NCBI GenBank assembly: GCA_016197205.1
Contig: JACPWG010000096.1
Coordinates: forward strand, 29,902 to 93,901
Source: Planctomycetota bacterium
GTDB taxonomy: Bacteria > Planctomycetota > MHYJ01 > WSZJ01 > JACPWG01
Direction of reading: 5' to 3'
Length of the DNA stretch: 64,000 nucleotides
Shown: positions 1 through 64,000 of the stretch, piece by piece
Layout: the number at the start of each line of letters is the position of its first letter
Position numbering within the stretch: position 1 is the stretch's first letter
The notes under the pieces: model-generated
What the model saw: the letters and a program-made list of their open reading frames with translations, nothing else
The model's database searches: none
Told to the model about the DNA's origin: nothing
Translations under genes and position numbers: made by a program

Positions 1-369
1 GTGCTGGGGCTTGCGCTGGCGTGGGTGATCTACCGGACGGAGGTGCGGCCCGCGTGGAACGTGGTCGAATCGGGGAAGGCGTTCGCGGAGCGGCTTCGTG
101 GTCGGACAGCCGACGGGGGCTTGATCCTGGGTTGGGGACCGGTGGAGGATGCGCTACCGTTTCACGCGCGCCGTGCCATCCGATGGTTCGCGCCGAGCGA
201 GCTCAGCTACCTCGTCGCGCGCCTTTCGCAGGCCCCCGCCTGCTACCTCGTGACGACGGAGGCGGGCCGTGCGCAGGTCCTTCGGGCCTCCACGAGCCTC
301 CACCTGACCACGCTGGAGACCGGCTGGGCGGGCGGCGAGCGCTGGGTGTTGATGACCACCGAGTCGTGA
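1..369 (+). CDS. 3'-terminal fragment (about 122 aa) of a CDS that begins upstream of the window. Product unassigned; possibly the periplasmic C-terminal part of a membrane glycosyltransferase-like protein.
   Basis: Frame is open from position 1 with a stop at 367-369. Codon bias matches the neighbouring genes. The 5' end is cut by the window edge. Confidence 0.4.
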   Translation: MLGLALAWVIYRTEVRPAWNVVESGKAFAERLRGRTADGGLILGWGPVEDALPFHARRAIRWFAPSELSYLVARLSQAPACYLVTTEAGRAQVLRASTSLHLTTLETGWAGGERWVLMTTES

Positions 370-905
370 GCGCGGGCGCATCCTTTGACCCTGCAGCCGG
401 CCCATTCAAGGTGGATGAACGAGTCGACTGTTGGGGAACAGACCATGAACGGTCCGCGGGCGGAAAGGGGCGAACAGATGGGTGCTCGCCTCCGCCGGCC
501 TCGGGCCCTTGTGGTGCAGGGCGTCCGCCCAGCACCGGCGGGACAACTCGGATGGAAATCACTCAGCCCGTTGGGTGCGGGGCAGGCTCGACGGGAAGCG
601 AGGGGGGGGGGGGGCTTCGGCGGCTCCTTGCGGGTGCGGGTGCAGGATTGGATAGCCTGCTTACGGCGAGCGAGAGTGTTGCAACACCACCCGAAGCAGC
701 GATGGCTTCGACCGCCGCGCCCGAGCTCGGAGGCGCGGCTCGGCTCGGCGGACGGCCACGGCCAGGGAGCTTCCGCGTCGGGCGCCTTCGGGCCCGCTGC
801 GGCGCGTCGGACTGTCCGGGTCACAGCCGTGCTCGACGACCAGCCGCCGGGCGGGACCGTCGTTTTTCCGTCACCCTCGTCAGGAAGGGAAAGCCGGGAC
901 GGTGC

Positions 906-2240
906 CTACCAGGAAAAGGTCACGCCCATCGTTGCCGTGTGACTCTCGATCTCCTGTCGCGCGAGATTGGAGTCGACGGAGCGGAACGCGTACTGCACGA
1001 ACAGGAGGACGTGGTCCGTGAGGTTGCGCTCGTAGCGGACCGACGCCGAGAACACGCCGTCGTCGCGGGTCTCACCGGCCTCGATCGGGTCTTCGCCGTC
1101 ATACCGCTCCCAAGACATGCCAAGGGAGCCGATCAGCCGAGCCTTCTCCGAAAGGGCGTAGGACGCGCCCGCGGCGAGCCCATCGGAGGTGAACGTCTGG
1201 AAGTCCTCGTCCGCATCGTACTCCCCGTGCGTGTAGGTGAGGAACACGTAGCGATCCCAGTCGGGCAGCAGGAGAAACTGAGTCAGTGTGCCGTAGTGGG
1301 CCTGGGCGTCAAGGTCGTCGTTGACGTCGTACTCGAGATCGACGAAGTCGTATTGGCCCCTCAGCCAGAAATTCCCCCCCTGATGCAGGAGCCCGTTCGC
1401 GTACACGTGGTGCTGTTCGTTGTAGAGGTCGAGCTCGGAGCCGATCAAGTACGTCGAGTAGTCGTACCCCACACCCGCCAGGAGGCGATCGCCGAACGCA
1501 TGCTCGTAGCCGGCGCCGGGCGTGTGGGCCTGGATGTTGAAGTCGTCGACGCTCCCGTACACCGTCTGGAAGAACGTGTAGGACAGGGAGATTCGGTCGT
1601 GGTCGGTCAGTGCGAAACGATAGCCTCCGTGGACGCGCGTCCAGAATCGACCGTCCTCCTCTTCGGTGGGGGTCGCGGTCGGATCCGCCTCGTTCGGCAA
1701 TGCGATCCCGGAGACGTAATCGCCTGCCACCGTGACGCTCAGCCACCAGGGCTTGCCATCCCCGCGTCGCGTCGTGGCGGCTGCGCGCGCATCCGGGGTT
1801 CGGTAGGGGCCCTCCGGCAGCTTCCCAGACTCGATGGCCTGAAGGAGACTGCCGACCGCGTCGGCGGTGCCCGCTTCGAGCCCTGCGGCGCGAGCCTCCT
1901 TCAGGACGGTCGCCGCCTCCGCGGGTTTCCCCTCGACGGCCAGGATCAGGGCAAGGTAGCTGCGGCACGTGGCCTCGTACCGACGGTCCAATTCGGCAGC
2001 CTGCTGGAACTGTCGACGGGCAACTTCGTACTCCTTGCGTTTGTAGGCCTCGAGCGCGGCGTTGAGCGCCTCCATCGCCTTCCGTGCGTTCTCGGGGTCG
2101 ACGGCGACGCCCTGCCCTGACGCCGCGGGCGGCGGTGTCGCAGCTTGGGCGAAGCACTCCGCGCGGCCCACGAGGGCGAATAGAACAAAAAGCGCCCAGA
2201 CCTGCCCTTGTCGCGCTACGCCTGCCACACCCCTGTGCAT
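906..2240 (-). CDS. Outer-membrane beta-barrel protein with an N-terminal TPR-like helical region, carrying a signal peptide.
   Basis: ATG at 2240 gives the signal peptide MHRGVAGVARQGQVWALFVLFALVGRAECFAQA. The C-terminal half has alternating aromatic/hydrophilic beta-strand patterns and ends in F-S-W, which is porin-like. The ORF upstream of this ATG has no protein-like sequence. Confidence 0.6.
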   Translation of the reverse strand: MHRGVAGVARQGQVWALFVLFALVGRAECFAQAATPPPAASGQGVAVDPENARKAMEALNAALEAYKRKEYEVARRQFQQAAELDRRYEATCRSYLALILAVEGKPAEAATVLKEARAAGLEAGTADAVGSLLQAIESGKLPEGPYRTPDARAAATTRRGDGKPWWLSVTVAGDYVSGIALPNEADPTATPTEEEDGRFWTRVHGGYRFALTDHDRISLSYTFFQTVYGSVDDFNIQAHTPGAGYEHAFGDRLLAGVGYDYSTYLIGSELDLYNEQHHVYANGLLHQGGNFWLRGQYDFVDLEYDVNDDLDAQAHYGTLTQFLLLPDWDRYVFLTYTHGEYDADEDFQTFTSDGLAAGASYALSEKARLIGSLGMSWERYDGEDPIEAGETRDDGVFSASVRYERNLTDHVLLFVQYAFRSVDSNLARQEIESHTATMGVTFSW

Positions 2241-2319
2241 GTGAGCTCCCCCGGAAGGACTCCGTTGTAAAATTGGATCCACCACCCCACGGAAATCGGA
2301 CCTCCACGGTCGGACGGGG

Positions 2320-3477
2320 TCAATCGCAGGGCCCCAGGTCGAACACGCCGCCGGAGACGCACCTGCCGTTGGTGCAGATAACTCCGGCGCCGAAGCGCGA
2401 GCAGTCACCCGCCCCGCTCCCCGCGGTGGGGATGAGCCCCGGAAAGCGGTCCGGGTCCGAAATCAGGCGGTTGAGGAAAATGAAAAGATTTCCGATGGGC
2501 GAGCCGGTTCCCCCGACGCTGTTGATGAAGTCCGCGTTCGCCTGAAGATTCAACTGGTTCTGGCGGGCCTGGGCGAGCCGGGCCACCTCCTGGGCGTTTT
2601 CCTCCACCTGCCTGCGCAGGTTGCGGAGGTTTTCGTCCTGCTCCGCCTGGGAATTGCCGATGATCACTCCCCGTCGGTTGTTCTCCTCGAGGTTCTCCAG
2701 TTGCGCTTCCAGCGCCTGTTGCCGCCGGAGCAACTCCACTTCGGCCGCGGACAGCGGGCTGGTGGTCGAGAGTCGCAGCAGGAGGTCCCGATCCCTCTCG
2801 TTTTGCTCCAGGCGCCGGTTGAGATTCGCGATGATCTGGGCACTGGCCTCCTCCGAGCCGCCGACGAAGACTCCGCGGCGTTCGTTCTCCTTCATGTTCT
2901 CCAGTTGCGCCCGCAGCGCCTCACGTTCGAGGCGCAACTCGACCTCCGATTGGGCGCCGGAGGTGGTCGAGAACCTGAGCAGTTGGTTGACTCTGTTCTG
3001 ATTGTCCAGCACCTGCTGGCGCAGGTTCGCGAGGTTTCGATCCTGCTCCGCCTGCGAGTCGCCGATGATCACTCCCCGCCGGTTGTTCTCCTCCAGATTT
3101 TCCAGTTGGGCGCGCAGTGACCGTCCCTCGTTCACAAGTTGGTTCAGCGGATCGACCACCTGTTGTGGGCCGGTGCTGCTCGACGACTGGGTCAGTTGAT
3201 CGATCTTTCTCTGGTTCTCCTCCACCTGCCGGCGCAGGTTCGCGAGGTTCCGATCCTGCTCCGCCTGCGAATCGCCGATGATCACTCCGCGCCGGTTGTT
3301 CTCCTCCAGGTTCTCCAGTTGGTTGCGCAGCGCCTGCCCCTGGTTACGAAGTTGGACCAGCGCATCTGCAGCCTGTGCAGGCCCATCCTCGGCGTTTGCG
3401 AGCCGGCTTGCCAGGCACAGCAGTCCCACAAGGAGCGCGAGGCTACAACTGAGTCTTCGAGTGGAGTGATGGAACAT
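2320..3477 (-). CDS. Secreted repetitive coiled-coil protein with a C-terminal Cys-rich domain. It contains four tandem 60-70-aa repeats of the form LENLEENNRRGVIIGDSQAEQDRNLANLRRQVEEN.
   Basis: ATG at 3477 gives the signal peptide MFHHSTRRLSCSLALLVGLLCLASRLANA. DNA repeat units start at about 2626, 2840, 3020 and 3236. The tail is ...CSRFGAGVICTNGRCVSGGVFDLGPCD. Confidence 0.6.
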   Translation of the reverse strand: MFHHSTRRLSCSLALLVGLLCLASRLANAEDGPAQAADALVQLRNQGQALRNQLENLEENNRRGVIIGDSQAEQDRNLANLRRQVEENQRKIDQLTQSSSSTGPQQVVDPLNQLVNEGRSLRAQLENLEENNRRGVIIGDSQAEQDRNLANLRQQVLDNQNRVNQLLRFSTTSGAQSEVELRLEREALRAQLENMKENERRGVFVGGSEEASAQIIANLNRRLEQNERDRDLLLRLSTTSPLSAAEVELLRRQQALEAQLENLEENNRRGVIIGNSQAEQDENLRNLRRQVEENAQEVARLAQARQNQLNLQANADFINSVGGTGSPIGNLFIFLNRLISDPDRFPGLIPTAGSGAGDCSRFGAGVICTNGRCVSGGVFDLGPCD

Positions 3478-3732
3478 CGAGCCACCTCCTTCGGTGAGAA
3501 TCACCTTGCCGGATTTCCCCTGGAGTCGCCCCCGCCCCCTACCCTCTCCATGAGCTCCAGCCGGGTATCCCCGTCGGTGCAGCGCGGACACGTCCACCGA
3601 AGCACCGCGCGCGAAGGCGGAAGTCCTGCACCACAAGGACTCGAGGTCGGCGGACGAGAAGACTGGGAAGTTCGCTCTTTCCCGCGCTCAGGCTTTGGAT
3701 GCTCCGTATCGCGAGCGTGTCGGCGAAATGGC

Positions 3733-6423
3733 CTACCAGTCCGGCCCGTGGACCTTTCGCGCCGACAGGTAGAAGAGCGCGTGCTCCCAGATGTGCGGCG
3801 AGTCGTTGCGGGACTCGTGGGTGAGCGCGCCGGGGAGGAGTCGGGAGAACTCGCCGAGGTGGCCGGTGCCGGTCGTCGGAACGTGGGTGGCGAACGAGGC
3901 GAGGATGGCGGCAAGTTCCGCCTCTTTCGCGGCGTCGCCGTGCCAGGCGAAGGAGAGCGCGAGGACCTGCTCGAGGTTGTAGGCGTAGTCGCCGGGCGTG
4001 CCCGCCAGGAGGGGGTCGAGAGTCGAGCGGAGCGCGTCCGCGTGCGGCGCGAGTGCCGGCGCGCCGGGCAGGCCGAAGAGGTTCGCCGGAAAGACCGCCC
4101 AGGTCGGGCCGCGGAGATTCGCGTCCGGACCCGTGAGCGTGCCGAAGACGCCGGTCGCGGGATTGTGGAAGTGCGACCAGATCGCCGTCTTCAGCGTATC
4201 GCGGCGCGACGCCCACGCTGAAACGAGCCAGGCCGCCTCCCCTTGCTCCGTGCCCGCCGCCACCGCGGCGTCGAGCGCGAGCCAAGTCGACACGGCCCCC
4301 TGTGAGCCCTGCGTGAGGGCCGGCACGTCGTCTTCGTTCGCCGGGAGGGGCAGGCCGGAGAACGGGTCGGTCCAATACGTCAGGAAATTCGCCCCGCGCT
4401 TGATGGCCGGATAGACCTCCGCCAAGTACGCCGTGCGCACGGCGCCGGCGAGCACTTCGCGATGGCTCGCCATGGACCAGACCGCGAGCGCTGCGTTATC
4501 GATCTCGAAAATCACCGGGCCGCCCGGCGTCCCGTCTGGTGCGTAGTTCATCTCCATGGTGCCCTGGAAGAACCCGGACGAGCGCTGGACGTGGGCGTAG
4601 AAAAGGTTGTGCTTCGTCGCGAGCGCGGGGTAGCCGGCGATGTCGAGGAGGCGATTGAGGAAGGCCCCGTCGCGCGGCCAATCGAACGCGTAGGGGATCT
4701 GCGGGGCGACGGAGGCCACGATGGCGCCGGTCGCGTTGTCGATGGCCGTGCGCAGCGAGATGAGGCCGCGGCGCGAGAGGCGCAGCACGTCCGGGTCGGT
4801 CGTGGCGGGCAGGATCGCGGCGCCGAGCCAGCCGTGCCACCAGAGCTGCGTGTTGTGGAGGTGCGTCGTCCACGGCACCGCGCGGGCAGTCGTGAGGACG
4901 TTCAGCGCGGCGGGCTGCGTGGCCGCGGCCGCGATGTACACGGTGACGCCGTCGGTCGTGCCGGCCTCCCCCGGCGTGCTGAGCGCGACCACGTCGTCGC
5001 CGCCACCGCCCCCGGGCGCGCCGAGGTCGAGGGGCCAGGCGAGCGCGCCGGCGGCCCGGGCCGCGCTCAGGGTGTTTCCCGAGAGCACGCCGTCCGCCGC
5101 GTCCGCGAGCGGGGAGAGCGCGGTCGCGCTGACGTTCGGCTCCAGGTCGTAGCCGAGCTGGTGGCCGGCGGTGGTCCGGTCTGAGCCGATCGTCAGGTAG
5201 ACGCCTGGGCCGAAGGTCGCGCCGGCCGCGGCGGCGGGGTTGGGGCCGGACCGCCAGGGCGGGAGCTTCGTGTAGTCCGCCACGCTGGGCCGGAAGTGCA
5301 GGATCGCGTCCTTCGTCGGCACCCAGACCGCGGCGAAATCGTTGAACGGATCGAGCAGCCAATCGGAGTATGGGATGCGAGCGAACCGATCGGTGCACGG
5401 GTCGAGATTTTCGTAGTAGATGAACGTCGCGGAGGTGACGGGGGACGAAGGCGCGCGCGTGACCTCGAAGCGGCGGACGAGGAGGTCCTTGGTGGGGTGG
5501 ACGAAGTCGCGCGAGGTCACGTGCAGGCCGAGCACGGCGTTATCGAACTCGGTGACGAGGATCGCGCTGGTGTCCTCGAGGTAGGTCTGCGAACGCGTCC
5601 ACTCGGAACCGTGCAGCAGCGAGAGGCCGGAGGTCCCGTCCGACGCGGTCCAGCGGATGGCGCCGAAGGAGCCCATGCCGGGCTCGGCGCCGAGGCGGGG
5701 CGCGGACCGGTCGGTCGCGCGATAGGCGACCTGGTCGAGGCCGCCGGGCCCCGGCCAGCGCAGGAGGGCGAGCGTGCCCTCGGCCGTGATGCCGGCGGTG
5801 AGCTTGCCGCTCCCGAGGGCGGCGTTGAGGGTCGCCGGATTCGATTCGATGAGCGCGGCGAAGGTCGGCGGCGCGTGGAGGGGTTCGCCGAAGGCCTGCG
5901 CGAGAATCGAGTGGTAGGCTGCCGACGCGACCGGAGGGAGGCCGGAGAAATCGGCCGGCGGGGTGCCGGGGGGCGCGAGGAGATTCGTCGCGCCGGTGAT
6001 CTCGGCGAGGGAGTTCACGACCTCCCACCAGGGACGGCCGCCGTATCCCCCGACGACGAGGGTGGAGTGGTCGACGAGGACCGTCCCGGCGGTGGTGACG
6101 TGGGTGGCCGTGAGGGCGTGCAGGCCGGGCTGGAGGCGGAGCCGCAGGTGTCGGCCGGCGCCGAGGTCGCCCGAGAGGTCGCTGGTCCACGTGATGGCGT
6201 CTGTCGGAAGCGCGACGCCGTGTGCGTCGCGTACCCGGGCGTCGAAATCCAGCCATTCGCCGAAGCCTCGCGCCGAAACGCCTGTCGGGGCGAGGATCTG
6301 CAGGCTTGCAGCCGGCCCCGCCGCGGGCGGGAGGCAGCCGCCGAGAAGTGCGAGTGCGAGCACCGCGATGGAAGAAACCGTCGACGCGACGCGTCCGCTG
6401 CGACCCGGGCCCTTCGACGCCAT
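3733..6423 (-). CDS. Lipoprotein of the glycoside hydrolase family 15 type (glucoamylase/glucodextranase-like).
   Basis: Start at 6423 is preceded by GGAGG. The lipobox is LALLGGC. The motif YAFDWPRDGAF matches the GH15 W-x-R-D signature. Protein length is about 896 aa. Confidence 0.55.
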   Translation of the reverse strand: MASKGPGRSGRVASTVSSIAVLALALLGGCLPPAAGPAASLQILAPTGVSARGFGEWLDFDARVRDAHGVALPTDAITWTSDLSGDLGAGRHLRLRLQPGLHALTATHVTTAGTVLVDHSTLVVGGYGGRPWWEVVNSLAEITGATNLLAPPGTPPADFSGLPPVASAAYHSILAQAFGEPLHAPPTFAALIESNPATLNAALGSGKLTAGITAEGTLALLRWPGPGGLDQVAYRATDRSAPRLGAEPGMGSFGAIRWTASDGTSGLSLLHGSEWTRSQTYLEDTSAILVTEFDNAVLGLHVTSRDFVHPTKDLLVRRFEVTRAPSSPVTSATFIYYENLDPCTDRFARIPYSDWLLDPFNDFAAVWVPTKDAILHFRPSVADYTKLPPWRSGPNPAAAAGATFGPGVYLTIGSDRTTAGHQLGYDLEPNVSATALSPLADAADGVLSGNTLSAARAAGALAWPLDLGAPGGGGGDDVVALSTPGEAGTTDGVTVYIAAAATQPAALNVLTTARAVPWTTHLHNTQLWWHGWLGAAILPATTDPDVLRLSRRGLISLRTAIDNATGAIVASVAPQIPYAFDWPRDGAFLNRLLDIAGYPALATKHNLFYAHVQRSSGFFQGTMEMNYAPDGTPGGPVIFEIDNAALAVWSMASHREVLAGAVRTAYLAEVYPAIKRGANFLTYWTDPFSGLPLPANEDDVPALTQGSQGAVSTWLALDAAVAAGTEQGEAAWLVSAWASRRDTLKTAIWSHFHNPATGVFGTLTGPDANLRGPTWAVFPANLFGLPGAPALAPHADALRSTLDPLLAGTPGDYAYNLEQVLALSFAWHGDAAKEAELAAILASFATHVPTTGTGHLGEFSRLLPGALTHESRNDSPHIWEHALFYLSARKVHGPDW

Positions 6424-6797
6424 CAGACCTCCTCGTGCCGTCTTTCCGCGCAATCCGCCCGCCTTCGCGGGCCCCAAAGAAGCGGAGCAGTTTAGCGGGA
6501 GCCGCCGGCGGAGTCAAGAGGATTGAACAGGTCGCGGATCACCGCAAGCCATGGGCACGGAGGACTCGTTGGAGGCCGGCGCGGGCGATCGGGCGCTGGG
6601 CGGCTGCGTCGATGCAGGCGTGGCCTGCGAGAGCCGCGGGACCGCTCGCTCACGCTCGCGGTTCGGTTCGATCGGTGCCCGTGCGCGTGCCAAGCGGTCG
6701 CGACGCAGGTGGCGCCCGGCGCAAACGAGCGCGCCCGCGCCGGGACCTCTCCGGTCCACGGCGCGGGCGCGCGAGCGTTGCTTTAGGCGAGGCGGCT

Positions 6798-9344
6798 CTA
6801 CGCCTTCTTCGGGATCCTCATCGAGTAGAACGACCGCCATACGAAGATCAGCGCAATCGCCAGGATCACCCCGCCGATCAAGACGGTGTAGTCCGCGCCG
6901 CCGCTGGTGTGCGCCTCGTGCTTCATCTCCAGCGCGATCTCCACGGCGAGCAACCCGAACAAGGTCGAGAACTTGATGATCGGGTTCAGCGCCACGGACG
7001 ACGTATCCTTGAACGGATCGCCCACCGTGTCGCCTACCACCGTCGCCGCGTGCAACGGCGTCCCCTTCTCCCTCAAATCCACTTCCACCAACTTCTTCGC
7101 GTTGTCCCATGACCCGCCCGCATTCGCCATGTAGATCGCCTGGAACAGCCCGAACACCGCGATCGAGATCAGGTACGCGACGAAGAAGTTCGGATCAAAG
7201 AACGCGAACGCCAGCGTGATCGACATCAGGACGATGAAGATGTTCCACATGCCCTTCTGGGCGTACTGCGTGCAGATGCGGACGACCGTCTTCGAGTCCT
7301 CGAGGTCGGCCTCTTTCTTCGTGAGGTCCATGTTCTTCTTGATGTATTCGACCGCGCTGTACGCGCCCGTCGTCACAGCCTGCATCGACGCGCCGCAGAA
7401 CCAGTAGACCACCGCGCCGCCGCAGATGAAGCCCAAGAGCACCGGCGCATCCGTCAAGCTCAGATGCAAGATGCCGGCTTTTCCGAGGATCAGGATGATC
7501 GAGAAGATCATCGTCGTCGCGCCGGCGACCGCCGTGGCGATCAGCACGGGCTTCGCCGTGGCCTTGAACGTGTTCCCCGCCGAATCGTTCGATTCGAGAT
7601 AGTGCTTGCCCAGCGTGAAATCGGGCGTGAAGCCGAAGTCTCTCTTGATCTCGTCGACGATGCCCGGGAGGTGCTCGGTCTGCGCCAGCTCGAATACCGA
7701 CTGCGCATTGTCCGTCACCGGACCGTAGCTGTCCACCGCGATGGTCACCGGTCCCATGCACAGGAAGCCGAAGGCCACGAGGCCGAACGCGAAGATCGAC
7801 CCGACGCCCACCAGCGGCGCGTTTTTGTACAGCTCCACCATCATGACCGCGTCCAGGCCCTGGAGGCTGACGAAATACGCCCCGCCCATCAGGCCCGCGA
7901 TCAAGAGGCCCATCCAGAAGGCGCTGAAGTTGCCGGCCACGATGCCGGAGAGGATGGTGAGCGACGCGCCCCCTTCGCGCGAGGCCGTCACGATCTCCTT
8001 CACGTGCTTCGAGTGCGAGCTCGTGAAGACCTTCGTGAATTCGGGGATCAGCACGGCCGCGAGCGTGCCGCAACTGATGATCGAGGCGAGTTGCCACCAC
8101 AATTCCGGCAGGGGCTTTCCGCCGACCGAGAGGTCGCGTATCAGCAGCCAGCTCATGCCGAACGAAGTCGAGATGCACAGCATCGACGCAATCCATATCA
8201 GGCGCGTGAGCGGCTGCTCGAAATCGAATTCCTTCAGACCCTTGTACTTCTTCTCGGAGATGTACTGGTTGATGAAGTAGGCCGCGCCGGACATGAAGTC
8301 CATCAGGAAGCGCATCGCGAAGATCCAGACGATCAGTTTCGCCTGGATGTCGACATAGGAAGGCAAGCTTGCGACGTACTCCGGCGTCCCTCGAGAGAAC
8401 GGCGGGACGACGGCGAGCGTGATGAAGGAGATGAGCGCGACGCCGGTCACGCCGTACGTTTCGAAGCCGTCGGCGGTCGGGCCGACCGAGTCGCCCGCGT
8501 TGTCGCCGGTGCAGTCCGCGATGACGCCGGGGTTGCGCGGGTCGTCTTCCTTGACGTTGAAGACGATCTTCATCAGGTCGGAGCCGATGTCGGCGATCTT
8601 CGTGAAGATGCCGCCCGCGATGCGCAGGGCCGACGCGCCGAGCGACTCGCCGATCGCGAAGCCGAGGAAGCAGATGCCGACGATCTCACGCGGCACGAAG
8701 AGCAGGATGATGACCATCATCACGAGCTCAAGCGAGATCAGGAAGAGCCCGACCGACATGCCGGCGCGAAGCGGAATGTTGACCACGTCCCAAGGCTCGC
8801 AGCGGAGGGCGGCGAACGCCGTACGGCAGTTTGCGTAGGTGTTGACACGGATGCCGTACCAGGCCACCGCGTAAGAGCCGAGCATGCCGACCACGGAGAA
8901 GAACAGGACGAGAAGCAAGGTCGAGAGGCTCTTCGCTTGCAGCCCCATGAAGTAGTACGACATGGCGCTGCCGATCAAGACGAACAGCATCACGAGGAAC
9001 TTGCCCTGCTGGATGAGGTAGGTCTTGCAGGTCTGGTAGATGATCTCGGAGACGTTCAGCATGGACTTGTGGCACGGCAGCACGTGGATCTGCTTGCGCA
9101 GATAGAGGCTGATTCCGAGTGTGCCGCAGATGACCCATGCGCCGTAGAAAAGCAGGTTCCAGGCGCTGATCCCGAACAGGCTGTCGAAGTGTCCCTTATC
9201 CAGGTCCGGGATCGCCAGGTCCGCTTCGCTCGCACGGGCCACGCCCGCGGAGAGCAACCAGACGAAGGCGAAAACCGGAATCGGTAACAGACGCTTGAGG
9301 GCCGCAGCCGCCGAGGCGAGCCGCGCGGGGCCGGTTCGCTCCAT
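6798..9344 (-). CDS. hppA: Membrane-bound proton-translocating inorganic pyrophosphatase (H+-PPase).
   Basis: About 16 transmembrane segments. Conserved H+-PPase motifs are present: GGG..TKAADVGADL.GK.E, DNVGDNVGD and EALEMKHEAHTSGG. ATG at 9344 has a GGAGG Shine-Dalgarno sequence. The upstream part of the long ORF is not protein-like. Confidence 0.9.
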   Translation of the reverse strand: MERTGPARLASAAAALKRLLPIPVFAFVWLLSAGVARASEADLAIPDLDKGHFDSLFGISAWNLLFYGAWVICGTLGISLYLRKQIHVLPCHKSMLNVSEIIYQTCKTYLIQQGKFLVMLFVLIGSAMSYYFMGLQAKSLSTLLLVLFFSVVGMLGSYAVAWYGIRVNTYANCRTAFAALRCEPWDVVNIPLRAGMSVGLFLISLELVMMVIILLFVPREIVGICFLGFAIGESLGASALRIAGGIFTKIADIGSDLMKIVFNVKEDDPRNPGVIADCTGDNAGDSVGPTADGFETYGVTGVALISFITLAVVPPFSRGTPEYVASLPSYVDIQAKLIVWIFAMRFLMDFMSGAAYFINQYISEKKYKGLKEFDFEQPLTRLIWIASMLCISTSFGMSWLLIRDLSVGGKPLPELWWQLASIISCGTLAAVLIPEFTKVFTSSHSKHVKEIVTASREGGASLTILSGIVAGNFSAFWMGLLIAGLMGGAYFVSLQGLDAVMMVELYKNAPLVGVGSIFAFGLVAFGFLCMGPVTIAVDSYGPVTDNAQSVFELAQTEHLPGIVDEIKRDFGFTPDFTLGKHYLESNDSAGNTFKATAKPVLIATAVAGATTMIFSIILILGKAGILHLSLTDAPVLLGFICGGAVVYWFCGASMQAVTTGAYSAVEYIKKNMDLTKKEADLEDSKTVVRICTQYAQKGMWNIFIVLMSITLAFAFFDPNFFVAYLISIAVFGLFQAIYMANAGGSWDNAKKLVEVDLREKGTPLHAATVVGDTVGDPFKDTSSVALNPIIKFSTLFGLLAVEIALEMKHEAHTSGGADYTVLIGGVILAIALIFVWRSFYSMRIPKKA

Positions 9345-9831
9345 GTTTCCTCCACTCCTTGAAGGCCGGGCGGGAAAAAGGGCAGGGTCCAAAGCTCGCC
9401 CCATCGAAGGAAGGCTCGCCGCGCCGTTGGAAGGGGGGACGCGGGCGCCGGTCCGCACCCGGACGCCAGTCGTTCGCAGCGGGGCCTTCAGGCCCTGGGT
9501 GAGCTTTGAACCATGCAGAAAAGCACAATTCCGCGAGCGGCGGATTGTATCCGCGCCGTGGGGGCGGGGCAACGAAAAACAACGCCCTTCGAGACCTCCG
9601 TCGCACCTCCTGCCTTGCATCCCCGGCGCGTTGACGCTATCCTAGTGGCCCGTTGACCCGTGCGGTCCCACTTCTGGATGGCCGGGGCCCCGTTCGTAGT
9701 TCCGCCTTCAGGCGGACCGTCTGGCCGCACCGCTATCGACTGCGGAGAGATCGGTCTGGGGGTGAGTGAGAACTTCGTCAACGGGCCTAAAACGCGGGTG
9801 GTCGCGAGCCGAGGCGGAAGGCTTGCGCAAA

Positions 9832-11328
9832 ATGGAAGTTATTCCCGGAGGCGGGCTCGCCGCCGGCCCAGAGGAAAGGAGCAGCTTGGTGTCGCAGAGT
9901 CCGAGCGGAACGTTCCCGGGCACGGAGCCCCCGGCCGGGGCCAAGGGCTTCGCCGTGGCCCTGGCGCGACTCCTCGACGACAGCGCCATGGGCGTGCTCG
10001 CCCTGCTCGCGCTCAGCCTCGCCCTCGTGCCCGTTTTCTTCCATCCGGACGCCCAGGCCCAACGGGACCTGGACCTCGTCGAGTGGCTCATCGTAGCGCT
10101 CTTCGCGACGGAGTACGTGGTCCATTGGCGCCTCGCGCCGAGCCGGAGGGCCTTCCTGACGAATCGCTGGCGCCTCCTCGACCTGGGCATCATCCTGGTC
10201 GCCGTCGCGTCCCTGCTGCCCCACGCGTGGGGGGGACTGCGGGCCTCCCCCGCCCTGCGTCTGCTCCAGGTCGTGCGCGCCTTCCTGCTCGGCACCCGCA
10301 GCGGCGGCGTGATGATCCGGCAGCCGAGCCGGCGCTCGACCGCGGGCGCGCGCGGTCCGCTGCAGGTCTCCGTCCTCGGCGAGGCGGACAAGCTCGCGCC
10401 TCGGCCGGCGGAATGGGAGGATTTTCTGCACTGGTCGCGCCGGCCGGGGGAGGAGTGGGTGCACCTCACCGGTCTCGACCACGAGCGCCTCGCGGAGGTG
10501 GCTCGCTTCGCCGGGCTTTCGCTCGAGCTGCTCGAGTCGGTCTTCGTGACCGCGAGCTACCCACGGATCAAGGCTTCCGGCCGGTTCTCGATCCTCTTCG
10601 TGTGGCTGCCGTCGCTCCGTAAGGAGGGGCCCAGCGGCATCGAGCGCCACGCGCTCCTGCTGCTTTTGAGCGAACGCGAATTGCTCAGCCTTACCCACCG
10701 CCCGACGGACCTCCAGCAGAAGCTCGTGGGAGCGGCGGAGGCGCTGCGCGTCCCCGGAGGCGCCTTCGCGACACGCATGGCGTACGCGGCGCTCAAGAAA
10801 GTCGTGCAACGGTACGAAGACGTGGCGGGCCAGTTCGAGCAGCAGGTCCGGGCGCTGGAGGACGTCCCCGTCCGGGACAGCCGGCCGGAGTTCCTGGAGC
10901 GCGCCTTTCTGCTGAAGCGGGAGATGTCCGCGGTGGAGAGCGACCTCTGGCGTCTGCACGGGATCCTGGAGGCGCTCGCGGAAGGACGCGCGACGCTCAA
11001 GGGAGGGCGCGAGGAGGACGCGGACTTCGTGCGCATCCTGGCCGCGGAGGCGGAGTACCTGCACGAGACCGTGGAAAACCTGCGGGAGGGGCTGCTCTCG
11101 CTCCTCGACCTGCACCTGAACGTCGTCTCGTTCGAGATGAACAAGGTGATGCGCGTACTCGCCGTGGTGAGCGTGCTGGGCCTCTTCCCCTCGGTCGTGG
11201 GGGGCATCCTGGGCATGAACGTCCAGGGCTCGCCGTGGGCGGTGACGCTGCCGCAGGTGGTGTACGGCGTGGGGACCGGGCTGGCCGTTTGCCTCTACTT
11301 CTTCTATGTGAAGGGGTGGCTGCGCTAG
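9832..11328 (+). CDS. Fusion protein: an N-terminal four-helix voltage-sensor-like domain (S1-S4 of the ion_trans family) joined to a C-terminal CorA-type Mg2+/Co2+ transporter domain.
   Basis: The N-terminal motifs LFATEYVVHWR...NRWRLLDLGIILVAV match the voltage-sensor S2 (FxxE(Y)xxR) and S3 (N/R-W-x-x-D). A helix with spaced Arg residues (LRLLQVVRAFLLGTR) follows. The C-terminal half has a CorA coiled-coil and two transmembrane segments with GILGMNV (the GMN motif). ATG at 9832 is chosen; an in-frame GTG at 9766 is an alternative start. Confidence 0.65.
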   Translation: MEVIPGGGLAAGPEERSSLVSQSPSGTFPGTEPPAGAKGFAVALARLLDDSAMGVLALLALSLALVPVFFHPDAQAQRDLDLVEWLIVALFATEYVVHWRLAPSRRAFLTNRWRLLDLGIILVAVASLLPHAWGGLRASPALRLLQVVRAFLLGTRSGGVMIRQPSRRSTAGARGPLQVSVLGEADKLAPRPAEWEDFLHWSRRPGEEWVHLTGLDHERLAEVARFAGLSLELLESVFVTASYPRIKASGRFSILFVWLPSLRKEGPSGIERHALLLLLSERELLSLTHRPTDLQQKLVGAAEALRVPGGAFATRMAYAALKKVVQRYEDVAGQFEQQVRALEDVPVRDSRPEFLERAFLLKREMSAVESDLWRLHGILEALAEGRATLKGGREEDADFVRILAAEAEYLHETVENLREGLLSLLDLHLNVVSFEMNKVMRVLAVVSVLGLFPSVVGGILGMNVQGSPWAVTLPQVVYGVGTGLAVCLYFFYVKGWLR

Positions 11329-11385
11329 CCGCGCGACCGTGGCGTGCCGCGACCGGAGGGCCGCGTGCCGCTCGCACCGTTCGTC

Positions 11386-11610
11386 GTGCCGGCGTGGGCA
11401 CGGCAGCGCCGTGCCCCTACGGCCAGGAGCACGCGGTGTGGCTCGACCCGCGGCCGCATCCGGTAGGGGCACAGCGTCGCCGTGCCCGCGTGAGCGGTCC
11501 GCGCCTCCACGCGGCCGTCGAACGCGTAGGGGCACGGCGCTGCCGTGCCCTCGGCTACGATGGATGCTCTCAATCGGCGGCCAACGGGTAGGGGCACGGC
11601 GTTGCGGTGC
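11386..11610. repeat. Tandem array of four 25-bp hairpin-forming palindromic repeats (GTAGGGGCACGGCGCTGCCGTGCCC) separated by unique 37-42-bp spacers. It is REP/BIME-like; the first copy is inverted.
   Basis: Copies are at about 11386, 11453, 11516 and 11578. The core has the 9-bp stem GGGCACGGC/GCCGTGCCC. Confidence 0.6.
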
Positions 11611-11616
11611 CCTCGA

Positions 11617-12276
11617 CTACGGCCGGCGCCGCCACATGGGGAAGTCGATTCCGGCCAGCCGATTGAGGGCGATCGCCTCGAGCGCGAGCAGAGAGAGCGA
11701 GGCCTGCATGACCAGGAGGTGGACGGGCTGCCGGACGACCCCCAGCGAAATGATCAGGGTCGTTGCGCCCGCGGGGGGGTGGGGGACGCCGAGGAGGAGC
11801 TGGAGGGCGCCGGTGGCCGCGAGCGAGAGCGCGGCGGCGAAAACGCGGGGGCCGTCCACGCCGCTCTGGTACGCGGGGGGGGCGTCGGCCAGGCCGGTCG
11901 CGAGAAGGGCGCCGTAGCCGCAGAGGATGCCGACGGCGTGCCCGAGGAGCGCATTGCGCGGGCTCGCGGCCGGGAGGTTCGGCGTGGAGAAAAAGAGGAT
12001 CGCGGTCGGGCCGAGGGAGGGGAAGAGGAAGGGCAGCTTCGCGAAGTGCGCGATCGCGGCCAGGGTCGCGAGGGTCAGGAAGCCGCTCAGGAAAAAAAAG
12101 GCGGCCCGTACGCGCGGCTCCGGGTAGCGGGCCAGCCACCACGCCAGCCGGAGCCGCGAGGTCGCAGGCGTCACGGCGGCCGCGCCCGTTCCGCCGGTCG
12201 CACTTCCCACCACGCTTCCCGATCCGGCGGCGCCGCCTCCTCCTCCGCTGCCCGGGTCCGGGTTGGTCGTCGTCAT
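11617..12276 (-). CDS. HPP-family integral membrane protein.
   Basis: The motif GVPHPPAGATTLII is present together with four transmembrane segments. Its start overlaps the stop of the upstream response-regulator gene. Confidence 0.7.
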   Translation of the reverse strand: MTTTNPDPGSGGGGGAAGSGSVVGSATGGTGAAAVTPATSRLRLAWWLARYPEPRVRAAFFFLSGFLTLATLAAIAHFAKLPFLFPSLGPTAILFFSTPNLPAASPRNALLGHAVGILCGYGALLATGLADAPPAYQSGVDGPRVFAAALSLAATGALQLLLGVPHPPAGATTLIISLGVVRQPVHLLVMQASLSLLALEAIALNRLAGIDFPMWRRRP

Positions 12277-13199
12277 ACGATCATCGAGTCCATCAGGGAG
12301 CGCTCTTTCGACGACAAAAGCGACTGCGCCACGGTCGAATAGAGCGCATTCGAAGCGTGCGAGGCGAGGAGCGACAGCACCTGTCGCGAGAGCGTGTCCC
12401 GCCCCCCCCCCGCGAGATAGAGCCAGCCGAAGCCCAGGTCCCTGTGCAGCGTGACCGGCACGAGGAGCCCGTCGCCGAACGCCCCCCCCTCCCGCAGGGC
12501 CGGCGCGGTCGGGTCCTCCGCGACCCGCGCCACGACGGCCGCGGCCGCCGCCGCGCCCTTCGCCGGGTCGGGGTCCGTGGCCAGATGCAGCACCCGCCGG
12601 CGCGGGTTCCCCTGCTCCTCGAACGTCTGCAGGTGCAGCACCGCGAGCGGGGTCGGGCAGAGCGTCACCGCCGTCGTGAGCACGCGTTGGAGCGCCGCCT
12701 CGAGCGGTTCGAACGAGCGAAGCGACAGCACCGACTCGTGGAGCAGGCTCAGGAACCCGCGATGCCGCTCCAGCTCCACCAGCTCCTCGAAGGCCTTGAG
12801 AGCGGTGCGCGTCGCGGCATAAAGCCGGCTCGTCGTCAGCTCGGCTTTCGGCAGATACCCGTCGATGTCGTATTCATCAATGGTCTTTTTTTCTGGCGCA
12901 GAGCCCGGCTGCCCGGTCCTCAGCAGGATTCGCACGAACCGGTTCCCCACCTCCTCCCGGATCGCGCGGCAGGCGTCGAGCCCGGCGCTGGAGGTCTCCA
13001 TCACGACGTCGAGCAGGATGACGGCCGTGTCGGGCCGCGCGCGTACGGCCTCGAGCGCCTCCTTGCCGGACGAGGCGGTCGCGAATTCGACCCCCCGGCC
13101 GTGGTACGTGACCCCCTTCAGGCTCATGCGCGTGATGGCGTGCACGTCCGGTTCGTCGTCCACGATCAGGATGCGGTGCTTCTCGGGGAGTTGCATCAT
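12273..13199 (-). CDS. Response regulator with a receiver domain and a DUF3369-like C-terminal domain.
   Basis: The receiver motifs ILIVDDEPDV, LLDVVM and D-x-x-K are present. The start is MMQLPEKHRILIVDD. A 4-nt overlap links it to the downstream HPP gene. Confidence 0.75.
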   Translation of the reverse strand: MMQLPEKHRILIVDDEPDVHAITRMSLKGVTYHGRGVEFATASSGKEALEAVRARPDTAVILLDVVMETSSAGLDACRAIREEVGNRFVRILLRTGQPGSAPEKKTIDEYDIDGYLPKAELTTSRLYAATRTALKAFEELVELERHRGFLSLLHESVLSLRSFEPLEAALQRVLTTAVTLCPTPLAVLHLQTFEEQGNPRRRVLHLATDPDPAKGAAAAAAVVARVAEDPTAPALREGGAFGDGLLVPVTLHRDLGFGWLYLAGGGRDTLSRQVLSLLASHASNALYSTVAQSLLSSKERSLMDSMIV

Positions 13200-13256
13200 G
13201 TCCCTCTATCCTGATAGCCGGTCTACAGCGGTCCAGGTATCTGCGCACCATGCACG

Positions 13257-15950
13257 CTACGGCGCCCGCTCGAGCTCCACCACGGTCGCCTTGAAGTTCG
13301 ACTGCGACGTATACGGGCAGCGACCGACGTGCGACGTCAGGTCGTTCAGGTAGCGGCCGCCGTCCACTTCCGCCCGCGTCTTGTGGAAGCTCACGTACGC
13401 GCCGTCCCCCTTGACCCGGTCGGAGACCACCACCGGGAGGATCAGCACGCCCCCGGTCTCCCGATTCGTGACGCGCGCGCGGTCGCCCGTGGCCAGGCCG
13501 AGCCGCGCCGCCAGCGCGGGCGAAACGTAGAGCGGGTTCTCGGCCGGCATGTCCACGGACGGCGTGGCCTTCCCGGAGTTGAAGGTCGAGATCGCGAATC
13601 GGATCCGCGCCCGATCGTCCGAGAGCGTCGAACGCCCCGAGTTGAGCACGATCCCTTGTGGGAGCAAGAGGTCCTTCTCGGTCGGGACGAAGAACGCGAA
13701 CTTCCGCGGGCGGCGGAAGACGTCCCGAAAAGGCACGTGCTCCGGCTCGTCGTAGGCCAGCCGATACCGCGTGGACCCGACGCCGCCGCTCACGAGCGAG
13801 CCCTGCGCGAGCAGCTCGGACCAGGCGATGGGCCGGCCGTCCGCGTGTTCGGGCCGGCAGTAGAGCGGGCCGCTCCCGCCCGCCATGTACGCCTGCACGC
13901 GCGCCCAGAGCTGGGGACGGCTCACCTCCCCGTCGATGCGGGCGAGCTTGCCGCCCGTTTCCGGCGACTCGAACCTCTCGCGCAGATAGCCCGAGTCGAC
14001 GTGCGGCGCGAGATCGGCGTGCCGTGCCCGCAGCGCCGCGTCCTCCCGCAGGCGGCGCGAAACCGCGGCCCCGGCGTCGTACACGATCGTCGCGTCCGTG
14101 CGCGTTTCGCGCGGCGCGCGCTTGCGGGGGATCGACAGCGTGAACCGCCACTCGCCGTTCTGGTAGAGCTTCGCGGCGGCGATGTGCGGCGGGGCCGGGA
14201 GCACCAACTCCGCGTGGGCGAGCGAGAAGGGGTCGGGGATCGGGTCCACGGCGACGAAGCGCACGTTGGGGGCGGTGAGCTTCTCCTTCCAGCGCAGGCG
14301 GCCGGGCATGTTGCTCTCGAACTGCGTCCCGAAGCAGACGAAGAGCTCCGGCACGGGCGCGGGGTCGGAGTAGTCGAGGGCGGCGCGCGGCGTGTCGCGG
14401 ATCGCGGTCCGGTACGCGTCGTCGGGAAGGCCCATGCGACGGGCGGCTTCGGCCGCGCCGACGTCGTTCGTCGGGATCCGCCCCATGAACGAACGGCGCG
14501 AGAGCCCCTGGACCTCCGTCTGCGCGTTGATCTGGCCCGGGATGCGGAGCGTCCCGCCGGCGGGCGTGCCGTCGGCGCGGAGGCCGTACTTGCCGAGCAT
14601 CGCGAGCAGGCTGCCCCACAGGCAGTGGGCGACCGCGCCCTTCGTCTGGGAAAGCCCGACGGACGGGATGTTGATCGGGACCACGTCGGGACGCACGAGC
14701 CGCGCGGCGATGTCGCGAATTCCCTCCACGAGCCGCGGCGCGAGGTCCGGCTCCGGCGCGATCCGGCCGGCGACTTTCTCCGCCTCGAACGCTTCGGAGG
14801 CGGCGAGGGCCGCGTACTTCTCGAACGTGGCCGGGTCCGCGTAGCGCTCGACGAAGCGCCGGTCGACGGCCTGCGGGTACCTGGCGAGCACTTCGTGCGC
14901 GACGGCGAGGGCGAGTTGCGGGTCGGCGCCCGAGCGGACAAAGAGCACGCGCCCCGGGCCGAGCTTCGCGGCGACGACCTGGGCCGACTCGGTCAATGCG
15001 ACCTCGACCATGTAGGCGTCGAGGTCCTTGCGCTTCATCACGCGCGCGAACGCGGGCGGGTGGCTGATGTAGCCGTTCCAGCCGTTCAGGAGGTAGAAGC
15101 GGCCGGGGCCGTCGAAGCCCTGTTCGAGGGTGAGGAACGGTCCTTCCTGGCCGGTGAGGATTTCGTTGTGGACGGCGCCGGCGTTCAGGCAGTGCTCCGC
15201 GTTGCCGGCGAGATTGAGGATGCCGAGGAGGCGGAAGACCTCCTGGAAGGAGAAGATCGTGAAGTAGTCGACCTGCCCGCAGGCGTAGATGAGCGTGCGG
15301 GCGGAGGTTGGGCGGTGGGCGAGGAGGAGGTCGGCGAGGCGCTCGATGGCCTCCGGGTACGAGATGGCGCGGCGCCGGCCGGTGGCGCGATCGAGCACGC
15401 TGGGCCCGGCATGGATGGGGAAGACGGGCCGTTGCAGGCCGAGCGAGATGCGCAGCTTGGCGCAGCCGGGCGTGGGCACGTGCTGTCTGAGGGTGAGCTT
15501 GGTGCTGTCGATCGTCGGCTGGTGGAGCTTGAAGACGGCGGTAACGCCCTGGGGCGAAGGCCGGTTCTCCACCTGTTGCGCGACGATCGTGCGCGCGATC
15601 TGTTCGACCTCGAGCCGACCGAGGACCGCGGCGCCCGTGGTGGCGACGTGCGCGGGTCCCTCGATTTCGAGGGGATCCGGACCCCTTGCCGGCGCAGGGG
15701 GGGCGGCGGATCGGCCGGCCTGTTCGAGCGTGGGCGTGCCGGTGCCATAGAGGAGCGCCTCGGGTGGCGGAGCGGCCGGCGCCGCCTCGATCTGGGGCAC
15801 CGCACTGTCGCCGACGCCGCAAAAGGCGCAAGAGACTCGCCCGCCGGCGACGGTCTCGCCGCCTTCGCGGAGAAAGGCCGGCGTCTCGGTGAGGTCCTCG
15901 AGGAAGCCCGCGTGATCGAGCGTTCGCGGTTCCCCCGGGGGCGTGGCCAT
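13257..15950 (-). CDS. Molybdopterin-oxidoreductase-family protein (annotated from its C-terminal domain; the N-terminal Fe-S motif is incomplete).
   Basis: ATG at 15950 (MATPPGEPRTLDH) is followed by a weak GGAGAC. The C-terminus ...DRARVTNRETGGVLILPVVVSDRVKGDGAYVSFH resembles a molybdopterin-dinucleotide-binding domain. A Cys pair C-x2-C lies near the N-terminus. Confidence 0.45.
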   Translation of the reverse strand: MATPPGEPRTLDHAGFLEDLTETPAFLREGGETVAGGRVSCAFCGVGDSAVPQIEAAPAAPPPEALLYGTGTPTLEQAGRSAAPPAPARGPDPLEIEGPAHVATTGAAVLGRLEVEQIARTIVAQQVENRPSPQGVTAVFKLHQPTIDSTKLTLRQHVPTPGCAKLRISLGLQRPVFPIHAGPSVLDRATGRRRAISYPEAIERLADLLLAHRPTSARTLIYACGQVDYFTIFSFQEVFRLLGILNLAGNAEHCLNAGAVHNEILTGQEGPFLTLEQGFDGPGRFYLLNGWNGYISHPPAFARVMKRKDLDAYMVEVALTESAQVVAAKLGPGRVLFVRSGADPQLALAVAHEVLARYPQAVDRRFVERYADPATFEKYAALAASEAFEAEKVAGRIAPEPDLAPRLVEGIRDIAARLVRPDVVPINIPSVGLSQTKGAVAHCLWGSLLAMLGKYGLRADGTPAGGTLRIPGQINAQTEVQGLSRRSFMGRIPTNDVGAAEAARRMGLPDDAYRTAIRDTPRAALDYSDPAPVPELFVCFGTQFESNMPGRLRWKEKLTAPNVRFVAVDPIPDPFSLAHAELVLPAPPHIAAAKLYQNGEWRFTLSIPRKRAPRETRTDATIVYDAGAAVSRRLREDAALRARHADLAPHVDSGYLRERFESPETGGKLARIDGEVSRPQLWARVQAYMAGGSGPLYCRPEHADGRPIAWSELLAQGSLVSGGVGSTRYRLAYDEPEHVPFRDVFRRPRKFAFFVPTEKDLLLPQGIVLNSGRSTLSDDRARIRFAISTFNSGKATPSVDMPAENPLYVSPALAARLGLATGDRARVTNRETGGVLILPVVVSDRVKGDGAYVSFHKTRAEVDGGRYLNDLTSHVGRCPYTSQSNFKATVVELERAP

Positions 15951-16236
15951 GAGCGTCTCCACGATGGAGTGGGTGCGCGGGTGCGGCGTGCGGGGAGGTA
16001 GGATAGGGGATCGCGGGGAGGGCCGCAAGGAAAAAATCCTTGCTGCGAGCGGCCTCTGTACCGCCCCGCGGCATTGGGTGACCCATTTGCTCGGCGACTT
16101 TGGCCGCCCGCTTTGTTGCGCTCGCTCGGCGTAGTTCTCCGTTACTACGCCTCGCTCGCGCGCCTCGCAGGCGGCCAAACTTGCCGTCGCCTATTGGCCA
16201 CCGACTTCCGTGGAGCGGTACTCAGCGGACGAAAGT

Positions 16237-18231
16237 TCAGCCCAGCGACTCCGCGGGCGGCGGTGCGGGCGGCTGCTCCGGCGCCGGCGCCGGGACGGTC
16301 CGCGGAAAAGTGACGACCGTGGTCGTGCCCCGCCCGGGCGTGGAGGTCATCGCGATCGTGCCGCGCAGCGACGCGGTGACGAGGTTGTGGACGATGGCGA
16401 GCCCGAGGCCCGTGCCTCCGCGGTCGCGGCCGGTGGTGAAGAAGGCCTCGAACACTCGGGGCAGGTCCTCGGGTGCGATGCCGCGGCCAAAGTCCCGCAC
16501 GCTCAGCGTGAACGTGGGCCGGAGGCCCGGGCCGGCGCCGGCGCCCGGGTCTTCGGGAGCTTCGCCCGCGGCCAGCTCGAGTTCCACGCGGCCCCCCGAG
16601 CCGTCCGGGTAGGCGTAGCGCTCGATGTTCGTGAGCAGGTTGAGAAGCACCTGCGAGAGGTGATGGGGAAAGCCTACCCATTGCCGTGCGTCGGCCGGCA
16701 GGCGATCCTGGATCTCGAGCTGGAGATGGGCCTTTCGGGCGCTCGGCGCGTACAAGGCGAGCGTATCCTCCACCGCGGAACGCAGGTCGACCGTTTCCAG
16801 CGAGTCCTGGGTTTCCTGGATGGAGAGCTTCTTGAAGCTCTGCACCAGGCGGCTGGCCCGGGCGAGGTTCCCTTGGATGAGCTGCGTCGCTTCCCGCAGC
16901 TCTTCGAGCAGGGCCGTCCCCTCCGCGTCCTTGCCGAGAGCCGCGAGCGGGCCCTCCCCCAGTCGCTCTTCGATGATGCTCGCGGCGGTCGTGACGATGC
17001 CGAGCGGCGTGTTGACCTCATGCGCGACGCCGGCGACCATTTGCGCCAGGGAGCGGTGCCGCTCCTTCTCCGCCTCCTCGAGCAGGCGCCGCAGTTTTTC
17101 TTTCGCGGCCAGTCCCTCGGCCATTTTGTTGAACGCGGCGGCGAGCTGGCCCAGTTCGTCGGTCGACCGCAGCTCCAGCCGATGGGCGAAGTCCCCGCCG
17201 GCGATCCTTTCCGTGCCGCGTACGAGGTCCTGGACCGGGGCCGACACGCGGCGGGCGATGCGTGAGCTGACGAGGAGGGAGAGGGGGATGGCGACCAGGG
17301 CGACGCCGAAGGTGATCCAACGAAGACGGCGCCGGAAATCCACCAGCCGCGCGAGCGAGAGGAAGAGCGCGTTCCAGACCGGCGCGCTGGAGCCGCCGCA
17401 GGGAAGCGGCGTGAGGACCGCGCGATAGGGGATGCCGCCGATCCGCTCTTCGAGCCGAAGCTCGGCGGAGGGTGAGGCGTCGCGGAGCCCCGTCTCGAGC
17501 GCGGCCGTCGCGGCGTCGCGCGTGCGGGCATCGAAGCTCGACGCCGCCAGGCGCCCCGCCACCACGTAAGCGACGGCGTCGTCGCCGCCCTGGAGCCGCT
17601 GCATGAGGCGGGTGAGGGCGTCCGTGATCTCGCTCGCGAGGAGGACCGTCCCCGCGAGACGGTCGCGGTCGAACATCGGGTAACCGGCCGCGACGAAAAG
17701 CCGGCCCTCGGCGACGAGGAGCGGGAGCTGTTGGTCCGGGTCTCCCTCGGCCAGCAGTCCTTGCACGAAAGCCGCTTCGGGGAGAGGCTCGGGCGCTGGG
17801 GTGGAGGGGGCGACCGGCCGCGGCTCGAGCTTGGCGGGAGCGCCCGGGGCGCGTTCCGGGTCGCGTTCGGAGAAATAGCGGGCGACGGGCCGGCCCTGCG
17901 CGTCCGTGATCGCGACGAAGTCCGCGGCGATGGCGTGGTACTCCATTTCGTAGAGGGCGACGCCGCCGGCCTTCTCGACCGGCTGCTCGCCGGACAGGCA
18001 CGCCTTGATGCGGGCGGAGTCCGCGAGCAGGGCGGAGGAGCGCAAGAGCTCCCGCCGAAGACGCTCGGTCGTGTCGTCGAAATTTCGCTTGCCGCGCTCG
18101 ACCTGCGCGGCGATCAGCTCTTCGACTTTGGCCGCGTAGAGGGCGTCGAGGGTCAGGAGCGTGCCGCCGAGGAGGACCGCCGCGGCCACGACGAAGAGGA
18201 GGAAGATCCGCGTCCGGAAGGTGAGCGTCAT
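16237..18231 (-). CDS. Sensor histidine kinase with two transmembrane segments, a periplasmic sensor domain, HAMP, HisKA and HATPase_c domains.
   Basis: ATG at 18231 (MTLTFRTRIFLLFVVAAAVLLGG). The H-box is VAHEVNTPLG. The N, G1 and G2 boxes (GGTGLGLAIV) are present. The 4-nt overlap ATGA links it to the upstream phosphoesterase gene. Confidence 0.8.
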   Translation of the reverse strand: MTLTFRTRIFLLFVVAAAVLLGGTLLTLDALYAAKVEELIAAQVERGKRNFDDTTERLRRELLRSSALLADSARIKACLSGEQPVEKAGGVALYEMEYHAIAADFVAITDAQGRPVARYFSERDPERAPGAPAKLEPRPVAPSTPAPEPLPEAAFVQGLLAEGDPDQQLPLLVAEGRLFVAAGYPMFDRDRLAGTVLLASEITDALTRLMQRLQGGDDAVAYVVAGRLAASSFDARTRDAATAALETGLRDASPSAELRLEERIGGIPYRAVLTPLPCGGSSAPVWNALFLSLARLVDFRRRLRWITFGVALVAIPLSLLVSSRIARRVSAPVQDLVRGTERIAGGDFAHRLELRSTDELGQLAAAFNKMAEGLAAKEKLRRLLEEAEKERHRSLAQMVAGVAHEVNTPLGIVTTAASIIEERLGEGPLAALGKDAEGTALLEELREATQLIQGNLARASRLVQSFKKLSIQETQDSLETVDLRSAVEDTLALYAPSARKAHLQLEIQDRLPADARQWVGFPHHLSQVLLNLLTNIERYAYPDGSGGRVELELAAGEAPEDPGAGAGPGLRPTFTLSVRDFGRGIAPEDLPRVFEAFFTTGRDRGGTGLGLAIVHNLVTASLRGTIAMTSTPGRGTTTVVTFPRTVPAPAPEQPPAPPPAESLG

Positions 18232-19007
18232 GAAGCGGCGTCCCCTCCGCCGGGCCTGGCGCGGGCGCGCGGGGGGAGCGGATTCAAGGTCTCCTGCTCC
18301 CAGTCCCCGTCCCCTCTGCGGAAGCACTCGATCCGGCGGGGGCCGTCCTCCCAGTCCACGGTCCAGACGATCTCCTGGCCGTAGGGCTCGCCGAGGGCGC
18401 CCGCGTTGAGGCAAGGCGTGTCGTCGACCCAGTCGAGGCCGAAGGCTTCGTGGATGTGGCCGCAAACGAACAGGCGTGGCCTGAGTCGTGCGATCCACTC
18501 GGAGAGTGCGCGGCTGCCGACCGGGACGCCGCGTTTCAAGCGGTCGATACGCGTCCCGAACGGGGGCGCATGGCAGAGAAAGACGTCCGGCGGGGGAGGG
18601 GCGTGGCCGAAAAGGCGGGAGAGCTTGCCCTGGGCCTGCTCGTCGGTCCATTCGTAAGGGAAATCGAAGAGGGCGGGACCCGCGCCCCCGAAGCCGGCGA
18701 GGTCAAGGTCGGCGACGCGTGTGACCTGGCCGTCGATGTTCGTGCCCGCGGCGTCGGCGGGCGGGTCGGTCAGGTCGTGGTTTCCAGGAACGAAAACGAC
18801 GGGGCAACCCAGCTTCGACTCGGTCCTGCGGAGGACGGCGCGGACGGAGGCGTCGTGCCCGCCCCGGTTGCGGCGCGTCATCGGGTCGAGCGCGACGTCG
18901 CCGACGAGAAGCGCGAGGTCGGGTCGCGGGGACGCCACGACGTCGAGGCAGGCTTCGAGGCGCTCGAGGTGGCCGTGGACATCGCCGAGGACGACGATGC
19001 GTTTCAT
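18228..19007 (-). CDS. Metallophosphoesterase (calcineurin-like).
   Basis: Motifs GDVHG, GD.A.D, GNHD and GH.H are present. ATG at 19007 (MKRIVVLGDVHGH). The in-frame ORF extension upstream of this ATG is unrelated sequence. Confidence 0.75.
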   Translation of the reverse strand: MKRIVVLGDVHGHLERLEACLDVVASPRPDLALLVGDVALDPMTRRNRGGHDASVRAVLRRTESKLGCPVVFVPGNHDLTDPPADAAGTNIDGQVTRVADLDLAGFGGAGPALFDFPYEWTDEQAQGKLSRLFGHAPPPPDVFLCHAPPFGTRIDRLKRGVPVGSRALSEWIARLRPRLFVCGHIHEAFGLDWVDDTPCLNAGALGEPYGQEIVWTVDWEDGPRRIECFRRGDGDWEQETLNPLPPRARARPGGGDAAS

Positions 19008-19255
19008 GGGGCGTGAGACTCCGACCAGGGGGTGACCGACGGCGGGGCGCGGTTGATCGTGCGGCGGCGCACATTCTGACAGCCGGGGCGGGAGGTTGTC
19101 AACTGCGGCGCGCGGGTCGAGTGCGAGATGGGAGGCTGGTGGTGGGAGGGGGCGAGGCGCGAGTTCGTGCGGGCCGGAGGCCCGCACCCCCAGGAGGGGG
19201 GTGACCAGACGGAAGGGCCGCGCGAGGTCCACGGGCGTCGATCCTCGAGCGCACC

Positions 19256-19287
19256 CCCTGGGGGCGCGGGCCTCCGGCCCGCGCGCA
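19256..19287. repeat. REP-like perfect palindrome CCTGGGGGCGCGGGCCTCCGGCCCGCGCG, copy 1 of 3.
   Basis: The 9-bp stem is GCGCGGGCC/GGCCCGCGC with loop TCC. It lies immediately left of the islet's direct repeat. Confidence 0.6.
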
Positions 19288-19304
19288 CGCCGCAACGTCA
19301 ACAC

Positions 19305-19482
19305 CCTCGCGCCCAGCCACTCCTTCGCCGCATCCAACAGGCTGTAGAACGCCGACACGACGACGAGCGTCAGCCCCGTCGACACGATCACTCCCCCGAT
19401 GACCGCCATGCACATGGGAACCCGGATTTCCCCGTCCGGCCCGAGCGCGAGCGCTCCCGGCACGGCCCCCGCCACGGTGGAA
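19305..19482 (-). pseudogene. Orphan fragment duplicating about 57 codons of the C-terminal region of the RND transporter gene 21390..24497. It corresponds to the displaced 3' end at an integration site.
   Basis: The translation AGAVPGALALGPDGEIRVPMCMAVIGGVIVSTGLTLVVVSAFYSLLDAAKEWLG is about 90% identical to residues near the RND C-terminus. The DNA is about 90% identical to 21459..21630. Confidence 0.7.
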
Positions 19483-19660
19483 TTTCCTTGGCTCCCGTTT
19501 CCCGGCTTGGGATACTACGCAGTCGGGAAGGCCTGGAGAGCGTACACGAACACCTCCCATGCGGACAGGGGCACCGCTGCGGACAGGGGGTACCGCGACG
19601 ATCCACGCAGTCACGGAACTCCATGCGACAATCCTTTTCCCGACTTGACAGGGGTGACCA

Positions 19661-20419
19661 ATGGCTAAGTGGTTTCGCACGAGGATACGGGAGGCCCGAG
19701 AACGCCTTGGACTGTCTCAGGCGGAAATGTGCCGGAGGTTCGGGGTCACCCAAAGCGCGATCTCGACCTGGGAAAATGGTACGTCGGAACCGCGGGACGA
19801 GCAGTACGAGAAGGTTGTCAGCTTGATCGAGAGTCTCGAGATTCAAGCGGAAGCAGACTCCAAAAGAGTCGTCGCAGACGAGCAACCCAGCGACCAGGAC
19901 GGCGAGCAGGACGTAGGTCAGGGACAGGTTGTTGATGGGAGGAGCAAGGGACCGACCAAAAGGGAATCAAAGATCGATGACGATGTCGTCCTTGGCCTCG
20001 TCCCTGCGGATGGGGCAGCCATCGGCAACCTCCGTCTGATAAAGGAGGTCGAGGCACGTGGCTGGAACTCGGACAAATTCTGGAGGGTTCGAGATCGGCT
20101 TCTCGATGCCGGGAGAATCATCAAAGGGCGAGGTCGCGGAGGTAGCGTCCGTCGACAGGTGATCGAGGCTGCTGAGCAAGCTACACCCTTGGCCGGGCCA
20201 CGGCTGCGCGTATCCGAGCAGTCTCTCTACTCCCCGTTGCTGAAGGTGCTTCAGGGCGAGTGGGTCAAGGACATGCAACTTGCGCCTCACCAGATCCATT
20301 TCGAGGAAACGGCGAAGCAGGGGAAAAAGGCGACAGGTGGTACGTGGACGCGGCCCGATATCACGGCTGTCAGCGTACGCTCGTATCCATATCTCCCAAA
20401 CAAATACCTCGACGTGTAG
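19661..20419 (+). CDS. Xre-type HTH protein forming the N-terminal 252 aa of an HTH/PD-(D/E)xK-like nuclease ORF. It terminates at an amber codon 20417-20419 that is in frame with the next ORF.
   Basis: The N-terminus has an HTH_3 pattern: LGLSQAEMCRRFGVTQSAISTWENG. The C-terminus contains ..TRPDITAV.. (a candidate PD motif). Local GC is lower, about 52-58%. Confidence 0.6.
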   Translation: MAKWFRTRIREARERLGLSQAEMCRRFGVTQSAISTWENGTSEPRDEQYEKVVSLIESLEIQAEADSKRVVADEQPSDQDGEQDVGQGQVVDGRSKGPTKRESKIDDDVVLGLVPADGAAIGNLRLIKEVEARGWNSDKFWRVRDRLLDAGRIIKGRGRGGSVRRQVIEAAEQATPLAGPRLRVSEQSLYSPLLKVLQGEWVKDMQLAPHQIHFEETAKQGKKATGGTWTRPDITAVSVRSYPYLPNKYLDV

Positions 20420-20437
20420 ACCTTTGAGGCCAAGACG

Positions 20438-20743
20438 GTGGACGGGCTCGACGTGACGGCGATCTTTGAAGCCGCAGCGCACGCCAGTCGTGCGACCAGA
20501 TCGTATGCTCTTTTGCAAGTACCCGAGAAGGACAGCGAGCACACGGAGGAAATCCTGAGTCGGTGCGTGTACGAAGCCACGCCCCTTCGCGTCGGGATGA
20601 TCACTTTCATCGATCCAGCGAACTATGCTACTTGGGACCCTCGTGTGGACGCACCGCGGGTCGACACGGATCCTGAACTCTTGATGCAATTCATCGCCAC
20701 ACTGACGGATGAGGCTCGAAAGCGCCTCTCGGAGTGGAAGTGA
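20438..20743 (+). CDS. In-frame continuation of 19661..20419, separated only by a TAG and 6 sense codons. It contains FEAK (a candidate (D/E)xK motif). It is either the C-terminal part of a nonsense-interrupted nuclease or an independent small ORF with a GTG start.
   Basis: Frame arithmetic: 20438-19661 = 777 = 3x259. The sequence reads ..KYLDV* TFEAKTVDGLDVTAIFEAAAHASR... It has the same codon bias as the upstream ORF. Confidence 0.45.
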   Translation: MDGLDVTAIFEAAAHASRATRSYALLQVPEKDSEHTEEILSRCVYEATPLRVGMITFIDPANYATWDPRVDAPRVDTDPELLMQFIATLTDEARKRLSEWK

Positions 20744-20943
20744 CGGGGCCGCACGACTGCGCTCTGCTTCTGGATCGGTGGACACGAACCTGTGCTCCGA
20801 CTTCGACAAGTGAGTCGCGTGCCAGCCGATCACAGCGGATCGTGCCACGCGCCGCCGCTCATGCAGACCAGTCCACTGCATCAGCGCCTTGCCCGGCAGG
20901 CGAGCCATGCGATCGGATCACGCGAACATCGGAGGACGGACGC

Positions 20944-21144
20944 ATGAACATCGAAATCGAGCGCGAGTCGGACGGGAGGTGGATCGCGGAAGTGCCGGAT
21001 CTGCCGGGGGTGATGGCGTACGGGCGGACTCGAAAGCAAGCGATAGCGAAGGCTGAGTCGTTGGCGCTGCGGGTGATCGCGGATCGCCTCGATCATGGGG
21101 AGGCGGTTCCGGAGTTGCACGAGCTCTTCGCGGTGTCCGCATGA
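20944..21144 (+). CDS. hicB: HicB-family antitoxin.
   Basis: MNIEIERESDGRWIAEVPDLPGVMAYGRTRKQAIAKAESLALRVI is HicB/UPF0150-like. GGAGGA lies 8 nt upstream of the start. A 4-nt overlap links it to hicA. Confidence 0.7.
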   Translation: MNIEIERESDGRWIAEVPDLPGVMAYGRTRKQAIAKAESLALRVIADRLDHGEAVPELHELFAVSA

Positions 21145-21356
21145 GTCGCTGGCCGTCGGCCAAGGCAAAGCTGGTTCTTGCCGCGCTCTTCCGCATCGGT
21201 TGGGTCGTCAAGCGCCAAAGCGCGGGATCGCACCGCGTGCTCGCTCGACCGGGCTGGTTGGATTACGTCTTCGCCTTTCACGACCGAAATGAAATTGGCC
21301 CCCGGATGCTCGCCCGGATCGCGAAGCGCACCGGCCTGCGCCCGAAGGATCTCTAG
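21141..21356 (+). CDS. hicA: HicA-family mRNA interferase toxin.
   Basis: MSRWPSAKAKLVLAALFRIGWVVKRQSAGSHRVLARPGW is a YcfA/HicA-like fold. Confidence 0.7.
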   Translation: MSRWPSAKAKLVLAALFRIGWVVKRQSAGSHRVLARPGWLDYVFAFHDRNEIGPRMLARIAKRTGLRPKDL

Positions 21357-21389
21357 GGTCGGCCGAATTTCCATTTTTGGGACCGTGCC

Positions 21390-24300
21390 CTACCTGATCG
21401 CTGATCCAGTGTCCACAGGTTCGCGCAAGGTCATTTCTGGCGTCCTGCTCACGACCCCGCCCAGCCACTCCTTTGCCGCATCCAGCAGGCTGTAGAACGC
21501 CGGCACGACGACGAGCGTCAGCAGCGTCGACACGACCATCCCGCCGATCACGGCCATGCACATGGGCACCCGGATCTCCCCGCCCGGCCCGAGCGCCAGC
21601 GCCCCCGGCACGGCCCCCGCCACGGTCGAAAGCGACGTCATCAGGATCGGACGCAGCCGCACCGGGCAGGCCTCGAGCAGCGCCTCGTCCCGCCCCTTGC
21701 CGGCCTCCCGGAGCTGGTTCGTGTAGTCCACCAGCAGGATCGAGTTTTTCTTCGCGATCCCCATCAAGAGGAGAATGCCGATCATGCTGTAGATGTTGAG
21801 CGAGGCGCCCGCCAGCCACAGCGCGACCAGCGCGCCCGTGACGCTGAAGGGGAGCGCGAGGAGGATCGTGAGCGGGTGCGCGAAGCTGTTGAACTGCGAG
21901 GCGAGGATCATGTACGCGACGAGGATGCCCAGGCCGAGGGCGAAGAGGAGGCTCTCGAAACTCTCCCGAAACGTCTGGGCGCTGCCGGACACCACCAGGC
22001 GATAGCCTTCGGGCACCACCTCGCGTCCGATCCGCTCGACCGCGGCCAGCGCGTCCGCCTGCGACTTTCCGGGCGCGACGTTGCCGAAAACGCCGATCGC
22101 CCGCTCCCGCCCGCGTCGTTGAATCACCTGGAGCGTCGGCTCTTCTTTCACCGTCACGACGTCCGAGAGGCGGATGAGCGCGCCCTCGCGATTCCGCACC
22201 GCGAGTCGACGCAGGTCCTCCGGACGGAAGCGTTGCGCGCGCAGCAGCCGCACGCGGACGTCGTACCGTCGGCCGCGCGACTTGAAGCGACCTGCGCGGA
22301 CGCCCCCCACCAGCGCATTCACGGTCGTGCCGATGGAGGCCATGCTTACGCCGAGGTCCGCCGCCCGCTTCCGATCGGGGAGGACCTTCGCCTCGGGCTG
22401 CCCGACCAGGTAGTCCGTGTCGACATCCACGCACAGGCCCGTCTCCTTCATCCGGTCCATGACCTCTCGGGAGACCTCCGCCAGCTTGTCCCAGTCCGCC
22501 CCGCGGATCGAGAACTCCACGGGATAGCCGCGCTGCGCGCTGAAGCCCGTCTGCGACAAGTCCTGAATGCCGACCCTCACGCCGGGCATGCGGTTGAGCT
22601 GGGTCCGGAACCGCGCCATCAGGTCCTGCATCGTCGCCTGCCGCCCGCGCTTCGGCTTGAACGTCGCGAAGAGGATCGCGGTGTTCACGTCGCCGCCGCC
22701 GAAACCGCCGACCGAGGAGAAGTACCGGTCCAGCTCGGGCTGCGCCATGGCGTAGGCTTCGCACCGGCGGACCAGCTCGTCCGTCGCCTCGATGGACGTG
22801 CCGACCGGGGTCTGGATCCGCGCGAGGAAGCGGCTCTGGTCCTGCGAGGGGACGAATTCCCTCGGCAGGAAAAGCACGGCGACGCAGGAGGAAACGAAGA
22901 GCGCCGTCGCGAGGAGCAGCGTCGCCAGGCGCCACCGGAGGCACCACCGGAGCACCCCGCCGTAGAAGCGCGCCAGCGCCCCGAACGCGTGGTCGGCCAA
23001 GGCCCCGATGCGCGTGGTGCGTGCCCCGACGTCCAGGAACTGCGCGCAACGCGAGGGCGTGAGGGTGAGGGCCTCCAGGAGCGAGAGCGCGACGGCGACC
23101 GAGAGCGTCACGCCGAACTGGAAAAAAAAGACTCCGATGATGCCCTTCATGAAGGCGACCGGGAGGAAGATCGCCAGGATCGCGGCGGTGGCCGCGATCG
23201 CCGCGAACGCGATCTGCCCTGTCCCCTCGGAGGACGCGCGGACGCGGTCCTTGCCCGACTGCGCGTGCCGGACGATGTTCTCCATCACCATGATCGCGTC
23301 ATCGACCACGATGCCGACGGAAAGGGACAGCGCGAGCAGGGAGAAGGTGTTGAGCGTGAACCCGAGGAAGTACATCGCGGCGAAGGCGCCGATGATGGAG
23401 GTCGGGATCGCGAGGAGGATGTTGAGGGTCGAGGTGAGCGACCCGAGGAAGAGCCAGCAGACGAAAGCCGTGAGAAGGATGGAGAGGACGAGCGTGAACT
23501 CGATCTCGTGAATCGCCTCCTCGACGAAGGCGGTGGCGTCGAACACGACCGACAGCTCGAGGTCTTTCGGGAGCTGTTTCCGGAGCTCCGCAACGCGGGC
23601 CTTCACGGCCTGGCCGACCGCGACGGCGTTGGCCCCGCGCTGCTTCTTGATCCCCATGCCCTGGGCGGGGAGGCCCATGGAGCGCGCGATCCGGCGCACG
23701 TCCTCGAAGCCGTCCTGGACGAGCGCGACGTCCCGCAAGAGGACCGGCCGTCCGCCCCGCTCCGCTACGACGATCGAGCGGAGACCCTCCAGGGAAAAGG
23801 CCTCCCCCTCGACGCGGACGTTCACTTCCCGGACCGAGGTCTCGATGCGACCGGCCGGCACTTCCACGTGCTCGCGGGCAAGCGCCGCGACCACGTCCTC
23901 GACCGTGAGCCTGTACGTCTCCAGCCCGTCGAGGTCAAGCCATACGCGGACGTTTCGGTCGAGGTAGCCGCCGAGCATGATCTCCGCCACGCCGGGAACG
24001 GTCTGGAGCTTCTCCTTGAGGGTGAAGCGCACGTAATCGGCCAAGTCCTGCGGCGGACGAGCGCCCGCGAGCGCCACCCACATGATGGGCTGGTCCTCGG
24101 GATTCGTCTTCGTGACCACCGGCGGATCCAGGTCGCGCGGGAGTCGCCGCTGCGCCTGGGCAATCTTGGTTTGCACCTCCTGAAGGGCCTGGTCGATGTT
24201 TCGGCCCAGGTTGAATTCGATCGTGATCGTTGCGGCACCGTTCTTCGAACTGGAGGAAACCTCGCGGACCCCGTCGACCGTCATCACGGCGTCCTCGATG

Positions 24301-24497
24301 AGATCGACGACGTCCGTCTCCATGATTTCGGGGGCCGCCCCTTCCAGCGTGACGGCGACGGTGACGACCGGGAAGTCGACGTCCGGCATCTGGCTCACGC
24401 CCAGGCGTGCGAACCCGATCCCCCCGAAGAGGAGGAGCGAGAGCATGAGCATCCAGGCGAAGACGGGATTCTTGATGCTGAGGTCGGAGAGAAACAT
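21390..24497 (-). CDS. RND efflux transporter permease subunit (AcrB/CzcA superfamily), 1035 aa.
   Basis: The canonical start MFLSDLSIKNPVFAWMLMLS is present. There are 12 transmembrane segments and two large periplasmic loops. Confidence 0.9.
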   Translation of the reverse strand: MFLSDLSIKNPVFAWMLMLSLLLFGGIGFARLGVSQMPDVDFPVVTVAVTLEGAAPEIMETDVVDLIEDAVMTVDGVREVSSSSKNGAATITIEFNLGRNIDQALQEVQTKIAQAQRRLPRDLDPPVVTKTNPEDQPIMWVALAGARPPQDLADYVRFTLKEKLQTVPGVAEIMLGGYLDRNVRVWLDLDGLETYRLTVEDVVAALAREHVEVPAGRIETSVREVNVRVEGEAFSLEGLRSIVVAERGGRPVLLRDVALVQDGFEDVRRIARSMGLPAQGMGIKKQRGANAVAVGQAVKARVAELRKQLPKDLELSVVFDATAFVEEAIHEIEFTLVLSILLTAFVCWLFLGSLTSTLNILLAIPTSIIGAFAAMYFLGFTLNTFSLLALSLSVGIVVDDAIMVMENIVRHAQSGKDRVRASSEGTGQIAFAAIAATAAILAIFLPVAFMKGIIGVFFFQFGVTLSVAVALSLLEALTLTPSRCAQFLDVGARTTRIGALADHAFGALARFYGGVLRWCLRWRLATLLLATALFVSSCVAVLFLPREFVPSQDQSRFLARIQTPVGTSIEATDELVRRCEAYAMAQPELDRYFSSVGGFGGGDVNTAILFATFKPKRGRQATMQDLMARFRTQLNRMPGVRVGIQDLSQTGFSAQRGYPVEFSIRGADWDKLAEVSREVMDRMKETGLCVDVDTDYLVGQPEAKVLPDRKRAADLGVSMASIGTTVNALVGGVRAGRFKSRGRRYDVRVRLLRAQRFRPEDLRRLAVRNREGALIRLSDVVTVKEEPTLQVIQRRGRERAIGVFGNVAPGKSQADALAAVERIGREVVPEGYRLVVSGSAQTFRESFESLLFALGLGILVAYMILASQFNSFAHPLTILLALPFSVTGALVALWLAGASLNIYSMIGILLLMGIAKKNSILLVDYTNQLREAGKGRDEALLEACPVRLRPILMTSLSTVAGAVPGALALGPGGEIRVPMCMAVIGGMVVSTLLTLVVVPAFYSLLDAAKEWLGGVVSRTPEMTLREPVDTGSAIR
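21459..21630. repeat. Direct repeat (the intragenic copy inside the RND gene) of the 172-bp sequence also found at 19311..19482.
   Basis: About 90% nucleotide identity. Confidence 0.65.
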
Positions 24498-24760
24498 GCT
24501 GTGGATTTGAGATTTGAGAATGGAGAATTCAGATTTGGGCAGGGTTCAAATCGGCAGCGTGAGGGAAACACGCTTTCGTGTCCGGACGTAGGGGCGGGCC
24601 TTGTGCCCGCCCTGTTGGCGACACCGCGCAGTCCAACGGCTTGCGGCCAGTCGTGGGCGCCCACAAGGGGCGCCCCTACGGCGGGTGGCCGGCGGCAGGC
24701 TGTAACGAAAGCCGGCCGCGGTCGGCTCGCCGTCAATTCTCAAATCCCAAATCCCAAATC
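24498..24760. repeat. MITE-like insert filling the MFP-RND intergenic space. It has inverted GATTTGAGATTTGAG... ends and an internal GC-rich palindrome GGGCGCCCACAAGGGGCGCCCCTAC. A related copy lies at about 54930..55100.
   Basis: The ends at 24504-24540 and 24740-24760 are inverted repeats of the (C)AAATCCCAAATC type. The internal roughly 100 bp are shared with 54940-55060. Confidence 0.5.
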
Positions 24761-26050
24761 TCAATTCCCCTTTTTGGCGTCCTCCTCCTCGGTGATCGTC
24801 TCCACCGGGGCGCCGTCGCGGAGGACGGAGGCGCCGCGGATGACCAGCAGTTCGCCGGCGGCGACGCCGGAGAGGACCTCGACCTCTCCCTCGCGCGTGT
24901 GCAGCCCCAGGCGCAACTCGCGTGCGCGCGCGGTCCCCTGGTCCGCGACGTAGGCCAGGAAGCCGCGGTCCGTCGGTTGCACGGCGGACTCGGGGACGAC
25001 GACCGCCTGTTGTCGCGTCTCCAGGGTGATCCGGACCTTGGCGAAGGACCCGGGCTTGAGCTGCGCGTCGTGATTTTCCATCCGCGCCAGGCACTCCACC
25101 GTGCGCGTGGCGGCGTCGGCGACCTGCCCGACGTGGAAGAGCGTCGCCGGAAATTCGCGCTCGCCGGCGGTGCGCACGGAAAAGACGACGGTCGGCGCGT
25201 GGGAGCCGGCGACCGCCGCCGCTTCCGTTTCGTTCAACTGGAAGCGCAGGCGCACGGACTCCAGGTTCACGATCGTCGCGACGACGGTCCCGATCGTGAC
25301 GTATTGTCCCTGGCCGACGCGACGCGCGTTGATGACGCCCGGAATCGGCGCGCGGATCACGGCGTCGCGTGCGTCCAGTTCCGCAAGGCCGAGCGCGGCC
25401 TTGGCCTCCGCGGCGGCGGCGCGCAGCTTCTCCACCTGCGCGTGCACCATGGTCTGGGCCTCGTCCGCGCCCGCCTTCGCCCGCTCCACGCGCGTCCGGT
25501 ACGTGCTCAGCTCTTCCTCCGTGACCCAGCCCGGATCCTTCTCGCGCACCCGGTCCCGCTTCGCAAGGGCGTCCTCCGCCTCTTTCAGGTCGGCGGCTGC
25601 CTTGTTCACGAGGGCGTTGGCCTTCCCCTCCGCCTCGCGGGCCTCGGCCTCGGCCCGGTCCAGCGCCGCGCGGGCGCGGTCCACGGCCAGGCCGTAGCGC
25701 GCGGCGTTGATTTCCGCGAGCGCGTCCCCGGCCTGGACGCGGTCCCCCTCGGCGAACCGGATCGCGCCGATGACCCCTGCCACGCGGGCCGGGATCTGGA
25801 CCTCCTCGTCCGCCTCCAGTCCGCCGACCGTTTCCACCACGTACACGACGGGCTGGGTTTTTACCTGCGCGGCGACTACGCGGAAGCCCTTCTTCGGACC
25901 GCCGGCCCCCTTGCCCCCGCCGCCCGGCCCGCCCTCCTTTCCGCAACCTCCGAGGAGGAGCGCAGGGAGGAGCAGCGCGACGGCCAAGGGCCGTCCGCTT
26001 TCCGGCGAGCGTGTCGAGAGACCCCTGCTACGCCCACGGTCACGGTTCAT
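24761..26050 (-). CDS. RND efflux periplasmic adaptor (membrane fusion protein), a lipoprotein.
   Basis: ATG at 26050 (MNRDRGRS...). The lipobox is LLLGGC. Coiled-coil and beta-barrel regions follow. It overlaps the upstream OMF gene by 4 nt. Confidence 0.8.
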   Translation of the reverse strand: MNRDRGRSRGLSTRSPESGRPLAVALLLPALLLGGCGKEGGPGGGGKGAGGPKKGFRVVAAQVKTQPVVYVVETVGGLEADEEVQIPARVAGVIGAIRFAEGDRVQAGDALAEINAARYGLAVDRARAALDRAEAEAREAEGKANALVNKAAADLKEAEDALAKRDRVREKDPGWVTEEELSTYRTRVERAKAGADEAQTMVHAQVEKLRAAAAEAKAALGLAELDARDAVIRAPIPGVINARRVGQGQYVTIGTVVATIVNLESVRLRFQLNETEAAAVAGSHAPTVVFSVRTAGEREFPATLFHVGQVADAATRTVECLARMENHDAQLKPGSFAKVRITLETRQQAVVVPESAVQPTDRGFLAYVADQGTARARELRLGLHTREGEVEVLSGVAAGELLVIRGASVLRDGAPVETITEEEDAKKGN

Positions 26051-27531
26051 TTCCACGTCGTCTCCGGAATGCGACCCAGGGCCGCGTCCAACGCCGCCTC
26101 GTCGAGCAGCCGCTGGCAGCGCTGTCGTTCCAGGTCGAGCCGCGCGGCCTGCAACTGATTCTGCGCCGCCAGCACCTCGAGGTTGGACGCGAGCCCCTGC
26201 CGGTACTCCTCCTGGCTGAGGCGAAAATTCTCCTCGGCGAGACGCGCACTCGCCTCGAACTGCGCATACAGCCGGGCGCTCGAACGCAGCCCCAGCCACG
26301 TCTCGCGCACTTCGCCGGCGACCTGTCGCAGCAGCGCCGCGTGCCGAAGGCGGGCCTGGCGCAGCGCGGACTGCGCTTCGCGGATCCGTGCGCGTGCGGC
26401 CCCTCCCTCGAAGAGCGGGTACTCCAGGCCCAGGGTCACGTCCCAGTCGGTGGCCTGCTGCACCTCGGAGAAGCCGTCCCGGTGGACGTACCAGTTGGCG
26501 GTGACGTCGGCGGACGGCCACAAGTCCCCTTGCTGGACCGAGACCGCCTCCTCCGCGGCCGCGATTTCGCGGGCGCGCGCGCGGACGTCCGGCCGCCGTT
26601 CCGTCGCCGTCGCGAGGAGCGGGGCCGGGTCCTCGGGCGCGGGCCGCTCCGCCGACTCGTCCGCGAGCGGTTGCGTGACTTCCCGGCCCACGACCACGCC
26701 CAGCCGCGTGCGGGCGATGGCGGCGTCGTTGCGCGCCCGCTCGAGCGCGGCCTCGTCCTGCGCGAGCTGCGTCTGGACGGACAGCAGCTCCGTCTTTCGC
26801 GCGAGGCCGCTTTCGCGCCGCGCCTGGACTTCGCGCGCACGCTCGCCGCCGAGCCCGACCGCCGCCTCCCGGGTCTTCACCTGGGCCTCGGCGAGCAGCA
26901 CCGAAAAAAAATCCTGGGCGACCAGCAGGAACACGAGCCGCTCCTCCTCCCGCAGGGCTTCGCGCGCCGCCTCGGACAGGCGGTCCGCCTGCCGGAGGCC
27001 GGCGAATTCCTTGAAGCCTTTGAAAAGCGGCTGCCGGAGCTGCACGCTCGCCTCGCGCCGGTCCGGCTCCACGGAGAAGCCCGAACCTCCGCCTCCGAAG
27101 CCGGCGAGGTCGCCCCCGCCTCCTCCGCCGGCCTTGAACTCGTCCTGCCGGAAATAGCTGCCGTGTACCGTGACCCGCGGGAGGACGCCGGCGATCGCCT
27201 GGTCCCGCCGGAGTACCGTCTGGAGCCACGACTCGCCGGCGAGACCCAGGCGCGCGTTTCTTGCGATCGCCGAGCGATAGCAGTCCGCGAGAGAGAGGGG
27301 ACCGGGCCCGTCCAAGGGGTCGGCGGGCGCCGGCGCCGCAACGGTCCGTTCCGCCTCGGGGTTCGGCGTCGCGGCCTCGGGCGCGGCGGTGGCGGCCGGG
27401 GCGACCGAAGGCGTCCCCGCGACGGCGGGAGGGACGTCCTTTAGCAAGGCCGCGCGATAGTGCTCGGGCTCGCGCGGGCGGCCGTCGGCGCAGCCTGCCC
27501 CCGCGGCCAGGAGTGCCAGCGCCGCGAGCAC
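26047..27531 (-). CDS. Outer-membrane efflux protein (TolC/OMF family). The start is uncertain.
   Basis: Two OEP repeats are present. A GTG start at 27531 would give MLAALALLAAGAGC. The 5' part of the 609-aa ORF is not protein-like. The stop overlaps the MFP start. Confidence 0.65.
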   Translation of the reverse strand: MLAALALLAAGAGCADGRPREPEHYRAALLKDVPPAVAGTPSVAPAATAAPEAATPNPEAERTVAAPAPADPLDGPGPLSLADCYRSAIARNARLGLAGESWLQTVLRRDQAIAGVLPRVTVHGSYFRQDEFKAGGGGGGDLAGFGGGGSGFSVEPDRREASVQLRQPLFKGFKEFAGLRQADRLSEAAREALREEERLVFLLVAQDFFSVLLAEAQVKTREAAVGLGGERAREVQARRESGLARKTELLSVQTQLAQDEAALERARNDAAIARTRLGVVVGREVTQPLADESAERPAPEDPAPLLATATERRPDVRARAREIAAAEEAVSVQQGDLWPSADVTANWYVHRDGFSEVQQATDWDVTLGLEYPLFEGGAARARIREAQSALRQARLRHAALLRQVAGEVRETWLGLRSSARLYAQFEASARLAEENFRLSQEEYRQGLASNLEVLAAQNQLQAARLDLERQRCQRLLDEAALDAALGRIPETTWK

Positions 27532-27724
27532 CCAGCGGGCGGACCTCGTCCCTGGGGACGCAGGCCCGACGGCGCCGGAACGGCCCTCCGAAACCCAGGC
27601 GTGGGTCTGCGCAGCTCCGGGGGTTGACGGCAGACAAGCCACTCGTCCCGCTCCCGCGCGCTGCGGTCGGGAGGGGCGCCACCCGGCAGCCCCCTCCGCG
27701 GACAGCGATGCGTGAGGCACGGGT

Positions 27725-28957
27725 TCACGAACCCCAGATGCGGAAGGGCAAATAGGTGAGGGCGGCGACGGTCGCCGCTGCGGGAATGGTGAGGACCCAG
27801 GCCCAGACGACGCGCGCGGCGACGCCCCAGCGCACGGCGGAGAGGCGCCGGGCGCTGCCCACGCCCACGATCGCACCGGTGATCGTGTGGGTGGTGCTTA
27901 CGGGAATCCCGAAATGCGACATGAGCAGAATGGTCACGCCTCCGCCGGTCTCGGCGCAGAAGCCGCCGAAGGGCGCGAGCTTCGTGATCTTGGACCCCAT
28001 CGTCTTCACGATCCGCCAGCCGCCGAAATAGGTGCCGAAGCTGATGGCCCCATGGCACGCGAGGATGATCCACCAGGCGAGGTGGTCGTCGATCTTGAGC
28101 GACTGTCGGCCGTCGGCCGCGGTCTCCAGCGAGCCGACCAGGACCACGTCCTTGTCGACCTTCCCCTTGGTCTTCGCCTCCGCCTCCGCCGAGGGAAGGA
28201 TCGGGTAGCGGTTCCCGTCCTTGGTCACCAGGACCAGGCTTCGCTCTGGGCCGCTCTGGAGATGGCCGGGGATTTCCTGGATGCCCGCGGCGTGCGTGAG
28301 ATAGCCCATGCCGGACGCGACCAGGAGCGCGGAGATGATGCCCATGGTCTTCTGCGCGTCATTCGAGCCGTGCGAGTAGCTGTAGACGGCCGCCGAGAGG
28401 AGCTGCAGCCGGCGGAACCAGGTGTCCACGACGCCCGGCCGCTGCGACCAGCAGAGGCGACCGGTCACCGCCATGAAAAGGAGCCCGAGCCCGAACCCGA
28501 GCAGGGGCGACACCACGATGTAGATCGAGATGCCGAGAATGCCCTTCCAGACGAGCCAGTTCGGGCCCGGCGTGAGCCAGAGGAGCGACCCGAGGCCGGC
28601 CTTGGCGATCGCCGCGCCCGCGAGCCCGCCGATGAGCGCGTGGGAGGAGCTGGAGGGGAGGCCGTAGTACCAGGTGATGAGGTTCCAGACGATCGCGCCG
28701 ACGAGCGCGGCGAAGATCAGGTTGGGCGTGATGACGGAGGGGTCGACGATCCCCTTGCCGATCGTCGAAGCGACCAGGGTCCCCGTGCCGACGGCCGCGA
28801 TGAAATTGAAGAAGGCCGCCCAGACGACCGCCGCCCTCGGGGGCAGCACCCGGGTCGAGACCACCGTCGCGATCGAGTTCGCGGCATCGTGGAAGCCGTT
28901 GATGAAGTCGAACCCGAGGGCGACGAGGACGACGAAGAGGACGTAGAAGTCAGGCAT
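27725..28957 (-). CDS. pit: Inorganic phosphate transporter of the PiT family.
   Basis: The signatures GFHDAANSIA and GSNDAQKTMG are both present. Confidence 0.85.
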   Translation of the reverse strand: MPDFYVLFVVLVALGFDFINGFHDAANSIATVVSTRVLPPRAAVVWAAFFNFIAAVGTGTLVASTIGKGIVDPSVITPNLIFAALVGAIVWNLITWYYGLPSSSSHALIGGLAGAAIAKAGLGSLLWLTPGPNWLVWKGILGISIYIVVSPLLGFGLGLLFMAVTGRLCWSQRPGVVDTWFRRLQLLSAAVYSYSHGSNDAQKTMGIISALLVASGMGYLTHAAGIQEIPGHLQSGPERSLVLVTKDGNRYPILPSAEAEAKTKGKVDKDVVLVGSLETAADGRQSLKIDDHLAWWIILACHGAISFGTYFGGWRIVKTMGSKITKLAPFGGFCAETGGGVTILLMSHFGIPVSTTHTITGAIVGVGSARRLSAVRWGVAARVVWAWVLTIPAAATVAALTYLPFRIWGS

Positions 28958-29573
28958 TCTTGAGTACGATCCCTTCCAGCACGTTGGCCACGTCCTCGCA
29001 GCGGTCCGCGGAGGACTCCAGCGACTCGTAGATGTCTTTCCACTTGATGATCTCGATCGGATTCTGGCCGCTGTCGAACAGGGTCGCGAGGGCGTGGTGG
29101 AGGATCCGGTCCCCTTCGTTCTCCTGGGTATGGACCTCCTTGCAGGCGCGCAGGATCGGGTCGGGGTCCTTCAGGTTGCGAAGCAGCTTGACCGCCTTCA
29201 CGAGGATGTCCGTGGACTTTGCAAGGACCGTCGCCAGCGCCCGGGCGTCGTCGGTCGGCTTGGCGATCTTGTACAGGATCATCCGGTGGACGGCGGTGTC
29301 GATCAGGTCGAGCACGTCATCCATCCGGCAGATGAGGTCGTGGATGTCTTCGCGGTCGATGGGCGTGATGAAGGTCTTGTTGAGCCGCTCGATCGTATGG
29401 TGCGTCAGCTCGTCCCCCGCGTGCTCCACGTTCTTGATCTTCCGGGCCTTGTTTTCGATGTCCTCGTACTTGTCGAGGAAGTCGACGAGGAGGTTCGCCC
29501 CCTCGTGTGCGTTCGCCGCCGCCTGCTCGAAAAGTTCGAAGAAGGTCTCGTCCTTCGGAAAGAGACGGAACAT
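28950..29573 (-). CDS. DUF47 (PhoU-like) phosphate-transport regulator, the usual partner of PiT.
   Basis: ATG at 29573 (MFRLFPKDETFFELFEQ...). It overlaps the pit start by 8 nt. Confidence 0.75.
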   Translation of the reverse strand: MFRLFPKDETFFELFEQAAANAHEGANLLVDFLDKYEDIENKARKIKNVEHAGDELTHHTIERLNKTFITPIDREDIHDLICRMDDVLDLIDTAVHRMILYKIAKPTDDARALATVLAKSTDILVKAVKLLRNLKDPDPILRACKEVHTQENEGDRILHHALATLFDSGQNPIEIIKWKDIYESLESSADRCEDVANVLEGIVLKNA

Positions 29574-29674
29574 GCTGCACCTCTCTGGGGTGGCCCTAGG
29601 GAGCCGCGGCGCCCGCGGGTGGGTGGGAGCGCGGATTGGAAGAGTTGAGACTATAGTCCGGCGGGGGAGGTCTG

Positions 29675-30055
29675 TCAACAGAACGGAGAGCCCGGCGGGG
29701 AGGTCGGCTCTCCCGGAGGACCGGCCGCGGGGCTTGCGGTCGGACCGGCCGTCGGACCGCCGGCCCGCGACGGTTTCGCGATCGGCGTGGGTTCGTCCCG
29801 TGAGCCGGTGATCCGATACTTGGCCCGGCGCTCCGCGTACTCCTCGGGGCTTACGGGGAGGTCCGGCGACGGGACGCCGTCCCACACCTGGTTGTAGATG
29901 GTCTTCAGGAAGGGGATGCACCAGCCGCACCCCGTGCCCGCGGAGAGGCACTCGCTCAGCAGGGAGACGCGGACGGGCCGCTCGCGCCGACAGAAATTCA
30001 CGATCTTGCGGAGCGAGACGTGGAAGCAGATGCAAACGTGGTCGTCGGGCTTCAT
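29675..30055 (-). CDS. BFD-like [2Fe-2S]-binding domain protein with a Pro-rich tail.
   Basis: MKPDDHVCICFHVSLRKIVNFCRR...CLSAGTGCGWCIPFL carries a C-x-C...C-x2-C pattern. Confidence 0.6.
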   Translation of the reverse strand: MKPDDHVCICFHVSLRKIVNFCRRERPVRVSLLSECLSAGTGCGWCIPFLKTIYNQVWDGVPSPDLPVSPEEYAERRAKYRITGSRDEPTPIAKPSRAGGPTAGPTASPAAGPPGEPTSPPGSPFC

Positions 30056-30255
30056 GGCGGAGGGAGCTCGCGAGGAACGGCGAAGGGGGAAGGGAAGCGG
30101 GTCGTCCAGGACACGCCCCATTCTACATCGCGCAGCCGACTCGTTCAAGGCCCGGGCCCGACCTGGAGCTTGAGCTAGTGCTTGCCAACCGGCGGCGTGC
30201 CCGGTATGATTTGGAGCGGAGAGGGTCCTGGTCACTCACCTGGAGAATGCGATCG

Positions 30256-30681
30256 ATGGATCTGAGCGGAAGAAAGATTCTCGTCGTCGACGACCACTCC
30301 CTTGCCCGCGAGTGCCTTCGCGAGATGCTGACGAGCTGGGGAGCGCAGGTCACCGACGTCGGCGAGGGAACCGCGGGCCTCGCGGCCATCCGAAAAGGGT
30401 CTTTCGATCTCATCATCTCCGATCTGTACATGCCCGGACTGAACGGCATGGAGCTGGTCGAAAGCGCGAAGTTCGTCAACCCCAAGATCCCGGTCGTGCT
30501 GATGTCCGCGGCTTGGCCGAAGACGGAGACCCTCAAGCGTGCGCGCGGCGGGGCGGACGGCATGCTGGCGAAACCGTTTGAAGTCAGCCAGGTCGTGCAG
30601 GTGATCTCCAGCCTCCTCGGCCTGCCCGGTTCCTCGGGGACGCCCAATCCGGACGCCGGCTCCCCTTCGCCGACGCCGTGA
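30256..30681 (+). CDS. Single-domain response regulator (CheY-like receiver).
   Basis: Motifs KILVVDDHSLARE, DLIISDLYMPGLNG and the K of MLAKPF are present. GGAGA lies 10 nt upstream. Confidence 0.7.
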   Translation: MDLSGRKILVVDDHSLARECLREMLTSWGAQVTDVGEGTAGLAAIRKGSFDLIISDLYMPGLNGMELVESAKFVNPKIPVVLMSAAWPKTETLKRARGGADGMLAKPFEVSQVVQVISSLLGLPGSSGTPNPDAGSPSPTP

Positions 30682-32183
30682 CCGCGGGTCCGCCGTCCTC
30701 CGCCGCCGGCCCGCACACGGCGGTCGACTGGAGCCGCGCGCACGAGGAGGCGCTGGAGCACTTTCGCGCCCTCCTCCGCATCGACACCACCAACCCTCCC
30801 GGCAACGAAGCCGAGGCGACGGCGTGGCTCTCCCGCCTCCTCGGCGCGGAAGGGATTTCCCACGAGGTCGTCGAGTCCGCGCCGGGACGCGCCTCGCTCG
30901 TCGCGCGCCTCCCGTCCGCCGCCCCGTTCACCGCCACGTCCGCCGCCCCGTCCGCCGCCCCGTCCGCCGCCGAGCCGTGCGCTCCTTCCGGCCCCGGACT
31001 CGCCGGCGCTTCCGATTCCGGCGCCGACGCCCTCCTGCTCAGCGCGCACCTCGACGTCGTGCCCGCCGAACCCTCCCGCTGGCGGCATCCCCCGTTTGCG
31101 GCCGAGCTCCACGACGGCTGCGTGTGGGGGCGGGGCGCGATCGACATGAAGCACATGGCCATCTATGGGCTGATGACGCTGCTCCTGCTGAAGCGCTCAG
31201 GAATTCACCTGAGGCGGGACGTCGTGTTCGCCGCGGTCGCCGACGAGGAGGCCGGGTCGTTCCTCGGGGCGGAGTGGCTCGTGCGGCGCCGGCCGGACCT
31301 GCTGCGCGGCTGCCGCTACGCCTTGAACGAGGTCGGGGGCTTCACGGTCCACATGCAAGGGCGTCGCATCTACCCCATCCAGGTCGCGGAAAAGGGGTTC
31401 GCCTGGATGACGCTGCGTGCCCGCGGCGAGCCCGGCCACGGCTCCCTGCCGGCGGTCCGGAACCCGGTGACCGCGCTCGCCCGCGCCCTCGACCGGCTCA
31501 CCGCGCGCGAGCTGCCGTACCGCCTGACGCCGCCCGTGGAGCGCTTCATGCGCGACCTCGCCAGGGAGCTGGGGCCGCCCGCGTCCCTCGTCCTTCGCGG
31601 CCTGCTCGGGCGGGCGACCTCCGGCGCGGCGCTCAAGCTCCTTCCCGACCCCGACGTCGCGCGTGTGTTCCGGGCGTCCCTGCACGACACGGCGAACGCG
31701 ACCGTGCTGCGCGCGGGCGGCAAGGTGAACGTCGTCCCGGGCGAGGCCGAGGCGGAGTTGGACGGGCGGTTCCTCCCGGGAATCGGCGTCGAGGAATTCC
31801 TGGAGGAGGTGCGGCGCGCGGCGGGGGTGAAGGGGGGGACGGCGGCGGGCGGGGACCTCGAGCTGGTCGTGCGCGCTTCCGGGAGGCCGGTGGAGGCCTC
31901 GGCGGACACGGCCCTCTTCCGGCACCTCGCGTCGGTGCTCGCGCGGCGCGATCCGGGGGCCGCGGTCCTCCCGAACCTGGTCGTGGGGTTCACGGACGCG
32001 CACGCGTACGCGGAACTCGGCCTCACGACCTACGGCTTTTCCCCGATCCGCCTCCCGCCCGACCTCCGCTTCGCCGCCCTCTACCACGGCCACGACGAGC
32101 GCATTCCGGTGGACGGCTTTCGCTGGGGGCTGGAGACCTTCTTCGAAGCGGTGTGCGGCTGGGTCGCGGGGGATGGCGCCTGA
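30678..32183 (+). CDS. M20-family metallopeptidase (ArgE/DapE/CPG2-like).
   Basis: Motifs SAHLDVVP, GRGAIDMKH and AVADEE are present. The GTG start overlaps the response-regulator stop. Confidence 0.7.
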   Translation: MTAGPPSSAAGPHTAVDWSRAHEEALEHFRALLRIDTTNPPGNEAEATAWLSRLLGAEGISHEVVESAPGRASLVARLPSAAPFTATSAAPSAAPSAAEPCAPSGPGLAGASDSGADALLLSAHLDVVPAEPSRWRHPPFAAELHDGCVWGRGAIDMKHMAIYGLMTLLLLKRSGIHLRRDVVFAAVADEEAGSFLGAEWLVRRRPDLLRGCRYALNEVGGFTVHMQGRRIYPIQVAEKGFAWMTLRARGEPGHGSLPAVRNPVTALARALDRLTARELPYRLTPPVERFMRDLARELGPPASLVLRGLLGRATSGAALKLLPDPDVARVFRASLHDTANATVLRAGGKVNVVPGEAEAELDGRFLPGIGVEEFLEEVRRAAGVKGGTAAGGDLELVVRASGRPVEASADTALFRHLASVLARRDPGAAVLPNLVVGFTDAHAYAELGLTTYGFSPIRLPPDLRFAALYHGHDERIPVDGFRWGLETFFEAVCGWVAGDGA

Positions 32184-32201
32184 CGACGCAGTGGCCGAGG
32201 C

Positions 32202-32852
32202 CTACAGCTTCACGCCTACCCAGCACCCGTCGCCGATGGGAACGATGATGCTCTGCAGCGCCTTCTCCCGCGCCATCACTTCATTGAAGGCCTGCACGGC
32301 AGGGGCCTCGCGATCCGAGGGGTGTTTGTCGAAGAGTTGGCCGAAGGCGAACGCGTTATCGACCAGCACGAGCCCGCCGGGGCGGACGATGCGGAGGCTC
32401 TCCTTCAGGTACAGCCCGTAATTCGCCTTGTCGGCATCGAGGAAGGCGGCGTCGGCGGAGTCGGCGGCGAACCCCGCCAGGACGGTCTGGCCCGGGCCGA
32501 GGTGCACTTCGATCTTGCCGGCCGCGTCCGATTTCGCGGCCCACTCGCGCGCGAAGGCGGCGTGGCGTGGCTCGACCTCGATCGTGCGCACGCGGCCGCC
32601 GGGCGGCAGCGCGCGCGCCATCCAGAGGGCCGAGTAGCCCGCCAGCGTCCCCACCTCGATCACTTCGCGCGCCCGACAGAGGCGTAGCAGGATCTGCAGA
32701 AAGCTCCCCTGCTCGGCGGAGATGGCGATCGGCGGGATCCCGGCCGCCTTCGCCGCGCGGCGCAGGTCCTTGAGAAAGTCGTCCTCCTGCACCGTGCGTT
32801 GAGCGATGTAGCGGAAGTGCTCGGCGGTGACGAGCGTGGCGGACTCGGACAT
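32202..32852 (-). CDS. SAM-dependent class I O-methyltransferase (caffeoyl-CoA OMT-like).
   Basis: VIEVGTLAGYSALWMA and FLDADKANY are present. A GGAGG RBS precedes the start. Confidence 0.7.
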   Translation of the reverse strand: MSESATLVTAEHFRYIAQRTVQEDDFLKDLRRAAKAAGIPPIAISAEQGSFLQILLRLCRAREVIEVGTLAGYSALWMARALPPGGRVRTIEVEPRHAAFAREWAAKSDAAGKIEVHLGPGQTVLAGFAADSADAAFLDADKANYGLYLKESLRIVRPGGLVLVDNAFAFGQLFDKHPSDREAPAVQAFNEVMAREKALQSIIVPIGDGCWVGVKL

Positions 32853-33161
32853 GGCTTCCTCCCGAAGGGCGTCCGTGCGTGAGATTGCGACGGTTGTGCG
32901 GTCGAATGATACCCGCGAGTCCGGCGCGAATCAATCCTTGCGCCGGCCTCGCGCAGCGCGGACAAAGTTCACGCTCGACTCCTCGGGGCGCGGGTCCACA
33001 GGCCTCGTGTCTGGACTTCGTCAACGGGCCACTCCGGACACGAATTGGGCCCGCTGGAGCAGTTCGGCGGCCATTTTGCCGAGACGCGCATTTCCGAATT
33101 GCGTCGAGCGCCCCTCGCTGCTAGAATGCCCGGCCTTTCGGTTTTCATGGAGGGAAGGAGC

Positions 33162-34484
33162 ATGACGGAACCAGCAGGCGATGCCGCCGGCGTCAACCGG
33201 CGCGACTTCCTGCGCTTCACCTCGGCGGCGGCCCTGGCGGCCTTCGTCAGCGAGGCGATCCGGGAGTCTTCGGAGTCCGGCTTCGTCCTGGCGCAGTCCG
33301 CGCGGCCCGGCGAAGTCACGGTGATGGGGATCTCGAACCACCCGAGCCCCGCGGAGATCGACAAGCGGACGCGCGAGGCGATCCTCGCCACGGACGACCT
33401 CTCGTGGCTCAAGCCCGGCCAGACCGTGGCGATCAACGTCGCCTCCAATTCTCCCCGCGGCTATCCGTTCACGACGCACCCCGAGGCCCTCAAGGCCGCC
33501 ATCCGGCTCTTCCGCGAGCGCGGGGCGAAGGTCATCGTCGCGGACCAGGCCGGCATGGAGCACGTCGCGCCCCCGTTCGGCGGCAACAGGCCGGGGGAGT
33601 TCATTCGCAAGATCTGGAGCGGCATCCCGGGGATCGCCAGCGGCCACAGGACGGGCATGGAAGTCCTGAAGACCAACGGGCTGCTCGATGCCGCGCGCGA
33701 GGCGGGCGCGGAGGTCCGGTCCTTCGACCGCGAGGAGGACTGGGTGCGCACGGGTCCGACGAAGAACTGGCCGAAGGGCTTTCGCATTCCGAAGCTGGCG
33801 GTCGAAGCCGACCACCTGGTGAACATGGCGCGGCCGGGCGCGCACGTGATGGCGGGCCACACGGGAACGATCAAGAACTGGTACGGGTGGCTGCACCCGG
33901 TCGATCGTTTCACCTCCCACTCGCGTCTCGGCTTCAACAAGGACGGCTTCGGCGTCGTGAAGCTGGACGAAAGCATCGCGGAGGTCGCCGGCGCATTCAA
34001 GGACAAGACCCGGCTGAACCTCGTGCCGGCGATCGGGACCTACACCGACGTGGGGCCGGACTGGGGGAGCCAGCCGCTCGAGTCGAGCATGATCCTCGCC
34101 AGCAAGGACCCGCTCGCGATCGACGCGGCCACCGCCGCGCTCATCCACTATGAGAAGCACCGCGTGCCGCTCTCGGAGCGGCGCAAGAACTGGCGCAACC
34201 TGGGCGACTGGCGAAACGAGTCGATGTGGGGCTCGCTGGAGAGCTTCGTGCACCGCGTCCACGGCAACTCGATGGCCGACCGCCTGGACCGCGATCCGCG
34301 CCACGGCGGCGTGTGGGACCTGCGGTCGCTGCACCGCGGCAGGGAGATCGGCCTCGGCTCGGGCGACGTGACGCTCAAGGTCTTCGGGGACGTCCATCCC
34401 GCCACGGTGAACGGCCTGACGAACCTCACGGGCGGCCGGAACGAGAAGGGGCTGCTCGATGCGCTGGAGGGGCCGGGGCACTGA
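33162..34484 (+). CDS. Tat-exported DUF362-domain protein.
   Basis: The RBS GGAGGGAAGGAG is present. A twin-arginine motif sits in VNRRDFLRFTSAAALAAF. Confidence 0.6.
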   Translation: MTEPAGDAAGVNRRDFLRFTSAAALAAFVSEAIRESSESGFVLAQSARPGEVTVMGISNHPSPAEIDKRTREAILATDDLSWLKPGQTVAINVASNSPRGYPFTTHPEALKAAIRLFRERGAKVIVADQAGMEHVAPPFGGNRPGEFIRKIWSGIPGIASGHRTGMEVLKTNGLLDAAREAGAEVRSFDREEDWVRTGPTKNWPKGFRIPKLAVEADHLVNMARPGAHVMAGHTGTIKNWYGWLHPVDRFTSHSRLGFNKDGFGVVKLDESIAEVAGAFKDKTRLNLVPAIGTYTDVGPDWGSQPLESSMILASKDPLAIDAATAALIHYEKHRVPLSERRKNWRNLGDWRNESMWGSLESFVHRVHGNSMADRLDRDPRHGGVWDLRSLHRGREIGLGSGDVTLKVFGDVHPATVNGLTNLTGGRNEKGLLDALEGPGH

Positions 34485-34493
34485 CGAAATCCC

Positions 34494-34626
34494 AAATCCC
34501 AACTCGGGCGAAGGCCCGAAACCCAAACGGACGACGAAACCACCAAGCCACCAAGGCACGAAGACCACGAAGGACCGTCACTGAGGGGGGCGAGTTTGGC
34601 TCGGCCGAAAAGCGCCTTTGTGGTCT
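34494..34626. repeat. A 133-bp structured dispersed repeat, copy 1. A second copy lies at 62293..62425 with about 98% identity. Each begins with the AAATCCCAAATCCC motif.
   Basis: Both copies abut a gene stop codon (DUF362 protein; ABC ATPase). They contain internal inverted symmetry and could be a MITE or a small RNA. Confidence 0.55.
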
Positions 34627-34663
34627 GAAATCCGAAAGCAGCAATCTACAATCAGAATCCCCC

Positions 34664-35668
34664 ATGGGAGGCGCTATGGCCGACGAGATCCATCTTCGAA
34701 GCGGCGAGGTCCTTTCGGGCGGGCAGGTGACCCAGGAGACGTGGGCCGAGGTGAAGTACGCCGGCGGCGGTGCGACGCGCGCCCTGCCGGCATGGAAGGT
34801 CGCGCGGATCGTCCACGGGGACGCCTGCGCGGACCTCGACCTGGGGCTGGAAAACGTCCAGGCCGGCAGGTTCGACGAGGCGCTGTCGGCCTTCGAGCGG
34901 GTCCGGCAGGCGGGCGCCGCCGTGCCCGCGTGGGCGCCGTCCTATGCGGCCTTCCATCGGGCGAACACCCTGCGGACGCAGGCGCTCATCCAGGAGGAGG
35001 GGGCCGAGGACGCCGCCGCGGCGCTCGTGGAGTTCACGAAGGCGCATCCACAGTCCATGCATGTGCCGGCAGCGCACTATGCGCTGGGGGATCTCTCGCT
35101 CGCGCGCGGGGACGGCGCCGGGGCGCGCGCCGCGTTCCAGCGGATGGACGAGAAGCAGTACGGCATCGCGTGGAACCTGCTCGGGTTCTTCGGCAAGGCC
35201 CGCGCGACGCTCGCGGAGGGGAAGGCGGGCGAGGCCGAGGCCCTATTCCGCGCGCTGGCGGAGCAGGCCGAAAGAGTCGAAGGGTGCGGCGAAGTGCACC
35301 GGCTCACGACGCTGGGCAGGGCGCAGGCCATCCGCGCGCTGGGAAAGCCGGAAGAGTCGATTCGGCTGGTGGAGCCGTTCCTGGCCGATGAGGGCTGGAC
35401 GAACGCGCCGGTGACGGCGCAGCTCCTGAACTACGTCGGGGAGACGGTCCTCGAGATGGGCGGGACGCCCGACCACGCATTGACGGCGATCCCCCTCTTC
35501 CTGCGGGTGGTCCGGTATTTCCCCGGGTATCACCTGGAGTTCGGCCGCGCGCTGTTCCTCGCGTCGCGCTGCTTCCGCACGCTCGAGAGCGCCGAATGGG
35601 CCGAGGCCGCGGTGGACGCGGTGAAGGAGAATTACCCGCGTTCGACTTGGGCAAAGAAGGCCGGTTAG
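34664..35668 (+). CDS. TPR-like repeat protein. An alternative start lies at about 34676.
   Basis: Helical repeat pattern; GGGAGG is adjacent to the second ATG. Confidence 0.45.
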   Translation: MGGAMADEIHLRSGEVLSGGQVTQETWAEVKYAGGGATRALPAWKVARIVHGDACADLDLGLENVQAGRFDEALSAFERVRQAGAAVPAWAPSYAAFHRANTLRTQALIQEEGAEDAAAALVEFTKAHPQSMHVPAAHYALGDLSLARGDGAGARAAFQRMDEKQYGIAWNLLGFFGKARATLAEGKAGEAEALFRALAEQAERVEGCGEVHRLTTLGRAQAIRALGKPEESIRLVEPFLADEGWTNAPVTAQLLNYVGETVLEMGGTPDHALTAIPLFLRVVRYFPGYHLEFGRALFLASRCFRTLESAEWAEAAVDAVKENYPRSTWAKKAG

Positions 35669-35710
35669 CCTTTGTCGCGGACGCGGCGACGGAGCGGTCA
35701 AAACAAAACT

Positions 35711-35755
35711 CGGGTCCGCCGTGAGGAAGCCTCGCGGCGGACCCGATTTTAATTT
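35711..35755 (+). terminator. Rho-independent terminator after the TPR gene.
   Basis: The stem CGGGTCCGCCG...CGGCGGACCCG is followed by ATTTTAATTT. Confidence 0.6.
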
Positions 35756-36061
35756 GCAGTGCGCGCTTTGGGGGAGAGTCTAGTGGGGCTTCAACATCGA
35801 TCCTGTGGGTGCGTCGCGGATTCAAATGTTCAAGGCTCAGGGAGGCCGGAGCCCTCAACGCCGATCTTCCCAGACCTGGTTCGTCCGCGGATTTCCGGAG
35901 ATTCGGTCACGCACGCGAATAAGGCGTTGAGCATCGAGCCTTGAGCATTGCTTGAACCTTGATCATTGAGAATTGAACCTTCGTTCTCCTTCCCAGGCTT
36001 TCGAGGCGGGTTGGGGCCGTGAGAGCCACCAAGAACCTACGGAACCTAGATTGAAGCCCCA

Positions 36062-36346
36062 CTAGCTCCCGCCCGAGACCACCGTGATCGGACCCACTTC
36101 CAGTTGGCCGCCGCCCGACTGGTTGATGCCCGTGAACTCGTTCGGATCCATGAAGGCCGCCATTTCGACGCTCCCGGTGTTGAGCGAGTTCGTCGAGCGC
36201 TTGAACAGGTTGGCGATCTGCCGGCCGAAGGCTCCCACGACCATCAGGCAGCCGATGGCGACGAGGGAGACGATGATAATGTACTCGGTCATGGCCTGGC
36301 CGCGGGTGTTCTTCGTCCTCTTCCTGCCGATCGTGTGGTTGCGCAT
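36062..36346 (-). CDS. flp: Flp/Fap-family type IVb pilin precursor, an orphan with no tad genes in this window.
   Basis: ..RGQAMTEYIIIVSLVAIGCLMVVGAFG carries the prepilin G/(x)xxxEY signature. The RBS is AAGGAGATGAACG-ATG. Confidence 0.6.
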   Translation of the reverse strand: MRNHTIGRKRTKNTRGQAMTEYIIIVSLVAIGCLMVVGAFGRQIANLFKRSTNSLNTGSVEMAAFMDPNEFTGINQSGGGQLEVGPITVVSGGS

Positions 36347-36410
36347 CGTTCATCTCCTTGGTATCTTGTTGCCTCTTCGACTCAGTTTTATTCGCGTATG
36401 ACCCGTCTAG

Positions 36411-36426
36411 AGCATCGGCCGTGCCA
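36411..36426 (-). promoter_or_regulatory. Candidate sigma-54 (-24/-12) promoter for flp.
   Basis: The minus strand reads TGGCAC-ggccg-ATGCT with GG-N10-GC spacing, about 65 nt upstream of the ATG, in an AT-rich region. Confidence 0.35.
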
Positions 36427-36561
36427 GTGTGTATGAATATGCGCAACATGCGTTATTGAAATGCTTTACGATCATTTGCTCGATCCCGCCCCTCGGCCGC
36501 GGCCGGTGGGAAAGGGGCGATCTGTCACCCCAGGTAACGGCCTCAGCTCGCTATCGTGCCA

Positions 36562-38793
36562 TCAAGCCTTCGCGGTTTTTCGCGAGCCGACGTGGGCCAG
36601 CGTTCCCTTCACCGTGTCCACCAGCTCTTTCACCGTGAAAGGCTTGCGCAGGATCGGCCGCTTCGCCTTCTCGATCGGCCCGCTCAGGTCGCCCAGCACG
36701 TCCCCGGTCACGAAGAGGAAGCGGTCCGCATAGGCCGCATCCCGCGCGCAGACCGACTGGTACAGCCGCCACCCGGAGCTGCCGGGCAGCCGGACGTCGC
36801 TCAGGATCAGGTCGAACGGGCGACGTGAAACGAGGTCCAGGGCCGCCGCCGGTTCGTGCAGGCACTCGACCTGGTAGCCGACTTCGGTCAACGTCCGGCG
36901 GATCATGTACGCCATCCCCGGCTCGTCCTCGACCACGAGCACGCTGGCATCCGTCGAGGTCGGCGTCAGCGCGGAGAGCGCCGCCTCGGCCGCCGCCGCC
37001 CCGGGACTCTCGTCGAGGTGAGGCAGCTCGATGCGGAAGATCGCCCCGCCCCCCGGCGCGTTCGCCGTCGTCACGGAGCCCCCATGGTCGCGGACCACGC
37101 CGGCCACGAGCGCGAGCCCCAGCCCGGTCCCCTGCCCGATCGGCTTCGTGGTAAAAAAAGGATCGAAGATCCGCGTCAGGTTCTCCGGCGGGATTCCCGT
37201 GCCGGAATCCTCGATTTCGATGCGCACGAGACGGCCGTCCCCCGGCTCCGCCCGCATGCGCGTTACGATCCGTTTCGGCCCTCCCCGGTCCAGGACCGCG
37301 TCCCGCGCGTTCGCGAGCAGGTTCAAGAAGGCGCGATGGAGTTGTCCCCTGTGGCCGAGTACGCGAGGGAGGCCCGTGTCCATTTCGCGGACCACCTCGA
37401 TCCCGAGGGTGGCGAGCGGAGGGGACAGGGAGGCCAGGGCATCCTCCAGCAGCCCCGGCAGGTCCAGCGCCTCTTTCGGCGTCGACTCCCGCCGCACGAC
37501 CGCCAGGAGATCCTGCACGAGCGTCCTGCACCGGCGCGCCTCCGCGATCAGGATGCGCAGGTCCTCCTGGGTCTTCGGTTCCTTGGCGTCCCGCCCCAGC
37601 AGTTCGGAGAGCCCGAGGATCGAACCGAGCGGGTTGTTCAGCTCGTGCGCGACCCCCGAAATCAGCGTCCCGAGCGCGGCGAGCTTCTCGCGCTGGATCC
37701 GTTGCTGGCGATGCCGCTCCCGTTCCGAGGTCTCGCGCAAGAGCGTCAGGTAGACCGGCCGTCCGAGCTGTCGAAGCTGCTTCACGTTGACCGCCACCGG
37801 GCGGGCCCCGGCCGGACCCTGGACGTGGAACCCCTCCCGGTCCTGGCACTCGTGGCCGGACGCCACTTCCACCAGGACGTTCGCGAACGTCGGCCGCTCC
37901 GCCTCGGGGAAGAGCTGTTCGACGCGCAGGCGGCACAGCTCCTCGGCCGACACGCCGGTCAGCTTGGCCGCGGCGTGGTTCGCCTCCAGGATGACGTGCG
38001 TCGCCGCTTCCACCACGAAGGTCGCGTCCGTGTTCGCGCCGAACAGCTCCCGATAGCGCGCCTCGCTGGCCGCGAGCCGCTCGCGATATTCGGTTTCCCG
38101 GGCCAGCTCCAGCTCGCGATAGTACGGGCCGACGATGCGTTGCAGGAGGAGCACCCCCAGGAAGGGAGCGATGAGGAGCACGAGCAGACCCGCGAGGAGG
38201 GTCCGCCGGCGCGCCGCGTCGAGCCGGCGCGTGACGATTTCGTAGGGCTGGTGGACCGTGACGAACACGTGGAGCGGCTCGATCGGAGCCAGGGACAGCA
38301 GCTCCTCCTTGCCGGCGAGGGTGAAGTAGCGGCCCGCGAACGGGGCGCCCGCGCCCAGAACCTCGAGGAGGGAGCGGCGGTCCCCTTCCGCGCCGATGAC
38401 CGCACGGTCGCCGACCGAAACGCCGCGCAGGTCCGGGCGCCGGCTGTGCAGGAGGACGCGGCCTTCCGCATCCAGGATGCAGAGGTAGCCCTCCTCGCCC
38501 ACGTACAGCCCGTTGCTCTCCCGCTGGAAGCGGTCCACGAAATCGTCGACCGACGTGAAGGTCCCGGCCCGCGCCTCGAGGGTTCGCGCGAGGGCGTCGG
38601 CCAGCAGGACATTCTCCTGGTACACCAGCTCGACCAAACCCGCGCGCTCGCCGAGGTAGGCCGCCGTGCCCATCCCCGCCACGATCAGGATGCCGAGGCC
38701 GGCCACGGCGAGGGAGGTCTTGCTGACGAGGGTCAACCTGCGGGACCGCGTCCCGGCCCTGCCGCCGGCCTCCCCGCTCGAAGTCGAGGACAT
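36562..38793 (-). CDS. Hybrid sensor histidine kinase/response regulator, with a periplasmic sensor domain and PAS, HisKA, HATPase_c and REC domains.
   Basis: ATG at 38793. The H-box is VAHELNNPLG. G-boxes are present. The C-terminal receiver has VLVVEDEPGM..DLILSDVRLPG..K. Confidence 0.8.
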   Translation of the reverse strand: MSSTSSGEAGGRAGTRSRRLTLVSKTSLAVAGLGILIVAGMGTAAYLGERAGLVELVYQENVLLADALARTLEARAGTFTSVDDFVDRFQRESNGLYVGEEGYLCILDAEGRVLLHSRRPDLRGVSVGDRAVIGAEGDRRSLLEVLGAGAPFAGRYFTLAGKEELLSLAPIEPLHVFVTVHQPYEIVTRRLDAARRRTLLAGLLVLLIAPFLGVLLLQRIVGPYYRELELARETEYRERLAASEARYRELFGANTDATFVVEAATHVILEANHAAAKLTGVSAEELCRLRVEQLFPEAERPTFANVLVEVASGHECQDREGFHVQGPAGARPVAVNVKQLRQLGRPVYLTLLRETSERERHRQQRIQREKLAALGTLISGVAHELNNPLGSILGLSELLGRDAKEPKTQEDLRILIAEARRCRTLVQDLLAVVRRESTPKEALDLPGLLEDALASLSPPLATLGIEVVREMDTGLPRVLGHRGQLHRAFLNLLANARDAVLDRGGPKRIVTRMRAEPGDGRLVRIEIEDSGTGIPPENLTRIFDPFFTTKPIGQGTGLGLALVAGVVRDHGGSVTTANAPGGGAIFRIELPHLDESPGAAAAEAALSALTPTSTDASVLVVEDEPGMAYMIRRTLTEVGYQVECLHEPAAALDLVSRRPFDLILSDVRLPGSSGWRLYQSVCARDAAYADRFLFVTGDVLGDLSGPIEKAKRPILRKPFTVKELVDTVKGTLAHVGSRKTAKA

Positions 38794-39118
38794 AGCTGCT
38801 CCCGTCGCGCGGCGCCGCGCCGCGATCGAACCGACCGCGGGCGCATACCCTGGGCGCCCGTTTCGCACAAATTCCGTCCCCCTTATAGTGGACCGGTCCC
38901 CGCCGGTCAACCCTCGCGTGCGAATGGCGGCGCTACCGCTCGTCGGGGCGACGGGTGTCGCAGGCCGCTCCCGGTTCGGCTGCGCCGCCGCCGCCCCTGC
39001 GTACCTTGCATGTTGCCCGCCACGCGCTATAATCGGAGACCGTCCCGTCGACGGCGTCGGCAGCGTCGGCCCCGCCGGCCGCCCCTTCCGGGTTCCATCC
39101 AGTGTCGGGGAGCTTGAA

Positions 39119-42100
39119 ATGTCCGAGGGTCAGACCCAAGGTACCGGCGCCGCCGCGGCCGAGGTGGACGACCTCACCGGCCTCCCCAGCCGCCGCGCCC
39201 TGTCCGAGTACCTCGAAGCCGCGGTGAATTGGAAGTCCGGAAAGCCCACCCCCTTCTCCCTCCTCGTCCTCGACCTCGACGACTTCAAGCGGCTCGGCGG
39301 GCTCGCCGACCGCGGCGTCGGCGACCGGGCGCTCCTCCGCGTCGTGCAGGTGCTGCGCGAAACGGTCGGCGAGGGCGTCCGCATTTTCCGGTACGCCGGA
39401 GACCAGTTCGTCCTCTTCGCCTCCGACATCAACCGGAAGGCGGCCGTCGCGCTCGGCGAGACCCTGCGCGTCCGCATCGCCTCGGAGTCCTTCGTCGGGG
39501 CCGGCGCCGCCGAGGTCCGCATGGGCGCCTCCGTCGGCATCTCGGCCTTCCCCGACGACGCCCAGACCGCACGCGGCCTCCTCGGCTGGTGCCAGCTCGC
39601 CCTCCGTCAGGCGAAGAAGGCCGGCAAGGACCGCGTGTTCGAGACCTCCTTCGTCGATACCACGACGCTCGCCGAGAAGGCCGTGCTCGACGGCTTCCCG
39701 TGCCGCCGCACGGTGAGCCGCGACCGCGAAGTGGCCGCCCTGCTCGAGGCGCTCCGCATGGCCTCGCGCGGGAACCCTCACCTCTGCCTCGTCCACGGCC
39801 CGCCGGGCGTGGGAAAGACCCGCCTCCTGCGGGAGCTTGCGTCGGCGGCGGAGGGCGACCGCTGGACGCTCCTTTCCCTGGCCTCGCCGCCGGAGGAGGC
39901 CGCCATGCCTTTCTCCGTGCTGGTGTCCCTGCTCGAGCGCCACCTCCGCGCGCAGCCCTCCAGTCGCGAGGCGCTGCAGGACCTCGCCCCGGAGGCCGCG
40001 CAGAGTCTCGTCGCCGCGCTGCCCGGCTTCCGCGACCTCCTGCCGCAGGTCGCCGTCGACCTGTCCGCCGTGCGTCGCACGCGGCTCTTCGAAGCGCTGC
40101 TCGGCGTGCTCCGCGGCCTCGCGCTGCGGTCGCCCCTCCTCGTGCTCGTGGATGACGCGGATTTCCTCGACGAAGGCTCCGCGGAGGTCTTCCGCCACGC
40201 CCTGACGCAGCCGATCCTCCGCTTCGCCCTGGTTTGCGCGTGCCGGTCCGCGGAGGAACCCGGCGTCGATCCCGACGGAGTCGTGGGTTCGGGCTCGGGC
40301 TCGGGCTCGCGCGCGCCGGCCGGCGGGACGTCCGCTGCGGCCCCCGCGATGAACCTCGCTTCGATCGCGCCCCCGGGCTCCCCGCTCGCCGATTTGCTCG
40401 CCTGGGCCGCCGCGCGCGCCGCCTTCCGTCGCATCCCGCTCGGCGGGCTTGACCTGGTCCAGATGAATGAACTGGTCTCCTCGCTCATCCCCGGCCGCCC
40501 CCGGGACGCCGCCTTCGACCAGGCCGTGTACCAGCTCACGCGCGGCAACCCGCTCTTCGTGGAGGAAACGCTCAAGCGGCTCATCTTCCTCCGCGTCCTC
40601 CAGCGGCTGCGGGACGTCTGGACGCTCGGCGCCATTCCGATGGAGCACATGCCCACCGTCCTCGACCACATCCTCCGTGACCACGTGGAACGACTCGATC
40701 CCGAGACCCTCGAGGTCCTCTCCGCCGCCGCGGTCATCGGCTCCCAGTTCCCGATCGGGCGCCTCAAGGCCCTCCTTGGCCGGAACGAAGGGGAGACCAT
40801 GCACATCCTCGACCGCGCGCGCCGCGTCGGGCTGATCGTGCCTTACGGGCCGGGCGGCGACGAAGTGGTCCAATTCGCGTCCCGGCGGACGCGCGAGGCC
40901 GCCTACGGCCGCATTCCCGAGGAGGAGCGCCGCGCGATCCACGCGCGCCTGCTCCAGCTCGAAGTGGACGCGGCCGCCGCGTCGCTGGAGGCTGCGTTCG
41001 CGCGCCTCGCGTGCCATGCGGCGCAGGCGGGCGATGCCGCAAAGGCCGGCGAATACCAGGCCCGGCTCGACGTCCGCCGGGCGTTCCTCTTCGACGCCGC
41101 GGAAATCCGCTCGGCGCTTCCCTACCCGACCGACGGTCACGCGCCCGTGATCACGGAAGGGCCTCCGCTCGACCCGTCCACGCTCGAAATCGTCGTGGCC
41201 ATGGCCCGCTCCCTCACGATGGCGGTGAACTCCAGCGGCTACTATCCGCCCGGCAGCACGATCATCATGAACGCGGTCCTCACCTTCCACCGGGCGCTCA
41301 AGGACGTGCTCGACCGCGTGGAAAGCTTCGCGCTGTCCGACGGCGGCGAAAGCCTGCTCGTCAACGGCCATCGGATCCCGGCAGGCATCCCGTCCCAGCC
41401 GACCCAGGAGTTTCTCTGGCTGCTGTCCTCCTCGCGCATCCGCGCGGTCCGGTTCCGCCGCGGCCTCACTCCCGACGAGGCGCGCAAGCTCGTCGATCTG
41501 CTTGGCACGCCGCCGGCCGAGGACGCGGTCCTGCCGAACTACTGGGAGTCCCTGCTGCGCGTGAGCGGCGTGAAGCATGCCGAGCTGCTCCAGGCCGGGG
41601 ACGGCGCGCGGAAGGCCGCGCCGGTCGCGGGTCGGGAACCGCCCGCGCCGTTGACCGAAGCCGGCCTTGCCGCGCTCCGCGAGCTCCTGCGCTACCTTTC
41701 GTTCGCCATCGAGACGCTGCGGACTTCGGGGCGCGGGCGGATCCAGCTCGCCGGGTCCGCGGAACGGATGGAGGACGCGCTCGCCCAGCTCTTCCGCCAC
41801 GCCGATCGGGTGCTGGTGGTGCGGGACGAAGAGAGCTTCCGGGTGAACGGGGAGCGCGCCGACCTGCGCGCCCTCGGCACCTCCGCGTCGGACCTGCACC
41901 GCACGTTCGGCCAATGCGGCCTCGACGCCTTCGGACTCGCGCGCGGCGCCACCGTTCCCGAGGTTACCCGCTTCCTGCAGGCCGTGGCCACCTGCCCGGG
42001 TCGTCCGAGCACGCCCAGGTACTGGGAAAACCTCGCCCAGGAGATGGGGCTTGTGAACTGCTTCCTCGGCGAGTTCGCGTCCGCGCAGTCGGAGCCCGGA

Positions 42101-43678
42101 GCGTCCTCGGCCCCTCCGTCGTCCGGGTCCGGCTCCGGGGGCGCGGCCCTGTCCTCCGCCGCGTCCGCGGGGTCGCTCGCGGGTCCGGCTGCGGGCCCGT
42201 CCCGGTTCGGCCGCGCGGAGTCCACGTCGGACGAGCGAGCGGCCTTCGGCGGACCCTCCTCCCTGCGAAGCGAGAGCCAGCGACTGAAGGGACAGCAGGC
42301 CGCGGCCGCTCTCGCGGTGGTGGAGAGCTATGTTTTCGGGCCGGCCTCGTCCCGTGCCGGAGCTCCGGGGGGGGAGCCCGGCGGTCCCGCCCGCGGAGGG
42401 GGCCTTCCCGATCCGTTCTCCGCGGCGGGCGCGCCCTCAGGTGTTCACCTGAACTCGCCGGCCGTGCCCATGGCGCCGCCCCCGGTGATCGTGAACGAGC
42501 TGGCCGCGCCCTTGCAGCACCTCCACGGCGCGCAGGCCTGGGACGGTTTCCATCGGGTCGTGGGGCGGCTCCTGGAGGGGCTCGCGCTACCCGAGGAGGC
42601 GGCGCGTCTGCGGGCGGCGGGCTTGACCACGTCCGTCCTTCTTGCGCTGCCCGCGGCGCAACCCGAACTCTACGCGGCCCTCGTCGAGCCGCTCGCGCTT
42701 CGCCTCTGCCTGGAGCCGTCTCCGGGCGTGCTGGACGCGCTGCTGGCTCTCGCCCTCGACGCGGTTCGCTTTTTCGTGGAGCGGGGCGAGCTGACGGCGA
42801 TCTGTCGGCTCCTGTCCGAGGTGCCGCGGGGCGGCGAAGGAGGAGGCGACAAGGGCGCGTCCTCCGCCCGCGCGCAACGGGGGGCCGAGTTCCATCGCCG
42901 GCTCGCCGAGTCCCCGCTCGTCGACCTCCTGCTCCATCGGGTGGCGGATCCGGAGCCCGCGCAGCAGAACCTCTCCCGGCAGGCGCTCATGTCGCTGGGG
43001 CCCGCCATTCTTCCGAAGTTGCTCGCGTTCGTAAAAGGGGCCGGCGAGCTGGCCCCGCGCCGCGCCGCCGCGGCCGTGCTCCGGGCGGTCCACCCGGGCG
43101 CGGAGGCGGAGGTCGTCCGGGAGCTGAGCCCCTTCGCGCCGGCGGCGGAGTGTGGACGGCTGGTGGAGGTGCTGGACCTGCTCGTGCAGGACCCGACGGC
43201 CGCCGCGCTGGCCACCGCGCGTCACCCGGATCCCCAGGTGCGGGAGCGTCTCCTCGGACTGTTGCGCCGGCTGGAGCGCGGCACGGTCGTGCGGATTCTC
43301 TTGCGTGCGCTCAAGGACGACGATCCCGCCGTCGGGCGGGTCGCGATTCCGTGGGTCGGCGACCTGCGGCTTGCGGAGCTGATCCCGACCCTGGGGACGC
43401 TTTTGAAGGATGCACGCGATGCCGAGACCCAGGAGGGGCTGTGCCTCGCCCTGGGCAAGATCGGCGACGCGGGCGCGGCGCCCGCCCTTGCGGGCGTGCT
43501 GGCGAAGGTCCCGACGCTCGGCCTCTGGGGCGGCCTGCCCGAGCGTGTCCGCAATGCGGCGGCCTGGGCCCTCGGGGCGCTCGGCGTGCCCGCGGCGCGT
43601 GAGACGCTGGAGCGCGCGGCGGCGCGAGATCCGTCGGCGCTCGTCCGGTCCACGGCGAAGCTGGGGCTGAGGCAGTGA
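39119..43678 (+). CDS. STAND-type signalling protein of 1519 aa. It has an N-terminal degenerate GGDEF domain (RYAGDQF in place of GGDEF), a P-loop NTPase module, a long helical region and C-terminal HEAT/PBS repeats.
   Basis: GGGGAG lies 6 nt before the ATG. The Walker A is HGPPGVGKT and the Walker B is LLVLVDDAD. The C-terminal repeats read AAAWALGALG...ARETL. Confidence 0.75.
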   Translation: MSEGQTQGTGAAAAEVDDLTGLPSRRALSEYLEAAVNWKSGKPTPFSLLVLDLDDFKRLGGLADRGVGDRALLRVVQVLRETVGEGVRIFRYAGDQFVLFASDINRKAAVALGETLRVRIASESFVGAGAAEVRMGASVGISAFPDDAQTARGLLGWCQLALRQAKKAGKDRVFETSFVDTTTLAEKAVLDGFPCRRTVSRDREVAALLEALRMASRGNPHLCLVHGPPGVGKTRLLRELASAAEGDRWTLLSLASPPEEAAMPFSVLVSLLERHLRAQPSSREALQDLAPEAAQSLVAALPGFRDLLPQVAVDLSAVRRTRLFEALLGVLRGLALRSPLLVLVDDADFLDEGSAEVFRHALTQPILRFALVCACRSAEEPGVDPDGVVGSGSGSGSRAPAGGTSAAAPAMNLASIAPPGSPLADLLAWAAARAAFRRIPLGGLDLVQMNELVSSLIPGRPRDAAFDQAVYQLTRGNPLFVEETLKRLIFLRVLQRLRDVWTLGAIPMEHMPTVLDHILRDHVERLDPETLEVLSAAAVIGSQFPIGRLKALLGRNEGETMHILDRARRVGLIVPYGPGGDEVVQFASRRTREAAYGRIPEEERRAIHARLLQLEVDAAAASLEAAFARLACHAAQAGDAAKAGEYQARLDVRRAFLFDAAEIRSALPYPTDGHAPVITEGPPLDPSTLEIVVAMARSLTMAVNSSGYYPPGSTIIMNAVLTFHRALKDVLDRVESFALSDGGESLLVNGHRIPAGIPSQPTQEFLWLLSSSRIRAVRFRRGLTPDEARKLVDLLGTPPAEDAVLPNYWESLLRVSGVKHAELLQAGDGARKAAPVAGREPPAPLTEAGLAALRELLRYLSFAIETLRTSGRGRIQLAGSAERMEDALAQLFRHADRVLVVRDEESFRVNGERADLRALGTSASDLHRTFGQCGLDAFGLARGATVPEVTRFLQAVATCPGRPSTPRYWENLAQEMGLVNCFLGEFASAQSEPGASSAPPSSGSGSGGAALSSAASAGSLAGPAAGPSRFGRAESTSDERAAFGGPSSLRSESQRLKGQQAAAALAVVESYVFGPASSRAGAPGGEPGGPARGGGLPDPFSAAGAPSGVHLNSPAVPMAPPPVIVNELAAPLQHLHGAQAWDGFHRVVGRLLEGLALPEEAARLRAAGLTTSVLLALPAAQPELYAALVEPLALRLCLEPSPGVLDALLALALDAVRFFVERGELTAICRLLSEVPRGGEGGGDKGASSARAQRGAEFHRRLAESPLVDLLLHRVADPEPAQQNLSRQALMSLGPAILPKLLAFVKGAGELAPRRAAAAVLRAVHPGAEAEVVRELSPFAPAAECGRLVEVLDLLVQDPTAAALATARHPDPQVRERLLGLLRRLERGTVVRILLRALKDDDPAVGRVAIPWVGDLRLAELIPTLGTLLKDARDAETQEGLCLALGKIGDAGAAPALAGVLAKVPTLGLWGGLPERVRNAAAWALGALGVPAARETLERAAARDPSALVRSTAKLGLRQ

Positions 43679-44029
43679 GGGGGCCGGGGAGAGTCGTAGG
43701 CATCGACGGAGGCGGTGCGCTGCAATGCGAGAGGGCTGGAAATAGAGAACAGGTAAACGAAACACAGAGACGCGGAGGCGCAGAGGCTCATCGGTGCTTC
43801 GGCAATTCACCTCCCCAGTCGAACCGATGGACCTGCGGAGATTTGAAATTTGATATTTTGAAATTTGGAATTTGAAATCGGTGGACCGAGCCTGGACGAA
43901 AACGCGTAACCGCACTGCCGTCCGGTTCCCAGGGCATTCCGATCCTCCTGCGCTCCCATCTCGTTCCGTTCCGTGCCGTCTCGTCTCACCATCGAACCGT
44001 CAAGCTCCTTCTTGACCTAATGGTTTCTC

Positions 44030-46783
44030 ATGCTGCGCTACGAGGACTTCCTGCTCGGACGCCGTGCCTGCGCCGCGGGCCTGGTTTCCGAGGACCGGCT
44101 CTGGGCGCTCTACCGACGTCTGGAGCACGAGCCCGACGGGCTCGGCCTTGCCGAACTGCTCGTCGCAGGCGGCGTGGCCACGCGCGAAGAACTGGGCGCG
44201 CTGGCGCGCGCCGGCCCAGGACCGGCGGGAGTCGCACAAGTCGCCGACGGCGCCCCGACCCTCACGGACTCCGGCTGCGCGACGGCGCAGCCTTCCCATT
44301 CGTCCCCGCCCCCCGCGTCGTCCGCCATCCTGAACCTCCCGCTCCCGCCCATCCCCAGCGAGGCGTCGACGCTGCTCGGCTCGTCCGAGCTGAACCTCAT
44401 GCCGGGCCCGACCGGCGGCGCGGCGGCCGTCCTCTCGCAAGGACCGGGCGCGGCCCCGAATCCTGGTCGCCTGTTCGGCAAGTACGAGCTCCTGGACGTG
44501 GTCGGGCATGGGGGGATGGGCGTCGTCTACAAGGCCCGGGACCGCGACCTGGGCCGAGTCGTGGCCTTGAAGACCCTGCTCGCCGGCTCCACGCAGGATC
44601 CGAACCGCATCGCTCGCTTCTACCGCGAGGTCCGGATGGCCGCTTCCCTGTGCCACCCGGCCATCCTCCCGATTCACGACGTCGGCTGCGAGGGCGGCTT
44701 CCATTATTTCACGATGGACCTCGTCGAGGGGGAGACGCTGGAGGCGCGGCTCGCCGCGGGTCGTCCCGAGCTGCGGCAAGGGGTCGAGTGGGTGCGGGGG
44801 ATTGCGGAGGCCTTGGATTTCGCGCACGCGCAAGGGGTCGTGCATCGGGACGTGAAGCCCTCCAACATTCTCATCGACCGCGCCGAGCGACCGTTCCTGA
44901 GCGATTTCGGACTTGCGCGCGGGATTCAAGACGCGACGGAGCTGACCGCGAGCGGGGCGGTCGTGGGCACGCCTTCGTACATGGCCCCCGAGCAGGCCGG
45001 GGGCGTGGGGCCGATCGATGGGCGCTGCGACGTCTTTTCGCTTGGGGCGGTCCTCTACAAGGTGTTGGCCGGCGTCCAGGCGTTCACCGGCGACTCGCCG
45101 GCCGCGGTCATGCACCAGACGCTGCTGTGCGATCCGCCGCCGCTTCGGAAGCGGGACCCGTCCCTGCCGCGGGACCTTGAGGTGATTTGCCACAAAGCGC
45201 TTGAAAAGGAACCCGCGCGTCGCTACGCGACCGCGGGTCATTTCGCGGCGGACCTGGGCAGGTACCTGGCGGGGGAGCCGATCCTGGCGCGACCGCTCGG
45301 CGTCGGCGCGCGGCTCGGACGGTGGGCGCGTCGCTTCAAGCTGCCGCTCGCGGCCGCGGTCGTGGCGGTTGCGGCCGTGGGGCTTGCGTGGCGGGAGCGC
45401 GCGGGGCGCGAGGCGCAGGCGGACTCGATGCTGGAGGAGGCGGCCGGGGCCGTGGAGCGGTTCGAGGACGCGGCGATGCGCCATCCGATGACGCCCGCGG
45501 TCCGGAAACTGCTTGCGACGCAGCCGTCGGGGCTTCTGGATCGCCTGCTCGTCGAGGCCCCGGAGTTCGGTCCCCTCTACGCGTGGCGCGGCAAGCTCCA
45601 CGACCTCGTCGGCGAAGAGGCGCGCGCCGAGGACGACTATGGCGAAGGCTGCCGGCGCGGCGCCCGCTACGCGATCGTCTGGTTTCTCCGCGGTACCCAC
45701 CGGATCGCGCGCTACGTGCGCGTTCGCGGCCTCCCGACCACGCGCGTGGAGGCGAATCATCTGGAGTTCGTGCCGCCGCGGGAGGAGACGCCGGACGAGC
45801 GCGCGTGTCGCGAGGGCGGGCTTGCGGACCTGGAGGAGGCGCTCGCCTCCGGCGGCGGGCGCGGCCTCGTCGGGCGGCAGGAGACGAAGCTGGCGCGGGC
45901 GATGAGCGCGCTCTACGCCGGGCGGGAGGGCTGCTACGAGTCGGCTCTCGGGCTGCTCGAGGGCGTGACGCTGCCGACCGCGGACCGTCTGCGCGGCATC
46001 GCGCTTTACCATCTGCAGCGCTTCGGAGAGGCGCGGGAGGCCTTCGGCCGCTGCCTGGCCGAGTGGCCGGAGGACGTGGAGGCCTACCATCTGCGAGCGC
46101 ACGCGGCCTACGCCTCGGGGATCGCCGAGGCCGCGCGCGGGGAGGATCCTCGGGCCTTCTTCGAAAAGGGGATCGCCGACCTGGACGAGGCGCTTCGGCG
46201 GGAGCCGGGCCGCGTGAAAGTGTACAACAGCCGCGGGGCCATGCGTCACCACCTGGCCCAGGTCGAGGCGAGCGCGGGCATCGACCCGCGCGGCGAGTTC
46301 GAGAAGGCGTGCGCCGACTACGGCGAGGCGATCACGCGGGACGCCGGCTTTGTGCTTGCGTACACGAACCGCGGTTTCGCCCGGCTCGAACTCTCTTCGG
46401 CGATCGCGGCGCACGACGAGGACCCCACGCCCGCCCTTCGTCTCGCCCTCGCGGATCTCGACCAGGCCGTGCGCCTCGCGCCGGAATTCGCCGACGCCTA
46501 CAACAACCGCGGCAATGCGTGGAAAAGCCTGGGGCTGGCGCAGGAGCATCGGGGCGAAGACGCGTCCGAGAGTTTCCGTCGCGGCGAGACCGACTACAAG
46601 GAGGCCGTCGCTCGGGGAAATCCGACCGCGTACCTGAACCTCGGCGTGCTGCTGCGCTGCATGGGGCGCAACCAGGACGCCATCGCCGCCTTCGAGGCCG
46701 GCGCGCGCGCCGCCCCCGCGCACGCCGACTGGGCGCGGCAGCAACTGGACTTCACGCGGCGCTTGATCGGCGGCGGGAAGTGA
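44030..46783 (+). CDS. Ser/Thr protein kinase with C-terminal TPR repeats.
   Basis: Motifs GHGGMGVVYKA, HRDVKPSNIL, DFGLA and GTPSYMAPE are present, followed by TPR-like repeats. Confidence 0.85.
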   Translation: MLRYEDFLLGRRACAAGLVSEDRLWALYRRLEHEPDGLGLAELLVAGGVATREELGALARAGPGPAGVAQVADGAPTLTDSGCATAQPSHSSPPPASSAILNLPLPPIPSEASTLLGSSELNLMPGPTGGAAAVLSQGPGAAPNPGRLFGKYELLDVVGHGGMGVVYKARDRDLGRVVALKTLLAGSTQDPNRIARFYREVRMAASLCHPAILPIHDVGCEGGFHYFTMDLVEGETLEARLAAGRPELRQGVEWVRGIAEALDFAHAQGVVHRDVKPSNILIDRAERPFLSDFGLARGIQDATELTASGAVVGTPSYMAPEQAGGVGPIDGRCDVFSLGAVLYKVLAGVQAFTGDSPAAVMHQTLLCDPPPLRKRDPSLPRDLEVICHKALEKEPARRYATAGHFAADLGRYLAGEPILARPLGVGARLGRWARRFKLPLAAAVVAVAAVGLAWRERAGREAQADSMLEEAAGAVERFEDAAMRHPMTPAVRKLLATQPSGLLDRLLVEAPEFGPLYAWRGKLHDLVGEEARAEDDYGEGCRRGARYAIVWFLRGTHRIARYVRVRGLPTTRVEANHLEFVPPREETPDERACREGGLADLEEALASGGGRGLVGRQETKLARAMSALYAGREGCYESALGLLEGVTLPTADRLRGIALYHLQRFGEAREAFGRCLAEWPEDVEAYHLRAHAAYASGIAEAARGEDPRAFFEKGIADLDEALRREPGRVKVYNSRGAMRHHLAQVEASAGIDPRGEFEKACADYGEAITRDAGFVLAYTNRGFARLELSSAIAAHDEDPTPALRLALADLDQAVRLAPEFADAYNNRGNAWKSLGLAQEHRGEDASESFRRGETDYKEAVARGNPTAYLNLGVLLRCMGRNQDAIAAFEAGARAAPAHADWARQQLDFTRRLIGGGK

Positions 46784-46867
46784 GAGGGAGAATCGTCACG
46801 AGCTGTTCATGGGGACGACCGGAGAGCAGAAGCTCTACACAACAATTTCCGAATTCCCGTCACGATT

Positions 46868-46898
46868 CCTGGGGGCGCGGGCCTCCGGCCCGCGCGAA
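46868..46898. repeat. REP-like palindrome, copy 2, lying between the Ser/Thr kinase and the NACHT gene.
   Basis: It is identical to the 31-mer at 51427..51457 in inverted orientation. Confidence 0.6.
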
Positions 46899-46998
46899 CT
46901 GGCACTTGTCCTCCACTTCCCCGCAACCGCGGGCCCAAAGGTGACCAGTGTTCGTCAACGCGGTACTCGCCACCGTGGCGCCCGGAGCCGAGCCCGGC

Positions 46999-47028
46999 TT
47001 GACGCCGCCCTCGGACTGCGCGTAGAAT
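46999..47028 (+). promoter_or_regulatory. Near-consensus sigma-70 promoter (TTGACG-N18-TAGAAT). It predicts a leaderless transcript for the NACHT gene.
   Basis: The -10 element ends 7 nt before the ATG at 47035. No Shine-Dalgarno sequence is present. Confidence 0.4.
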
Positions 47029-47034
47029 GAAGTC

Positions 47035-49314
47035 ATGACGCCTCCCCAGCCGAACCCCAATCTGCCCGTCGCGGCTTGTTCCCCCGCGCCTCCACCGGCG
47101 GGCTCTGTCGCCGACCACCCGCTCTGGCGGGCCATCTGCGCCTACGCTCGCGGTCCGGAGATCGCCCGCCTTCGGTATGTCGGTTTTCGCCTACAAAAAA
47201 AAGGTCCGCCCAGCCTCCCCATCGAGGAGGTCTTCGTCCCGCCCGAGGTGGAGCTGATGGTGCGCGGCTTGGCGCATGAGGCGGCCGAGAAGCCCGCGAG
47301 CCCGCGGAGCGACTCGACCTCGCCGGCGCCAACGAACAAGCCCTGGGCGGGGCACACGCCGGAGCGGTTGGTCTCGGCGTCCTTTGTCGACGTGTTTCGC
47401 GAATCGCGAGGCGTCGTCCTTCTGGGGGGGCCTGGCTCGGGCAAGACCACGGTCGTGCGTCGCCTTGCGACCGCCGCCGCGGCGGGGGCGCCGGCGTTGG
47501 AGGCTGCGTTCGGGGTGCGGGAGGAGCTGCTACCGTTGCCCGTCAGCGTCGGACTGCTCGCCGAACATCGGCGGCGGTCGGCCGTCGGCATCACGGTAGT
47601 TGACGCGATGGCGCCGTACCTCGCCGCACGCTGCGCCGCACGCGAGCCGGAGCTCCACGCCTTTCTCGAAGACCGGCTTGCGAGCGGCGCATGCCTGGTG
47701 CTCCTGGACGGCCTGGACGAAGTCCACCGCGAGGAGCGCAGGGCCGTGTCCCAATGGCTGGAGGGCTTTGCGAACCGTTACCCGGCAAATCGATTCGTCG
47801 TCACCTCCCGCGTCGTCGGGTATGCGCACTTCCGCTTGCCGAGCGGGGTCGAGGTGACGCTCCGCGCATTCAGTGACGCGCAAGTCAAGGCCTTCGTCAG
47901 GAGCTACTTTCGCGCTTGCTGGGCCTGGGAGAACGAAGATCCGGCCGGGTCGGGGTCGGAGACGGCAGCGATGGACTTTTTGGCCGCCCTCCGGGCCAAC
48001 CCGCGCATGGCGGGGCTTGCCCGAAGTCCCTTCCTCCTGTCGGCCCTCGCGCTCGTCCACCGTGCCGAGGGGAAGCTGCCGCGTCATCGGGTGGCGGCCT
48101 ACGACATGTTCGCTCGCGCCCTGTGCGAAACCTGGGACGAGGCGCGACGCCTGTCCCCTGTGTCCCCCGGTACGGGGGCGACCGCGACCGCGTCCGTGTC
48201 GTACGAGGAGGAGGCGATCCCCATCCTCGGAGAGCTGGCGATCCGAATGCACGAACGGTATCCGGCCGGCATCGCCCCCGATGAGTTTGTCCGGCGAACC
48301 CTGGAGCAGGCCCTCCGCGAGCGGGTGGGCCTGTCAGAAGCCGACGCGCGCCCGGCGGTGGACCGATTCCTGAGCTTGGTCACGGAGCGCTCGCCGATTT
48401 TGCAGGAGCGCGGACCCGGGAACTGGGGATTCTTCCACCTGACCTTTCAGGAGTTCTTCGCTGCCCTGGGACTGCACTACCAGGACCGCTTCGAGACCGT
48501 TGCCTGGGAGCATCTGTTTCACGCCCGTTGGCGCGAGGTGATTCGGCTTGGCCTCGGGTATCAGGCTATCGTGCAGAAGCGTGGGCGGGCGACGCAGACT
48601 TTCGTCGAGCGTGTGTGGAGGCAGGGGCGGGACTCCCAGCGGCCATGGGTGACAGAAGTCTTGAGGAAGCACGTCCCGCTTGCGGTGCTCCTCGCCGCGG
48701 AGGCGGGGGACGCGCTCTCCCCAAACGTTCAACAGGGGTTGGTGCACGATTTCGTGCAATGGGCGCCCCTGCGGCACCCCGAGATTTCGAGCTCCCTGAT
48801 GACAGACCTCGCCCAGAGTGTCCTTAGGGAGCAAATCGTGAGGCTCTTCCCCTTCGATCCCTGCTATCCCAACGTGCAACGCCTCCACTACCTGGAAGAC
48901 TATGCTCGTGAGCCAGGCGACCGCCCACGCGCCTCTAGAGTAGTCAGCGTATTGACAATCAATGCAGGGGGTAACACGCTCTGGGTGTCCGAGAATGAGG
49001 TGAATGAGGCCTTGAGTGCTGTTCGCCCAGGGAGCACGGCCATTTGCACTGCGCGGAACGCGCTGGCTGCCGCGATCGAGCCTCAGGAGAAGATTGTTGC
49101 AGCGCTGATCCTTGCCCGTCTGGGCGGATTGGAAGCTGTGCCGGGCCTCCTCGATCTCCTCAACTCGGACCACGAAGTGCTTCGGAACGGTGGTGTTTGG
49201 ATTCTCGGTGAGTTGGCCGCCGAGGTCGCCGTGCCCGCTCTCTTGGGGCCAGCAAAGGCCGGGGATCAGGACGCGCTCGCCGCCCTCTGGAAGATCTCCG
49301 AGGCCCTGGAATAG
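47035..49314 (+). CDS. NACHT-domain NTPase (bacterial STAND) with C-terminal HEAT repeats and only a short N-terminal segment.
   Basis: Walker A is LLGGPGSGKTT. Walker B is LVLLDGLDEV. Sensor-1 is FVVTSR. The C-terminal repeats read ILARLGGLEAVPGLLDLLNSDHEVLRNGGVWILGEL. Confidence 0.8.
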   Translation: MTPPQPNPNLPVAACSPAPPPAGSVADHPLWRAICAYARGPEIARLRYVGFRLQKKGPPSLPIEEVFVPPEVELMVRGLAHEAAEKPASPRSDSTSPAPTNKPWAGHTPERLVSASFVDVFRESRGVVLLGGPGSGKTTVVRRLATAAAAGAPALEAAFGVREELLPLPVSVGLLAEHRRRSAVGITVVDAMAPYLAARCAAREPELHAFLEDRLASGACLVLLDGLDEVHREERRAVSQWLEGFANRYPANRFVVTSRVVGYAHFRLPSGVEVTLRAFSDAQVKAFVRSYFRACWAWENEDPAGSGSETAAMDFLAALRANPRMAGLARSPFLLSALALVHRAEGKLPRHRVAAYDMFARALCETWDEARRLSPVSPGTGATATASVSYEEEAIPILGELAIRMHERYPAGIAPDEFVRRTLEQALRERVGLSEADARPAVDRFLSLVTERSPILQERGPGNWGFFHLTFQEFFAALGLHYQDRFETVAWEHLFHARWREVIRLGLGYQAIVQKRGRATQTFVERVWRQGRDSQRPWVTEVLRKHVPLAVLLAAEAGDALSPNVQQGLVHDFVQWAPLRHPEISSSLMTDLAQSVLREQIVRLFPFDPCYPNVQRLHYLEDYAREPGDRPRASRVVSVLTINAGGNTLWVSENEVNEALSAVRPGSTAICTARNALAAAIEPQEKIVAALILARLGGLEAVPGLLDLLNSDHEVLRNGGVWILGELAAEVAVPALLGPAKAGDQDALAALWKISEALE

Positions 49315-49318
49315 CCGG

Positions 49319-49978
49319 TCACCGCCGCCGCGATAGCCGAAACACTCCCACGAATTCGCCGTCGTCGCTGCGGACCTTGCGCAACGCCTCAGCGATCTGG
49401 CGCAGGTCCCGCGCATGCCGCGCCTCCCCGTGAAGCGCCGGCCGCGCCCGCAGTTGTGCTCGCAACTCACGCGCCTGCCTCCGGAGATCCCGGTAGGCGC
49501 GCCATCGCTCGGCCCGGCGGCTGGCGAGCACCTCCCGGTTCAAGTCGAGCCCGTCCGGAGCGACCGTCTCCTTTCCTGCCCCGTCAATGCCGACGAGCGT
49601 GATGAGCCCCATGCCACCCCGAACCTCCCGAGCGCGCAGGTGGATGGCGGGGTCGAAGCCCGCAGCGCAGGGGTCGAGGGGATGACGACATGCGTCCTTG
49701 CTCCTCCCGTTCATCACTTCCTTGATTTGGTTACACCCGTGACAGGACAGCCGGAGATTTTGCCAGTCGAATTCATGCTCTGGCCAAAGTCCCACGCCCT
49801 TGGGCAGGTAGTGTTCCCGCTCCGGGGAGTCCGTTTCGCTCTCGCAATACGCGCACTTGTTCCGGAATATCCCCAGGAGCCACCGCAGCACAGGCTTCTC
49901 GGGGTAGTCGTCCATCCTTCCACTCGCCAGTACCGCGAGGGCCTCCGCGGGTGGCGGTCCCAGCGTTACTGGCCTCAT
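49319..49978 (-). CDS. HNH endonuclease of the Septu PtuB-like family (associated with AAA_21-type ATPases).
   Basis: The motifs CAYCE...EHYLPKG...W.NLRLSCHGCNQIK are present. The ATGA overlap links it to the upstream ATPase. Confidence 0.7.
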   Translation of the reverse strand: MRPVTLGPPPAEALAVLASGRMDDYPEKPVLRWLLGIFRNKCAYCESETDSPEREHYLPKGVGLWPEHEFDWQNLRLSCHGCNQIKEVMNGRSKDACRHPLDPCAAGFDPAIHLRAREVRGGMGLITLVGIDGAGKETVAPDGLDLNREVLASRRAERWRAYRDLRRQARELRAQLRARPALHGEARHARDLRQIAEALRKVRSDDGEFVGVFRLSRRR

Positions 49979-51306
49979 GGTGTCCCCGCGCCACTCATCG
50001 GAGGGAGCTGCTCCGGCGGGCTGAGAGTCTCAAGCTGCCCCTCCCACTCGTCGATCCGCCGCTGCTGCTCCGCCGTCGGGGTGGCGTCCCCGATCTCCGC
50101 CAGGAGTGCGGACAGCTTCCCGAAGACCTCCATCACCTTCACGGGCAGGTCCGACACGCCGAAGAGGTCGGTGATGATGCGGCTGATGGTCTTCGCCAGC
50201 GGCGCCCCGGTGTCCGAGCGCACGGTTTCACAGGTGACGCCGTCCTTCGCACGAACCAACCGATGGACGCGATACGAGCGGTTCAGGCCGACCAGCCCCG
50301 TGAGGACCAGTGGCGAGTGCGTCGCCACGATGAACTGCGCGTTGGGCAACAAGCTGGAGAGCCGGGGAATGACCTGCCGTTGCCAGCTCGGGTGAAGGTG
50401 CGCGTCGAGCTCGTCGATCAGGACGATGGCCGGCGCCTCGAAGGCCTCCTCCCGAGGCTGAGGCTGGGAGTAGAGGACCCCCTCCGCGACGCGCAAGGCC
50501 AGCGCCAGGATCGCCTGTTCCCCATCCGAGAGCATGTGGAAGGGGAGTTCCGCGTGCGGGCCGCGGATCATTACGTGTCCGACCTGCGTGTGGAACGGGA
50601 GCAATTCGTACCCAGGGAGTAGCCTTCGAATCGCGGCTTGATAGGCAGTGAATTCGCGCAGGCACTCCGACCGCCCTTCCTTATCGTCGATCACTTGGCG
50701 CATGTATGCCGCGACCACGGAGCTCAGTGGGCCCGCAGCGCTGTCGGTACCGTTGAGCGCGCGATTGTAATTCTCCGATCTCACCGCGACGAGGCGTGGC
50801 GGCAGCACGTATTTCGCCTCCATCCGACCTGTCTGTAATCCTGCGGGCCGGATCGACGGCACGAAAACGAAGGGTGTGGTCGCTTGGGCGCCCTCGGCCG
50901 GCTCTAGCGGACCCGCTCGGGAGGATGTGCGCGTGCTGTCGAAGCCGTACTCCGAGAGGAGAGTCGTTTCGCTTCCCTGCGCCAAGGTCTCGCGCATCGT
51001 GAACCACGCGCTCTTGGCCCCTCCGGCCATCATGGTACTCACCTGGTGGCCCGTAACGTCGGGCAGGTCCTCGAGGCGACCCTCGAGCCGCGCGAAGACC
51101 TCGGCTGTGGTCATGCCCGCCCGCATGAGCGATTCAGGGTACTGCTGGCTCGCAAGGCCGCGGTTCAGATAGATCGCGAGCAAGCGCAGGATCGTGCTCT
51201 TCCCCGACCCGTTGTCACCGATGAGGACGTTCCAGGCGGGGTCAAGATCGAGGGTTGCGCGACCGACGCACTTGAGGTTGGTGAGTTCCAGGCTGGCGAA
51301 GCGCAA
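49975..51306 (-). CDS. ATPase of the AAA_21/ABC-type (Septu PtuA-like).
   Basis: Walker A is GDNGSGKST. LSDGEQ and the Walker B IVLIDELDAHLHP are present. The H-loop is ATHSP. The likely TTG start at 51306 gives MRFASLELTNLKCV, and GGAGAG lies 5 nt upstream. A GTG at 51384 is an alternative start. Confidence 0.7.
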   Translation of the reverse strand: MRFASLELTNLKCVGRATLDLDPAWNVLIGDNGSGKSTILRLLAIYLNRGLASQQYPESLMRAGMTTAEVFARLEGRLEDLPDVTGHQVSTMMAGGAKSAWFTMRETLAQGSETTLLSEYGFDSTRTSSRAGPLEPAEGAQATTPFVFVPSIRPAGLQTGRMEAKYVLPPRLVAVRSENYNRALNGTDSAAGPLSSVVAAYMRQVIDDKEGRSECLREFTAYQAAIRRLLPGYELLPFHTQVGHVMIRGPHAELPFHMLSDGEQAILALALRVAEGVLYSQPQPREEAFEAPAIVLIDELDAHLHPSWQRQVIPRLSSLLPNAQFIVATHSPLVLTGLVGLNRSYRVHRLVRAKDGVTCETVRSDTGAPLAKTISRIITDLFGVSDLPVKVMEVFGKLSALLAEIGDATPTAEQQRRIDEWEGQLETLSPPEQLPPMSGAGTP

Positions 51307-51426
51307 GGGGGCTCTCCGAAACGTGTGGATTCGCGGACAGCACGGACCCGGGGAGCGCGTGGCCCGTGGACGGAATTTGAACACGGTCCTCAGCCGAGTT
51401 ACGGCAAGCCGTAGCTCTGGTGGCCG

Positions 51427-51457
51427 TTCGCGCGGGCCGGAGGCCCGCGCCCCCAGG
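51427..51457. repeat. REP-like palindrome, copy 3 (inverted), lying upstream of the PtuA-like ATPase.
   Basis: Its reverse complement matches 46868..46898. Confidence 0.6.
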
Positions 51458-51691
51458 AAGGGCGTCTGGAATTCGTGAATGGGGCAGTAGGAATTCGATG
51501 CTTGCTCCGCGAGTCTAACCTATCGAACGCGTGGAAACAAGCCGAACGTCCTCGATCGCGTGCGACTTTGATTCGTCGATCGTTGCGCTCGGCGGGAGAA
51601 TGTTGCAAAATAGCGGCACGAGGTCAGCCGCCGGGAATTTGCCGGAGTGTCGCGGCGGATACCCACCCCGGTCCTTTGAGGCGCTTCTCGC

Positions 51692-53779
51692 GTGACGGAA
51701 CACAAGCACACCAACCGGCTCGTCCGGGAGACGAGCCCGTACCTCCTCCAGCACGCCCACAACCCGGTGGACTGGTACGCCTGGGGGCCCGACGCGCTCG
51801 AAGCGGCGAAGAAGGCGGACAAGCCGATCTTCCTGTCCATCGGCTACAGCGCCTGCCACTGGTGCCACGTGATGGAGCGCGAGTCGTTCGAGAACGAGGA
51901 AACGGCCGCGCTCATGAACCGGCACTTCATCAACGTGAAGGTCGACCGCGAGGAGCGGCCGGACCTGGACGAGATCTACATGGGCGCGGTGCAGCTCCTG
52001 ACCGGGCGCGGGGGCTGGCCGATGTCGGTCTTCCTGCTGCCGGACCTGCGCCCGTTTTTCGGCGGGACGTATTTCCCGCCCCGCGACGGAATGGGCATGC
52101 CCGGCTTTCCGACCGTGCTGGAGCAAATCGCGCGTGCCTTCAAGGCTCGTCGACTGGAGCTTGGGCAGAGCGCGGAAAAGATCGTCGAGGCGGTCCGCGA
52201 CATGTGCGCGATTCAAGGCGAGCCGGGGGCGGTGGACGCCTCCCTGCTCGACCGCGCATGCGAGGGACTCGTCAAGGGCTTCGACCGCGAGCACGGCGGC
52301 TTCGGCCACGCGCCGAAGTTCCCTCCGAGCATGGAACTGAACCTGCTCCTGCGGCGGCATCGGCGCGGCCGCGACGCGCGCTACCTCGAGGTCGTGGAGA
52401 CGACGCTCGACCGCATGGCCCGGGGCGGCATGTACGACCAGGTCGGCGGCGGCTTTTGCCGCTACTCGACCGACGAGCGCTGGCTCGTGCCGCACTTCGA
52501 GAAGATGCTCTACGACAACAGCCTCCTCGCCCGCACCTACCTCGCCGCCTGGCAGGCGACCGGCAAGCCTTTCTACGCCCGGGTCGCTCGGGAAACGTTG
52601 GACTACGTGCTGCGCGACATGAGCCGCGCCGGAGGCGGGTTCTTTTCGGCGGAGGACGCGGACAGCGAGGGCGTCGAGGGCAAGTTCTACGTATGGGAGC
52701 CCGCCGAAGTCCTCTCGCTCCTCGGCGACGAAGACGGCCGGCTCTTTTGCGAGTTCTACGACATCACGCGCGAGGGGAACTTCGAAGAGAAGAACATCCC
52801 CAATGTCCCGACGCCCATCGAGGAGTTCGCCCGTGCCCGGAAGCTGGACGCCGAGACGCTCGTGGCGCGACTCGACGCCGGGCGCGCGAAGCTGCTGACG
52901 GCGCGTGCGCGGCGCGTGCGGCCCGGGCTGGACGACAAGCTCCTGACGAGCTGGAACGCGCTCATGGTGCGCAGCATGGCGGCCGGCTGGCAGATCCTGG
53001 GCGACCGCCGGTATCTCGACGCGGCGATTGCGACCAGCCGCTTCCTGCTCGACACGCTGCTCAAGGACGGCCGGCTGCTCGTGACGTGGCGGGCCGGCCA
53101 GGCGAAGCTGAACGCCTACCTCGACGACTACGCCTTCCTCCTCGCCGCGCTCCTCGACCTCTACGAGTCGACGTTCGACCGCGTGTGGCTGGACGAGGCG
53201 CTCCGCCTGAACCGCACCGTCCTCGAACGCTTTTGGGACGCGAAGGAGGGCGGGTTCTTCTTCACCTCGGATGATCACGAAACGCTGCTCGCGCGCACCA
53301 AGGCCCCATATGATGGCGTGATCCCTTCGGGGAATTCCGAGATGGCCATGAACCTGCTGCGGCTGTCGCTCCTGACGGGGGACGCGGACCTGAGGGAGCG
53401 GGCCGGGCGGATCCTCTCGCTCTTCCACGAGAGCATGGCCTCCTCCCCGCGCGGCTTCGCGAACATGCTCTGCGCGCTGGATTTTTTCCTCGGCCCGACG
53501 ACCGAGGTCGCGCTGGCCGGGCCCGCGGGTTCCGCCGAAGTCGAGGGTTTCCTGCGCGCCATCCACGGACGCTACCTGCCGAACCGTGTGCTCGCGTTGA
53601 CGGACCCCGGCGACCCCGGCGCCGCCGACCTGGAGCGGACCGTTCCACTCCTCGCAGGCAAGCGGCTCGCGGACGGCAAGCCGGCGGCGTACGTCTGCAC
53701 CGCGAGCACGTGCAGCCTGCCGGTGACGAGCGTGGAGAAGCTGGCGGAGCAGCTCGAGGCCGGAGGGGGCGGGGAGTGA
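51692..53779 (+). CDS. Thioredoxin-domain protein of the YyaL/DUF255 family (thioredoxin-like plus six-hairpin glycosidase-like fold).
   Basis: The conserved N-terminus is [55 protein letters not shown]. Confidence 0.85.
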
Positions 53780-53823
53780 GGGGGAGCCGCCCTTGGAGAA
53801 CGAAGCAGGGCGCGCCCACGATC

Positions 53824-53866
53824 GAAAAAAAGACGGCGACGGGCCCGCGCGCGCGGACCCGTCGCC
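53824..53866 (-). terminator. Rho-independent terminator for the His/Cys lipoprotein gene.
   Basis: The stem GGCGACGGG..CCCGTCGCC is followed by T7 on the minus strand. Confidence 0.6.
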
Positions 53867-53919
53867 GGACGATCAACGTTCCGAACAAGTCCGCCGTGCG
53901 CGGCTCGCTCGACTGCGCC

Positions 53920-54705
53920 TCAGTGGTGTTTCTTCTTTCCCCTCAGGTCGATCGTCACGGTCCATTGACCATTTGCGAAGAAGTGCCCGCACCCCGGTCC
54001 ATGCACGTGGCTCTCGACGAGCACCCACTTGCCGCACCCGGCGTCGTAGCAGTGACCGCACTCGGCGCTGTGGACGTGCCCGACGGGGATTTCGACGTAG
54101 AGCCCCGGGATCGCGACTTCGACGGCCGGTTCGTCGACCACGACGGCCCACTGGCCGTCCAGGAACACGTGGCCGCAACCCGCGCCGTGGACATGGCCCG
54201 CCTGGAGCAGCCAGGCGTGCCCGTCCCAGTAGTGGCCGCATGCGGCCGAATGGACGTGCACCGCCGGTACGCTCACGCCTACTTCCAGGGAAGGGGCGCC
54301 GAGCGAGAGCGTCCACTGGCCGTTCACGAAGTAGTGTCCGCAGCTCGGCCCGTGTACGTGCTGGGCCAGCACGACCCAGCCGTGGCCGTCCCAGCAATGT
54401 CCGCAAGTGGCGCTGTGGGCGTGACCCAGGGGAACTGTGACGTACGCCGACGGGAGGGTGACGGCCACCGTGGGCGCCCCGACGGCGAGTATCCATCGGC
54501 CGTCACTGTAGAAGTGGCCGCACCCGGGCCCGTGCGCGTGATTCGCGATCACGACCCACCCATGTCCGTCCCAGTAGTGTCCGCACGTCGCCGTGTGCAC
54601 GTGCCCCTCGACGAGTATGTGCGGTCCGTCGACGGTCGCGGTACAGCCGGCGAGCGCGAGCGCCAGCCCGATCCAGACAACCAGTACACTTGTACACTTG
54701 AGCAT
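53920..54705 (-). CDS. His/Cys-rich lipoprotein built from eight 29-aa units (HxH-x3-CGH-x4-GxW). It is a putative metal-binding protein.
   Basis: AGGAGG RBS. The lipobox is LALALAGC. The repeats read HVHTATCGHYWDGHGWVV / HAHGPGCGHFYSDGRW and so on. Confidence 0.65.
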   Translation of the reverse strand: MLKCTSVLVVWIGLALALAGCTATVDGPHILVEGHVHTATCGHYWDGHGWVVIANHAHGPGCGHFYSDGRWILAVGAPTVAVTLPSAYVTVPLGHAHSATCGHCWDGHGWVVLAQHVHGPSCGHYFVNGQWTLSLGAPSLEVGVSVPAVHVHSAACGHYWDGHAWLLQAGHVHGAGCGHVFLDGQWAVVVDEPAVEVAIPGLYVEIPVGHVHSAECGHCYDAGCGKWVLVESHVHGPGCGHFFANGQWTVTIDLRGKKKHH

Positions 54706-55140
54706 GACTTCCTCCTGTCCTATGGGAGACGCTCCGCCCCGCTTCGAGCCCATGCCCGGAGGGACGGTCGAAAGTTCGCCTGTCGCATCGCGGCTCATTT
54801 CCGTTGCCCTCCTGGTCCCTGTCCGGATTCTCCAGACTTCGTGGCCAGCAAGTTGAACATTAGAAAGCTGTTGTTACTGTATAATATATTCGATATTTGT
54901 GAAATGTCAATCAGAATGTGAGTGCGCAGAGTGCGCGAGGCCCGTCCGCAAGGTCTCTGCTCGAGCGGGCCCGCAAGGTCCTTTCGATGGGTGCGGTAGG
55001 GGCGCCCCTTGTGGGCGCCCAGCGGCGGACGCCGCTTGCGAGACCGGCGGGCACAACGCCCTACGCCTCGATGGGTGAGTAGGCTGCTTGCGGCCGGCAG
55101 CAGGGCGTAGGAGCCATCCTGAGAGGGCTGGCCCTGACTC

Positions 55141-55249
55141 CTGGAATGGTAGCAAACGCTGAACATTCGCGGAACGCCGACCTGCGTGTACTTCTGCTGA
55201 GTCGTGCCGCAGCCTGGAACGGTAGCAAACCCTGAACATTCGCGGAACG
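55141..55249. repeat. Two 36-bp direct repeats, CTGGAAYGGTAGCAAACSCTGAACATTCGCGGAACG, 73 bp apart, ending 37 nt upstream of the CPBP protease start.
   Basis: Direct reading. Possible paired operator sites or a duplicated small-RNA seed. Confidence 0.5.
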
Positions 55250-55285
55250 AGGCCAAACGGCCCTTCTGGAGACTGCAGGATCCGC

Positions 55286-56209
55286 ATGTCTGAAACCCTT
55301 GCAACATTTTTCACACGCGTGGATCTGGGAGTGCTCGCGGTCACTTTCTTGCCCCTGCTCTTGGCGCAAGTCGCGCTCGGGATCCCAAGGGCAGCCGCCT
55401 GGATCGAGGCGGCGCTGCGCGCTCGCGCGCGCGCGTGGGCATGGTGCGGCGGCGGCGTCGCCGCGCTCTTCCTGCTTGCCGGTCTTGCGGTGGGCAATTT
55501 CGATCCGTATGCGACCGCCATCGTCGCAGCCGGGACGCTGGCCGTGCTCGGCGTCCTCCGCGTCGTCCCGCGGGGCACTGCGTCGCTGACGGCAGCGGAT
55601 GCGGCGGCGTGGCTCTTGCTCTGGATCCCGTTCGATCTCCGGTGGGCGACTGCGCTCTGGCAGGGGCCGCGCGACATCGCCTACAACTGGCTCGCGGTCG
55701 CCGTCTCCGTCCTGGCCGTCGTCGGCTGGGGCGTGGTCCGCGGCCTGCCGGGGCTCGGCTACCGCCTCCTCCCGACACGCCGCGACGTCTCCTCCGCCTT
55801 CCTCGCCCTCCTCGGGCTCGCCGCGACCTGCATTCCGCTCGGACTCATTGTCGGGTTCCTCCACTTCCCGCCGACAAGATCCCCGCGCTGGGAGATGCTC
55901 CCGCTCCAGTTCGTCGGCCTCGTGCTGACGGTCGCCATCCCGGAGGAGCTGTTCTTTCGCGGCATTCTCGAAAACGGGCTGCGGCGCACGCTCTCCGCGC
56001 CTCGCCTCGCCGCCCCGCTGGCCTCCCTTGCCTTTGGCCTCATGCACTGGAACAACGCGCCCGACACCCGCGCGCGCGTCATCTATTGCTCGCTCGCCAC
56101 CGTCGCCGGCCTGTTCTACGGCTGGGCCTACCGGCGCTCCGGCAGCCTCGCCTCGGCGATCCTCGTGCACGCACTGGTCGACCTGCTCTGGGACGCCGCC
56201 TTGCGCTGA
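55286..56209 (+). CDS. Intramembrane glutamic endopeptidase of the CPBP (CAAX protease/Abi) family.
   Basis: EELFFRG, the FGLMH motif and the second His motif HALVDLL are present, with 7-8 transmembrane segments. Confidence 0.75.
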   Translation: MSETLATFFTRVDLGVLAVTFLPLLLAQVALGIPRAAAWIEAALRARARAWAWCGGGVAALFLLAGLAVGNFDPYATAIVAAGTLAVLGVLRVVPRGTASLTAADAAAWLLLWIPFDLRWATALWQGPRDIAYNWLAVAVSVLAVVGWGVVRGLPGLGYRLLPTRRDVSSAFLALLGLAATCIPLGLIVGFLHFPPTRSPRWEMLPLQFVGLVLTVAIPEELFFRGILENGLRRTLSAPRLAAPLASLAFGLMHWNNAPDTRARVIYCSLATVAGLFYGWAYRRSGSLASAILVHALVDLLWDAALR

Positions 56210-56357
56210 AGGACCGCAGGTTTCGCCGGACAGCAGCCCCGTTCTGGAAGGCCCGCGGTGATGGGAGCGGAGGCCAGCCCTTTCAGGGCGTTCGACTACT
56301 GTGAGCTGGAGGTTCGGCTGCCGGGTGCGGGAACGATCGGCCTTGCACCTATGATTT

Positions 56358-56575
56358 TCCGCCGGCCTCGAGCCCTTGTGGTGCAGGGCTTCCGCCCTGC
56401 ACCGACGGGACGCCCCGCGTGGAATTCGCAGAGCCTGTGGAGTGCGGGGGCGGCCAGAGAAGGTTGGGGAGGAGCTTCAGACTCTTCGTGCGAGAGCGGG
56501 TGCAGGGCGGACTCGTCCACCGAAGCGCCGCGCGCGAAGGCGGAAGCCCTGCACTACAAGGCCGGCTCAAGTCGC
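56358..56575. mobile_element. Solo MITE-like element with 29-bp terminal inverted repeats (CCGCCGGCCTCGAGCCCTTGTGGTGCAGG ... CCTGCACTACAAGG...).
   Basis: The same TIRs occur at 492..520 and 3625..3653 bracketing a 3.2-kb cassette. The internal sequence is related. Confidence 0.55.
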
Positions 56576-56633
56576 AGGGTCAAGTGAACAGACGGCTTGC
56601 GTCAGGCACCAGGGCGGCGCACTCACCTTGGAA

Positions 56634-56810
56634 GGGCTGGGGCAGAAGCCTATGCCGCCTTCGCTGCCTTCCTCGGCCAGAGCGCGCACGCGAGGCCCAC
56701 GGCGAGGTAGCAGCCGCAGGTGATGGCCCACGCGCTGGGCGCGAGCGCGCCCGCCGCGGCACGCAGCCCCTGCAACTCGCGGTTGGCGGCGCCGTGCGTT
56801 GCCGCGGCCC
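56634..56810. repeat. A roughly 175-bp direct repeat, copy 1. Copy 2 lies at 60541..60720 and is nearly identical.
   Basis: The two copies bracket the 3.7-kb decayed block (hsdR::IS66 remnant, orphan gene, TA pair, ATPase pseudogene). Confidence 0.6.
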
Positions 56811-56937
56811 TGTGCGCGTCGGGGAGGCGCCGCGAGAACGGTCGCGAAGCGGCCGAGGGCGCGCGTCTCCGTAGCAACGCGTCCCCTCCTACCACCTCAT
56901 TCCTGATCCGTCCCTTGCTGCATCGAGACGGGTGCGC

Positions 56938-57759
56938 ATGTCCGAAACACCCGAGGCCGCTGCGCGCGAGAAGATCGATCGCCTTCTCAACCAGTGCGGG
57001 TGGGACGTCCAGTCCCACGCGCAGATGAACATTACCGCGTGCCCCGGCGTCGCGGTCCGGGAGTTCCCGCTCAAGACCGGCTTCGCCGACTACCTCCTCT
57101 ACGCCGACGCCAAGGCCATCGGCATCGTCGAGGCGAAGCCCGAGGGCCACACCCTCACGGGCGTCGAGGTCCAGTCGGCCAAGTACACCTCGGCTCTCCC
57201 GGCCGGCGTTCCCCGCTACCACCTGCCGCTGCCGTTCGCCTACGAGTCCACGGGCGCCGAGACGCAATTCACGAACAACCTCGACCCCAGCCCTCGCAGC
57301 CGGGAGGTCTTCGCCTTTCACCGGCCCGAGGAATTGATTCGACTTGCCAAGCTCGACTCGCAGGTCCGGGCAAACCTCGGCAAGCTGCCGGTGCTGGACG
57401 CCGGCCGGCTCTGGCCCGTCCAGAGCATGGCCATCAACACTGCGGAGAGGGCCCTTCGGGGAATCGCAGTGGGACGAAAGAACTGGCTTTTCGCAGGCAG
57501 CGACGCGGGCGGCGCACATGCCGCGGTGTTCTACACCTTGATCGAGAGCTGCAAGGCCGTGGGCGCGGAGCCCTTCGCCTACCTGCGCGACATTTTTGCG
57601 CGCATCGCGGCCTATCCCGCGCGGCGCATCGCCGACCTGATGCCAGTAAACTGGGCGGCAGCCCGACGCGCTGCGACAGTGGCGCCCCCGGCTGCTGTCG
57701 CCCCCCTCCTCGGTGGCCTCGTGCTGCCCTCCGGAGAGGCCGCGGTCGCGCAATCGTAG
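56938..57759 (+). pseudogene. Mosaic remnant. The N-terminal about 150 aa are the N-terminal domain of a type I restriction enzyme R subunit (HsdR_N). The C-terminal about 95 aa are the C-terminal fragment of an IS66-family transposase.
   Basis: KIDRLLNQCGWDV...FPLKTGFADYLLY..IGIVEAK is HsdR_N. ...GRKNWLFAGSDAGGAHAAVFYTLIESCKAVGAEPFAYLRDIFARIAAYPARRIADLMPVNW is the IS66 TnpC C-terminus. The junction is near 57400-57475. Confidence 0.65.
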
Positions 57760-58308
57760 CCTCCGCCGCGACGTGACCGCTCGCGTCGCCGGGCAGCGCG
57801 CGTGACGAAGCCTCCCCCACGCCCGCCCACAGGCTGCCGTCCGAGGCCGCCCCGCGCAATTCGCGCGCAGCTCTGCCTCCCAATCACCCTCCAGTGCCAG
57901 CATCGCGAGCAGCCTCTCCTACTGCCATCCGCGGCCCGCCCTCCGCCTCGTCGCTTCGCTCAGGCCGGCGCACGCACGGAGAGTGCACGCCTCTGCCTGA
58001 CTCACGGCGTCTCGTGGGCAGTCAGGGGACCATCGTTTCGGAACTGAGGGACTCGCTGCGCGCGGGCAAGCGGCGGCGGGCAACGATGAAGGCACGAAAG
58101 GGGGTGCACACGACTCGCTGTGTGGTCGGCGACTCGGGGAGGTCACCGAAGAAACGGACGAGTCCCGGTCCTGTCGTCACGCAACGGCCAGCGGGCATCG
58201 TGGACGGAGCAGGGAGGCGATCCGGCGGCGACTAGCAACTTGTGCGCCGAAGCACGGTGCCCAGGAGGATGCAGTTCGCCAGACGCTTACGAAACCGGGA
58301 CGGACCAC

Positions 58309-58773
58309 ATGGAGATTCTTCCCAAGGGTGCGGAACAGCCGCCTGCATTTTCATTGCTGAGGGTCGAGATCGGTTGGAAAAAAGTCACACGCAACCAGGC
58401 CCTCCACCAGTATTCCCTCGCAATCACTGTCTGCCTTGAAAGACCTCCTCGAATTGACGGATTCAGGTTATCGCTCAAGTGGCCCGTCCGGGTCCGAATT
58501 CGCGAGTTGGTCGGGTTCGTCGATGACGGCCAGGTCCAGATCGGGGAACATACCTACCGGCGGCTGCGCTACGATAGTACAGAGCAGCTTTGGCCCGGAT
58601 GCCCTGCGGAGATTACTGGGGTAGGGCGTCAGTCCAAACTGATCTACGAGTACGACCACGACATCTGGCGCTGCTTGGAGAGGCGGCCCTGCGACTTGCT
58701 CTACTCATTGAACCTGCCGACGGCGCTGCCCGTTGAAGGCAAGAAGCCCATGCACGAGTTGAACTACTTCTGA
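58309..58773 (+). CDS. Hypothetical protein of 154 aa in a locally lower-GC patch, with no recognisable domain.
   Basis: ATG start. GC is about 55% against about 70% background. It sits next to a toxin-antitoxin pair. Confidence 0.4.
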   Translation: MEILPKGAEQPPAFSLLRVEIGWKKVTRNQALHQYSLAITVCLERPPRIDGFRLSLKWPVRVRIRELVGFVDDGQVQIGEHTYRRLRYDSTEQLWPGCPAEITGVGRQSKLIYEYDHDIWRCLERRPCDLLYSLNLPTALPVEGKKPMHELNYF

Positions 58774-59012
58774 GTGGAGCTGGGCAGGACAGCCTCGACC
58801 GAGACCCGGGGGCGCGCCCGCGGCCGGTGAGCTTCTCTCGCCCCACGCGGAGGTTTCCAATCCAAGCTCGGCACTCTTGGAGCAGATCCGGCGCGACCGC
58901 GGTCCACCTTCTCCGCCCCGACAGCAGCCTACAGCGGCAGATCCGCCCCGCCGTCCCGCCATTCCTCCGCCTCGGTAGCCGACCGCACGAGTAGGAGGTC
59001 CTCGACGACCTC

Positions 59013-59288
59013 CTACACCGGTGTCCGCGGGTCGACCCACAGGATTCCCCACGTGTGACCGCCGCGGCGAAAGTGAACGGCGAGGTGCCGCGCCATGCTC
59101 CGGCGATCCAGCGTGATCAGCAGCCTACCTGACCGATCGAGGTAGTCCAGCAGTTCCGGATCCTTGGTGCCGAGCGGCGGCGCTCCAGGATCCCCAACGC
59201 GCAGGAGGGAGACTGCGGGTTCTCTCCGCAGCAGGGCGCGAAACAGGTGGCTCGGCAGGTTCTCATCCACAAGAAAGCGGACTCTCAT
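59013..59288 (-). CDS. DUF5615 (PIN-like) putative toxin.
   Basis: MRVRFLVDENLPSHL... The ATGA overlap links it to the upstream DUF433 gene. Confidence 0.55.
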   Translation of the reverse strand: MRVRFLVDENLPSHLFRALLRREPAVSLLRVGDPGAPPLGTKDPELLDYLDRSGRLLITLDRRSMARHLAVHFRRGGHTWGILWVDPRTPV

Positions 59289-59617
59289 CGGCCCTCGACT
59301 GGGTGTTGACGGGAGCATGCCCGCGCCTGTCGAAGGCGCTGGATCAGCGGCAACGAGAGCATGGCACGCACTCGCCTCGACCGCGTCCGATCCCGTTCAA
59401 CCCGCGCGATGTATGCGTCCATGCGAGGGCGACTCGCGAGGTAGTAGGCGATTACGCCATAGGCCTGATCGAGCGAGAGCGTCGGGTACCTGGACACGAT
59501 TTCTTCCGGAGCGAGTCCCCCTTGAAACGAGTACACGACGCACTCGACCGGCAGTCTCGTGCCGCGCACCAACAGCTCGTCGGGGCCCCGCCGGTCCAGG
59601 AACTCCGCCATCCGCAT
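59285..59617 (-). CDS. DUF433 putative antitoxin.
   Basis: ..LVRGTRLPVECVVYSFQGGLAPEEIVSRYPTLSLDQAYGVIAYYL. Confidence 0.55.
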   Translation of the reverse strand: MRMAEFLDRRGPDELLVRGTRLPVECVVYSFQGGLAPEEIVSRYPTLSLDQAYGVIAYYLASRPRMDAYIARVERDRTRSRRVRAMLSLPLIQRLRQARACSRQHPVEGR

Positions 59618-59839
59618 GGCTTCTTCCCCCACAAGAACATGGCTCCAGCACGCAAAAGCACACAATAGCAGGGCCTTCCCGCGAACGCAAGAGCGCAGCC
59701 GCCGGGCCGGTCCCCGTATCACCTCGATCATGCCTCTAGGAGCGAAGAGTCGATCGCACGCGCTTCGGCAGGAACTTGGGAAAGAGGCCGGTCAGCATCG
59801 CCGCGGCGGAGGGCTCCTCCAGAAAGAACACCATCTCGC

Positions 59840-60330
59840 TCATCGCGGGTCGGCCCCGGCGAAACTACCCTGCTTCCACGGATAGTCCATCTGGTCGCCG
59901 TCGGCCATGTAGGCATTGATCTGCTTGTCCTCCGAGGCACGACGGATCGTCGCGTAGCCCCCCTCCTTCACCAGCCAGAACACCTGCTCCAGCTCCGCCG
60001 CGTCAAGGAAGTCGGGCGAGTGGGTCGAGATGAAATCCTGCCCGCCACGAGCGGCATACTCCCGGAACTCCTCGGCCAGCTCCCAGAGCAACTTGGGATA
60101 GAGCTGGTTTTCCGGCTCCGGACCTCGTGGAAGCCGCGGCTGCCGCCCAGCTTGCTCAAGGCGACGTGCACATTCTCGGCCAGGGCGTCCTTCAGGAACC
60201 CGAAGACGCTGAAGAGCGTCGACTTGCCGGTCCCGTTTGCGCCGACGATGACCCACATCCTCGGCAGGTCGCGCATCTCCGCGTCCATGAACGCGCGGAA
60301 ATTCTTGAGGCGGATGGCCTCGATGTTCAT
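59840..60330 (-). pseudogene. Frameshifted, internally deleted AAA/ABC-type ATPase. A Walker-A N-terminal piece and an H-loop C-terminal piece lie in different frames.
   Basis: MNIEAIRLKNFRAF..VIVGANGTGKSTLF (ORF 59968..60390) and ..DFISTHSPDFLDAAELEQVFWL (ORF 59840..60256) overlap out of frame. Their combined length is too short for an intact ATPase. Confidence 0.55.
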
Positions 60331-60380
60331 GGCAAACGCTCCGGTCTCATCCAACCTGGCGTGGCGTGCGCATGCGTATT

Positions 60381-62045
60381 CTACCCGCAAGTCCGCAGAA
60401 GCGCACGTGACGACTCAGTTCCTGCCCGCGAGGACTCGCCGCCGGCGCTTCGGAATAGCACGGGGCCGAGCGTGGCCGAATCCAGGTAAATGGGCTGGGC
60501 GATGCCCGAGCGGGTTGCCGCCCGCGAACTTGCGGGCTTTCGACAACGCGTTCTATGCCGCCTTCGCTGCCTTCGGCGCCTTCCTCGGCCAGAGCGCGCA
60601 CGCGAGGCCCACGGCGAGGTAGCAGCCGCAGGTGATGGCCCACGCGCTGGGCGCGAGCGCGCCCGCCGCGGCACGCAGCCCCTGCAACTCGCGGTTGGCG
60701 GCGCCGTGCGTTGCCGCGCCGCCAGCGGCCCGCCGCCGCCCGGAGTTTCGAGGCGCGTGAGCGCGACGCGGTTGCCCAAGAGGCCGAGCCCGACCGTCGT
60801 CGCCACCAGCGTGGCGCATACCGGAAACGCGTCCGCGCCGAACATCGGCCGGAGGAGCGGGTAGAGCGAGGCCGCCAGGAGGCCGAGGTAGAAGGGCGCG
60901 CTCGAGATGCGCCCGCGGAAAAGGCCGCTCAACGAGAGGCCGTTTCGCCGGACCTCGCCGCCGTAGCCGGCCTTTTCCGCGCGCGTCGGCTCCGCGGCCG
61001 AATGCGTCGGGGCCAGGAGCAGCAAGAAAAGCAGGGTCAGGACGATCACCGAGATGAACGGACCCGCCGTGCCGGGCGGCTGCCCGCCGAGCAGGAGCGC
61101 GGCGACCCCGATCACGGTGACGGCCAGGAGCGTCCTTCCCGCGATGGAACGGTCCCTTTCCCGCCCGCGGAGCTGCGCGATGCCGAAGGCCGTGAACGTC
61201 CCGGCCAGCAGCAAGTTGACGGCGATGGTGAGGAGGCCGATCGGGATCGGGACGCCGAAAACCTCCAGGTCCCCCCAATAGCTGAGCGCCACCATGGGGG
61301 ACAGGGCCCCGAGCAGGCCGATCGCCGCGATGACTTGCTCCGCCTCTCCCATCGGCGATGCCGTGCGGGTCGCCGAGGCGGCGATGCCGAGCGCGAGTGG
61401 AATGATGACCGCGTAGGTCGGGATCAAGACGAAAAAGCAGACCACCGCGCCCATCGCCTTTTGCAGCGCGACCTGCACGCGGCTGGCCAAGTGCTTCACC
61501 GCGCCCATCGCGATCGAGGGCGTGCGGTGCGGCTGCGCCGAGATCAGGAGGCAGAGCGCAGCGAGAGCGAGGTCGTTCGCCGCGAGGAGGACGAAGTACG
61601 CCGGGACGACGTAGTACGGGAACCCGCCCGACAGGTACAGGACCGACATCGCGGGTACGAGGAGCGCCTGGAACGAGAGCGCGGTCCAGGTCGCGAAGAA
61701 CAATTTGCCGCGGAACAGCCGCTCCGGAGAGAGAGGGCTCGCCTGGAGGACCTCGTAAGTATTCTTCTCGCGCTCCACGACGATCCCGCCGGCCGCGATC
61801 GGCACGAGCACCATCGCCAGCAGATTCTGGATCAACCCGTAGGCCATGAGCGCGAGCCGCCCCGCGTTCGTGAGCGCCCCCGGGCTCGCCGTCTGCGCCG
61901 CCAGGAGGACCAGCGCCGGCAGCGACAGCATCGCGGCCAGCCACCAGGCACGCCCGCGAACCCGGCGCTCCCGCACCGTGACCCGCAGCTCCCGCAGGAA
62001 CAGCGGATTCCAGTCCCATGTCAGAAATCGTGTCACGAGGAACAC
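60381..62045 (-). CDS. ABC-2-type transporter permease with multiple transmembrane segments. Its 3' end appears replaced or extended by a 170-bp repeat copy.
   Basis: GTG at 62045 gives MFLVTRFLTWDWNPLFLRELR. About 10 transmembrane segments follow. Sequence downstream of about 60720 (inside repeat 60541..60720) becomes Arg-rich and non-protein-like, yet the frame stays open to 60381. Confidence 0.55.
   Translation of the reverse strand: MFLVTRFLTWDWNPLFLRELRVTVRERRVRGRAWWLAAMLSLPALVLLAAQTASPGALTNAGRLALMAYGLIQNLLAMVLVPIAAGGIVVEREKNTYEVLQASPLSPERLFRGKLFFATWTALSFQALLVPAMSVLYLSGGFPYYVVPAYFVLLAANDLALAALCLLISAQPHRTPSIAMGAVKHLASRVQVALQKAMGAVVCFFVLIPTYAVIIPLALGIAASATRTASPMGEAEQVIAAIGLLGALSPMVALSYWGDLEVFGVPIPIGLLTIAVNLLLAGTFTAFGIAQLRGRERDRSIAGRTLLAVTVIGVAALLLGGQPPGTAGPFISVIVLTLLFLLLLAPTHSAAEPTRAEKAGYGGEVRRNGLSLSGLFRGRISSAPFYLGLLAASLYPLLRPMFGADAFPVCATLVATTVGLGLLGNRVALTRLETPGGGGPLAARQRTAPPTASCRGCVPRRARSRPARGPSPAAATSPWASRARSGRGRRRRQRRRHRTRCRKPASSRAATRSGIAQPIYLDSATLGPVLFRSAGGESSRAGTESSRALLRTCG
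60541..60720. repeat. A roughly 175-bp direct repeat, copy 2, overlapping the 3' end of the ABC-2 permease ORF.
   Basis: See copy 1. Confidence 0.6.
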
Positions 62046-62051
62046 CCCTGA

Positions 62052-62178
62052 GGATTGCTGGTTGAGGATTGACGATTGCTGATTGACGATTGACGATTGA
62101 CGAGCGACGAGCGACGAGCGACGAGCGACCAGCGACCAGCGACCAACGACCAGCGACCAGCGACCAGCGACCAGCGGG
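62052..62178. repeat. Heptanucleotide microsatellite of about 18 units, grading (GATTGMY)n to (GAGCGAC)4 to (CAGCGAC)8. It ends 7 nt upstream of the ABC-2 permease start codon.
   Basis: Direct reading of 62052-62178. Confidence 0.7.
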
Positions 62179-62292
62179 GCCCGCGTGCGGACCCGTTCGC
62201 GCCATACGCCGACTACCCCGGGCCCGAGGTTCTCCAGCGGTCGAAATCAGCAATCAGCAATCGGCATTCTGCAATCGAAAAGTCTCAAATCC

Positions 62293-62425
62293 AAATCCCA
62301 ACTCGGGCGAAGGCCCGAAACCCAAACGGACGACGAAACCACCAAGCCACCAAGACACGAAGACCACGAAGGACCGTCACTGAGGGGGGCGAGTTTGGCT
62401 CGGCCGAAAAGCGCCTTTGTGGTCT
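62293..62425. repeat. A 133-bp structured dispersed repeat, copy 2.
   Basis: See copy 1. Confidence 0.55.
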
Positions 62426-63345
62426 TAGTGACTTCGAGTCTTTGTGGTTTCGTCGCCTGCGAATCTGGACACGCTTTCAAGAAGTTCACCGGTAGGGGTC
62501 CAAGACGACACGACCCGTCGGTGAAGCTCCGGGATCGCTTCGCGCGGGCCGGCGAACTGGAACCGGAGCAGGTTGCCCTCCACTACCGGCTCCACGACGC
62601 CGGGGCAGCCCTCCAGGGCCGCACGCGCGGGCGCGGCGTCGCCGAGCAGTCGAATGCGCACCTCGGGGCGCGGCGCCAGCGCGGCGCGAATCGAGTCGAT
62701 CGTGCCGATCGCGCGCACCTGACCCTTCTCCAGGATCGCCACGCGGTGGCAGACCTCCGCCAGCTCGCCCAGAATGTGGGAGGACCAGAGGATGGTCTTG
62801 CCGCGACGCGACAGCTCCCGCAGGATCTCCTGGAACTCCACCCGCGCCCGCGGGTCCAGCGCCGACGTCGGCTCGTCCAAGAGCAGCACCCGCGGTTCGT
62901 GGAGGAGCGTCTTCGCCAGGAAGAGCCGCTGCCGCATCCCGCGCGAGAGCGTCTCGATCCCCGACTCCCGGCGGTCGACCAGGTCGGTCAGCTCCAGCAC
63001 GTCGGCGATCGCGCGGTCGCGCGTCCCCGCCGGGAGGTCGTAGACCCGGGCGAACGTGTCGAGGTATTCCCACACGAGGAGGTCCTCGTACATGCCGTAC
63101 GTCTCCGGCATGTACCCGATCCAGCGGCGCACCGCTTCCGCGTCGCGCACGGCATTCGTCCCGCCGATCCGGATTTCCCCTTCATCGGCCTCCTCGACCG
63201 TCGCGAGGATGCGGAGCGTGGTCGTCTTCCCCGCGCCGTTCGGTCCGATGTAGCCGAAAATCTCGCCCTGCCCGATCGACAGCGTGACGCCGTCGAGCGC
63301 CACCGCCTCGCCGAACCGCTTGCGCACGCCGCGCAGCTCGATCAC
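62425..63345 (-). CDS. ABC transporter ATP-binding protein.
   Basis: The RBS GAAGGAGGG lies before a GTG start at 63345. Walker A is GPNGAGKTT. The signature is LSRGMRQRL. Walker B is LLLDEPTSALD. Confidence 0.8.
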   Translation of the reverse strand: MIELRGVRKRFGEAVALDGVTLSIGQGEIFGYIGPNGAGKTTTLRILATVEEADEGEIRIGGTNAVRDAEAVRRWIGYMPETYGMYEDLLVWEYLDTFARVYDLPAGTRDRAIADVLELTDLVDRRESGIETLSRGMRQRLFLAKTLLHEPRVLLLDEPTSALDPRARVEFQEILRELSRRGKTILWSSHILGELAEVCHRVAILEKGQVRAIGTIDSIRAALAPRPEVRIRLLGDAAPARAALEGCPGVVEPVVEGNLLRFQFAGPREAIPELHRRVVSSWTPTGELLESVSRFAGDETTKTRSH

Positions 63346-64000
63346 TTGGCCCCCTCCTTCTTTCGGAGGTCGCGGCCCGGCAGCGGGACGACGAGCGCCG
63401 TGGTGCGGCGCTCCAGCCTGCCGGCAATGGCCTGCCAGGGGGACGGGAGGTCCACGAATGCGACGAGCACGAGGTCCCCCTTCGGCTTTGTCTCCGGCGC
63501 CGCGTCCGCGCCCGGCGGCGACGGCCAGTCCCAACTCGAGCGAACGATCTGGGCCAGGCCGAAATGGAGGGCGTTGCCGCGGACCATCTGCGTGACGCCG
63601 ACGCGCTCCATCGCGGCTCGGAGCCCCTTCGGAGCGCGGACCGTCCCGCCGATCGGCACGTCCCCGAGCGGCTCCTCGCCTCTGCGAGAAAGCAGCCATG
63701 CGTCCCGCCACGGCCAGGGCGTTCGGTTCACGAGCCCGCCGAGCCCGCCCTCGTCTCCGAGCTCCAGGTCCGACTGGATGCCGTCCCCCAGGTCGATGCC
63801 GGCGAGGGTGTGGAAGACGCGGGAGGAGTTGGGCCGGAACTCGAGGTCCTGTAACCGGCAGGCTTGCTCTCCTTCCCTCCACGTGAACCGCGCCTCGCGG
63901 CGAAGGCCCAGGAGCGGGCGCAGCTCCTCGAGGCAGAGGGAAGGGCGGCCGGGGGCGGTTTCCTCGTGCAAGCCGGGCGAGGCGTGCCAGAAGGAGTCGA
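63342..64000 (-). CDS. 3' part of a CDS that extends beyond the window end, overlapping the ABC ATPase start by 4 nt (GTGA). Product unknown.
   Basis: Open frame to the window edge. The overlap suggests operon coupling. Confidence 0.35.
   Translation of the reverse strand, partial: DSFWHASPGLHEETAPGRPSLCLEELRPLLGLRREARFTWREGEQACRLQDLEFRPNSSRVFHTLAGIDLGDGIQSDLELGDEGGLGGLVNRTPWPWRDAWLLSRRGEEPLGDVPIGGTVRAPKGLRAAMERVGVTQMVRGNALHFGLAQIVRSSWDWPSPPGADAAPETKPKGDLVLVAFVDLPSPWQAIAGRLERRTTALVVPLPGRDLRKKEGAK

Follow-up and report, generated by a model that had tools for sequence, protein, structure and literature searches.

An eight-motif His/Cys repeat lipoprotein of a Planctomycetota bacterium and its putative four-ligand metal knuckle

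Gene, expression signals and neighbourhood

The window analyzed here is a 64,000-nt stretch of the Planctomycetota bacterium assembly GCA_016197205.1 (contig JACPWG010000096.1, positions 29,902-93,901), and window positions are used throughout. It encodes a His/Cys-rich protein with a lipoprotein signal, the features of which are summarized in Table 1. The longest open reading frame at this locus spans 53920..54798 on the minus strand. The start codon of the gene is likely the internal ATG at 54705, as indicated by the AGGAGG 5 nt upstream of it, by a contrast in GC3, and by the N-termini of the homologues. GC3 is 0.83 from this ATG onward versus 0.68 across the 31 codons upstream of it, with values of 0.86-0.91 in the flanking genes, and all homologues open straight with a signal peptide. 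On the basis of GC3 and homologue N-termini, the upstream ATG at 54798 was rejected. This codon opens the public 292-aa gene model (P0001, 'hypothetical protein HYZ53_16745 [Planctomycetes bacterium]'), to which the lipoprotein is 100% identical. Given the drop in GC3 upstream and the placement of AGGAGG, the public model is probably too long.

Table 1. Coordinates of the gene, its predicted signals, its repeat modules and its neighbours in the window, with ligand counts for three motifs of the family alignment A1.
Feature	Position	Strand	Description
Lipoprotein CDS	53920..54705	minus	261 aa plus TGA stop; GC3 0.83; 77 homologues
Shine-Dalgarno AGGAGG	54711-54716	minus	5 nt before ATG 54705; read from the sequence
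Candidate sigma-70-like promoter	54883..54910	minus	TTGACA-16 nt-TATATT; 11/12 consensus matches; implied leader about 170 nt
Predicted intrinsic terminator	53824..53867	minus	15-bp stem (13 G-C pairs), 4-nt loop, then TCTTTTTTTC (T-run)
Signal peptide (aa 1-20) and lipobox Cys21	54643..54705	minus	MLKCTSVLVVWIGLALALAG then C; MLK, hydrophobic stretch and L-A-G-C
Module 1 (aa 32-76)	54478..54612	minus	HVHTATCGH and hairpin, HAHGPGCGH and hairpin; AF2 pLDDT 80-93
Module 2 (aa 92-136)	54298..54432	minus	HAHSATCGH, HVHGPSCGH; AF2 pLDDT about 80-85
Module 3 (aa 147-191)	54133..54267	minus	HVHSAACGH, HVHGAGCGH; low AF2 confidence
Module 4 (aa 207-253)	53947..54087	minus	HVHSAECGH, HVHGPGCGH; AF2 pLDDT about 82-85
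YyaL/DUF255 gene	51692-53779	plus	PF03190, E 3.6e-76; convergent with the lipoprotein gene, terminator between
CPBP gene	55286-56209	plus	PF02517, E 2.1e-20; divergent from the lipoprotein gene
37-nt direct repeats	55140-55176, 55213-55249		95% identical; chance expectation 0
A1 motif m2, B type	residues 56/58/62/64		all four His/Cys ligands 76/77, none 0, partial 1
A1 motif m7	residues 210-218		all four ligands 46, none 25 (for example P-P-N-Y), partial 5
A1 motif m8, B type	residues 233/235/239/241		all four ligands 77/77, none 0, partial 0

Four promoter-like sites were found against 0.2 expected. The candidate promoter of the gene sits in an island of 42-45% GC, compared to 0.688 (69%) for the window as a whole. 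A first-pass annotation of this DNA had described a terminator belonging to the gene itself; such a hairpin was indeed found on the minus strand directly after the stop codon, and it was also detected as inverted repeat I3. With its own predicted promoter and its own predicted terminator, the gene looks monocistronic. No palindromic operator or inverted repeat of the Zur, Fur or NikR type was found at the promoter, and no Rfam element in the leader.

The two neighbours named in the first-pass annotation, a YyaL thioredoxin-domain protein gene and a CPBP protease gene, are both confirmed by Pfam. The duplicated repeats described near the CPBP gene also exist as a pair, with a length of 37 nt rather than 36 bp. 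They carry no coding signal. Being 230-340 nt past the promoter of the lipoprotein gene and a short way ahead of the CPBP start codon, they belong to the CPBP side. A sigma-54 promoter within the repeats was considered and rejected, since GG and GC stand 3 nt closer together than such a promoter requires. Since the lipoprotein and CPBP genes are adjacent and divergent, with both repeats between them, they could be read as one unit in which, for example, the protease processes or sorts the lipoprotein or an operator is shared. This is extremely unlikely given that the repeats fall on the CPBP side, that no CPBP gene stands beside any of 12 homologues, and that the C-terminal tail following module 4 (LRGKKKHH) has no transmembrane sorting signal. 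The functional link to YyaL or CPBP suggested earlier is likewise not supported, as the genes form separate transcription units and both families are absent from the 12 homologue neighbourhoods.

In those 12 neighbourhoods, no YyaL gene, CPBP gene, metal transporter or metal regulator is recurrent. When the window is included, no conserved metal transporter, regulator or chaperone was found in the 13 neighbourhoods; a single locus, L011, encodes an HMA protein and a P-type ATPase at a distance of about 3.4 kb. Four mutually syntenic loci, and no others, have genes for a DAO-type FAD oxidoreductase and RuvCAB beside the homologue. These genes were rejected as functional partners and attributed to lineage synteny; in L003, DAO and ruvC remain together while the lipoprotein gene is found on the opposite side. 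In L007, a 183-aa gene next to one for a HEAT-repeat protein was considered as a second paralogue and rejected as unrelated. Near the lipoprotein gene, the window also contains genes for a NACHT-HEAT NTPase, an AAA_21/AAA_15 ATPase and a Ser/Thr kinase with TPR repeats, as well as an IS66 remnant; none of these is metal-related.

Repeat architecture and family distribution

The lipoprotein signal previously assigned to the protein is present. Its L-A-G-C21 sequence matches the lipobox pattern [LVI][ASTVI][GAS]C of bacterial lipoproteins (Lgt/LspA substrates), and the homologues do likewise. The mature chain comprises 241 aa, including 30 His, 12 Cys, 11 Trp and no Met. The first-pass annotation had counted about 24 His and 12 Cys in 230 residues; the Cys count is exact, and 24 is the number of mature His that lie inside motifs. 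The Cys residues are the lipidated Cys21, eight motif Cys, and C104, C219 and C224.

The sequence H-x-H-x3-C-G-H occurs in eight exact copies, beginning at aa 35, 56, 95, 116, 150, 171, 210 and 233, and nowhere else in the six frames of the 64-kb window. When the protein was shuffled 20,000 times with its composition preserved, the mean number of motifs was 0.003 and the maximum 2; eight motifs are far beyond chance. An A-type motif (HxH[ST]AxCGH[YC][WY]D..W) alternates with a B-type motif (HxHG[PA][GS]CGH....G[QR]W), with four of each. Spacing is 21-23 aa from A to B and 34-39 aa from B to A. As a result, the eightfold unit of 29 aa proposed earlier stands as to the eight motifs, which are exact, and fails as to a uniform period: 29 aa is the average of two alternating spacings. 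The layout is instead one of four modules of approximately 45 aa, each with two motif-plus-beta-hairpin halves, connected by Pro/Val-rich linkers of 10-15 aa. In DNA-level alignments, three modules match as 135-nt stretches with 67-72% identity, and TRF detected no module-sized tandem array in the DNA. With identity between modules this low, the module duplications appear to be old.

Structure prediction is consistent with this layout. AF2 predicts two beta hairpins per module, starting at the last ligand, with pLDDT 80-93 over modules 1, 2 and 4 in the whole-protein model. The low confidence in module 3 is explained by alignment columns that are mostly gaps there. A module-only model derived from 96 module sequences likewise has two predicted beta hairpins, at pLDDT 86.4. 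Neither the whole-protein model nor the module model contains ions. When both models were compared with the PDB using Foldseek, nothing fell below E = 1, a weak negative given that small repeats are hard for this method. The noise-level matches were fibre shafts, choline-binding repeats and LIM domains (the last at E 3.7-8).

No Pfam or NCBIfam model reaches threshold for the lipoprotein, and the same applies to Pfam across all 77 members of the homologue set. Searches of PDB sequences with the single sequence and with a module profile gave no significant match. The one entry listed by the profile search was the HVHTPLCGH sequence with which a PHP histidinol phosphatase begins; it covers 11 residues at E 4.1 and was rejected as chance. 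Literature searches for the motif strings found no paper, and a keyword search for Planctomycete His-rich lipoproteins returned nothing relevant. Relatives do exist in sequence collections. A word-indexed search found 77 relatives, the nearest at 40% identity. A full HMM scan of 1.84 billion representatives found 407 50%-identity clusters at E<=1e-3, a number that falls to 252 at E<=1e-10, with the window protein as the top match of the family profile (E 2.9e-66). Membership of the family was taken to require a B-type knuckle (HxHGxxCGH, one or more copies) leading into a ..G.W hairpin, together with a significant HMM match, and the window protein has both. It is a member of an undescribed family that comprises approximately 400 clusters and is centred on Planctomycetota. 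Almost all named sources are Planctomycetota MAGs, MAGs with these genes having come from groundwater and sediment, and the confirmed GTDB loci are from Planctomycetota, including Phycisphaerae, plus single MAGs of Verrucomicrobiota, Thermoanaerobaculia and Kofleriaceae. The Kofleriaceae locus (L020) encodes a different family of 115 aa, discussed below, and not a HxHGPGCGH-repeat lipoprotein.

The number of motifs per protein ranges from one to nine. Only 4 of 223 proteins have eight or more, and the window protein is an unusually high-copy member. The shortest members are single-module lipoproteins of approximately 80 aa, in which the lipid Cys is often followed by an HGHGHG tail. By a rough regular expression, at least 114 of 218 family members have a lipobox-like motif; 28 of these 114 lipoproteins carry at least three His within 14 residues after the Cys. 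In the longest relatives, of 500-850 aa, 6-8 tandem 22-aa units (HxHGxGCGHFFYxGxWHxFP) follow a disordered N-terminus and precede a TPR domain at the C-terminus. Wherever the N-terminus of a long relative is intact, it carries a signal peptide, which indicates that the repeat domain is extracytoplasmic.

Ligand conservation and a knuckle shared with a second family

Evidence for metal binding comes from the family alignment A1 (77 sequences), which was built without selection on the motif. Its two best aligned motifs, the B motifs m2 and m8, are present across all members and retain the four His/Cys positions in 76/77 and 77/77 sequences, respectively. The last motif (m8) is HHCH in every one of the 77. 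In other motifs, the positions are either exchanged or lost jointly. At position 3 of the first A motif (residue 37), Cys is found in 52 sequences and His in 20, and motif m7 tends to keep all four ligands or none (Table 1). Of 298 motifs, 227 have the ligand pattern HHCH, 47 HCCH, 19 HHCC and 5 CHCH. The x positions of the knuckle vary freely across the family. Besides the ligands, just Gly, Pro and aromatic residues of the hairpin core are conserved, with no sign of another active surface.

Two traits seen here, the exchange between His and Cys at fixed positions and the loss of either all ligands or none, classically mark a metal site with four ligands. In light of both, each knuckle is probably a metal site with ligands at positions 1, 3, 7 and 9. 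The multivalent metal binding proposed in the first-pass annotation, which we infer from sequence, is well supported by the near-invariant ligand columns, their interchange and their joint loss. Interchanging His3Cys and His2Cys2 sets are typical of zinc, and Zn(II) is for this reason the most likely metal of the putative sites. Ni or Co is possible. Trafficking of Cu(I) is less likely due to the lack of Met in the mature protein. Searches of Pfam, NCBIfam and the PDB matched no known metallochaperone family.

The same ligand patterns bear on a metal-free reading, in which the motif Cys form disulfides between neighbouring motifs and the His serve in pH sensing or charge. The protein is extracytoplasmic, secreted proteins often use conserved Cys in this manner, and the two motif Cys of each module, 21 aa apart, could be spatially close. 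However, a disulfide would not tolerate the His/Cys swaps at positions 3 and 9, the four positions are lost together, and Cys counts per module are odd in B-only members or in modules combining HCCH with HHCH. We consider this reading improbable.

A redox relay had also been suggested; one form of it would be copper electron transfer along the His3Cys repeat, perhaps with the thioredoxin-fold YyaL protein. Copper centres do use His/Cys ligation and the YyaL gene adjoins, but the evidence is otherwise unfavourable. CxxC-type and CxxCH motifs are absent from the protein apart from CGHC, as is any similarity to cupredoxins or thioredoxins, and its mature chain lacks the Met usual in periplasmic Cu(I) proteins and type-1 sites. 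The YyaL gene is convergent, lies behind the terminator, and is missing from the 12 homologue neighbourhoods. A relay of this kind is accordingly very unlikely.

Further indications come from the 115-aa family first encountered at L020. The Kofleriaceae protein has no signal peptide and contains two HVHGxxCGH knuckles, each followed by ..HGDHVDYL.DGHLH.. The family (HxHGxxCGH...HGDHxDY; loci L020 and L030-L109) is very large, exceeding 4,000 clusters when grouped at 90% identity, and is about 70% identical across phyla. Some of its members occur in cultured bacteria (Paludibaculum, Labilithrix, Acanthopleuribacter), and no Pfam or NCBIfam model matches the family. Its alignment has 41 invariant columns, mostly His, Cys or Asp, and the nine-residue knuckle is invariant and occurs twice per protein. 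Comparison with the module profile by hhalign gave 93% probability and E 2.5e-7 across 14 columns only. Because the match is limited to these columns, the two families share a motif and not a domain.

Genes of this second family often stand next to those of ArsR/SmtB regulators. At L020, the 115-aa gene adjoins an ArsR/SmtB metalloregulator gene (77 bits, cut-off 55). An ArsR-like gene is present in 28 of 80 metagenome loci of the family. Of the 66 loci whose upstream sequence was long enough, 21 have a same-strand ArsR/SmtB-type gene that ends 25-132 nt before the 115-aa gene. This linkage provides independent, indirect support for metal handling by the nine-residue knuckle.

Relation to known proteins and proposed function

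Among characterized proteins, the streptococcal Pht family (Strep_his_triad) is the closest functional analogue. Each Pht unit binds one Zn(II) tetrahedrally through the three His of HxxHxH plus a Glu, and the proteins scavenge Zn and hand it to AdcAII (PMC3842936). As in the lipoprotein, a series of short beta-strand units bearing one compact His motif apiece makes up a protein that is located at the cell surface or lipid-anchored. The differences are nevertheless substantial. The lipoprotein contains no HxxHxH anywhere in its sequence, and PF04270 is not among its Pfam matches at E<=1. Its motif is H-x-H-x3-C-x-H, with one Cys and all four putative ligands within nine residues. Its host is a Gram-negative-type Planctomycete. 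In addition, phtD is in an operon with adcAII, whereas no zinc-uptake (adcAII-like) neighbour is found in the window or in the 12 homologue neighbourhoods.

Zinc knuckles, zinc ribbons and LIM domains resemble the lipoprotein in their four His/Cys ligands, tiny beta-hairpin unit, His/Cys interchange and tandem units. The four conserved and interchanging His/Cys expected of a zinc finger are found in the family (HHCH, HCCH, HHCC, CHCH). However, a ligand spacing of 1, 3, 7, 9 fits no CxxC-based knuckle, and the lipoprotein is predicted to be extracytoplasmic, whereas those proteins are cytosolic or nuclear. No curated zf- or Zn_ribbon_ model matches the lipoprotein; Zn_ribbon_5 matches 2/77 members, with an E-value of only 0.035. 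The hairpin HYWDGHGW also resembles the YWDG..W ('YWDGxxW') element of DUF2510 and DUF2502, which give weak matches in 5/77 and 2/77 members (best E 4.5e-5 and 4.3e-4, respectively). The lipoprotein itself remains below the cut-offs of both models (15.9 versus 24 bits and 13.6 versus 27 bits), with 8-12 hairpin residues covered.

Dense His/Cys content is also seen in Helicobacter Hpn and in the metallothioneins SmtA/BmtA, where it serves metal buffering with a capacity that scales with ligand number. Those proteins are cytosolic and either of low complexity or built on one shared metal-thiolate cluster. The sites of the lipoprotein, in contrast, would be discrete, regularly folded, mostly His and periplasmic, and there is no sequence similarity. 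The metallothionein model PF02069 does not match, and the lipoprotein sites are His-dominated with one Cys each. Features of HMA/CopZ metallochaperones were sought and not found, with neither MxCxxC nor a PF00403 match in the lipoprotein. Likewise, no family or structure match was obtained to cupredoxins or Met-rich Cu(I) proteins (CusF, CopC), in keeping with zero mature Met. The 115-aa family has the identical nine-residue knuckle; it differs in having no signal peptide and in often standing right after an ArsR/SmtB regulator. On these comparisons, the lipoprotein appears to found an undescribed family among multi-site extracytoplasmic metal-binding repeat proteins.

The explanation that we favour, with reservations, is that this periplasmic, lipid-anchored protein with eight putative sites serves as a tethered high-capacity metal buffer or sponge; it may well be so, and the case falls somewhat short of even. 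The basic unit would be the knuckle H-x-[H/C]-x3-C-x-[H/C] running into an aromatic beta hairpin (..[YF][WYF]xxGxxW..). Two such units would form one module of approximately 45 aa, and four modules would be arranged on short extended linkers. Each knuckle would chelate one divalent ion through the side chains of its residues 1, 3, 7 and 9 (three His and one Cys), which would allow a lipoprotein molecule to carry as many as eight ions close to the membrane. Metal binding would be the function itself, and capacity would depend on how many units a protein has (one to nine across the family). A buffer is favoured since only the sites and the fold are conserved, copy number is plastic, minimal members have His-Gly tails, and the sister motif is linked to ArsR.

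Several observations count against a buffer. Ligand conservation and a defined fold would fit purely structural sites equally well, and the TPR-fused relatives suggest a scaffold role. The lone exposed Cys of each site could be oxidized in an oxic periplasm. There are also no conserved metal genes in the 13 neighbourhoods and no palindromic operator at the promoter. Nearly as likely, in our assessment, is a metal-stapled scaffold, in which structural Zn(II) shapes each hairpin unit as in zinc fingers and LIM domains, and the protein acts as a rod, a spacer, or an adhesive or binding module via exposed aromatics. The ligands are conserved as strictly as those of structural zinc sites, and the hairpin fold is regular and confidently predicted. 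In the longest relatives, the tandem 22-aa units between the disordered N-terminus and the TPR domain are typical of scaffolds. The lack of a conserved metal-homeostasis context would also be expected, and the noise-level Foldseek matches are to beta-hairpin repeat proteins. On the other hand, nothing beyond the ligands and hairpin core is conserved to mark a binding surface, and copy number is very plastic. The His-Gly tails of single-module members and the ArsR-linked sister motif further suggest metal handling over a scaffold.

We also put forward a broader proposal, which is plausible yet decidedly tentative. H-x-H-x3-C-x-H may be a previously unrecognized, self-contained four-ligand knuckle that has been used at least twice, in the secreted Planctomycete repeats and in the widespread ArsR-linked cytosolic 115-aa protein. 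The window protein would then be a periplasmic metal store or buffer with eight sites and a membrane tether, and would represent a new structural class.

The motif and the fold appear to be new and are easily testable; the hosts are uncultured, and we infer the function from the features described above. If the sites are purely structural, the protein would still represent a new zinc-stabilized repeat fold, albeit of narrower interest. If each knuckle binds metal, the sites would be among the most compact natural four-ligand sites known and would provide a ready-made, tunable array of one to nine sites. This would place a new fold and motif beside the few extracytoplasmic multi-metal proteins, such as Pht and the His-rich loops of ZnuA-type proteins. 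To our knowledge, little is known about metal handling in the Planctomycete periplasm, and the lipoprotein would offer a first handle on it. In addition, the knuckle ties the lipoprotein to the far larger, uncharacterized 115-aa family, which is partly present in cultured bacteria and in which the hypothesis is directly testable.

Probable start codon, predicted promoter and leader of the lipoprotein gene

The public gene model of the lipoprotein (HYZ53_16745) uses an upstream ATG as start and encodes 292 aa. The GC3 of its extra N-terminal stretch is 0.68, compared with 0.83 in the lipoprotein gene; together with the N-termini of homologues, this suggests that the model is over-long by 31 codons. 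A near-perfect predicted promoter, TTGACA-16-TATATT, is located inside a low-GC island, and its position implies an untranslated leader of ~170 nt in which no known RNA elements were found.

Features described here, with positions in the window unless a homologue locus (L) or protein (P) is named
Feature	Location or members	Strand	Detail
Ser/Thr kinase with TPR repeats	44030-46783		
NACHT-HEAT STAND NTPase	47035-49314		
AAA_21/AAA_15 (AbiEii/OLD-like) ATPase	49975-51384	-	
whalefall-1 sRNA match	51386-51429	-	sub-threshold
Extra N-terminal stretch of public model	54706-54798	-	HYZ53_16745
Low-GC island	54800-54950		42-45% GC vs 69% GC in window
Direct repeat pair, 37 nt each	55140-55176 and 55213-55249	+	CCTGGAAYGGTAGCAAACSCTGAACATTCGCGGAACG
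HsdR-IS66 ORF	56932-57759	+	
Long relatives	P0143, P0158, P0160, P0161, P0182, P0191, P0198, P0130, P0154; L012 4633-7173		
Minimal relatives	P0202-P0223 (e.g. P0204, P0206, P0220)		
115-aa protein gene	L020 5465-5812; also L030-L109		

Repeats before the CPBP gene and other features of the window

The first-pass annotation described duplicated 36-bp operator-like repeats at the CPBP gene. These were recovered as a 37-nt pair with 95% identity and a spacing of 73 nt; the end of the second copy is separated by 37 nt from the downstream start codon of the CPBP gene. The stretch holding them lacks coding bias, no further copies occur within the window, and Rfam returned no match for them. They could be a regulator-binding pair serving the CPBP gene. 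A sigma-54 site in the repeats was excluded on spacing, as read by eye.

Signalling- or defence-type genes are clustered in a run at 44030-51384. In the gap preceding the YyaL gene, Rfam gives a hit to whalefall-1 sRNA; at 22 bits (E 0.047) it falls short of the gathering score, 37, and is probably due to chance. Elsewhere, an N-terminal fragment of a type I restriction HsdR protein and the C-terminal ~70 residues of an IS66 transposase are fused in one ORF, which appears to be what remains of a decayed insertion.

Relatives of the lipoprotein and a second knuckle family

The smallest members of the lipoprotein family are ~80-aa lipoproteins with a single module, frequently carrying an HGHGHG-type tail immediately after the lipid Cys. 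In long relatives, a disordered Ser/Arg-rich N-terminal region is followed by 6-8 knuckle-hairpin units of 22 aa in tandem and then by a C-terminal TPR domain; the homologues P0078 and P0092 differ in sharing an unknown N-terminal domain of ~250 aa.

The nine-residue His/Cys knuckle is also shared by a highly conserved, very widespread and uncharacterised family of His/Cys/Asp-rich 115-aa proteins, each containing two HxHGxxCGH...HGDHxDYLxDGHLH units. This family has no Pfam or NCBIfam entry, and the UniRef title of some members, 'Threonine dehydratase', looks like a misnomer. Its cultured hosts include Paludibaculum, Labilithrix and Acanthopleuribacter. An ArsR/SmtB-type regulator gene lies directly upstream in about one third of loci.

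Four loci of lipoprotein homologues (L003, L005, L010, L029) are mutually syntenic, the homologue gene adjoining ruvC-ruvA-ruvB and a gene for a DAO/FAD oxidoreductase of 374 aa; one of them, encoding P0019, is annotated Phycisphaerae. This shared neighbourhood is probably a matter of lineage synteny and not a sign that the genes are functionally connected.
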